A stretch of DNA of 62,874 bases, filler included. It is 12 parts of 12 records of this genome, joined end to end, with 100 filler letters (N's around TTAATTAATTAA, not from the genome) between each part and the next. Parts side by side here need not be neighbours in the genome. Positions count along the whole stretch, not along the records: positions 34,779 to 39,220 come from SRR15195285_1520; 11 more parts are not named here. The stretch is one strand, 5' to 3'. A program made the translations under genes and the position numbers. Under the pieces are notes generated by a model. It ran no database searches, was not told the DNA's origin, and saw only the letters and a list, made by a program, of their open reading frames with translations. Positions within the stretch are counted from its first letter, which is position 1. Each line of letters opens with the position of its first letter. This document shows, one piece after another, positions 1 to 62,874 of the stretch.

Positions 1-127
1 CTGCCCACCTGACTGCCCACCGGTATGCCCACCTGACTGCCCACCTGCCTGTATGCCCACCCACTGGTATGCCCACCTGATTGCCCAGATGCCCACCGGT
101 ATGCCCACTGGTATGCCCACCAGTATG
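1..127. repeat. Degenerate 12-bp tandem repeat (TGCCCACC + TGAC/GGTA)
   Basis: About ten TGCCCAC cores at roughly 12-bp spacing at the contig start; explains the MPTG-repeat ORF 53..553. Confidence 0.85.
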
Positions 128-1184
128 CATGCAAGCACCAGGTGGTGGCCACCCGACGCCCCGACCCTTAGTTTCAGAGAGTTGGGCCACGGCCGGTTAG
201 AGACAGTGAGAGTGCATACCGGTATTGTAGCTAGTGCCACGAGAGCTGCTGCTGGCGCCAGGCTCTTTGCCTCGGCAACAGAAATGCCAGTACCGGCCGG
301 TACAAGAATGCTCACCGGCGCTACCGAGGGCACCGAATTAAGACATCGCTCACTCAGATTCCACCCGACACGCGCGGGGGTCGCAAGCGACTGCAGCACC
401 GACCGTGGTGTGCAGTGCCACGTCGATCGGGACGCACACGTTCCCTGCGCCGATGAGGGCCCCCGGGAAAATTCGTACAAAATTGCAGTACTAAACCCAG
501 CCCCAATTTGGGCACATGTACCACTTTTAACCCGGCCACAACATGACCATTGAACACCCACCGCGGCTGACTCCCTGGATATCCACAATTCATACCTAAT
601 TTACCAGTATCACGCTGGGGATAGAAAGTGCATCTGTGTATGTGTGCTTATTGACGTGTATTTGGATAAACGGAGGAAATGCAAGGAGGAATTCGAAGCG
701 GACGGTGATGGGAAAAGATCGTACTGTAGGCGGCGTGTTAACACGGTGAGGTGTCGTCCTCGTTGGCCTCCTGGCTGGCTTTGGGCGGCAACCCTGGGGG
801 GAGGACGCCCCGGTGGGCGCGGCTGGATCTGAGCTGCTGGGGAAGGGAGGCGGGGAGGGGTGGTTGAGGGTGGGGAGGCGGCTGGAGAGCGGTTTGATCA
901 CGTGCTAGCGGTGGTGTTTCTCGGGTGATGTGGCGCTTGTCGTTGGCGGGCTGCAGGTGTAGCTGTTCCTGCGCCTGAGGGTGGAGCTGAGGGGCGTTGG
1001 CTGCGTGTTGGGCAGCGTTGGCTGCGGTGCTTTGGTACCGGGACGTTAGGGGACGGGAGTGGGGGGCGGCATGTGCGGGGGCGCGGGTGTGTGATTGATT
1101 GCGCACATGCCGGGCTGAGAGGACGTGGTAGCGAGGTGATTGCTGCGACATTGCTGCGGCGGCAGGCAGGCACGGGAAGCAGCC

Positions 1185-3123
1185 ATGCTGTCAGCCCAGC
1201 ACACCAGCGGTAACAGTGGCGCTGGCAACAAGAGCAAAGGGAAAGGGAAAGCGCGGGATCAAGAATTGCAAAACGTCCACCGCGCGTTCGATGTCATTGA
1301 CAGGGATCACTCTGGCGAGGTAGACCGCCATGAGGTGCGCCCACGCCGCCCTCTTCTCGTCTCAGTAGTTTTGCGCCAAAAGTCGAGTCTCTGGCGGGGT
1401 GCTTGTCGCGTGCAGCTGGCGGAGCTGTGTGTGGAGCTAGGCCACCAGATGACTGCGGAAGAGATCGCGCAGATGATGGCGGCGATGGACAAAACCGGCT
1501 CGAACACCGTGACTCGAGAAGGTGCGCTCCCCTCCGCATACACGCAGAGCCGTGTGCCGTGTGACCTGCCCCTCCCGGGTGCTTTCTGCGCGCAGAGTTC
1601 ACAATATGGTGGATGGATGAGAAGACCAACGGAGAGTACATTGGCAACTTCAACACCAACGCCTTGAAGCAGGTGTTGCCGAACCCGTGAGTTGTGCACC
1701 GCGCGTAGCTTCGCAGTCATTGAAAATCTCGAGAAAAACTGACCAAGGGCTCGCTCGCAGGGCCGCGATCTTTTACCATCTGTTCGAGGATCCGGGATGG
1801 TTTGACACGATGGGTGCTGCCGGCAAGCCCTTCAAGCTGACCGCAGTATGCATTATGCTGGCTATGAATTTCTTAATTATCGTGTCGACTTTCGCGTTCT
1901 GCCTGGAGACCCTCCCCGAGTACTCAGCGGACCCCGAGACGCGGGCCTTTTATCTGGGGGAAGCCAACCCAGAAATTAAGGCAGCCGACTGGGAGTCCTG
2001 GTGGTGGTGGATCGAGGTGGTGTGCGTCTTCATGTTCACGATTGACCTGGGGGTACGATTTGGCGCGTCATTCCCTGCCGGTACTGCGAAGACATTTGTA
2101 GGAGACCCCATGAACTGGGTGGATTTCTTGGCGATATTTCCGTTCTACGTCAAGTTTGTCGCGGACGACTTCCTCGATCTACGCTTTTTGCGTGTGGTTC
2201 GCTTGGCGCGTGTTCTGCGGTCGATTCCATCGCCACGCTACCAGGACGTTGGCCGTGTCGTGATGGAGCTCTTTGTGAACGCAATGGCGCCGCTGTTTGT
2301 TCCGCTGTACTTTATGATTCTGTCTATGGTTACCTTGTCGAGTATTGTGTACTATTCGGAGGCACCGATGGCCTATGAGTGTCATATGCCCGACAAAACT
2401 ATTGTTAAGGACTGGGACAACACGCCGGCCAAGAATCTTGGATGTTTGGACGAAGTAGGCTGCGAGTGTGCAGGCACGCTGATGCACTACACTGCATTGG
2501 AAAGCGAACCTCGAGATAGTGCTGTCTTCTCAAGCATCCCCGACACTTTCTGGTGGTGCGCCGTCACGTTCACCACCGTGGGGTACGGGGACGTTAACCC
2601 GATAACGCCGGTTGGCCAGGTCCTTGCTGCCATCACAATGTTCATCGGAATCTTCTTCCTTGCTATGCCACTTGCGATCGTCGGAGGCTCTTTCCAGGAC
2701 GCATGGTTAAAACTCGATGCACGTGCGCACCAGCTGGAGGAGGAAGCGCGGCAGGCTGAGCAGGGAAACCTGGAGGTGGGCAGTCCACTCAAAAAGGAGG
2801 AGGAGGATGACGAGTTCTACCAGGATGAGCTACAGGCTGTGGCACACCTGGCGGGCGCGACGAAGACAATCGCAGCGTTGGTCGGGCGATCTAGGGGCGT
2901 GGGAGGGCGGGAAGGAATGTACGACGAAGTACAATCCCTCGTGGACCGGTCGAAAGAGTTGGTGCAGGAAATGGCGAAAGCCACCGAAGATGCCATCATT
3001 GAGACGGTACAGATGCTGGAGCAGCAGGAGCAAAAGGAAGGAAAAGCACAAACGCGCATCGTCAACCCGATGCAGGCGGAGGACGACGGCGTTGACCCAA
3101 CTGATTCTTCGGAGATGGAGTAG
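1185..3123 (+). CDS. Voltage-gated K+ channel (6TM) with N-terminal EF-hand pair; 4 exons (1185-1334, 1416-1521, 1596-1686, 1761-3123)
   Basis: Filter TTVGYGD, pore helix FSSIPDTFWW, S4 LRFLRVVRLARVLR, S6 FFLAMPLAIV. EF loops DRDHSGEVDRHE and DKTGSNTVTREE join in frame through three GT-AG introns. Confidence 0.9.
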
Positions 3124-3401
3124 GCGCGTTGAGAAGTGAACATTAGTAAACACACCTATTTTCACGCACAGCCCACCCCAACCAGGTCAAGCTGTCAGCG
3201 GCACCGCGGGGCAGCCCTTTGCCTCCCCGTTGGACGGGGACTCCAGCTACAGCTGTAGGAATTCTTAGAGCTCTCTAGCTGCACTGCGTGGTAAGTACTA
3301 CCTACTACGGCTTTAGCAAGTACTGTAGGAAGAGGTCCAGAACCAGAGAGTCCAGCAGAGGAATCAACTTAGAAACAGGTAAACGGAAACCCCGAAAAGA
3401 T

Positions 3402-3416
3402 CCCGGCGCTTGATTT
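3402..3416 (+). promoter_or_regulatory. Recurrent upstream motif CCCGGCGCTTGATTT
   Basis: Exact reverse complement at 30746-30760 and 62689-62703; about 140 nt upstream of ATG 3558. Confidence 0.5.
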
Positions 3417-3557
3417 CAAACCGGTCGCCTTGAGGTAGTTGCGGACAACAAGGCGGGGGGCGAGGTGGACGCGTCCGCCTGTGCGGTAACCGGATGGGGG
3501 GCTGAGGATGCCGATTATTTGCTGCCCAGCCTGCACGTGCTCTGGCTCCCCGTGAGG

Positions 3558-5073
3558 ATGTCCGGGGCTTGCGAGGTGCTGGCGGAGCGGGAGTTTGAGG
3601 ACGCGCTGCGCACGTTCCAGGCGCTGTGGGAAACGAAAGGCGACCTGGAGCGCCAGCTGGGCGACGAGCGGCGTCGGACGGAGAAGCTCCGCAACCAGAT
3701 CTCGGAGCAGCTCGTAGCGCAGGAGAAGCTGCGGGATGAGCTACACGGCGCCCAGCGCACGGGCGAGAAACAAGAGAGACGGGCTGAGCGAGACCGGGAG
3801 ACCATTCTTGCGCTCGAGCAGCAGCTCGCTGAGGCGCAGAGGAAGCAACAGCGCGAGAGTAGCTGCCAGCGTTGCGTCGAGCTCGAGGCACAGGTACTCG
3901 CTCTCGAGCGCGACAACGGGCGGCTGAAGCGAGCAGCAGCAGAGCTGGAGTCTCTTCGCGCATATGGCAAAGAGCTGCAAGATTTGGAGTCGGCTTCGCA
4001 GGTCCCGTCGCTGGCACCTGGCGCACCGGAACGCTCGCCAGCTGCAACCCTGGACCGAGACGACCGGTACGACTCGAGGTTCGCTCCAGTGCGTAGGGTC
4101 GAGGATTCCCAGCGCGTTCACCCGCCTGTTGGCAGTAGTATACCAGATGCGCCCGCTGCGGGTGCCCGGAGTCGACTGAAACTCAGCAAAAAGTGCGGCG
4201 CCCGTGCAGCGCCTAGCATGTGTGATCGGTGTGCTGACTATGCATGTGCGCGTGTGATGTAATAGGCACCGCTCGGATCAGTTTGAGTCCTTAGGATCAG
4301 AGCAACAAGGTGGGTGTCCTGAATCCCAGGGCCCAGTCATACCGCGGAAGAAGCGCTGTGTCTCTCCGACGTTCGACGAGACCGAGCAGCAGTCGCAGTC
4401 GTCCCAGTCCTCGCAGCCCTCGCAGCCGATTCTCGACACTCCCGCCCTGCTTGGTGACGACGATGAAGACGACGTGCCGACGAGCCGATGGTCTAGCAGG
4501 GGCACAGCCGATGCAGTTGACACGACAGGCGGCACGGGAACGCACCCTACGGCACCTGGTCATGAAATTCCGGCAGCAGATGAGAGCCAGCTGCTACCGA
4601 CGGTGGCTCAACAAGACTCAATGGCTGACCTATTGGACGAGGTAGCCAAACCAGCACGTAGCGGGTCAAGGGAGAGCGGGAAAGAAAACACGCTGCCTAC
4701 CCATAGACCATCCACTGTGTTTAATGTGTCAACGCCTCGATCATCGGCTGTCAACCATGGGTGCGATGAACCGAGAGCTGCAGCCACAGCCGCAATCGGA
4801 GCTGGAGCAGTGGCGTCTGCGTTTGCAGTAGCAGGTGGAACGAGAGATGCCGTGACGAAGACAGGTGATGGCACAGCCTCACCAGTACCCAATGTGTCGA
4901 CATCTCAGACCCAGCTAACGCAGCACTCCCCGGACCTGTTCCCTGAAGAGGGCTGCGCCGATGATGCCAGTAGTAGTCAACAAGACAGCACAGGGTCGAA
5001 GTCCGCCGGCTCAGCTTTCTTCAAGGTTAAACTGAGAGCACGGACGCCATTCACGCAGTCGCAGCGGAGCTAG
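3558..5073 (+). CDS. Coiled-coil protein with CxxC and SQ/TQ-rich disordered tail; 2 exons (intron 4193-4265)
   Basis: ORFs 3465..4262 and 4474..5073 join in frame via GTGCGG...TAATAG. Heptad-rich N-terminus with SCQRC. Confidence 0.65.
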
Positions 5074-5152
5074 CGTGTAAGCATGGTGTACGCAATGATC
5101 AAAACACCGCACTGCGTGACAGAAATGCCCTCGCCATTCGACTGGACTAGGG

Positions 5153-8100
5153 CTAATTTCGCGGTTTATATATTACATCTCTCGCGAACCCATCGTTGTC
5201 GCCTGCCTCTGCACTACCTGCCATGTCATCTCCCGCCGCCCGCTCTGCTGCCGATCCTGCCCCTGGACCTGTTGCTTCATCAGCTGCCTTGCCCAACGTC
5301 TTTGGCATCTTCTTCTTGTTATCGTCCTGGATCTCGTTCGCTTTGTAGTAGTGTGGGGCAATCTCCACAAGCCACTCTGGGTTGATCTCAATAACCTGGC
5401 GCATGAACTCCTTTGACGTCAGCACAAGCTCATGGTAGATGACCCACCGCGGTAGCTCCTCCTGCAGCGCCGATGAAGGGTGAATGTGCACACTTTGCGG
5501 ATTCTTGACAGTGCGGTAGCTGCCATTCTTCTGCAGCTTCGCCGTATGGTAAAAAAACCCAGACGCAATGCACTTGCGCAGCACCTCGTGGTCGGAGTTG
5601 GACAGCTTCTCGATCTCTACGCGCTCAAGCATACCGTCCAGCTGTTCCTTGACGTCCCGCGCCCGTTTCATCGTACGAATCTGCACAAAGTTCTCGAAGC
5701 ACCACTGCACTGAAAACCCGAGCTCCTCCCACTGCGTGTAACAATTCAGCAATGCTAAGTGGTCGCCATATCCCCGATGGAAATTTGCCTTTGCAGCGTC
5801 GGCGAGGACAGCTTTGTCCTTCGGTCTGTAAAAGATCGCATTTCCTGCACTGAGCATTGCGGCGATGACAATCATCTGTTCAGCACACTTGTACTCTTCT
5901 GACGCGATGATCATTTTTGATTGCATCGGGTCCAACGGAAACTCGGCCATCCTCCTGCCGAGCTTTGTCAGCTCACCGCGGTCGTTCAGTGCACCCAGCG
6001 CATACAGCTGCTCCAAAGCACGGATCAGCGTCTCGGCCGGTGGTGGATCCATGAAGTCAAAGTGGATGAGATCATTAATCCCTAGTGACTTGAGAAGCAA
6101 GACCACACTCCCAAGATTGGTTCGTTGGATCTCTGGAACCTGGTCCTCGTCCAGCTCGTTGTGAAACGACCACGCCGTGTAGAGCCGGAAGCACTTTCCT
6201 GGCTGCGTCCGGCCGGCCCTGCCGGCACGTTGGTTCGCGCCTGCCTTAGAGCAGGGCGTCACAATCAGAGAATCCATCCCTGTCCGTGGGTTGTAGCTCG
6301 TTTGCTTTACAAACCCCGTGTCAATCACGTAAACAATGCCATCGATCGTCAGCGAAGTCTCCGCAATATTGGTCGCCAGCACAACCTTCCTACCACCCGG
6401 TGGTGGCGGATCGAAGATCTTGGCCTGCATATCTGAAGGTAAGTTGGCATAGATGGGGCACACGAGCAATTCCCCTATCTTAGTCCCAAGCCCTCGCGTG
6501 CGGTCCTGCAGCGCCTCTGTTGCCAACTCGATCTCCTCCTGCCCCGTCATAAATACTAAGATGTCACCCGGTGGTTGAGTGATGTGAACCTGCAAGCATG
6601 TCACAACTGAAGCATCTAGATAGTCTGCCTCTGGAGCCTTTGTATACATGATGTCCACCGGGTAACGCCTGCCGGGAATGTTGAACACGGGGGCGTCGTC
6701 AAAGAATTCTGAAAATTTCTCCGAGTTGACCGTAGCAGAAGAGAGCAACAGTTTAAGATCAGGACGAAAGCGAGCGATATCTTTCACCAGCCCGAATAAG
6801 ACGTCACTGTGCAATGACCGCTCGTGCGCCTCGTCGATTATCATGACCGAGTAACTCGCAAGGTCCGGTTCACCGAGAAATTCTCGAAGCAGCATGCCGT
6901 CAGTCATATACTTGATTGTCGTGCGGTCTGATGTGCAGTCCTCGAAGCGGATAGAATATCCAACCTCATTTCCTATCTTGACATTCATCTCCTCCGCGAC
7001 ACGCGCGGCCACACTCATAGCTGCCACTCGACGGGGCTGTGTGCAGCCGACCTTTCCTTTTTTGGTCCATCCAGCCTCGTGCAAGAACTGCGGCACCTGC
7101 GTTGTCTTACCCGAGCCGGTCTCTCCGACAATCACAAGGACCTGATACTCCTCAATAGCTGCGAGCAGGTCCTCTCGGTATGGATAAATTGGCAGCAGCT
7201 TGCGCCCCTTCAGAATCGCCCGGTGCTTCCTGTCGTTCTCACTAAGCTCTGGGTCTTCGTCATCGGGTGACGGCACCGCAGGTGCGACAATGTCCTCTTC
7301 ACTGGACGATGACGACCCATCGCCGTCGTTGCGCTTCTTCTTTTTCTTCTTCTTCTTCTTTTTCTTTGTGTTCTCGGCGGCAATCGACTCAGTGCTCACG
7401 AAGTCGATCTGGTCCTCAAACACAAAATCGAATTCCGCGCCGCGTTCCGCTTCTTTTGACGACCCGAACTTCACAGTCGAGTATTTCAGCTGATGCTCTT
7501 CCCAGACTTCCTGCTCGGTTCGCACTGTCTCCTCGATATCCTGAGTCCGCCCGTGCAGCACCTCCAGTTCTCTGTCCTTGTCGCGCTTTACCGCAACCCC
7601 TTCATCGTCCACATCAACGTACGCATCAGGCATGTCGTATCCCCCTTCGTCGAAGTTCATGTTCTGCTTCTCCTTCGCCAGTCTGAGCAGCTCCAGCTTC
7701 ATCTCCTTCTCGATCTTCTCCTTCTTCGTCAGCTTCACGCCGCTGTAGAGATAGTCCTCGTCCTTTAGGTCGTCCTCGAGCTCCACGAGCTTCTGGTCGG
7801 TACGTTTCACAAGGTAGTCCTCGCGCGAGCGGACGCGGAGTTTCCTCAGGTGCTCCTCCTTCTCGTCCTGCTTGAGCTGTGCGAGCTCCTTCAGCCGCTC
7901 CCCAGTCTTGTCCTCGTCCAGCGTGGAATTCTTGGTTTTGGCATCGTCGCGTTCCTTCAAGCGATCGGAGAAAGCCTGCATCTCGGCCTGGTCCTCGTCC
8001 ATCAGCCTGATCTTGCGCTCTTCCTCGGTTTCAGTGCGCTTCGCGGCGGGGGCCTCCTCCTCGTCGTCATCGCGTGCGCTGCGCTTGCGCAGCTTACGCT

Positions 8101-8452
8101 GCGCCTTCTTGGCCGCCTTCAACGCCTTTGCATCTACCTCGGGCTCCTTGAGCAGTGCATAAGTGTCGTTCTTTGCTGCCGCTGCTCGCGCCGCCTGCTC
8201 GCGCTTCTGGGTCGCGGAGGGCTGGGCCCTGGGCCTGCCGCCGCCGCTGCCGCCCGCACGCGCCATCAGCTCTCTCGCAAACTGCTTGGTCCGCGCGTTC
8301 GTCGGCACATCCAGCGCCGCGAGGTTGCTCAGCAGGTCCCCCTCGCTCTTCGACTTCTTGGCGAGCGAGACCGTATACCCGACCAGGTTCTTCTCCGCGA
8401 ACCCAAGCACATCAAACAGCTGGTTCTTCACCCACGCGTTCAGGTCGCCCAT
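5153..8452 (-). CDS. DHX16: Pre-mRNA splicing DEAH-box helicase DHX16/PRP2, intronless
   Basis: [27 protein letters not shown] motifs. N-terminus [17 protein letters not shown] and the EQxxWEEHQ segment are typical of DHX16. First ATG at 8452. Confidence 0.93.
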
Positions 8453-8847
8453 CGCACGCGCCCGATGGTGCCACACAGTCTGTCACCCCGGGGGGCCGAC
8501 CCTGACGCCTCAGCTCTACCGCAAGAACGATCTCAGCGACGATCGGTTGGCCCCGGGCGGGAAGAACAAACAGCGCGACAGGGAGGAGCAGGGAGGAGCA
8601 GGGAGGAACAGGAAGAAGGCCCCCACCCTCAGCGGCTACCGTCGTGGCCACGCCCAGCGCCAGCGCCAGCAGCGTCACCAGCACCATCTGATTCTTTGGG
8701 TCAATTCGCAGCGACCGGTTCATGTCACAGGCTGGGTGACTGGGTCAGGTTCAATTCAAGCGGTCTCCGGCCCGCCGCGGCCCGCGGCGCGGGACGCTTC
8801 CTCGCCGGTTTGATGCTCAGAGTGCTACGCCCGAGTCGAGGCCCCAG

Positions 8848-8947
8848 NNNNNNNNNNNNNNNNNNNNNNNNNNNNNNNNNNNNNNNNNNNNTTAATTAAT
8901 TAANNNNNNNNNNNNNNNNNNNNNNNNNNNNNNNNNNNNNNNNNNNN
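8848..8947. other. Artificial contig spacer
   Basis: N44-TTAATTAATTAA-N44, giving stops in all six frames. Confidence 0.99.
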
Positions 8948-9212
8948 CGCGGTGTGCAACCATCATCTGATGCTTTCTGGCTTACCGACCTGTAGAGCCC
9001 CTTCTCCTGGGTGTACAATCTGGGCACTGTGACTGGGGTAGGAGACTGTGCGCTCTCTACCGGCGTGTGTTTCATCTGATGGCCTGGCCGCCAGAGTGTC
9101 GCTGAAGCAGAGCGCTTCATAGCCGTTGGAGGATGGGCTGGGGGGTGCTTGCCGTTTGTTTGGCGGTTTGACTGCGTCGTTGTGGTGCTGCTCACGGGCC
9201 GTGCGCGTGGGC

Positions 9213-11602
9213 ATGGCGCTGGACGTGCGGGGCAGCGCGCTGGTGCGCTCGGAGCTGCGCTCGCTGTGCGAGCAGCGCCCAACGGGCACGCCGGCGAGCT
9301 TCGAACGGCCGCCGAAGCAGCAGGCGACGACGGCCGATCCAAGCAGCGCTGTGCTGACTGCGGCGGACGGTTCGGTGAAAGGTGCAGCGCGCTCCAGCTT
9401 CCGTCGCTCGCGCGTGCGCGTGATGGCCCAGGGTCGCAGCGGCTCGGGGGCGCGCCCACAGTCCGCACCTGCGCGGAGCAGCGAGGACCTCAGTGCGGGC
9501 TACCTGGCACTCAAACGGCGGCATTTCGCATCGGAGCTGCGTGGAAGAGGCAGCAGCACCCAGCTTGGTGCGGGGATGGCCATTAGCGGCGTCGCGCACA
9601 CGGCTTCGCAGGACTCGATCGGGCGCAGCTCGGGCATGCCTCAGCGCGTGCGGCGGCGGCGCAGTCGACCCCGCACGCGGCCTCATGCCACGGCGATCGC
9701 CAGCGAGCCCGTGGTGGGGTCAGAAGGAGACGGACTCGTTGACCACGACAGATCTTTTGTACCGCACGAATACTCGACCGACGGGCCTGAGTGGCGAGCC
9801 TTGACGGCCAACTCTGCAGCAGTGCTCACTCAGACCACGCCGGCAAGGGGTGATGCGGAAAATGACGACGAGCTGCTGCTGCAACAGCTGGAGGACGAGC
9901 TCATGGTGGAGCAAGATGACGCACAAGTCTTGCCGGATGCAGAGCTGATCGACGCGGGTCGACCAGTCCCAGAGGGGCTTTTGACAATTCGGCCAGAGTA
10001 TTCTGACGATCTCAGCAAGATCACCAACCGACGCGCGTGAGTTTCCCATTCTGTCACGCGTGCAGCAGTGCTGTGGCTCGATGTCGTAGGAGGCGTTGGT
10101 TGTCACCATTTCTGAGTCTTGGCTGCGACCGCGCGGGGCTGTTGCAAGCGCAGATACGACGCGTACATACAATTCGTCACAAATCAATGGCCGGGCTGGA
10201 CAGCACCCAAGGGACGCAGCGATACCTCGTTGTCCACACACGACATTATCGCCACGGATGCCGCCGATCCGCGAGCAGTGAACGATAATGCCGATTGGCT
10301 GAAGATAAAGGAGACTGCGGAGTGGCTGGAAACCATCGTGCCACAGTCAAGACTTGATGCGTATCCTGTCTACGTACTTTGCCGCGAGCTGCTGCGCAAG
10401 GTCATGCAGCGAGAGGTGGAGTATCATGACGCAAGAAATATCGCACTGTCCGATCTTGTCGCGCAGCTCCGTGCAGAGGTTGCCGAGAGAGAAGCGGCAA
10501 TGGGACGTGCTGCGCGTGCAGCCCAGCTGCGTGAGCAAGAAGCGCAGGAGAAGCATAGACGAGAGGCTGAGGCGGCGGCGGCAGACCAAATGCGACTCGA
10601 GCGTGCGCTCGACGCTGCGTTATCTGAGGCGGAGACTTTGCGCGAGCGGCTCGCTTTGGCTAGGGTAGGACAATCAGATGCAGAGGCTGCTGCCATGCGT
10701 GAGGAGCATCGTGCAGATCGGCTGGAGAAGATGGGGAAAAAGATGGGCGAAGAAGCAGCGGTACGTTGGATGATTTTCACACGCAAGGTCGCGCAAGCCT
10801 TCACGCGCCTGTCGGTTGCATAAATGCGCAGGCGAAAATCGACGCACTTCAATCGATAGTGTCAGACGCGAAGCAGCTACGCAACGCAATGCGGCGCATT
10901 GCAGTCGACGGTGCGCAAATGCAAACACAAACGAAGCGTCGTTTATTTCGTGTAGTATTGAGAGGTGCTGGTGCATGCAATAGGCAGCGACGACGAGAAA
11001 GCGCAGAGGCGCGAAATGTTTTTGGAGGCTTCGCTGGGTCTGTGCTTGAGCTCTGATGTGGATCTCATGACACGTGCCACCACATATCTTTTCAAGCAGC
11101 TCGGTCCGCAACTGCCACTGGCGAGTGCGGGAGAGGACCCTTGGCGCGTAATCGGTGAGCCTTGAGAATGCATCACTAAGGTTGAAAGTCTGATTGGGTG
11201 ATCACCCGAGCAGTTTTGAATCTGAGACGCGTGCGCTGTGACAGGGCGCAGCCAGCGGCTGCAACTGCTGTCGTGTCTTCTGCAGGACAGCGAAGAATCG
11301 AATCGCCCGACGACTGAGGAGCTCCTCTCAGCGCTTGGTAAGCAATCTAGAGAATTCAGGCCCATGTTTGCTGATTTCAATCACCAGATCCAAATTCGAA
11401 AGGCTCCACGTTCGCATGCTGACAGATCATTTGTATCTGGTTGAATTGCGTGGCAGGGGTTGGCAGTGCGGGACTGCTGCTCACAAAGCTGACTGAGGAT
11501 GGCTTGCTCTCAGCTGACGATATTCGGTCGGCGCTCGAACGTTTACCAGCGACTGAAACGGCTACGAATGGGGAGTCTGAAACAGAGCCAGTGGCAGATT
11601 AA
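9213..11602 (+). CDS. Multi-exon hypothetical protein with central coiled coil
   Basis: ORF pieces 9126..10040, 10119..10823, 10965..11165 and 11238..11444 link via GT-AG introns (e.g. 10037-10153) and end at TAA 11600-11602. No recognised domain. Confidence 0.55.
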
Positions 11603-11758
11603 GAGCTGGAGCATGATGCAGATGCCTCGTGATCTCCACGGTACTGTACAATCTCGATCCGAATATGACTGCTGCATGCCCACACACGCGGCAAGCATCT
11701 ACATACATAATACATGGATTGGGCGAATCCTTTCGATCTACCGGTACTACTAACCATC

Positions 11759-13340
11759 TTATGCAGGGCTCGCAAGCTTGCCCGTCTTGTCGCCATGAGA
11801 CCTAGCTGGCTTACTGCTGCAGCTGAGGACCGAGTTACCTCGGCGAGTTTTTGTGCCACCGTCACTGCTAGTACCGCCGCCGCCGCCCCAACCACCGTTG
11901 CCGGCGCCCCCACCTCGACTGCCTCCTTCTCGATATCGTCCTGCAGTGCGCTTCCGTGCTGGTGCGGGAGCTGGTGCTGTTCGTATCGACAGCGACAAAT
12001 ACATCACACCAAGGTATACTTTGATCATCAAGAAATTTGCACAGCACTGGAAGATGTTTACGGGCTTACCGAAGCCACCTGCATATCCTTCGGGGTAATC
12101 ACACACTACCGGGTCGTCCTGCTAGCGGCACAGCCATGGGAGATGTCAGATCATTTCCCAGAAAATTATCGGTCTCGTCCAAGACGGAAATTTCATCAAC
12201 AGTCCCTGGCGAAAAACGTGTTGAACCGAACCTGCGCATGGGCCATGCCTATCGGGCAGTCGTTGATGATGTACCGAAACTCATCGAAGTTTATCTTTCC
12301 GTCGTTGTCCTACACGCACCGGCATCAGACCCTCAGTATCACTCGGGCACAGTGGATGTACTGGGTTGCCCACCTTGTCGCCTTCTCGAATCATATCCCT
12401 GCATCAATACAGCAAAATTCAGGTCCCAGCACCAGTTGTGTGCGCGAGATAGGATGGGACTACAGGTCTCACCGCGCTTCTTCGATCGTCAGCACTTCCC
12501 CAACCTGTGTTTTGCATAGACTGTCAGTTGGCTATCGTACTGCCGAGCGCATCACAGCATATCAACAGTTTGATTTCAAGCCCACAAATTCGAGTCAGTA
12601 CCGAGCGCATCATCCGGATGAGGTCCTCAGCCGTGATGTAGCCTGTACGTAACATACAATGTTTCCGCAACGGTCCCAAAATCGGCCGCAATAGACGCCC
12701 ATCTTTTTGTCAACAATGTTTAAGTCAAAAACAAGGCGCCGTCTAGCAGCGTGGATCTACAACGTAAATGGTTGGGCGTGGTCGTCCGCTCGAGCCACGC
12801 ACCACTGTCATTGACATCGAAGGCACAGAACGCTTTCAAGATATCCTCGTCTGGTACTGCGTCCAGCCCTGTGATGAGGCAGTTTGCAAAGTCGGTCTAC
12901 GGGCGCAACACCAGAATAACCAGCTGCGTCAGAAGAAGCAGATCGGTTGGGAATACGGTGCAAGCGCTGGTGCTCGGCAGAGCTGCGTTCGCCAACGCAC
13001 GAATGAGATCATCCCGTCACCGTCTATATCCACCTCTGCGACCATGTCCTGCACTTCGTCATCAGTCGGCGTCTGGCCTGCGGCGCAGATGAGGTCACAG
13101 CGTCACCTGTCTGTGATGCAGGTAGCGCGCTGTGCTCGCGCTCCGGCTCCCGCGCGTAGGTAGCGTACCGAGGAATATCATGACATCCTTGAGCTCACTT
13201 GCGGAGATCACGCCGTCGTCGTCCTTATCGAACAGCTCGAACGCGTCCCTAAACTCCTCGAGCTGCTCGGGCGAGATCTGATCCAGCAGTGGGGCGTCGG
13301 CCGTGATGAGCTCTCCATGGTAGTCGGCGGGCATCTCCAT
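11759..13340 (-). CDS. Calmodulin-like four-EF-hand protein with Gly-rich C-terminal extension, at least 7 short exons
   Basis: Spliced: QLEEFRDAFELFDKDDDGVISASEL..GQTPTDDEVQDMVAEVDIDGDGMISF TDF..AFCAFDVNDSG YITAEDL..VGEVLTIEEARDMIREGDK DNDGKINFDEF. Exons downstream of about 12250 are less certain. Confidence 0.85.
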
Positions 13341-13632
13341 CGGCGGGCGGGCGTGATCGCCTTGGTGACAGACGGCAAGCAGTCCTGCGCAGGCACCACC
13401 GAGACCGTGCACAGACCGAACCGTCCGGATGTCCGCCAACGCAGGGCTGACCCTCTGCCGCCATGCGATGGAGCGCCGCGTGCTGAAGGCCCACAAAGGT
13501 TCTGCCCACAGCGTGTGGCCGTTCGGCGCCGCCCCGCGCGCGAGCAGGCAGGGGCCCCTCGCGCGGCTACTACTCGTATTCGAATACAGGCTTGTTTGGT
13601 CATACAGGGTTTCTCATATGACAGGAATACAC

Positions 13633-13732
13633 NNNNNNNNNNNNNNNNNNNNNNNNNNNNNNNNNNNNNNNNNNNNTTAATTAATTAANNNNNNNNNNNN
13701 NNNNNNNNNNNNNNNNNNNNNNNNNNNNNNNN
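13633..13732. other. Artificial contig spacer
   Basis: N44-TTAATTAATTAA-N44. Confidence 0.99.
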
Positions 13733-13852
13733 GTACTTATCAGCTGTTCCCCACACGCGTACTCGACCCGTTTCAGGTGACAATGGCCCGTTTTTTACGG
13801 CATCCGGGCTGTAGAAACGGGCCAAAATTTGAATGAGGGTCCCGAATTGTAA

Positions 13853-14566
13853 ATGAGCTGCCCTGACCTGGTTTTCCTCGAGATCGTTCGTCGAGACCCA
13901 CAGAATGCGCCTCTTGACGTTGTTCACTTCGACCTCACCGCCGACAACTATGACAGCCTGGGTATTTTCCTGGAGAAGACCAACATGAACAACGACGATT
14001 GGTATCCTGGTTGTCAACGCGAGCGAGACATCATCGAAGACAAGGGCAAAGTGCCCCGTCAGGCTTCGGCATAAATGTACAGCTCTTTGTGGATTGTGGC
14101 CAACCGACAGCAGTAGGAGGAGAACGCAGCACTGAAGGAGCGATGTGCAGAGCTGCGCGCCAAGCAAGACCCAGGCAGTGCAAGACTGAACCCTGAATCG
14201 GTGCAGGAAGGAATCTCGCCCGAGCCCGAGCCGCCCAAGCCTGATCCTGAGCCTGATCCTGAGCCTAAGCCCGAGCCTGAGCTGGAGCCTAAGTCGGAGC
14301 TGGAGCCGCAGCCGGAGCCGGAGCTCGAGGTGTTTGGGCTTGGCGATATTGAGGAACTGCATGTGTTGCTGCACATCTGCAGTTTCCTCGCACCAAACGA
14401 CCTTGCGAGATTGGCGTGCGTGTCACGCTGCTTCGGCGCCAAGATCGAGTGGCACGCGATTTTCCTCTTGTTTTTAGTGTATCAAGCAATAAAATTACAT
14501 ACACTTTCATCACTGAAAAAAGATTGTGCGAACAGTTTTTCTCGGACTGGCCTCTTTTCTCCGTGA
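13853..14566 (+). CDS. Short F-box protein with Pro/Glu repeat linker (intron 14051-14116), possibly truncated
   Basis: F-box-like LHVLLHICSFLAPNDLARLACVSRCF after PEPEP repeats. The phase-0 intron joins ORF 13853 to the frame of ORF 14201. Confidence 0.6.
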
Positions 14567-14763
14567 AGTCACAGTGCACGGCGCACATATTGAACTCATT
14601 TCCGGTGAGCGTGAGTTACCAAGCAGACGTCATGAGTGCACATACGCATTGACTCGATAAACTGGCTGAAAATCACGAAAATACCAGATATCACATTTTC
14701 ACTCCGGAATGTTTGGCTCCGACTCTGGATGGATTGTGGGGGACGACTACGTAATAACGCTGG

Positions 14764-16164
14764 ATGGCGTGTCGCACGGCAGCCTCGTCGCCGTCGCTGC
14801 TGCCGTCGTCGTCGCTGCTGCTGCTGCTGCTGCTCGGACTGCTGGGGCTACTGGGGACGCCGGCGGCGACGGCAGTGCACGGTGGTGGCTCTGTGTCAGC
14901 AGCAGCTGCGCCGTCTGGGCTGCAGGCACCTCGTCGCGTGCTGCGCGGGCGCTACGTGACGGTGGAGATCGCGCCCGTTGAGTGCGTGGTGACGAATTAC
15001 GGCGCGGTCGGCGACGGGAAGCACGACGACACGCAGGCAATCCAGGCGGCGTTCGCGCACTGCGGGCTGAGTGGCGGCGGAGTGGTCGTGCTACCGGCCG
15101 GCAGACGCTTCTTGATCTTCTCGGTGCAGTTTACGTCCTCGAACCAGGAGCTGCGGATCGAGGAGGGAGCCACGCTGCTTGGGTCGGACGACATCGCGGC
15201 CTGGAAGGACGGCGAAGTCGGGAGCGCGCTCATAGTCGCGCCGAAGAAACTGCCGAAATTCCCGAAGGGGCTCGAGCATATCGCCATCACCGGAGGAGGA
15301 ACCGTCGATGGGCAAGGACTCGTCTTCTGGCGCGGCCGAGTCAAGAACGTGTTCCGGCCGCACACCGTCGACTTCAGCCATGTGCAGTACGGCCTGATCT
15401 CCGGGCCGACCTTCACACGCGCCCCGAACCACGTTCTTGAGCTCGGCTGCGATCACTGCGAGCTGAGCTACATCAAAGTGCTGAACCCACCTAGCACAGG
15501 GAGTTGCGAAAAAGACCTGACGTGCTCGCACAACACAGACGCCGTAGATGTGCACGGCACGCCCTTCTACATCCACAACGTCAACTTCACGACCGGCGAC
15601 GATAACGTCGCGGTGCACGCGAATAACACACTTGTCGAGGACAGCTACATGGGCACCGGGCATGGCATCTCCATTGGGAGTATGTGCGACGAGTCGATCA
15701 CCAACTTGACCGTGCGCAACATCACGTTCCAATCCACAACAGCCGGATGCAAGATCAAAGCGCACCCAACTAACGACAAAACCAAGAAGCCCTGCAGTGG
15801 GCACGTGTGGGGTATAAGCTATAGCGATCTGACGATGCATGGCGTCGGGCTTCCGATCGATTTGGAACAGTTTTACGCGTGGAAAGGAAAGACCAAGCCT
15901 AAGTCCAAGGTGTTCTACGAACGGATCGTATACCGCAACATCAGCAGCACCGGTGGTGGCGATTCGCACGGCACGGTCGCAAGCTTCACGTGCGATACGC
16001 ACTACAACGGCAAGAACAACTGTGCCGATATCGAATTCGATAACGTGGCGTTTGCAGGTCTTGGGAGCGCTGCAAAGAAGACAGGGATGGTGTGCGAGGG
16101 TGTCACTGGCAGTGCCACTGGGCTGAGTGGAATCAACGATTGCCTCCATCAAACATTCTTGTGA
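14764..16164 (+). CDS. Secreted glycoside hydrolase family 28 (polygalacturonase-like), intronless
   Basis: Poly-Leu signal peptide, YGAVGDGKHDDTQAIQAAF, GGGTVDGQG, and catalytic motifs NTD, GDD, GHG, with KIK in place of RIK. Confidence 0.9.
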   Translation: MACRTAASSPSLLPSSSLLLLLLLGLLGLLGTPAATAVHGGGSVSAAAAPSGLQAPRRVLRGRYVTVEIAPVECVVTNYGAVGDGKHDDTQAIQAAFAHCGLSGGGVVVLPAGRRFLIFSVQFTSSNQELRIEEGATLLGSDDIAAWKDGEVGSALIVAPKKLPKFPKGLEHIAITGGGTVDGQGLVFWRGRVKNVFRPHTVDFSHVQYGLISGPTFTRAPNHVLELGCDHCELSYIKVLNPPSTGSCEKDLTCSHNTDAVDVHGTPFYIHNVNFTTGDDNVAVHANNTLVEDSYMGTGHGISIGSMCDESITNLTVRNITFQSTTAGCKIKAHPTNDKTKKPCSGHVWGISYSDLTMHGVGLPIDLEQFYAWKGKTKPKSKVFYERIVYRNISSTGGGDSHGTVASFTCDTHYNGKNNCADIEFDNVAFAGLGSAAKKTGMVCEGVTGSATGLSGINDCLHQTFL

Positions 16165-16248
16165 ATGACAACGTCCGAATGGATTGGAAATTGATTTGCC
16201 AACCAGCACTGGACTGATCTAGCAAAAAATTCATAGCCCAGGTTACCA

Positions 16249-16695
16249 TCATAGACACATCTTAACATCGATCGCGGGCATTGGCGATGCCTCGGCACGC
16301 GACGCTACCGTAGACGGTGGCGGTAGATCCTTGAGGTCATGAAATCTGTCAAAGTCGACGCGGAACGAGGGCGTCTCGCCCGGCTTCGTCTCGCTATCTA
16401 CGACCATCACCTGTCCCGTCCACCACGAGTTCCTGAGTTTACCTGTAAGGCATTTTCAAACACAGTATGTTTGCAGTGCAAGAGACTGTGTGCGGTGGCA
16501 TCGTACGTCTTGGAAGCGCTTGTTGAAAGCAAAATCCTCGAACGTGTAGCGCTTCATTGCATTGATTTCGGCTTGATATACATCGTCGTTTGCAACGATC
16601 GTTGCGCTAAACGCGTGGTGCTCCAATCGATCTGGAGACACCAATCCGCCAACGATGCAGTCAAACAGCGGCGACTCATTATCAATCTTCCTCAC
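16249..16695 (-). CDS. 3' part of an inward-rectifier K+ channel (Kir cytoplasmic domain); 5' end lost at contig edge; intron 16506-16411
   Basis: KIDNESPLF..ANDDVYQAEINAMKRYTFEDFAFNKRFQD spliced to VMVV..FRVDFDRFHD matches the Kir/KirBac pattern HxIDExSPL..Y...I.W..RF.D..VDxxRFH. Stop TGA at 16251-16249. Confidence 0.75.
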
Positions 16696-16884
16696 TCAAT
16701 CGATCGATCCACGCAAGCAGACGAGGACACTTCTCGCTCCTCCGCCACCCATGACTCACCTCCAGAATATCCGGACAGAGACGCAGCAGTGGGAACTCAC
16801 GCGTCATGATCGATCACGCGTGAGCAACATGCCGCGCGCGGACTGTAAGAGACTATGTCGGTCGCGGTTCGGTTGCAGTCAGGT

Positions 16885-16984
16885 NNNNNNNNNNNNNNNN
16901 NNNNNNNNNNNNNNNNNNNNNNNNNNNNTTAATTAATTAANNNNNNNNNNNNNNNNNNNNNNNNNNNNNNNNNNNNNNNNNNNN
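16885..16984. other. Artificial contig spacer
   Basis: N44-TTAATTAATTAA-N44. Confidence 0.99.
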
Positions 16985-17060
16985 TCTGTCTGTCTGTCTC
17001 TCTGTCTCTCTGTTTCTGTCTGTCTGTCTGGCTGTCTGTCCGTCCGTCCGTCCGTCCGTC
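16985..17060. repeat. Compound microsatellite (TCTG)n/(TC)n/(TCCG)n
   Basis: Directly visible at the contig start. Confidence 0.9.
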
Positions 17061-17099
17061 TAGCTGGCTGGTTTCTCGGCATGGGAGCGCTGGTTTGCT

Positions 17100-20000
17100 G
17101 TGTCACGTGAGGGCAAACTTGTCAACCTGGTTTTTGGCTGCAAATCAAGGGCGTCGTGTTGCGTGGAGCAGGTGCAGGCGGAGCGCGCGAAGAAGCTGGC
17201 GCGAAGCGGCCAGCGCCATGCGAGAGTCGGCCGAGGGCTCTCCGCGGCGACGGTCCGGGAGCGGCTGGCGGAAGCACCGGACCAGCACGCGGGGAGTAGC
17301 GTGCTGGGGGAGGTGGGCGAGATCCTCGACCCAGCGGATGTGCTGCTTGGCTCGGAGATTGCGCAGCGATTCCGGCCGTGCTTCGAGGCGATGCTGCCGT
17401 CGGCGATCTGCACTGCAGAGCTGCGCGAGGCGGCGTGGCGGCTGACGCACTGGACACTGGCGCGCTCGGACGCAGGGCGGCTCGAGGCCGGCAGCCTGGT
17501 CGAGCTCCTGGTCGCGCGCAAGACACCGCTGCCAGGTGCGCTGGCGAGAGACTCGGGCGCCCAAAGTGCCAACAGCTCAGCGTCCGAGCTCGACTCGGAA
17601 GAGCTGGTCGCTGAGGCAGCGGGCCTGAAGGGGCTCGGTGAGCGCGGCGGACTGGGCGAGTGGCTGTTGAGCCCGGGGGCGGTCGGCGTGATGGCGCACT
17701 TGGCGTTCGATGCGGCGGCAGAGCACAGCGAGACGCGCGATTTCTACCACGCTCTGCACGCGCTGCTGTCCGGTGTGATCACACTCGGGGCGGGGCGGCT
17801 GCTGGTTGCGCTGCGGCGTGACGAAACTTCCTCGTGTCTACTGCAGCAATGGGGCCTGCCCTGCCCTGGGCCCTACAGCCCGCTGAATCTGGGAGGCGTA
17901 GTGGGGTTGTTGCGGCTTCGCGGTGCTGCGCTGATGGCTGTTCTGGCGAAGTTGCCGCGTGGCGCGCGTATGTCCGTGCCCACGGCGTTGGGCATGAGGC
18001 GGTGGGCTCGGATGACTGTGGCTGCGCGGCGCAAGCGGGAAGGCGAAGAGGACGGGAGCCCGCCAAATGAGCTGGTCCCGCGGCCGTTCTTCATCTTGGT
18101 CAGACGCTGGGTCTCTAGTGGGGCATCGTATGACTACGGCAGCAGCAAGCCCCAGGTTGACCGGGAGGAAGAAGCGCCTGCCGCGCCATTTGCTTCCTGG
18201 AACGTGACACCGGGCGGCGACCTGGCGAACTTGCTCCATACTGAGATCCTGCAGATCGTTTCCAGCTCGCCGCAACGATGGACTGCGATGCGGCTGATTA
18301 GTGGCGTAGGAGACGGCGCGGTGCACGGCTACACTATGGAGCCCGCTCTGCGAGAGTGCACGCACTGCAGAGTCGATATCATGCAGTGCACCATTGCCAA
18401 GGTGGCTTCGACGAGTGGTTCCGCTCACGGAGCCAAATCTCGGGGAACACACCATCAGTCGGTTGACGCAGTTGCAGTCTGCCGCCTCGCGCCGGAGGTG
18501 CCAGGGGGGCCGCTACGGGAGTACCACTTCGTGTTTCCACACCTGATCGCAACGGGCTGGGCAATACAGGCGGCGAAGGTGGTGCGCTCGGCTGATTTGG
18601 TGCCAGTACTGTGCGCGCGTACCCCAGGGAACCTTTTTCTTTTTGATTCGAGTGCACACGGCATGTCGCGCCGGGGCTCAGAAGGAGACGTCTCTGTCCC
18701 AGGAGACATTCATGTTGCGCGGCAGCCAGCATGGGCGGCTGTCAAGAAGACATATTCACGGCTTGGCACAGAAGGCAGCAGTCAGCCGCCGTGCGTGGTG
18801 GAAGTTCTCACTCCTCTTGTGACTGTAGTGGCACCTGCACTCTCGCCGCAGGAGGTGCAAGAGATGATTGCTCTGCGCGAGTGCTTTGCACAAGAGCATG
18901 GGGTGGGCAAGATGCTCGGGGCTTCGCCTGGCAGCTCCTCCTGTGTAGCACTGGACGAGAGTGGCAATCGCCGACGCAACAAGCACACGGACAGAAAAAT
19001 GAAGGAGGGTGAGAGACGTAGAACTGCCCAGGTGAACAGGAACGGTGTGCGGTCACGACACAAGGTGTCGGTCGACAAATCCCTGGATTCGCGACGAAAT
19101 GCTAGGGTGGCTGAGTTCGCCGAGTCTCTGGACTCCTTGGGCGCGGAAGTTGCGGTGCTTGAATGTGTAGAGGCAGGCCAAGCTTCGAACGAGGCTCTGG
19201 TTGTGAAAGAGGCTATGAAAAGCACAGCAGTGGTGCACTTAGTCGTCACCCAGCCACAACCAATGCTCCGGTCAGTGACGGGTGAGGTGTATGTAGAGAC
19301 AAAGAGTGGTACCGGCATTGCTGGAGAGCACTTTGTCGCGTGTCACACGCGCGTGCCATTCTCACTGTCGCCAGCACACCCGCAGGTCACGCTGATGGTT
19401 GAAGTAGAGGTGCTGCACTTCAAAAAACGACAGCCGGGAGATGATGAGGTATTTTACGTCGAGCTGGTGCGAGCTGTGTGTTCGACGGACGCCCGGGTTG
19501 ACCCGGCTAAAAAGAGTGCGACGGTTGTCGTTCTAGACTCGAGCAGACCGGCGGTGAAAGCCCAAGACCCTGTCGTGTTAGTGCGAGCACGGAATAAGCG
19601 GATGTCAGCAATCGACGGTAGTGGGAGCAGGCACGGTGGCCGACAGGGGAAAATGAAAGCAACGACGCAACTAATCGATGTCTGGCAGCCCGTGACTGCA
19701 ATGCAGTCTTGTTGCCTGAGGTGTGGGATGACTGGGACCCGGCACACCACAGGTGTGATGTGGCCGCAATGTCTGTCGCTACACGGCCCGCCGGCAACGT
19801 TCGCGACCCTTCCGAGGGTGGACATTCTGATGCTCACTCTAGCGGATCAGCGCCGCCATCAAGCCTCGGCGCTCATTCGAATCGATGGAATGCCTGGTAG
19901 CGATGATGTACCGCTTAGCCCTGCTGCCAGCAAGTGGAAGACAAATCGCCTCGATACCACACGAGCAACGCAAAGTGATGGCTCCAGTTCGTCTTCAGAT

Positions 20001-21908
20001 GAAGATCTTGACCAGGCCCATGAGTGGCCGCGAGGACTGGAACAGTGGGCAGTACAAGCTGAAGAAGCGAACGAAGACCTAGATGAGGTGGAGGTTGACC
20101 CACAGGTTACGGCGGCCTTTGGCAATGCATTCACCAATGCATTAATTGAACAGAAGACGCAATCTGATGCTGCAGCTTCGAAGTCTCAGGAGCAGATGAG
20201 TGACGACAGCAATGCAGACAGTGACAACCATCAGTCGACTTCTGGTACTGAAATGAGGCGCGTCGAGGGTGATGCAGTATCCAATGCACTAGCGATGATT
20301 GCGAACGTGTCTTTTCTACCCGAGGAGAACAAGAAGCCGCCCCGTGTATGTTCCGCGGGAAGGAGACACCCTCGGTCGGCTGCGGCCCCCTATAGTGGAT
20401 TCAAACACTACTCTCGCTCTCAACGTGGGGTGAACTCGCGGTCTGCCCCACCGAGATCCCAGGTGCCGTCTGGATTTACGACGCGTGGAGTTGCTGAATG
20501 GAACGATGACGTGCTCTTGCCCGGACGTCGAGCACGCAGCGCTTCCGTCAATCGCGCAAAGTACGATCGTAGGTCGCTCCAGCACATGGCAGCAGACGAA
20601 TCGCTGGTGCGCTCAGCTGTTGATTCTTCACCCGAACTGCAGTCTATGCTCAAAGCAGCTCCAGGGTTGCGCAAGCTGTTGAAAGACCCTGCAGCATTGG
20701 CATCGGTGATGCAGGCGAAAGCTAACGGTGGAAACCCAAAACAGGCACCAACTGGCCCCCAAATAAGGGCGCGACCTGTATCTGCGCCGCCCACTGCTGT
20801 GAATAATGATGATCTCCCCGCAGCAATTCAAGTGGGGCATAGCTCGTTGACAAAATCGCGCCTGGCTCAGAAGGCTGCGATTGACATCTCCGCTCAGCGT
20901 GACGGGTCGATGATCGGTGGCAGTCGTCCGGGGCTGTCTCGGCAACAAAAGAGTGCCCGTAATGGGAACAACATGGGCAGGCAATCGCGCAAGGAATCAG
21001 GAACGGCTGCGGTCAAGGCAGCTAGCGATGAGGCTGGCAAAGGGCCACGAGGTCTTGCTAAACTGGCGGAGGCAGTGGATTGTGCTGGGCAGGTGGATGT
21101 GTACGGAACAGACGGTCGAACCCCGCTTGTGGCGGCATCATCGAGCGGCAATTTGGAAGGCGTGTTGCTGCTTCTTAGCCGCGGAGCAAATCCCCTGAAA
21201 CCCGCGAAGATTGGTGGTGAAACGCCGCTGATTGCTGCCGCAGAACGTGGGCACGCAGATATTGTAGCAACACTAGTCGAGGCGATTGAGGCAGCAGACG
21301 ACGACGGCGAAGGAGTGACTGAAGCTGCTATCAACAGGCCCAATCTGCGGGAGGGTCGAGGCAGAACAGCGATGGTGGCAGCTATAGAAGCAGGTCACGC
21401 GGCGGTAGTGGAGTTGCTGGCAGCAGCGGGGGGCGAGGTACCAGCTCACGTGTCCGGGAAGGCTCTAATTATGGCAGAAAAGCACGGGCTGCAGGCTCTG
21501 CTTGCAACGACGACGACGCAGCAGGCGCAGCGTCGCAAAAGGCCCACCGACCATAAACATGGCAACAGCAGCGGCGAAGAACGCGACGAAGAAGGCGATG
21601 CAGAGGCTATCGGTGGTGGTGCAGAGGACGCTGATGCCGATGCATGGTTAGACGATCTGGCTGGACCAGCTGGGGCTGACAGCGGAGGTCCAACGCGTGG
21701 TGTGATGAGCGCTGTAAATCGCAGCAACACACACGCGATGCTATCAGCAGAGGATGCACCCGCCGCAAAGGCAGCAGCTCGCGCGGAAGCAGTTCGATCC
21801 ATGGCGTTTGCCGGCCTGGAGGCGGGGAAGGAGCAAGAAGACATGCGTTTTCTCGAAGAACTTGAAAGATGGCAAAAGGAATTCTGGAGCAAAGACGCGA
21901 CGAATTGA
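17100..21908 (+). CDS. Large protein (about 1600 aa) with three C-terminal ankyrin repeats and an STI1-like motif; probably 5'-incomplete
   Basis: Uninterrupted 4.8-kb ORF. Ankyrin-like GRTPLVAASSSGN, GETPLIAAAERGH and GRTAMVAAIEAGH; PELQSMLKAAPGLRKLLKDPAAL. No ATG near the ORF start. Confidence 0.75.
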   Translation: MSREGKLVNLVFGCKSRASCCVEQVQAERAKKLARSGQRHARVGRGLSAATVRERLAEAPDQHAGSSVLGEVGEILDPADVLLGSEIAQRFRPCFEAMLPSAICTAELREAAWRLTHWTLARSDAGRLEAGSLVELLVARKTPLPGALARDSGAQSANSSASELDSEELVAEAAGLKGLGERGGLGEWLLSPGAVGVMAHLAFDAAAEHSETRDFYHALHALLSGVITLGAGRLLVALRRDETSSCLLQQWGLPCPGPYSPLNLGGVVGLLRLRGAALMAVLAKLPRGARMSVPTALGMRRWARMTVAARRKREGEEDGSPPNELVPRPFFILVRRWVSSGASYDYGSSKPQVDREEEAPAAPFASWNVTPGGDLANLLHTEILQIVSSSPQRWTAMRLISGVGDGAVHGYTMEPALRECTHCRVDIMQCTIAKVASTSGSAHGAKSRGTHHQSVDAVAVCRLAPEVPGGPLREYHFVFPHLIATGWAIQAAKVVRSADLVPVLCARTPGNLFLFDSSAHGMSRRGSEGDVSVPGDIHVARQPAWAAVKKTYSRLGTEGSSQPPCVVEVLTPLVTVVAPALSPQEVQEMIALRECFAQEHGVGKMLGASPGSSSCVALDESGNRRRNKHTDRKMKEGERRRTAQVNRNGVRSRHKVSVDKSLDSRRNARVAEFAESLDSLGAEVAVLECVEAGQASNEALVVKEAMKSTAVVHLVVTQPQPMLRSVTGEVYVETKSGTGIAGEHFVACHTRVPFSLSPAHPQVTLMVEVEVLHFKKRQPGDDEVFYVELVRAVCSTDARVDPAKKSATVVVLDSSRPAVKAQDPVVLVRARNKRMSAIDGSGSRHGGRQGKMKATTQLIDVWQPVTAMQSCCLRCGMTGTRHTTGVMWPQCLSLHGPPATFATLPRVDILMLTLADQRRHQASALIRIDGMPGSDDVPLSPAASKWKTNRLDTTRATQSDGSSSSSDEDLDQAHEWPRGLEQWAVQAEEANEDLDEVEVDPQVTAAFGNAFTNALIEQKTQSDAAASKSQEQMSDDSNADSDNHQSTSGTEMRRVEGDAVSNALAMIANVSFLPEENKKPPRVCSAGRRHPRSAAAPYSGFKHYSRSQRGVNSRSAPPRSQVPSGFTTRGVAEWNDDVLLPGRRARSASVNRAKYDRRSLQHMAADESLVRSAVDSSPELQSMLKAAPGLRKLLKDPAALASVMQAKANGGNPKQAPTGPQIRARPVSAPPTAVNNDDLPAAIQVGHSSLTKSRLAQKAAIDISAQRDGSMIGGSRPGLSRQQKSARNGNNMGRQSRKESGTAAVKAASDEAGKGPRGLAKLAEAVDCAGQVDVYGTDGRTPLVAASSSGNLEGVLLLLSRGANPLKPAKIGGETPLIAAAERGHADIVATLVEAIEAADDDGEGVTEAAINRPNLREGRGRTAMVAAIEAGHAAVVELLAAAGGEVPAHVSGKALIMAEKHGLQALLATTTTQQAQRRKRPTDHKHGNSSGEERDEEGDAEAIGGGAEDADADAWLDDLAGPAGADSGGPTRGVMSAVNRSNTHAMLSAEDAPAAKAAARAEAVRSMAFAGLEAGKEQEDMRFLEELERWQKEFWSKDATN

Positions 21909-22030
21909 GCTCTCCAATAATTGTGGGCGGTCGTGTGGCAGCGGTGAAAACAATGATCCCATCAGTTATGCTGAAGCCATCTATTCACAACTTTTCATCC
22001 CTGTCCACATGTTGCAGATCTCTCGCACTT

Positions 22031-25024
22031 TCACCCAAACCTTGCTAGCCTAGCAGCACGGAGTTCCTCAGGCGAGAGGGCCGTCCAGTCCTGATCGGCT
22101 GCGGTAGTGCCAGTTGCAGCTCCGGTTGTCGCAGGAGTAAAGTCCTCTGCGGACGTTGCCGACACTGGATGATTGGCGGACATGTCTGGTGTGGTGGCGG
22201 GAGCACCTGCTGCTGACTCGTTGGCGGTGTCAGCAAGCGACATCGCAATCGCCTGCTGAATCTCATCCTCCTCCTCTAGCTGTGGCCCAACGGTTGTCGG
22301 TTCTACCAGCCCAGTGGAGGCAGGTGTTGCAGCTTGCCTGGCAAGGTCAGCAGCAACGGCAGCCTCATATCTGAACACCAACGCCCACGTCCACACAGGC
22401 GTTAATTTCGCAGAGATCAACTTGGAGCATGCGTTTCGTAGGAATGCATACTCTGCGTTTTGACGTGCTGTCTCTGCTCGGGCGGCCTGAAGCTCCTGTG
22501 CTCGGGATTGCTCATTCGGCACAGTATTTGCCTGGGCGGCACTAGCACTGTCGTTCGAATCGTTGTCTTCGTCCTCTTCGTCTAGGATCGGCACACCTTC
22601 CAGGGGCAGCACATCTACGACAACGATCCAACACAAGCATGAAAACAACTGTCACAGCGGCGACGACCGCTCACACCCAACAAACTGAGACAGCAGGCAA
22701 CAACAGAAGCAAACGAGCTTCGTCGCATTTTCGGTCCATACGTGAACTGAATGAACTGCACGCACCGTTTAGACAGAAGTAATTTCGACATGTTGGGCAG
22801 CGCGCTTGCCAGACTGGGTTGAAATCGCCCTCCACCTCCAATTTGGTCTCGTTCGCTGTCAACCACCATTTGAGCACGCAGTGGTGGCACCAGCTCGGCG
22901 CACAGAAACACTGATGAACAGCGGCAATCGTCCCGGTGCAAACATACCATCGTCATTGCAGCAGTCAGCCAGCAGAACCACAGATGTGCACCATCAGAGC
23001 GCAGAGCACACAATATCGAGGTACTAAGCAATACAGCCGCAACGGGTAAGAGCATACGTACCTCAGCGCGCTCAGGGCAGGTCTCGCAGATCTTTGCAAT
23101 CTTTACAGTTGATGGCCGACTGCAGCCCATGCATGCGTCTGGTGTCTGCTGTCCAGCAGCCGCACCATTATCCTGCTGCTGAGGCAATGGCCAAAACCTT
23201 CCTTCCTGCCCCTGCCGTTCGCGGAGCTCCCTGACAAACTCTTTGCCAAACTGTTGAGAGCGCTGCGTGCCGATGGCCGCCCTCATCTCCTGTAGACGAT
23301 TGAGGGTCGATGCCTCAAGCCGCCTGTACTCCTCAGTTGTTAGCTGAACGTCGAACGAAGACTGGCCCGCAGCTCTGCCCGTGTTTTCAACTCGCACTGT
23401 GACCACCTCCACGCGCTCTTGGCCGATGTACTGTCGCGACAGTCTAGTCGGACGTGATATCGACGGGCAGTCGGCCACCGCTGCTGCATTGAAACCGAGT
23501 CGAGACGCCTTCAAGATCCATGTCTGTGTCACAGCGACTTGCGTTGTACCCCACTCAAACACGTGAGGCACACCGTGCTCGTTTGGCTCCTCGGAGACCT
23601 CCTCGTCTATAGATCTGATAAGCGCATCTATCGATTGGCGGCGTTGATCAGCAGCAGTTGCCTCTGCATTCGTATAAGGTAGGAGTGCGCGTGCGACTAT
23701 GTCGTGGCTGCTTAAGCGCAGCGAAAGCAGCATGCGCGCCCCGTAGGCGCCAATCGCCAGTGCCACGGCTGCAGCGAGCCAGATAACACTCGGCGACAGG
23801 CATGTGTCGAGATAATACCGAGGCAGCCCGGAGTCTCCACGGACAACAGGTGCAGTCAAAGCCCGACCAGGTTGCTGCACATCGGGCTCAAGTGCCGACA
23901 GAATGCCTACCCAGCTCAAATGATCTCCAGTGTCCTGCGCAATGCTAGTCTTCACCAGGAGCCGTTCATCGTCGTCCAGTAGACGCGGAACGAGTGTGGG
24001 CAACTCTAGTTCTTTCGGGATCTTCAGTGCCGCCCAGCGGTGCTCGAACCATCGTTCACGCAGCCAGCGTCCCTGAAAGCTGTGTGCCTCTGACCAGGTC
24101 TGGGTCCCCCAGTGTTCAGTCCCTCGCAGGCGTGTCTCCTCCAGCGTCACATAACGGCGCGCGAGGCTTGCGGGCTCTGCCCCTCGCCCCCCGATGACAG
24201 CCTGGTCGATGGCTACTGGGCCTCGCGCCAGCTCCAGGAGCAGTGGCGACATGACCATCAAGATCAGCACTGCGTATGCTGTGAGGAGACCGCCTACCCA
24301 CAGTGTGGTGGTACGCAGACGCGCGCGGTGGTGCGTCACGAAGCCCGGCGCACCGAGCGCGGCTGCCTGTACCGCGTCGGCTTCTGCCGCTGCGGTCGCC
24401 ACGTCTTTGACGCCGTGGAGCTGACGGATCCATCCCCGCACTGACTGTGTAATCATCAGCCCCCCGATGGAACGACTGTCCGGCAGCTCCAAACGAAACG
24501 GCACGCCGCCCTCCCCGCCGAACGGAGGGCTCTGGCGCCCGCTAGAAGTGACGAACTGGATGCGGTCCAGCGCATCGCCTCCGGCACCCTCGACCGCGAC
24601 GATGGTTTCGTCATCACGGAGGACAAAAGGTGGGCGGAGGGTCCCGCCGCTGCCACCGAACCCACAGATCGTGCCATCGCTCATCACAAACGCGACGTGG
24701 TCAACGAGCGCCCCGCCTGCCAGCACAGCCACGCACGTGCGCCTCAGCGGCACATTCTCACACGGAGCGTCGGCGTGCAGCAATGGCTGCGCCGACTGGG
24801 CAGCGCGCCACCTCTCTGCCCCTCTGCGAGACGGAGGGAGCGTCTGTACTGTATGGGAGCGCACATCGAACTCTGACCTCCACGACACGTGGCAACTCGC
24901 CCTGCCGCGCTGCCGGCGGCTCCGGCGCTGGGCCACGTGGCATCTGCGCAAACTTGTACACGCCCGCCGCCCCCAGCCAGAACGTCCCGCTCGCGGTGAT
25001 CATCGACGAGACGAGCTCCTCCAT
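22031..25024 (-). CDS. TMEM129: TMEM129-family RING E3 ubiquitin ligase fused to an N-terminal jacalin-like lectin and a C-terminal UIM plus VBM-like motif; exons 25024-24865, 24716-23062, 22910-22766, 22614-22452, 22370-22031
   Basis: VAVTQTWILK, FDVQLTTEEY, ACMGC..VKIAKIC, CFCAPSWCHHCVLKWW and CPTCRNYFCLNDV follow TMEM129 order. Jacalin-like VRCGALVD..FGGSGG..IQFVTSSGRQSPPFGG. EEDEIQQAIAMSL; PEELRAARLARF. All introns are GT-AG and preserve frame. Confidence 0.8.
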
Positions 25025-25118
25025 GCTTGAATGTCCACCCTCAACTAGAAGAGCGTGTCCATCAAAACGAGCTCCGCCATGGCCATGCCCGCCCTCAGCT
25101 AGAAGAGCGTGTCCATCA
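25011..25118. repeat. Imperfect tandem duplication (about 54 bp x2) spanning the start codon of the TMEM129-like gene
   Basis: ACGAGCTCC..CCCTCA(A/G)CTAGAAGAGCGTGTCCATCA at 25011-25064 and 25067-25118. Confidence 0.85.
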
Positions 25119-25138
25119 GAAGTCTATCCTCAGCAGAG

Positions 25139-25257
25139 TCAAAATAACGCGAATTTACGTAGGAATCTAAGGGGAAAAGCGGCGATTCCGAGGTGATCAG
25201 AGGGTGCACGTTATTGATCAGTGAGTTTTACATGCTCACGAACACGATTCCAACCCA
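25139..25257 (-). repeat. Diverged non-coding upstream element, homologous to 30969-31093
   Basis: Reverse complement shares collinear blocks TGGGTTG.AATCGTGT, GAGCATGTA.AA.TCAC.GAT.AAT, ATCACCTC and GATT.CTA.GTAAATT.GCGTT.TTTTGA. Confidence 0.75.
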
Positions 25258-25294
25258 CGAACCCCAGGATTGCGTCCTTTTGCCTGCCGGTAGA

Positions 25295-25394
25295 NNNNNN
25301 NNNNNNNNNNNNNNNNNNNNNNNNNNNNNNNNNNNNNNTTAATTAATTAANNNNNNNNNNNNNNNNNNNNNNNNNNNNNNNNNNNNNNNNNNNN
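25295..25394. other. Artificial contig spacer
   Basis: N44-TTAATTAATTAA-N44. Confidence 0.99.
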
Positions 25395-25406
25395 AAATCA
25401 TCGAGA

Positions 25407-25503
25407 ATTCATACTGTCCTGCATAGGAAGTCAGCTACCTGATGCAGTCAGCTACCTGACGCATCAGGTAGCTGACATTCATACTGTCCTGCTACCTGAC
25501 GCA
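25407..25503. repeat. Nested direct/inverted repeat cluster
   Basis: Direct ATTCATACTGTCCTGC (25407-25422, 25477-25492) flanks perfect inverted GTCAGCTACCTGATGC/GCATCAGGTAGCTGAC (25430-25445, 25461-25476). Confidence 0.85.
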
Positions 25504-25736
25504 CCGGGTGCGCGCCAACCATAAATCCGCAATAATGTATGCAATTTCATATACAAAATCACTGCCACGCCACCAAAATAACTACGAGAATTGAAGTGAG
25601 CCGGTCGTCGGGGGCTGATCCGTACGATGGCGGCACGTTGAGATGGCGATGGCGGCCCACCAAGGGGGCGTGGCGAGCTAGGGCTCGGCTTTCCTTGCGC
25701 CGGTGCGTGGAGGGTTGAGCGGCGCGGGTGGCCGGG

Positions 25737-26651
25737 ATGGACGGGGGGCACCAGGGGCGGGTGGGTGGAAGGGGAGGGACGACATCGGGACGATTGGGTT
25801 CTCGACGTGGGCACCCGACGCACACTCGGCGAGGTCGAGGCCAGGGAGGCTTTTTCGGAGGCGGCGCGGAGAGTTCGCGCAAGGATGTTGAGGACACGGC
25901 ATCGATGCGCGCGATCTCGGATGCGGCGTCCGAGCTGAGCAGCCCTGGGATCTCGCCGCGGGATGCGACGACTGCCGAAGTGCACACGGTGCCCGAGAGT
26001 CGAGTACACCAAGCCTCACGTTCCTATGTTGGGCGTCCGCGCCAACGATCTGACCCCACCCGTCAGCGGTCGCGCCAGAGCCCAATGGTGCCAATGCCGC
26101 CGCGTGGACATGCCACCCCGGACGACGACCTGCCGCAACTCGATGGAGGGGGTGTCTTGCCTCCGCCACCGCCACCCGCCGCATGCCACCCCGAGGGCCT
26201 GAGCATCCAAGCCATGTACCAAAGAATTCGTGAACTTGAGGAGCAGTTCGTGTGCGAGGGTGGCACTCACGAAGTGCGACACTGGACCGTCGATCAAATT
26301 CAAGCCGCGACGGACCGGATCGAGCGCGAGCGCCCCCCGGCGCCCGATGCAGAACGTATGAGGAAGAGTTCTCTAGGCTCCCCACCTGGTGTCGCCAAAT
26401 CGCCGCCACGAGAATTCCTTGAAGGTGGGAGAGCCGTCCACGGCTTCCCGATCACGATTGACAAGCTTCCGTCCGAACATGGCTCCGAGTACTGCTCCGA
26501 CGATTCTGGCTCCATGCCGTCTTCACCACGTTCCGCTAGGTCCGTAGGCTCAGGTAGTGGTTCAGCATTCGGCTCGGTGGCACGAAAGCGCATTGGACGT
26601 TCGCGTTCCAAGAGGGGCGGCGGGGGTGGAGGGAGTGGAAAGGGAAACTGA
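25737..26651 (+). CDS. Hypothetical low-complexity (Ser/Gly/Arg/Pro) protein
   Basis: About 300-aa ORF after an AT-rich upstream region; one helical-looking block, IQAMYQRIRELEEQF..WTVDQIQAA. Confidence 0.45.
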   Translation: MDGGHQGRVGGRGGTTSGRLGSRRGHPTHTRRGRGQGGFFGGGAESSRKDVEDTASMRAISDAASELSSPGISPRDATTAEVHTVPESRVHQASRSYVGRPRQRSDPTRQRSRQSPMVPMPPRGHATPDDDLPQLDGGGVLPPPPPPAACHPEGLSIQAMYQRIRELEEQFVCEGGTHEVRHWTVDQIQAATDRIERERPPAPDAERMRKSSLGSPPGVAKSPPREFLEGGRAVHGFPITIDKLPSEHGSEYCSDDSGSMPSSPRSARSVGSGSGSAFGSVARKRIGRSRSKRGGGGGGSGKGN

Positions 26652-26846
26652 AGAAGTTATACTGTTGTTGACCTTTCCTGTACTTCATCTGAGCCACCCG
26701 TATGCAAGCCCGCAACACGTACTTCGGGTATGGCCGTTCACGAGTACTTGCATACCAGGGAGTCTCGGTCCCTTGCCTCACCCATCGCTACTAGATCTAG
26801 TAGTGATTACCTGAGGCCCTGACGAAGCAGGCCACCCTCGGTCCAA

Positions 26847-29800
26847 TCATCGTGACATCAAACCACAAAATTCGGCTACCCTAGCGGCAGTTGCTTCCGC
26901 AACTACTGCATCCACCTCGGCTGGAAGCCCGCATTTCACGCGTAGATACGCATCGATGACAACGACAAAACAAGCTAAGCTTGAGACAACTCGCTCGCTG
27001 ATGGTTGCCTTGCGTAGTTCGCTCGGGCGTTCCAGCTCGCCAAGTAGAATTGCCGTGTAGGGTAGTAGTCGCCGGATGGCCTCGCGCATCGTATCCGTGG
27101 GCGCAATCAACACGCTTCGAAATGTCGGCCCGCCACCCGGATCGTCCAGTTCCAGAATACCAGTGCTAATCACCGCGCGGAGAGCCTTGCGCCCAAGATC
27201 CCATCGCGAGCCAACAGCATGCTGCATGGGTTGAGCGACGGTAGTATTGCTGCTCGATCTCCCTGCCTGTCGCGTCGCTAGGAATGCCGACGAAGGAGCA
27301 TTTGTAGGTCCCTGGCCGCCACGGGTTGAAAATGAGCTGCCGGCACACAGGGAGCCGTCGCCGTTGCCTGGCCATGTGCCAACGCTGTTGCTAGACCTGG
27401 AGAAGGGCCTCATACTCCCATTGCCAGCAAACCAACTGCTTGCAGTAGTTTCAATGATGCTGGTGTTGCGGATGCTACCAATACTGGTGCTGCTAACTCC
27501 AGCCTTGCACGCCAGAAACGTACCTTCTGCAGCAGAGAGGTGAACGTGATCACTTTGCACATTCATGGGAGCGCTTCCGTCGTCTCCCATGAAAGTGGAA
27601 GTGATTTGCCAGAGGGCTTCGCATACAAATTCAAGTAGTGCGCCGGGTCGTTGATTTAGCGACGCAGAAAACAGATCCATAGCATCCAGTCCAACGAACA
27701 AATTTTTTGACTGTGCCATCAACGAACGCATACGCATCCTGCTCGCTGACGCAAAACCAGAGCGTCGATTCATCGATGCCATCACTTTTCTCAGCTCTGC
27801 GACTGCTACCGCGGTGTGGGCGTCTTCCATTGAAGCCCACGCCACGGGAGCCCACACCTTGTCCAGAACGGATGCACGGAGATGCCGACAACTTCCAGCA
27901 GCTGCCACTAACCCAGGTGGCTCGCAAAATTTCAGCACGTGCTGCACCAGCTGCCGAGACAGGCCACCCCAGCAGCTGCTTACAGGCATCCGAGATTTAC
28001 AGGTAGAGATGCCAAGATCGGTCAACGCGAGGTGCCTCTCCAAGTCTGCTAGCACGGCTGGCTGATCCGATGACTCATTAGATCCTGCTTCTGCTTCTGC
28101 TTCTGGTGGTGGTGGTGTGTGCGTGCAAGCCGTTTCAAACCCACTGCATATTGCCATCAGCGAGGAGTCGACTCTGCTGCAAACCCGTTGAACCATGTCC
28201 GCATCCAGCGCTCCGTTCAGCTGCGCATTATGCAACGGATTGTTGTCCTGGATTCCTCGCGCAAAAACAGCTATCGAAGCAAACAAAGCATTCCGCCCTA
28301 AACTTTCCGTCCTGTTGGCATCGGCGGTGACATCTCCACCGTCGAGCTTGCGTGCGTTACGGGTAAGGTTTCCTAGCACTACTTTCCAAAACAAAGGGCC
28401 CATCGCAACGGTGTTTTCCTTGCTCGCTTCACTGCCCGCACTGTCATCCATGGCAGCCAGTTGCACAGCTTCTTTGTGGATGTGCTGCAGGGCTCGCTTT
28501 GCATTCTGCTCTCTGACGGCATACGCTTCAGCACGCGCTATCACATTGCGTCTGACAGATGCGAGAGTCTTTTGGACGCCTTGCCCGTGCATCTGAACCA
28601 GACGACCCTGCAGAGCGTGAGCCTTTGCCTCATACTCCAAAGATGAGGCAATGTTTTTCTCTTGCATCAGCGCCTTGTGACCTGTCAAGTCTGGCTCTGC
28701 ACCTTTGCCGGATTGCCAAGCGGCTTTCTGCCGTAGTAGGCCCTCACATCCTCTCATTGCGTCTGCTGCTGCCGTGGCCAGTTGCAAGTGGCGGTTTTGG
28801 TCGCTTGCAACTGCCGCAACTGGCAGCTCGTACACGAAATCAAGATTTGCTGGGGAACGACTCTCATACTTGCGCTCAGTGAATATCTCACGGACCCTTC
28901 TCAAGACCATCTTAACTTGCTCGCGGAATATACTGCGTCCAGATGCCCAACTCTGCCATGCCAGCAAAATCATCAAGGTCTTCCTGCCCATCCATTTAGC
29001 GGTCAGCGCGTCGCCTCCAGACCGTTCAGAGCGCAATATCGGACTGGATGGCCGCAACTCGGCAGTGCGATGAAGTGCCGGTAAGCCAGCACCGAAAAAC
29101 TTAAGCACTATCTCACTACGCTCTGCATCTAGCAGATTCGACACCGACAACCTGCTCATTGCCACATCGCCGTCTTGCTCAGGTGTTTGGGCTGAGCGCT
29201 GGCCGGACGCCAATTTGTCGTGCTTCGCCATGGCAGCCGCAGCTTCAGTGGCCCTGCCTAACTGTTCTAGTGCTTGAGCCTTGCCCCACAGCGCTTCTAA
29301 CGATGTTGGGACTGCCACAAGTGAGTCTTCGAAGTCACGCAAGGCCCCAGCCACGTCGACCAGCAGCAGCTTACAGCGGCCTCGACCAGCGAGACAGCGG
29401 CTACGATGAGCCACCTGGTGGCTCGCGCTGGTTTTGGCAGGCACGCCATCACCGCACGATTCCAAACCTTCCCCCTTCAGTGTTTCCGTCCATACTTCTG
29501 CTTCAAGCGCTGCGTGTGCTCGCTCAATTTCCAACTCAATCGACTCCATCGCTTCGATTTCTCGGTGCAGTGACTCAAGTTCTGCCGCTGCCTCAAGTGC
29601 GTTCGCTGACCACTGAGAGTCCTCCCCCTGCAAAACAGCCAGCCGCGCCTTGCGTTCCGCTACCATCTCCGCATGCGTCAACCGTGGCATAGTTGAGCGA
29701 CGTGCTTTCATGAGTATTCCGTTTGGTAGCAGCTGCTTCGCAAATGCGAGCCGTCTGCGTGCGAGCGCAAGCTTCATTACGGTGCCAGATCCCACTTTTG

Positions 29801-30698
29801 CTAGCCATGATCTCTGCGCCTCTGTGCGGCGGGCCTCGGTGATGCCAGAAGCCAGGGCGTACGTTGCAAGTGCGGCGTTTCGGGTGCAGACTCTGAAGCC
29901 TGGATCGCAGAGCGAATGCCACAACCTCGCGACATTTGGGAGCTCCGTTGCCACCTGCCTATGTTCCCTTGCTTTCAGCAAGCCCTGCACACGCCAAGGA
30001 TTCACATCCACACTCGCCGATGTTTCCCCTAGATTTGAGCCAGATCCTACGCGGGAAACATGGCTCGGTGCCACTGTGGTTGAAGCCGCAGCGGACGAGC
30101 GAGGAGCGGCAGATCGTGGTCTTCGACGGGTACGTCGATTGGTAAGCGGACCTGGTGCGGGTGCTGGCGTAACACTCGACCGTGCTGCCGTATCGCCACT
30201 GCTGCAGTGCGACCATTGGTGCTGATCTTCACTTGGCTCGCCTCCACGACCTGGAACACTGTGGTTCCAGTTGGGGTTCATGCGCAGCGGGACGGGCCCA
30301 GCAGTCTCACGATGACTAGTCCGTCGCTGACCAGCACTTTCTGGCGCGATAGCTGGCGCGGAAGACCTCGCGCTGACCGAGCGCACAGGAGCAGAAGCTG
30401 GGCGCTGGATCTTTCGATTCGCCAGCCGCGCACGCTGCGTCGTCATCTCGAACTGCGGCGATGGCCGGTGGCACGGCCACGCGGACGCTGGACCCACACT
30501 GCGGTCGGCGGTGCGTCCGATCTGGTGATGCGGCCGTCGTTGCTCAGCCGCACCAGCGACAGACCCAGCTGCTGCTGCCGTCGTTGGACCGGCGTAAGCG
30601 ACCGCCTGCCGCCGAGAGCTGCGGCCGCGGCGCCACGTGCTGGTGCCGACCACGCCCAGCCGCTTGGGCGCATTGGGCGGGCCATCGGCGCCGCCCAT
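26847..30698 (-). CDS. Large protein with TPR repeats and an internal F-box-like motif
   Basis: 3.9-kb open frame. TPR-like LAGRGRCKLLL..ALRDFEDSL and EALWGKAQALEQLGRATEA; F-box-like LSRQLVQHVLKFCEPPGLVAAAGSCRHLR. Start at 30698 or 30446. Confidence 0.65.
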   Translation of the reverse strand: MGGADGPPNAPKRLGVVGTSTWRRGRSSRRQAVAYAGPTTAAAAGSVAGAAEQRRPHHQIGRTADRSVGPASAWPCHRPSPQFEMTTQRARLANRKIQRPASAPVRSVSARSSAPAIAPESAGQRRTSHRETAGPVPLRMNPNWNHSVPGRGGEPSEDQHQWSHCSSGDTAARSSVTPAPAPGPLTNRRTRRRPRSAAPRSSAAASTTVAPSHVSRVGSGSNLGETSASVDVNPWRVQGLLKAREHRQVATELPNVARLWHSLCDPGFRVCTRNAALATYALASGITEARRTEAQRSWLAKVGSGTVMKLALARRRLAFAKQLLPNGILMKARRSTMPRLTHAEMVAERKARLAVLQGEDSQWSANALEAAAELESLHREIEAMESIELEIERAHAALEAEVWTETLKGEGLESCGDGVPAKTSASHQVAHRSRCLAGRGRCKLLLVDVAGALRDFEDSLVAVPTSLEALWGKAQALEQLGRATEAAAAMAKHDKLASGQRSAQTPEQDGDVAMSRLSVSNLLDAERSEIVLKFFGAGLPALHRTAELRPSSPILRSERSGGDALTAKWMGRKTLMILLAWQSWASGRSIFREQVKMVLRRVREIFTERKYESRSPANLDFVYELPVAAVASDQNRHLQLATAAADAMRGCEGLLRQKAAWQSGKGAEPDLTGHKALMQEKNIASSLEYEAKAHALQGRLVQMHGQGVQKTLASVRRNVIARAEAYAVREQNAKRALQHIHKEAVQLAAMDDSAGSEASKENTVAMGPLFWKVVLGNLTRNARKLDGGDVTADANRTESLGRNALFASIAVFARGIQDNNPLHNAQLNGALDADMVQRVCSRVDSSLMAICSGFETACTHTPPPPEAEAEAGSNESSDQPAVLADLERHLALTDLGISTCKSRMPVSSCWGGLSRQLVQHVLKFCEPPGLVAAAGSCRHLRASVLDKVWAPVAWASMEDAHTAVAVAELRKVMASMNRRSGFASASRMRMRSLMAQSKNLFVGLDAMDLFSASLNQRPGALLEFVCEALWQITSTFMGDDGSAPMNVQSDHVHLSAAEGTFLACKAGVSSTSIGSIRNTSIIETTASSWFAGNGSMRPFSRSSNSVGTWPGNGDGSLCAGSSFSTRGGQGPTNAPSSAFLATRQAGRSSSNTTVAQPMQHAVGSRWDLGRKALRAVISTGILELDDPGGGPTFRSVLIAPTDTMREAIRRLLPYTAILLGELERPSELRKATISERVVSSLACFVVVIDAYLRVKCGLPAEVDAVVAEATAARVAEFCGLMSR

Positions 30699-30745
30699 CG
30701 CTTCGCGAACTTCACGTGAAGTTGCAACGTCCGTCCATCCATGCA

Positions 30746-30763
30746 AAATCAAGCGCCGGGGTA
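30746..30763 (-). promoter_or_regulatory. Recurrent upstream motif (TACCCCGGCGCTTGATTT on the gene strand)
   Basis: 18/18 identical to 62689-62706; the contig ends 2 nt beyond it. Confidence 0.55.
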
Positions 30764-30765
30764 TT

Positions 30766-30865
30766 NNNNNNNNNNNNNNNNNNNNNNNNNNNNNNNNNNN
30801 NNNNNNNNNTTAATTAATTAANNNNNNNNNNNNNNNNNNNNNNNNNNNNNNNNNNNNNNNNNNNN
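30766..30865. other. Artificial contig spacer
   Basis: N44-TTAATTAATTAA-N44. Confidence 0.99.
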
Positions 30866-30869
30866 CGGC

Positions 30870-31093
30870 TCAAGCGCCGGAGGACTCCGTGATACTCAAG
30901 TATCCAAGATCACTCCCGAAATTCCGATGGTTCTTCGATGAGCTTCTGACTCCGTCTCATGAACAGGCTGGGTTGCAATCGTGTGGAGCATGTAGAAGTC
31001 ACAGATAAATGCCGGGCACCCCTTCAATCACCTCCAATGATTCAAATCGCTGAGTTTTCTCGTGGATTACTATGTAAATTAGCGTTGTTTTGA
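30870..31093 (+). repeat. Composite non-coding element upstream of pyruvate kinase
   Basis: Starts with TCAAGCGCCGG. TGGTTCTTCGATGA (30928-30941) is shared with 39355-39368. 30969-31093 is homologous to 25139-25257. Confidence 0.7.
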
Positions 31094-31177
31094 GATTTGA
31101 CTCCGTCGTGGTATACGGAGCCGTCTGGGCAAACACACGGTGAGTGGCGGTGACTGGGGGATCGACACCGTGTTGCG

Positions 31178-33064
31178 ATGGCGCTGAGCTGGTACATCGG
31201 GAGGGACTTCGTGCGGCGGTGGGGCCGCTATGGAGTGGCGGTGGCACTCGCGGCGGCGGCGCTGCTCTACCGCGCTATGCGCCGGAGGAGGCTCGCAGGG
31301 GATGGCGGCGGCGGCGGCGGCGCCGAGCAGGCAGAGCAAGCGATTCGGGACAGCTACGGCTTCGCGCTGCCCGTCGCTGCTAGCGATGGCGGTAGCACAG
31401 GGGGCGCTTCGTACGCTGCACGTGCGCCTACCGCCGGGAAAGCCACGGTGGTGTCCTTCGCGGAGGACCCCCCCATCAACTACACCCGCGGCAGACCGAT
31501 GGCCACCGGCTACGCGCCGACCGTTAGCACGCACGGCATCCCGACCGAAGTGTCGCTAAACATGCTCACTAACGATTCATCGCGCGCAGTGCGAAAGACG
31601 AAAATCATCTGCACACTTGGTCCGGCGTGCTGGTCTGCGGAGGGACTCGCCGACCTGCTGGACGCCGGCTGCAACATCGGGCGTTTGAACTTTTCACACG
31701 GCGATCACGCTGGGCACCAAGAGGTTCTCGACCGCTTCCGCGCAGCGTGTGCTCAGAAAGGGAGCACCGCCGCAGTACTGGTCGACACAAAAGGCCCCGA
31801 GATTCGCACTGCTATGCTCAAAGATGGCAAGGATATCGAGCTCGAGGCTGGCCAGGAGGTGACTGTGTTCGCAGCGGGGGACAGCTACACCAGTTTCGAG
31901 GGCTACAAGGATCCTGCGACCGGCAAGACCGTAATCGGCTGCTCGTACGCTGCCCTGGCGTCCACGGTAAAACCTGGCGACCGCATGCTGTTCGCCGACG
32001 GGAGCGTCGTGTTCCTGGTGGAAGAGATTTTGGACGACAAGAACGTGCGGTGCACCTGCCTCAACGCAAAAACGCTCGGGCAGCGCAAGAACGGCAACCT
32101 GCCTGGCGTGAAAGTCGACCTGCCGGTGCTCATGGAGAAGGACATCAACGACTTGCAGAATTTTGCGTGCAAGAATAAGGTGGATTTTGTGGCAATCTCT
32201 TTCGTGCAAACGGGTGAAGACGTGCAATTTGTGCGGCGCGTCTTGGATCAGGCTGGAGGGCAGCGCATAAAGATCATCGTCAAAATCGAGAACGAGGCCG
32301 GAGTCACCAACTTTGACGACATCCTGAAGTACACCGATGGCGTCATGGTGGCTCGCGGCGACTTGGGCATGGAAATGCCCGCTGAGAAGATTCCGTTGGC
32401 GCAGAAGTGGATGATCACCAAGTGCAATCAGGCTGGCAAGTTTTGTGTCACAGCAACGCAAATGCTCGAGTCGATGACTGGCAACCCTCTGCCAACTCGA
32501 GCGGAGATGACTGATGTCGCAAACGCAGTCTTCGACGGCAGCGACTGCACCATGCTCTCTGGTGAGACTGCCGGTGGGGCAGATCCGAGCAACGCATGCG
32601 CAACGATGGCGAGAATTGCAGCGACCGCTGAGCTAGCATGTGACTACTCAGCATACTCGAGAGAGATCTCTTCCAAGATGGCAGCGCGGTCCAAATCTGA
32701 AACGGTCGGCTTAGAGGTAGCGACGATGGCGCGTGATTCCAGTATCTCGTTGGTGGTAGCTCTGACTGACCAAGAGGACGTCGTTAAGGCAATCGCAGCG
32801 TGCCGGCCGCCGGCGCCGGTGGTGGTCATGACGGCTAGCGCAGAGCTTGCGCGATTTGCAGGGTGCTTGTTCGGCGTCTTCCCCTACGTTGTCGCCAATC
32901 GCAATGCAGCTACGGTAACTGCAGGCTTAGAGGCCGCTCGTGGACTCGGTCTAACAGCTGCGGGCCAGGGCAACGGATTGGGACCAGACTACCGACGGGC
33001 CAGCGCGAGCTCCGCAGTTGTGCTCGACCAGAATCTGTCGGTATCTGTGCACCGATTTCGCTAG
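31178..33064 (+). CDS. PYK: Pyruvate kinase with N-terminal signal-anchor extension, intronless
   Basis: RKTKIICTLGP, RLNFSHG, DTKGPEIRT, KIENEAG, MVARGDLGME, ATQMLESM and DCTMLSGETA motifs. Confidence 0.96.
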   Translation: MALSWYIGRDFVRRWGRYGVAVALAAAALLYRAMRRRRLAGDGGGGGGAEQAEQAIRDSYGFALPVAASDGGSTGGASYAARAPTAGKATVVSFAEDPPINYTRGRPMATGYAPTVSTHGIPTEVSLNMLTNDSSRAVRKTKIICTLGPACWSAEGLADLLDAGCNIGRLNFSHGDHAGHQEVLDRFRAACAQKGSTAAVLVDTKGPEIRTAMLKDGKDIELEAGQEVTVFAAGDSYTSFEGYKDPATGKTVIGCSYAALASTVKPGDRMLFADGSVVFLVEEILDDKNVRCTCLNAKTLGQRKNGNLPGVKVDLPVLMEKDINDLQNFACKNKVDFVAISFVQTGEDVQFVRRVLDQAGGQRIKIIVKIENEAGVTNFDDILKYTDGVMVARGDLGMEMPAEKIPLAQKWMITKCNQAGKFCVTATQMLESMTGNPLPTRAEMTDVANAVFDGSDCTMLSGETAGGADPSNACATMARIAATAELACDYSAYSREISSKMAARSKSETVGLEVATMARDSSISLVVALTDQEDVVKAIAACRPPAPVVVMTASAELARFAGCLFGVFPYVVANRNAATVTAGLEAARGLGLTAAGQGNGLGPDYRRASASSAVVLDQNLSVSVHRFR

Positions 33065-33528
33065 CTTTGCAACAGTTGAGCGGGAGATCACGCTTCTGCG
33101 TGCACTCAGGCTTCGAGGAACTGACTTGGCAACTACTGTGTGATTTGACGGCGGGCAACGAAGCCAAATTTACGTTCTATCTTGGACGACACATCGAACG
33201 AATGCCGGGCAGTCAAGTATACCCAAAGTACTCACAACGTAGCTCAATTCAATTATCTGCGCCCCAGTAGACCCCTCTTCCCCTTCCAGTCGCTAGCAGG
33301 CGACGATGAATCCATAATCGTGATTTTATCATTAATACGTGCACCGAAAGCTGTCAGCTGACAATATCGACTTTAACGTGCAGTTGTCCAGCTCTCAATT
33401 CCCCAGACCCTCTCGCACCAGCGTTCACTCGCACGTACGTCCTTGTTCACTTGAGTTATCGTGCCAGACCAAACCACACCTTGTGCGGTTCGTCCAGCTA
33501 GAAACGGGTCGGCGGTTGCCCCTTCAAA

Positions 33529-34569
33529 CTATCGTACACACCCCAGTTTCCAACAGCAAGCAGATTTGGCAGTCAGAACGCCAACGATCCTAGCAGCGGC
33601 CAAATACATGGACTGGAACGGCGAAATCCGATTCAACTGGTCGCTAGGGGCTCCGATAAAAACAGCACTGCAGAATGGACAATTCAGAAGGTAACGGCGC
33701 ACCGTCGGCATCGAGTTGCCTACTTTCCAAGGAAAAGTTGATGCTCGGATGATGAAAGGTGCCGCTGTGGAGCCATCCCGCACGGCATAGCTGCATTCCA
33801 GGTTGACCAGCTGCTCTGCCTCGGCACGTCTGCCTGCCCTTAGGCTTGCGCTGAGATGCGCGGATAGCGGGCTATTGTCGAAGGCGTCCATATCAATCTC
33901 ACTCTCAAATCTGCCGCGTGTGAAACACGCGTGGTCACCCGTGCACACGTACTGCACGATGGCACCCGGTGCTCGTCCATCCTCGCTGAGCAGCACGAGC
34001 GATGCAGCGACGCCAGCGGAACCCGGCTGCAAGCGCCAGTCCTCAACGTACGCACCAGAGGGAGCAAACTCAAGGCAGCAGTCGCCCACTCGCCTCATTT
34101 CACCCAGTTCGGGAAATTTCTGATCGGTCGGGAGCCCTGTGGACCACTCGTCTTCATACCAGTCGTTCACAGCCGTGAGGGCTTTCGCTGGCGCGCCCAT
34201 CGACACGGGCTGGGACCCTACAGCGCGGCAGCGCCCTGTCCAACCGTCCGCTTCAGCGAGCACCAGCAGCTCAGCGGGCGAACTGTGCTGCAACGACGCT
34301 GGTGGGCGTCCTGCGCCACGATCGGCGTCCGGATGTCCGGGGTGCCGCTCAGGCAACCTGATGTCAGCACAGCGCGATGAGGTTTGCAGCCAGACCACGA
34401 AGGTGGTGTCGTCACGCAGCGGGAACCGGTTGCCGCCGTACAGTTCTTCTGCAAAGGTGATAATTTCGCGCCTCCAGCACCCCATCTGCCACTCAGGGAC
34501 AGTCAGCTCGCCCACGTCCTCCCTGAAGGTCGCAATGCCGTCCAATCCACTACCTGCTCCGTTCAACAT
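33529..34569 (-). CDS. Uncharacterised protein, HRI1-like / bacterial-type hypothetical family
   Basis: GCWRR..DDTTFVVWLQT..ADIRLP..EFAPSGAYVEDW..ECSY..STFPW pattern recalled from memory. A GTGCGC donor near 33700 means the true C-terminus may differ. Confidence 0.55.
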   Translation of the reverse strand: MLNGAGSGLDGIATFREDVGELTVPEWQMGCWRREIITFAEELYGGNRFPLRDDTTFVVWLQTSSRCADIRLPERHPGHPDADRGAGRPPASLQHSSPAELLVLAEADGWTGRCRAVGSQPVSMGAPAKALTAVNDWYEDEWSTGLPTDQKFPELGEMRRVGDCCLEFAPSGAYVEDWRLQPGSAGVAASLVLLSEDGRAPGAIVQYVCTGDHACFTRGRFESEIDMDAFDNSPLSAHLSASLRAGRRAEAEQLVNLECSYAVRDGSTAAPFIIRASTFPWKVGNSMPTVRRYLLNCPFCSAVFIGAPSDQLNRISPFQSMYLAAARIVGVLTAKSACCWKLGCVR

Positions 34570-34678
34570 AAGTCGGTAAACGTCCGGGTGATATTCTGCG
34601 TGGAATTCTGGTCAAGACTCGCCCGTCTCTGGGCGTTTTGAACCATCTAGTCGATCCGTCCCGTACTGTGTACGACGT

Positions 34679-34778
34679 NNNNNNNNNNNNNNNNNNNNNN
34701 NNNNNNNNNNNNNNNNNNNNNNTTAATTAATTAANNNNNNNNNNNNNNNNNNNNNNNNNNNNNNNNNNNNNNNNNNNN
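34679..34778. other. Artificial contig spacer
   Basis: N44-TTAATTAATTAA-N44. Confidence 0.99.
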
Positions 34779-34873
34779 GACCTTACCGACACTTTAAGAT
34801 CCGGTGTGTGCGTGCGCGCCCAGCACCGCGCCCCGGCGCGCGCCACGCGCCGGTCAGCGGGGGGGGGCACGAA

Positions 34874-35693
34874 ATGATGGGAGGGCAGGCGGGCGCTGCC
34901 ACCGCGTTGCTCTTGCTGTGCGTCTTGCGTGTAGGCCACGGCCACCTCGGCACGGCTCCAGGGCGCTTCTTCGCGCCTCCGCCGCCGATTCCAGTCAACC
35001 TGCGCAGCAACGCGTCTTGTGCGACAACCTTCGCGCTGAATGGCTCCAAGTATGACGTGTCGTCGCTCCAGGTTGACGTCGGTGGTTGGGTCGCGGAGAA
35101 CAGCGTCGACAAGTTCTCCTGTGCGCAATATTGATCGGATTCGATGTCTGCCTGTGGCCGCAGCGTGCCCCACAGTACTGAATACGAACTCTTAACAGGC
35201 CGTCTGTTGTGGCAGACTGCATCAACGTGTGCGCGGTGGTGACGTCCGAACGCAATTGCATCTGTTACCCATGTGGCGCCACCGAGTACCCCTCGTCGCA
35301 GGTCGACAAGGACCCGGTGAAGGGGGAGACCTGCGAAAGCTGTGCGGATGCCCCGCAGTGCTATCTTGCCCCACATGCACCTGTCAGCTGACACGCACCC
35401 GGCTCCCCCACGCAGATCTCGGCGAGCTGCAGAGCAGTACGTGGTCGACCAACACCGACCCAGAGAAGCCCGGCATTACGCTCGCGTACGGTGATGGGCA
35501 ACAAGGGAAGTCAACTGAACTAATGCTCGTCTGCGATCCGGCCGTCAGTGGACTTGACAATGGCCCGTCGTTTATCGGACACGGTCCCAGCGCTAGAGCG
35601 ATTGCGACGGAGACTCAAGCAAGAGGCGACGTCTTCCGATTCGAGTGGGTGACCAGTGCAGGCTGCCCGCTCAACGCTACCGCGCTGCGGTAG
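34874..35693 (+). CDS. Secreted single MRH (mannose-6-phosphate receptor homology) domain protein; exons 34874-35120, 35216-35341, 35416-35693
   Basis: Signal peptide; YDVSSL..YCINVC..YLG..GITLAYGDG..STELMLVCDP..FRFEWVTSAGCP is the MRH/ATG27 pattern. Introns are GT-AG and preserve frame. Confidence 0.8.
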
Positions 35694-36375
35694 CTGCATC
35701 GGTGTGAAGTACTCAAAATATCACTCGCTAGTTTACTCGCCCACTTTCTCCAGGCAACGCCACCGACCTTGGCCCCGCTGTGCGGACCTAATAGTGATAG
35801 TGAGCTGTGTCGTACTGTAGTCTCGAATGCGTGGCGGCGACCGCATGGGCCGAGGCACAGAAAAAGGTAACACGGTGCGCGGAGTTTTGCGCGGAGTTTT
35901 GCTACATCTGCCTGGCAGTGCCTGGCGTGTGAGCTGTGGCCTTTTTCAGCTGTACCTTTTCAGTTTCTGGCAGTACAGTCCTGTGCCTAGGCTGGCTTAC
36001 CGAAAAATGTGTGTGGGAGATGGCCTTACTGAAAGCTCTTCGCGGCTCTCCTTACGCACAGCATGGCACATGCCATGGCCGAGCTGTTCGTATCGTGTCT
36101 ACAGGCAGGTGTTGTACATGTGTGACTACAACACCGAATGCCTCAATTGTACTTAAGCATCATTACCGTGAAATTTCGTTTCACCTTGGCTGTGTCGATT
36201 GGTGTTGACCTGTAGACACTCTCAACAACTACGAGGCAGGCCGTTAACAGTTTGTTTTCGCACACAGGAATGCGGGGAGCGGAGGGGAGGAGGGGGCCAG
36301 AGAGACGGGGAATATTAAACACACATGTTGATGAATCTACACTGACTTCGCGGACGGGACCTTAGCCGTCTTTAC

Positions 36376-38742
36376 CTAGTCCTCGGCCTTCTCGTCTCCT
36401 GCGGCGGCCGCACCGGCCTGCTCTTCCTCACCAAGCTTCTTCTTGGCCTCAGCAGCCTCATCAACTGTAGCATCTTCACGGATCATTGCGAGCATTACCT
36501 TAGCGAGCGGATGGTTGGCATAGGTGCAGCAGATCTTCTGGATACCCAGCAGCGGGACACTCAGGACAGCTCCGAGCAGACCCCACATGGCGCTCCAGAG
36601 CACGAGAGCGAAAAGGATAGACATAGGCGTCATGTTCAGCAGTTTGCCGAACATGACTGGCTCAAGGGCGTTGCCCACGTAGCCCTGCACGAGACCCGGA
36701 CCGGCAAAAGCGCCGATCTTCTGCCACATTTCGAGGTTGTCGTCGACCAGAACAATAGGCATTGGAAGGAACATTGCGATCATGGAGCCTACGTTGGGGA
36801 TGTAGTTGAGCAAGAACGACAGGAGACCGAACATGACAGCCAGCTTGACCTGCAGAGCGAGGAGGATCACGGCGACGATAGCACCGGTTAGGGCAGAGAG
36901 AGCTGTCTTCAGGCCGATGTAGCCCGTGGTCATCGACTCGATCTCCTGCAGCATGCCTTCGCCTTCTCCGAACATCTTTTTCTCCACCTTCTCGCTGAGG
37001 ATGTACAGTGTCAACAAGAAGATCAGCGCGAACTGATTGAAAAAGTCGCCAAATGACCCGATGATAGCAGAGAGCTCAGCTTCGGTGTAGCGAGGGTCTT
37101 GCTCGCGCAGAACCTTAACGCCGCTTGCGTTCAGCTCCGAGTATACGTCGTCCACCATCCCGTTGAGCTTTTCCATGAATTCCGGGTCCCCAAACACCGC
37201 CCCGAGCTCGACGGCAACAAGAACAGCGACCGCAGCGAAGCCAGCGAACACCACGACGAGAGTACCCAGCACACCAACGCCTGGCCCAAGGCCGAGCTTG
37301 TGGTTGAAGAAGTCCATGATCGGCCCGAACAGGAACGTGCAGAAGTACGAGATGGTAAGTGGCACCAGCATAAAGTTGAAGTAGATCAGCCCCGCCAGGA
37401 TGACGCCGCCAGAAGTCAAGAGGAGGCCAGTGTTCGCCGCCCAGAGGACTTCGCCACGGCCCCACATGCGTGTGCCCAGTGAACCAACCTGGATCTGGTC
37501 CATGACATCAAGCTGCTCTGGCTGGATGTGTTTCACCATTGTGGGCACAAACTCGTCGAAATCAATCTGACCGTCGTCATTTTCGTCCATTTCCAAGAAC
37601 ATCTCCTGCAGCTCGTCCTCTTCGACTTCGATGTTGAGCATCTTCAACATGTCAGTGAACTGACGGTGACCTAGGTACCCAATGTGCTGCGGGTCAGCCA
37701 TTGCGAATAGTTCCTTGAACTTATCAACCTCCTCTTCGCTCAGGCCCGCGCCATCCTTCAGATCCGGGAACTCGTAGCGCTTGTTCCAGATCTGGTGGCC
37801 ATAGACGGCGGGGTTCTCCTGCTTCTTCTTGCGGAACGCCTGCTTCTTTACCTTCATCATGTAGACGGCCGCCGCCTCTTGGTCTGGCACAAGATCTAGC
37901 AATCCGAGGCCACGCACGACCCCAGCAAGCTCATCCTTGTCGATGGTGCCGTTGCCGTTTGTATCGTACTTCTGGAACGACTCTTCCAGCAGAGCCGGCT
38001 CTTCGATCGGCGGATCCAAGTTGCGCAGGTACTTCTTGAACTCATCCGCAGTGAGGCAAAGGTCGTGGTCTTTGTCGATCATGGCGAAGAGAGCGAAGCA
38101 CCGCGCGCGGAACTCGTCGTCGTCGTCGATATAGCGGTCGGGGTTGTAGGCCACCGTCTTTTCTTCGCCCTGCGCGTCAATTTCGGTCACCTCTTCGAGC
38201 AGGTCGAACTGAGCCATGATCCCCTTCAGCAGTCCTCTGAAGAACAGCACGGTGTCAGTTGGAGCTGGCCTCAGGCACTACGTGGTTTAGCATATATTCT
38301 CGCCGGGGCATCTTCGCAGATCTAGTACGGTTTGGAGTACGCACCCGCCGGCCACGACGTTGTCTTCCCAGTACTTCTTGAACTCGTCGAAGTCCACCTG
38401 CCCGTCTCCGCTCGGGTCGAGCTCAGTCATCGCGGCGTCCAGCTCCGCCTCGGTAAATGTTTGCCCGGCCATCTCAACCAGCGAGCGGACTTCCTCCCGG
38501 TCGAGCGTACCGCTCCCATCCTACGCGGTCCACAGCAACGATCATCAGCAGCCAGCCCAGCACGCGGGCCCTGGAACAGCACACGGCCGAGACACGTACT
38601 CCCGAAGCGCGCGGGGCTGCGTGTGGTGTCGTGAAGGGCGCCCCCCCTCGGGGGGAGCGGGGGGAGGGGGAGAGGGGCTGGGACTGACCTCGTCGATCTG
38701 CTCGAACGCCTCCTGCAGCGGGGTCTTCTTCTCATCCGCCAT
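36376..38742 (-). CDS. AI-2E (PerM/TqsA) family transporter with six N-terminal EF-hands; exons 38742-38689, 38520-38345, 38236-36376
   Basis: YIGLKT, FGLLSFLLNYIPNVGS, GNALEPVMFG and WSAMWGLLGAVLSVPL are AI-2E motifs. EF loops DEDGSGTLDREE, DPSGDGQVDFDE, DKDHDLCLTADE, DTNGNGTIDKDE, DPQHIGYLGHRQ (degenerate) and DENDDGQIDFDE. Confidence 0.88.
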
Positions 38743-39220
38743 CGCCGACCCGCCCACTCAAACACACACCACCTCTACTGCCCACAGGGCCGCAGAGGAC
38801 ACTGCCCTCCACACCCGAACACACGCGCCGAGTCCAGCTCTGCGGCCACTGCAACTTCCTCCCGTTTTCCCTGTGAGACACGAGACAGCACCAGCAGCAC
38901 AAGCCTCAGCGGGGGAAATCACCTCAACCCTGCACCCACAGCCCGTGCCGCCCCGCCCCCCTCCCTTCCAAGCAAGCAACGCCTGCCCTACAAGCCTCCC
39001 TTTACCCCCCTCCCCCTCCCCCGTCTCCCGAAGCTCTCCCGTCCTCACACACCCCTGTTTGGCTTAGCGCCCCACACGGCAGTCGTACGTAGCAGCACGG
39101 TGCACAACGCCCCTGACCCGCTGAGCGGGACAACACTAGCTTCGCGGCGTACCACACCTCCCCCTTCCAACCTTCCTGCGAATACCCCACACACACCCCT
39201 CCCCCAACCCACCCTCCCCT

Positions 39221-39320
39221 NNNNNNNNNNNNNNNNNNNNNNNNNNNNNNNNNNNNNNNNNNNNTTAATTAATTAANNNNNNNNNNNNNNNNNNNNNNNN
39301 NNNNNNNNNNNNNNNNNNNN
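39221..39320. other. Artificial contig spacer
   Basis: N44-TTAATTAATTAA-N44. Confidence 0.99.
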
Positions 39321-39456
39321 TCGTCCGAATTTTAGATCCATGACACCCTCCAGCTGGTTCTTCGATGAACGAGCGAGGAGACTCTCTCGTCTCACGAAGA
39401 CGAACACATCCCGAGTTCTAGAGAGTGTGGAATGCCTGGCGAGAGATTGATTGATC

Positions 39457-39509
39457 AAGGGGATACTCTCAGAGACCGATGGATCAATGGGATCTGAGAG
39501 TATCCCCTT
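39457..39509. repeat. Perfect 17-bp inverted repeat with 19-nt loop
   Basis: AAGGGGATACTCTCAGA (39457-39473) / TCTGAGAGTATCCCCTT (39493-39509). Confidence 0.9.
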
Positions 39510-39766
39510 CCAGTGGGGATGGGGGGATCGATCAAGAGTGGAGAGAGTCCTCAGAGAGCCTCGACGGCAAAGAGCGAGCGATCGAAGCCGCCCTTGCCCT
39601 TGCCCCCCTATACGCTAGAGGCGGGCTCGGGGGCTACGCTTTACGCTACTGCACTGCACTGTACTGTGCACATACTGGACTGGAGGCCGTCCACCCGGGG
39701 CAAGGGGCTAGGGAGGCTTGGGGCGGCGCTTGGTTGGTCTATGCAGGGGGCGCTTGTTGCGGTTGA

Positions 39767-42041
39767 ATGAGCGCTATTAGTGAAGGCGTGCCCCCGAGCA
39801 AGCGACAGATGGCGGCAGCCGCCAAGACCAAGGCGAAGGACGCAAAGGGGGCCCCCGAGGAGGAGCCGCCAATCGATATCTGGCAGGACTGTTTGCGGAA
39901 GTTTGACGAGGACTCCGTGGTCGCGCAGCCGGGCGACGAGGAGGAGGGGGTGAGCGCGGTGGGGAGCAACGAGCCCTACACGCTGCTGGTGCTGGGGGAT
40001 ACCGACGCGGGGAAATGGACGCTGGCGAACCACCTGCGCAAGGTCAGCGGGAAGAAGACCCTCCCCAAGAAACTTCCGGGCGTGCCGCTCTCGTACACCT
40101 ACGTCGCGATAGAGGACGAGGACGGGCCTGCAGGTGCGCGCAGCAGCAGCAGTGCTTTCAAGCTCCTCTCTCCACCCACACCCCTCCGCTTCCCCCTCCC
40201 CGTTCCCTACTCTGATCTGGTCCTACTGTCTACTCTGCCTGTCTGGTCCTGATCTTCCGCTGCAGAGGGGTACCGGATGAACACATGGGTGCTCGATAAG
40301 CCCGAGGCGATGCCGCGCTTCCTGACGACTGCCTTGGCCTCCTCTGGCGGCTTCAACCAGGGCCAGGAAGCCGAGGAGCAGGATGAGGAGGATCTCGGAG
40401 AGGGCGAAGCCGAGCCCGAGCCAGAAGTGCAGGTCGTCGAGGAGACCGATGGCCGTGATGCGGCCACGTCGGCGCTGGACGACCCTGCACTCCTTGCACC
40501 GATGCTGGAACGCTCCGTCGCCATCATCTGCGTCGACCTGTCCAAACCTTGGAACGTCGCCCAGTCGCTGAACACATGGGTGAAAGCGGTGTCAGACGAG
40601 ACGAAAGCAGTGCTCGACAAGATCGACTCAGTGGATCGGAAGGCCGCCACCCGCGTCCGGGCGACGCTGAAAGAGCGAGTCCAGAAAGCCTCCTACACGC
40701 AGCCTCCGGCGGAGGGCGAGGAGGCCCCCGCGGATTCGGTATCTGCTGTGCAACGCCTGGCGGGCGACTCGATGGAGGAGCTCGGTTCCACGTACGAGGG
40801 TGTGCCACTGATAGTCGTGCCCTGCAAGTCAGACGAAATCAACGACTGGCCAGCAAAGCTCAACTTCCAGGACGCGCACATTGATTATGTCAAGGCGCAC
40901 TTGCGCAAGATCTGCTTGGGCTGTGGCGCGGGCTTGGTCTACACCTCTGCCAAGCAAGACACGAACATCGACAAGCTACGCTCTTACCTGCTCAGCCGTG
41001 TAGTGCCAGGTAAGGCGCCGCCTGCTCTTAACGACGAGGATACCGCGCTGGACCAGACGGCGACATTCGTACCGGCGGGCACGGACACAGTCAAGAAGAT
41101 CGACTCGCTGCTCGAGGTGATCTTCGGCACCCACCACCCGAAGAAACCAATGGCCTTGACTGGAGACACAAGTATGTACCCGAAGCTCGAGCAGCACATT
41201 ACTGCGGAGATCAAGCGACTCGCCCGTGAAGACGCGGAGTTGCAGCAATCATATGACAACGACGGGCAAGTGACTACCACTGCAATGCTGTCCGGCATCA
41301 AGAACTGGATGGCGCACTGCCTCGACGGCGGGATCATGAAGGAGACAGATGTGCCAGAACCGCTGACCACCGAGGTGAACCGTGTGCTGGGTGCGGGCCT
41401 GGCAACGGAGGACAAGGGGACCTATGTTCCCATGGCGGCCGAAGAGGCGGCAAAGCAGGATGGCAGCAAGACGATCAACGTAGAGGATTTCCTCACGAAG
41501 GTGCGAGGAGCAGCCAAAGAAATTACGGCGTTTGAGTGGGTTGTGATGGACCCGAACACCCGCGCAAAGGCGGTGGATACACGCGTGGAAGTTGTGGATG
41601 ATCAGGACTTCCTGGCGAAGGTCGCGAAGATGGAACCAGACAAAGAAGTCGCACGAGCGAGTGTGCGCTCCTTGCCAGCCGGTGTGTCCAGCCCGGCGCG
41701 GACGGCAGCCAAGAAAGCTGGCGGCGGTGGCGGCGGTGATGATCTCAAGACGGATGCAGCTGCCTTCTTCAGTGGTATCGCTGCCAAACCTGCGAAGGCC
41801 AGAAAGGTACGTGGCCCCTCTCGCCTCCGCTCCACTAGCTTAGGGAACCGAACGAATAATGCTCCCTGCAACTGACATACATTTGACTGCGTGATGTCGA
41901 CACTCCGCTGTTCTATGCCCTCACGGTGTGTATGCACAGCCGGCGACTGCTGCCAAGCGACCAGCCAAAGGGCCCGCCAAAGCCAAGATGGATTCTGCGG
42001 CTATGTTTGCTGCGATGGCAGCGAAGAAAGACAAGAAGTAG
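39767..42041 (+). CDS. DYNC1LI: Cytoplasmic dynein light intermediate chain; exons 39767(or 39809)-40133, 40266-41806, 41940-42041
   Basis: LLVLGDTDAGK, LSYTYV, VDLSKPWN, GVPLIVVPCKSD, HLRKICLGCGAGLVYTS and FVPAGTD..KI motifs; C-terminal AAAFFSGI helix. Confidence 0.85.
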
Positions 42042-42142
42042 ATGGCACCATGTAGAGTTGGCCTGGCTTCGTAGCCTGCCACTGAATGCACGCAGTTCAA
42101 CCTTACCGTGCATGCTTGGTTAAAGTCGGAAAAACTCGGTCA

Positions 42143-42224
42143 CTAGGGCCTAGGGCATCGGTCTGCACACGTTGCAAAATTCGCTAAAACTGGCCGCAAC
42201 ATAGACCGATGCCCTAGGCTCTAG
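42143..42224. repeat. 82-bp element with 22-bp terminal inverted repeats (MITE-like hairpin)
   Basis: CTAGGGCCTAGGGCATCGGTCT (42143-42164) / AGACCGATGCCCTAGGCTCTAG (42203-42224), one mismatch. Confidence 0.8.
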
Positions 42225-42352
42225 ACCCTACACCCTAGTGGCGCCAGCCTCTGCCCTGCGAACGATCATCTTGAGATAGGTGGCCAAAAACAGGACACTT
42301 GGATCGTCCAACACTTGGTGGGCCCTCCGAACCTCCGATCGTAATGATGACA

Positions 42353-42374
42353 CCGGGCATAAGGGCCTTATGCC
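42353..42374. repeat. Palindrome CCGGGCATAAGG-G-CCTTATGCC, cut by the contig end
   Basis: 9-bp arms GGCATAAGG/CCTTATGCC; related to 46043-46068. Confidence 0.8.
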
Positions 42375-62706: not shown

Positions 62707-62874
62707 CTTTCATTTCAATGGTTTGCGTAGTCTGTACTGGAAAATACGAGTACCTTTTCTCCACAGGTTGATTCAAGCTATTCATGATCTCAACTCGTCG
62801 TGATAGCCTCGAGAGATCGCTGGTTCCAATATACGTAGTTCCAATTTTTAATTACAGTGTAGATAGTACGAGTT

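What the first reader, a model, noticed from the sequence alone, without database searches (positions are those of the whole stretch)
36376..38742. Six EF-hands fused to a bacterial-type AI-2E transporter
Seen: three EF-hand pairs (five canonical-looking loops, one degenerate) precede a complete AI-2E membrane domain in one spliced frame. Known: AI-2E/PerM proteins (TqsA, YdiK) are mainly prokaryotic, are linked to autoinducer-2 export or Na+(Li+)/H+ antiport, and carry no EF-hands. Inference: a prokaryote-like carrier has come under direct Ca2+ control in a protist, either for ion homeostasis or for handling bacterial small molecules.
Basis: partly seen in the sequence, partly recalled or inferred. 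Interest (0 to 1): 0.75.

Follow-up and report, generated by a model that had tools for sequence, protein, structure and literature searches.

The report
Calcium-sensing EF-hands on an AI-2E transporter

Summary
A three-exon gene on the minus strand (38742..36376; 696 aa) encodes three EF-hand pairs followed by a full AI-2E/PerM domain (Pfam PF01594, E 6e-33). Its predicted fold matches E. coli TqsA end to end (Z 24.3). RNA contigs from four marine metatranscriptome studies lack both GT-AG introns, and an 88%-identical 713-aa environmental protein is colinear across both junctions.

Four loops are canonical (EF1, 2, 4, 6). EF3 lacks the Gly at loop position 6. EF5 is degenerate but conserved.

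The gene is neither a one-off nor a recent bacterial import. Of the 120 closest listed clusters, 66 carry EF-hand plus AI-2E. In two trees the fused forms fall on one side of a branch inside a long-form clade whose named members are all eukaryotes (Picozoa, Mastigamoeba, Mastigella, Rhodomonas). One relative adds a cyclic-nucleotide-binding domain.

The residues proposed for TqsA's substrate cavity are kept, while the signature of the UPF0118 Na+/H+ antiporter group is not.

The likeliest reading is a cytosolic Ca2+ sensor attached directly before helix H1, which forms the pentamer's cytoplasmic hub in TqsA. This would gate a small-solute carrier of unknown substrate. Ca2+ control is inferred, not shown. 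Four literature searches found no paper on the fusion. I rate it a new variant of a known kind, of moderate interest.

The parts
38689..38742 (-). Exon 1, coding part (residues 1-18). It holds the start codon and the first two residues of the EF1 loop. The 5' UTR reaches at least 38749.
   Evidence: Translation. An in-frame stop lies 5 codons upstream. RNA contigs reach 38744-38749. P0005 aligns from its Met.
38521..38688 (-). Intron 1 (168 nt, GT..AG). It splits the EF1 loop.
   Evidence: The joint 38519/20 to 38688/9 appears in RNA contigs of X2, X3 and X13.
38345..38520 (-). Exon 2 (residues 19-76 plus two bases of codon 77). It holds the rest of EF1, and the EF2 loop at 38383-38418.
   Evidence: Pfam EF-hand_7 at E 1.9e-11. 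Canonical loop matches.
38237..38344 (-). Intron 2 (108 nt, GT..AG, phase 2).
   Evidence: The joint 38236 to 38345 appears in RNA contigs of X2, X3 and X4.
36376..38236 (-). Exon 3 (residues 77-696 plus the stop). It holds EF3-EF6, the linker, the AI-2E domain and the C-terminal tail. The 3' UTR runs to about 36309.
   Evidence: RNA contigs cover 36309-38236.
38041..38076 (-). EF3 loop (residues 131-142), near-canonical, with Leu at position 6.
   Evidence: The fold of residues 37-109 of the exon-3 product matches calmodulin lobes at Z about 9.4.
37930..37965 (-). EF4 loop (residues 168-179, DTNGNGTIDKDE), canonical. Only 5 of the 12 loop positions vary among the 10 six-EF sequences.
37660..37695 (-). 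EF5 loop (residues 258-269), degenerate with Gln at position 12, but conserved in sequence.
37552..37587 (-). EF6 loop (residues 294-305), canonical. It is the loop nearest the membrane and probably the one also kept by the two-EF forms (inferred from position, not aligned).
   Evidence: Residues 158-241 of the exon-3 product match the calmodulin N-lobe at Z up to 10.4.
37432..37476 (-). Conserved pre-H1 linker motif GTRMWGRGEVLWAAN (residues 331-345), specific to the EF-bearing clade.
   Evidence: The pattern is found in 20 of 42 EF-clade rows and in 0 of the 136 others. Alignment.
36472..37470 (-). AI-2E/TqsA-fold membrane domain (residues 333-665). The Pfam match itself spans 36532-37401.
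   Evidence: Pfam. TqsA 7nb6 at E 2e-20. Foldseek E 5.9e-9, TM 0.67. VIA Z 24.3 with 309 residues aligned.
36457..36516 (-). Conserved cytosolic C-terminal tail NHPLAKVMLAMIREDATVDE (residues 651-670).
   Evidence: NHPxAK occurs in 30 of 42 EF-clade rows and in 0 of the 136 others. [IVL]RED occurs in 32 of 42 EF-clade rows and 14 of 35 sister-clade rows. Alignment.

Best explanation
This is a real, expressed eukaryotic gene for a 696-residue membrane protein. It has a cytosolic N-terminal module of three EF-hand pairs (four canonical Ca2+ loops), then a 35-residue conserved linker, then a complete AI-2E (TqsA/PerM-type) transporter domain, and it ends in a conserved cytosolic tail.

Shown: the gene model, its expression, the domains, the fold, and that it belongs to a clade of such fusions.

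Inferred:
1. Like TqsA, the protein forms a pentamer with both termini in the cytosol.
2. The EF module hangs directly on helix H1. In TqsA, H1 entwines with its four neighbours around the fivefold axis and makes the main cytoplasmic contact.
3. Ca2+ binding to EF6 and the other canonical loops opens the EF pairs and moves the linker and H1. This switches the carrier cavity (H5, HP1, H6) between inactive and active states. The design resembles the Ca2+-regulated mitochondrial carriers, although the fold is unrelated.
4. The substrate is a small polar solute rather than Na+/H+. Its identity and the direction of transport are unknown.
For: Gene and expression:
- Spliced RNA contigs come from four studies, one of them an oligo-dT library.
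- The homologue P0005 is colinear across both junctions.
- The CDS has a single terminal stop.

Domains and fold:
- PF01594 at E 6.3e-33 and EF-hand_7 at E 2.8e-23.
- AlphaFold2 model with mean pLDDT 83.9.
- TqsA 7nb6_A at Z 24.3, rmsd 4.5, 309 of 340 residues aligned; model 256-588 matches chain 2-341. Foldseek gives E 5.9e-9.

Topology and the role of H1:
- The TqsA paper states that both termini are cytoplasmic and that H1 of the five protomers entwines around the fivefold axis as the major cytoplasmic contact (PMC9475539, passages read).
- No hydrophobic segment precedes residue 340, so the N-terminal EF-hand region lacks a signal-peptide-like hydrophobic stretch.

Selection on Ca2+ binding:
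- EF1, EF2, EF4 and EF6 stay canonical in nearly all of the 10 six-EF sequences, which are 48-90% identical. The exceptions are one loop each in P0016, for EF1 and EF2.

Coupling elements:
- The pre-H1 motif GTRxWxRGE (20 of 42 rows) and the tail motif NHPxAK (30 of 42 rows) occur only in the EF clade, and in 0 of the 136 other rows.

Regulatory reading:
- The fusion falls on one side of a branch in both trees.
- One member adds a cNMP-binding domain in front of the EF pair.

Substrate class:
- TqsA Y196, K200, P237, N238 and E280 are identical here (Y516, K520, P557, N558, E602 in full-length numbering), read from the alignment and the residues named.
- Five of the ten residues of the UPF0118 antiporter signature differ.
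Against: - No experiment or computation here shows Ca2+ binding or any effect on transport.
- The conserved cavity residues are nearly invariant across the relatives aligned here (A1), so they do not identify a substrate.
- TqsA's own AI-2 binding site rests on docking.
- The protein scores 80.4 bits against the NCBIfam TqsA-type subfamily model, whose cut-off is 318. It is therefore not a TqsA orthologue.
- Pentamer formation could not be modelled because of the size limit.
- EF-hands are promiscuous domains and could serve targeting or assembly rather than gating.
- EF-clade support in the better tree is only SH-aLRT 80, although a core of 24 rows has 99.
Confidence: 0.6

Rival explanations
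1. It is a Ca2+-regulated Na+(Li+)/H+ antiporter for ion or pH homeostasis.
For: Some AI-2E members (the UPF0118 group) are proven Na+(Li+)/H+ antiporters (PMC7221264, abstract and passages). The E-P motif (E602-P603) and the motif-A glutamate (E492) are kept.
Against: By the paper's own signature, five positions fail when the printed motif consensuses are compared with the alignment. Q217 corresponds to Ala. D251, for which even Glu was inactive, corresponds to Asn. R292 and R293, which are not replaceable by Lys, correspond to Gly and Asn. K298 corresponds to Val. The motif pattern LNYIPNxGS / GNxLEP is that of TqsA.
Confidence: 0.1
2. It exports or handles AI-2/DPD-like furanones or other bacterial signals under Ca2+ control, for example during feeding.
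For: Five of the six residues that docking places around AI-2 in TqsA are identical, and M284 is Phe here. Picozoa live among marine bacteria (a general fact; PMC8599508 was seen in a search listing only).
Against: Those residues are nearly invariant in A1, the alignment of this protein's relatives, bacterial ones included. The gene lies in an old clade whose named members are all eukaryotes, so no link to bacterial signalling is needed. No AI-2 synthesis or sensing genes were examined, since no genome is held.
Confidence: 0.1
3. The EF-hands do not gate transport. Instead they act as a Ca2+-dependent tether or assembly module (membrane, cytoskeleton or partner binding), or simply as a structural cap.
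For: EF5 is degenerate yet strongly conserved, and EF3 is non-canonical, which is typical of structural EF-hands. EF-hand fusions are very common in eukaryotes (general knowledge).
Against: Four loops are kept canonical across sequences 48-90% identical. A clade-specific conserved linker joins EF6 to H1, with no long disordered spacer.
Confidence: 0.15
4. The pentamer works as a Ca2+-gated channel through the central opening lined by H1, rather than as a carrier.
For: TqsA and YdiK have a pentagonal central opening 17-20 Å wide at the cytoplasmic face, lined by H1. The EF module attaches exactly there.
Against: In the solved structures the opening is hydrophobic and plugged by a Met ring or by lipid/detergent, and the authors argue that it does not conduct. 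Nothing was tested here.
Confidence: 0.04
5. It is an assembly chimera, bacterial contamination or a mis-joined gene model.
For: The window is a chain of short contigs joined by N/TTAATTAATTAA linkers, and single-cell assemblies are prone to chimeras.
Against: The whole gene lies inside one contig, 34779-39220. Independent RNA contigs from four studies span the EF-to-membrane junction and both splice joints. Dozens of environmental proteins share the architecture.
Confidence: 0.01

Closest known systems
E. coli TqsA (YdgG) and YdiK, AI-2E family, TC 2.A.86, PDB 7nb6
   Same: The full-length domain is shared: H1-H4, TMH5, HP1, TMH6 and HP2 (Z 24.3). The sequence match is E 2e-20 over TqsA residues 21-326. 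The cavity residues Y, K, P, N and E are identical.
   Different: Identity is only about 22-24%. The protein scores far below the NCBIfam subfamily cut-off. It is eukaryotic, with introns. It has a 330-residue N-terminal EF-hand module, a clade-specific linker and a tail. R282 is replaced by Val and M284 by Phe.
UPF0118 Na+(Li+)/H+ antiporter of Halobacillus andaensis (AI-2E Na+/H+ antiporter group)
   Same: Same Pfam family. The E-P motif (motif D) and the motif-A Glu are kept.
   Different: Five of the ten signature residues differ, including D251 (Asn here), which was indispensable, and the R292-R293 pair (Gly-Asn here), which was not replaceable.
Human TMEM245 (orphan eukaryotic AI-2E-like protein)
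   Same: It is eukaryotic and matches PF01594.
   Different: According to PMC9333335 (passages read), only the last 5 TM helices of TMEM245 match the C-terminal part of the Pfam model, within a protein predicted to have 14 TM helices. The protein here matches positions 11-321 of 327 and the whole TqsA structure. No TMEM245 sequence was available for direct comparison.
Ca2+-regulated mitochondrial carriers (SCaMC/APC, SLC25A24; aralar/citrin, SLC25A12/13). Recalled, no call made.
   Same: The design is the same: an N-terminal multi-EF-hand regulatory module on the cytosol-facing side, fused in one chain to a solute carrier, with some non-binding EF-hands kept for structure.
   Different: The carrier fold is unrelated (six-helix mitochondrial carrier versus AI-2E). 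The oligomeric state and the membrane differ. This is an analogy of mechanism, not membership.
EF-hand-bearing NADPH oxidases (NOX5, plant RBOH) and plant TPC1. Recalled, no call made.
   Same: Cytosolic EF-hands built into a polytopic membrane protein convert Ca2+ signals into activity.
   Different: The catalytic or channel domains are different.

Membership tests
AI-2E / PerM / UPF0118 superfamily (Pfam PF01594, TC 2.A.86) | Match to the family profile above the curated threshold and over its whole length | tested here: met
   114.8 bits against a cut-off of 34.3, covering profile positions 11-321 of 327.
AI-2E / PerM / UPF0118 superfamily (Pfam PF01594, TC 2.A.86) | TqsA protomer fold (H1-H4, TMH5, HP1, TMH6, HP2) | tested here: met
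   AF2 model with pLDDT 83.9. 7nb6_A at Z 24.3 with 309 of 340 residues aligned. Foldseek TM 0.67.
AI-2E / PerM / UPF0118 superfamily (Pfam PF01594, TC 2.A.86) | Conserved proline at the HP1 tip (I-P-N) and the E-P motif after H6 | tested here: met
   NYIPNVGS and GNALEP align with TqsA I236-P237-N238 and E280-P281 (residues named).
AI-2E / PerM / UPF0118 superfamily (Pfam PF01594, TC 2.A.86) | Homopentamer | not testable with these tools
   Five copies of 346 residues or more exceed the 1000-residue limit of complex prediction.
AI-2E / PerM / UPF0118 superfamily (Pfam PF01594, TC 2.A.86) | Transport activity | not testable with these tools
   This needs a bench assay.
TqsA-type subfamily (NCBIfam NF008930 / PRK12287) | Score above the curated subfamily cut-off | tested here: not met
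   80.4 bits against a cut-off of 318.
Na+(Li+)/H+ antiporter group of AI-2E (UPF0118) | Signature E179(D)-R182(K)-K215(A)-Q217(N)-D251-R292-R293-E296-K298(A)-S307 | tested here: not met
   I compared the motif consensuses printed in PMC7221264 by eye with the aligned motifs. Q217 is Ala here, D251 is Asn, R292 is Gly, R293 is Asn and K298 is Val. E179, K215 and E296 are kept. R182 and S307 could not be placed with confidence.
EF-hand Ca2+-binding domains | Helix-loop-helix pairs with a 12-residue loop carrying ligands at positions 1, 3, 5 and 12 and Gly at position 6 | tested here: met
   Pfam EF-hand_7/1/6. Four of the six loops fit the canonical pattern. The pairs superpose on calmodulin lobes at Z 9.4-10.4.
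EF-hand Ca2+-binding domains | Actual Ca2+ binding | not testable with these tools
   This needs ITC, 45Ca overlay or a similar assay.
TMEM245 (eukaryotic AI-2E-like) | About 14 TM helices, with only the C-terminal 5 matching PF01594 | tested here: not met
   The protein here matches the full profile and has no extra N-terminal TM helices. The first hydrophobic segment starts at residue 340. The TMEM245 features are taken from PMC9333335. No direct sequence comparison was possible.

The most novel reading that the evidence does not exclude
Picozoa-like marine protists have turned the poorly understood pentameric AI-2E transporter into a family of second-messenger-gated carriers. The input module is Ca2+-sensing (two or six EF-hands) in most members and cNMP plus Ca2+ in one branch. 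It is bolted onto H1 at the fivefold axis. These would be the first ligand-regulated AI-2E proteins. They would also give a practical handle, namely switchable activity, for finding out what AI-2E/TMEM245-type transporters carry in eukaryotes.
Probability: 0.3. Interest if true: 0.65.

Novelty: new variant of a known kind. Interest (0 to 1): 0.45.

Why it matters
AI-2E is a very large family: this membrane domain alone has 7936 relatives at E ≤ 0.001 among the 50%-identity representatives. Yet its substrates and mechanism remain largely unknown, and its human relative TMEM245 is an orphan.

A natural version with a built-in Ca2+ sensor placed at the pentamer's cytoplasmic hub would do two things. 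It would suggest how these transporters are gated, with H1 as the lever. It would also provide a switchable form for transport assays.

The finding further shows that full-length, bacterial-type AI-2E transporters form an established and diversified eukaryotic clade. In uncultured picozoan-like protists that clade has expanded, and the proteins are expressed in the ocean.

Tried and rejected
- Complex prediction: I asked whether the EF3-EF6 module (residues 36-250 of the exon-3 product) docks on its own membrane domain plus tail (251-619). The result was 'no answer', with a score of 0.00 in two runs. The alignment was not used and the controls were not run. This counts neither for nor against.
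- The protein-atlas search gave only archaeal and bacterial AI-2E clusters at 0.83-0.85. That is below the 0.9 level at which a hit counts as more than a lead, so it added nothing.
- The genome search 'own' failed because no genome is held for this window. Paralogues in the same genome and any AI-2-related genes could therefore not be sought. tblastn of the protein against the window found only the gene itself.
- The search of earlier findings by words and by sequence found nothing on this family.
- The rest of the contig (34779-36375) gave no hits: three + strand ORFs had no Pfam match, and Rfam found nothing on 34779-39220.
- Taxon names for ten more EF-type clusters were looked up and none was named.
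- Recent horizontal transfer from bacteria was considered and rejected. The gene has introns and belongs to the eukaryote-like long-form clade, and the best named bacterial relatives are only 27-33% identical.
- I did not run an AU test of EF-clade monophyly, and I made no comparison with TMEM245 itself because no sequence was at hand.
Full report
**Where the gene lies.** The window is a chain of short contigs separated by runs of N with TTAATTAATTAA linkers. The contig that holds the finding spans 34779-39220. On its minus strand there is a 633-codon open frame (36376-38277) and two shorter upstream frames.

**Gene model.** Reading the splice signals directly from the sequence gives three exons:
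- Exon 1 is 38742..38689 (MADEKKTPLQEAFEQIDE), with donor GTCAGT.
- Exon 2 is 38520..38345, with acceptor TAG| and donor GG|GTGCGT.
- Exon 3 is 38236..36376, with acceptor TTCTTCAG|.

Joined by coordinates, the exons give 2091 nt, or 696 codons plus one terminal stop.

**Independent support for the model.**
- The environmental protein P0005 (713 aa, 88% identical, from a 2176-nt contig) reads without a break through both predicted junctions: '...FEQIDEDNSGTLD...' and '...IVAGGGLLKGIM...'.
- Of the 23 public runs listed, 19 hold the stretch or part of it. Ten of these are on record as RNA, and the 19 come from 13 studies. All are labelled marine, seawater or surface metagenome.
- Logan contigs of four RNA runs from four studies (X2, X3, X4, X13; X13 is an oligo-dT library) were laid on 35900-39200. 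They show the joint 38236 to 38345 (108 nt skipped; X2, X3, X4) and the joint 38519/20 to 38688/9 (168 nt skipped; X2, X3, X13). Both are GT..AG on the minus strand. Coverage runs from about 36309 to 38749.
- One X2 contig is a 90-95% relative with 13 differences in exon 2 and a 3-nt insertion, so close variants co-occur in the sea.

The gene is therefore real, spliced as proposed and expressed.

**Domains.**
- Pfam on the exon-3 product (619 aa) gives PF01594 AI-2E_transport at E 6.3e-33 (114.8 bits, cut-off 34.3). The match covers residues 279-568, which is profile positions 11-321 of 327. EF-hand_7 scores E 2.8e-23. Exon 2 alone gives an EF-hand pair at E 1.9e-11.
- NCBIfam's TqsA-type subfamily model scores 80.4 bits against a cut-off of 318. 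The protein belongs to the superfamily but is not a TqsA orthologue.
- Among solved structures the best sequence match is E. coli TqsA (7nb6; E 2e-20; query 277-571 against chain 21-326 of 344). Calmodulins and troponin C follow, matching the EF region.
- An AlphaFold2 model built on a 67-row alignment has mean pLDDT 83.9 and pTM 0.62.
- Foldseek puts 7nb6_A first (E 5.9e-9, TM 0.67 normalised to the target).
- VIA-align gives Z 24.3, rmsd 4.5 Å and 309 of 340 residues aligned, with model 256-588 on chain 2-341. The next rows, all EF-hand proteins, are at Z 10.4 or less.
- Model residues 37-109 and 158-241 superpose on calmodulin lobes.

**EF-hands.** Numbering below is for the full-length protein, which equals the exon-3 index plus 77.
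- Canonical loops, fitting a pattern recalled from PROSITE:
  - EF1, 17-28, DEDGSGTLDREE; this loop is split by intron 1
  - EF2, 53-64
  - EF4, 168-179
  - EF6, 294-305
- EF3 (131-142, DKDHDLCLTADE) keeps the acidic ligands and Glu12 but has Leu at position 6.
- EF5 (258-269, DPQHIGYLGHRQ) is degenerate.
- Across ten six-EF sequences at 48-90% identity, the four canonical loops stay canonical, with a single exception each for EF1 and EF2 (P0016). EF5 is conserved as a non-binding loop.
- No hydrophobic segment precedes residue 340.

**How common the fusion is.**
- A whole-protein search found 96 relatives, of which I count 38 carrying both EF-hand families and PF01594.
- A search scored on the membrane part alone found 163 relatives at E ≤ 1e-5. 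Of the 120 listed, I count 66 with both. These counts were made by eye from the precomputed Pfam column.
- An exhaustive HMMER scan of 1.84 billion representatives with the membrane domain gave 7936 hits at E ≤ 0.001, 2762 at E ≤ 1e-10 and 126 at E ≤ 1e-30.
- Of the 97 best representatives scanned with Pfam, 7 carry EF-hands, one has a C-terminal SAM-like domain, one has no hit, and the rest have PF01594 only.
- Nearly all close relatives come from environmental sources. One source auto-labels some of them 'PerM/Ca2+-binding EF-hand superfamily protein'.

**Named relatives.**
- Among EF-type clusters the only named members are EukProt entries. Picozoa sp. COSAG01 sits in the cluster of P0013, which is 59% identical to this protein. 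SAG31 is P0291, a two-EF form.
- EF-less relatives include Picozoa sp. COSAG02, Mastigella eilhardi, Mastigamoeba balamuthi and Rhodomonas salina.
- Ten further EF-type clusters had no named member.
The hits above are consistent with that, but they do not prove it for this contig.

**Family structure: how the rows were chosen.**
- I built an HMM of the membrane domain from alignment A1.
- Of the 351 proteins held, 342 matched it, and 274 covered it to within 40 positions of both ends.
- Removing rows at least 75% identical over 200 or more residues left 178. Of these, 38 have at least one canonical loop in front of the domain.

**Family structure: FastTree of the 178 rows.**
- A clade of 77 long forms has support 100.
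- Within it, a clade of 42 (support 97) holds all 38 EF rows plus 4 others.
- Three of those 4 start at or only about 30 residues before the membrane domain. One of them (P0035) begins inside the EF6 exit helix, so they look like N-terminally truncated models. The fourth has a degenerate EF-like loop.
- The remaining 35 rows of the 77 are EF-less forms, most with long inserts in the membrane domain.

**Family structure: IQ-TREE quick tree.**
- It used 64 rows picked by hand from the 178: 29 EF-clade, 15 sister, 11 other long and 9 short. The last three labels were taken from the first tree.
- The model was LG+C20.
- The 29 EF-clade rows fall on one side of a branch with SH-aLRT 80, and a core of 24 rows has 99.
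- EF plus sister rows (44) have support 99.
- All 55 long forms have support 93, apart from the short bacterial-like forms. Those short forms include a Legionellales MAG and an Eudoraea protein (names).

**What the trees imply.**
- The fusion looks like a single event inside an established eukaryotic AI-2E clade.
- Six-EF forms (N-terminal extension about 310-335 residues) sit among two-EF forms (about 95-150 residues) in an unresolved subclade.
- By position, the membrane-proximal pair (EF5-EF6) is probably the original one and EF1-EF4 a later addition. The direction of this change is an inference, and the loops of the two-EF forms were not aligned to EF6.
- P0319 (977 aa) carries cNMP_binding (E 5.7e-15), an EF pair and PF01594. 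P0311 (922 aa) has a 480-residue extension with EF-hands.

**Coupling elements.**
- Between EF6 and H1 lies a 35-residue linker ending in GTRMWGRGEVLWAAN. The pattern G[TS]RxWx[RK]GE occurs in 20 of 42 EF-clade rows and in none of the 136 others.
- The cytosolic tail NHPLAKVMLAMIREDATVDE is conserved. NHPxAK occurs in 30 of 42 EF-clade rows and in none of the 136 others. [IVL]RED occurs in 32 of 42 EF-clade rows and in 14 of 35 sister rows, so that part is older than the fusion.

**Mechanistic reasoning.** The TqsA paper (PMC9475539; passages read) states four relevant things:
- Both termini are cytoplasmic.
- H1 (Thr7-Phe29) of the five protomers entwines around the fivefold axis as the major contact on the cytoplasmic face and lines a central opening.
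- Each protomer has a cavity formed by HP1, H5 and H6.
- Docking places AI-2 in that cavity near Tyr196, Lys200, Pro237, Asn238, Glu280 and Met284.

Counting along the HMMER alignment, these six positions correspond here to Y516, K520, P557, N558, E602 and F606. Five of the six are identical. The same positions are nearly invariant in A1, the alignment of this protein's relatives, so they mark the family's machinery and not a substrate.

The published signature of the Na+(Li+)/H+ antiporter group (PMC7221264; abstract and passages read) is not kept. Q217 is Ala here. D251, for which even Glu failed, is Asn. R292 and R293 are Gly and Asn. K298 is Val. This motif comparison was done by eye, using the consensus strings printed in the paper.

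I therefore favour a carrier of a small polar solute, gated from the cytosol. Five EF modules would hang at the hub formed by H1. Ca2+ would open the EF pairs, and the conserved linker would transmit that movement to H1. Everything after 'the EF module precedes H1' is inference. The closest analogies of design are the EF-hand-regulated mitochondrial carriers (SCaMC/APC, aralar), NOX5/RBOH and plant TPC1, all recalled and not looked up.

**Literature.** Four searches found no paper on this fusion:
- 'AI-2E' plus 'EF-hand' gave one unrelated paper.
- 'AI-2E family' or 'TMEM245'.
- AI-2E, eukaryotes, transporter and TCDB.
- PerM, EF-hand, permease and PF01594.

PMC9333335 (passages read) describes TMEM245 as an orphan in which only the last five TM helices weakly match the C-terminal part of PF01594. 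The protein here matches the full domain. The Picozoa single-cell genomics paper (PMC8599508) was seen only in a search listing. The library lacks most subscription journals, so absence from print is not proven.

**What led nowhere.**
- Complex prediction gave no verdict.
- The protein atlas gave leads below threshold.
- No genome is held for this window.
- The neighbouring ORFs have no Pfam hits and the contig has no Rfam hits.
- tblastn found no second copy in the window.

**Verdict.**
Ca2+ control is plausible. The 'prokaryote-like newcomer' framing is wrong, the antiporter role is unlikely, and a role in bacterial signalling is unsupported.
- I class it as a new variant of a known kind. 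It is an undescribed but abundant EF-hand-regulated branch of eukaryotic AI-2E transporters.
- Interest is moderate. EF-hand fusions are common, but this one sits at a mechanistically telling place in a family whose function is still open.

Noticed in passing
P0319 (environmental protein, 977 aa): A relative in the same EF clade carries a cyclic-nucleotide-binding domain (PF00027, E 5.7e-15, residues 269-355) in front of its EF pair and AI-2E domain. This suggests a second kind of second-messenger input on the same transporter.
   Followed up: partly
P0013, P0015, P0016, P0017, P0019, P0020 against window 37260-37300 (loop after H2): Other six-EF paralogues have a Cys-rich insert of about 48-55 residues (…RPIxCxxxxxCDP…) between the second and third helices of the membrane domain. 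Their domain length is 394-415 residues. The window's orthologue group lacks the insert (346 residues; 'NHKLGLGPG').
   Followed up: no
window 34877-35693, + strand: There are open frames convergent with the gene. The first starts with a signal-peptide-like hydrophobic stretch (MMGGQAGAATALLLLCVL…). They have no Pfam match, and no RNA was laid on this part.
   Followed up: partly
window 38743-39220, 38620-38680 and 36270-36300: Long C-rich or G-rich (polypyrimidine or polypurine) tracts lie upstream of the start codon, inside intron 1 and just past the 3' end of the transcript. They may be a feature of this genome's non-coding DNA.
   Followed up: no
window 8848-58307 (22 N-runs): The window is made of about 12 short contigs joined by 44-N / TTAATTAATTAA / 44-N linkers. 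Gene neighbourhood across linkers therefore means nothing.
   Followed up: yes
window 37850-37905 (residues about 188-207 of the full protein): A conserved basic amphipathic helix (…YMMKVKKQAFRKKKQENPAVYGH…) lies between EF4 and EF5. It resembles a calmodulin-target helix and could be an internal binding site for one of the EF pairs. This was not tested.
   Followed up: no
run X2, record 10: A second, 90-95%-identical transcript variant occurs in the same metatranscriptome. It has 13 differences in exon 2 and a 3-nt insertion after 38718. Closely related strains or species therefore co-occur.
   Followed up: no
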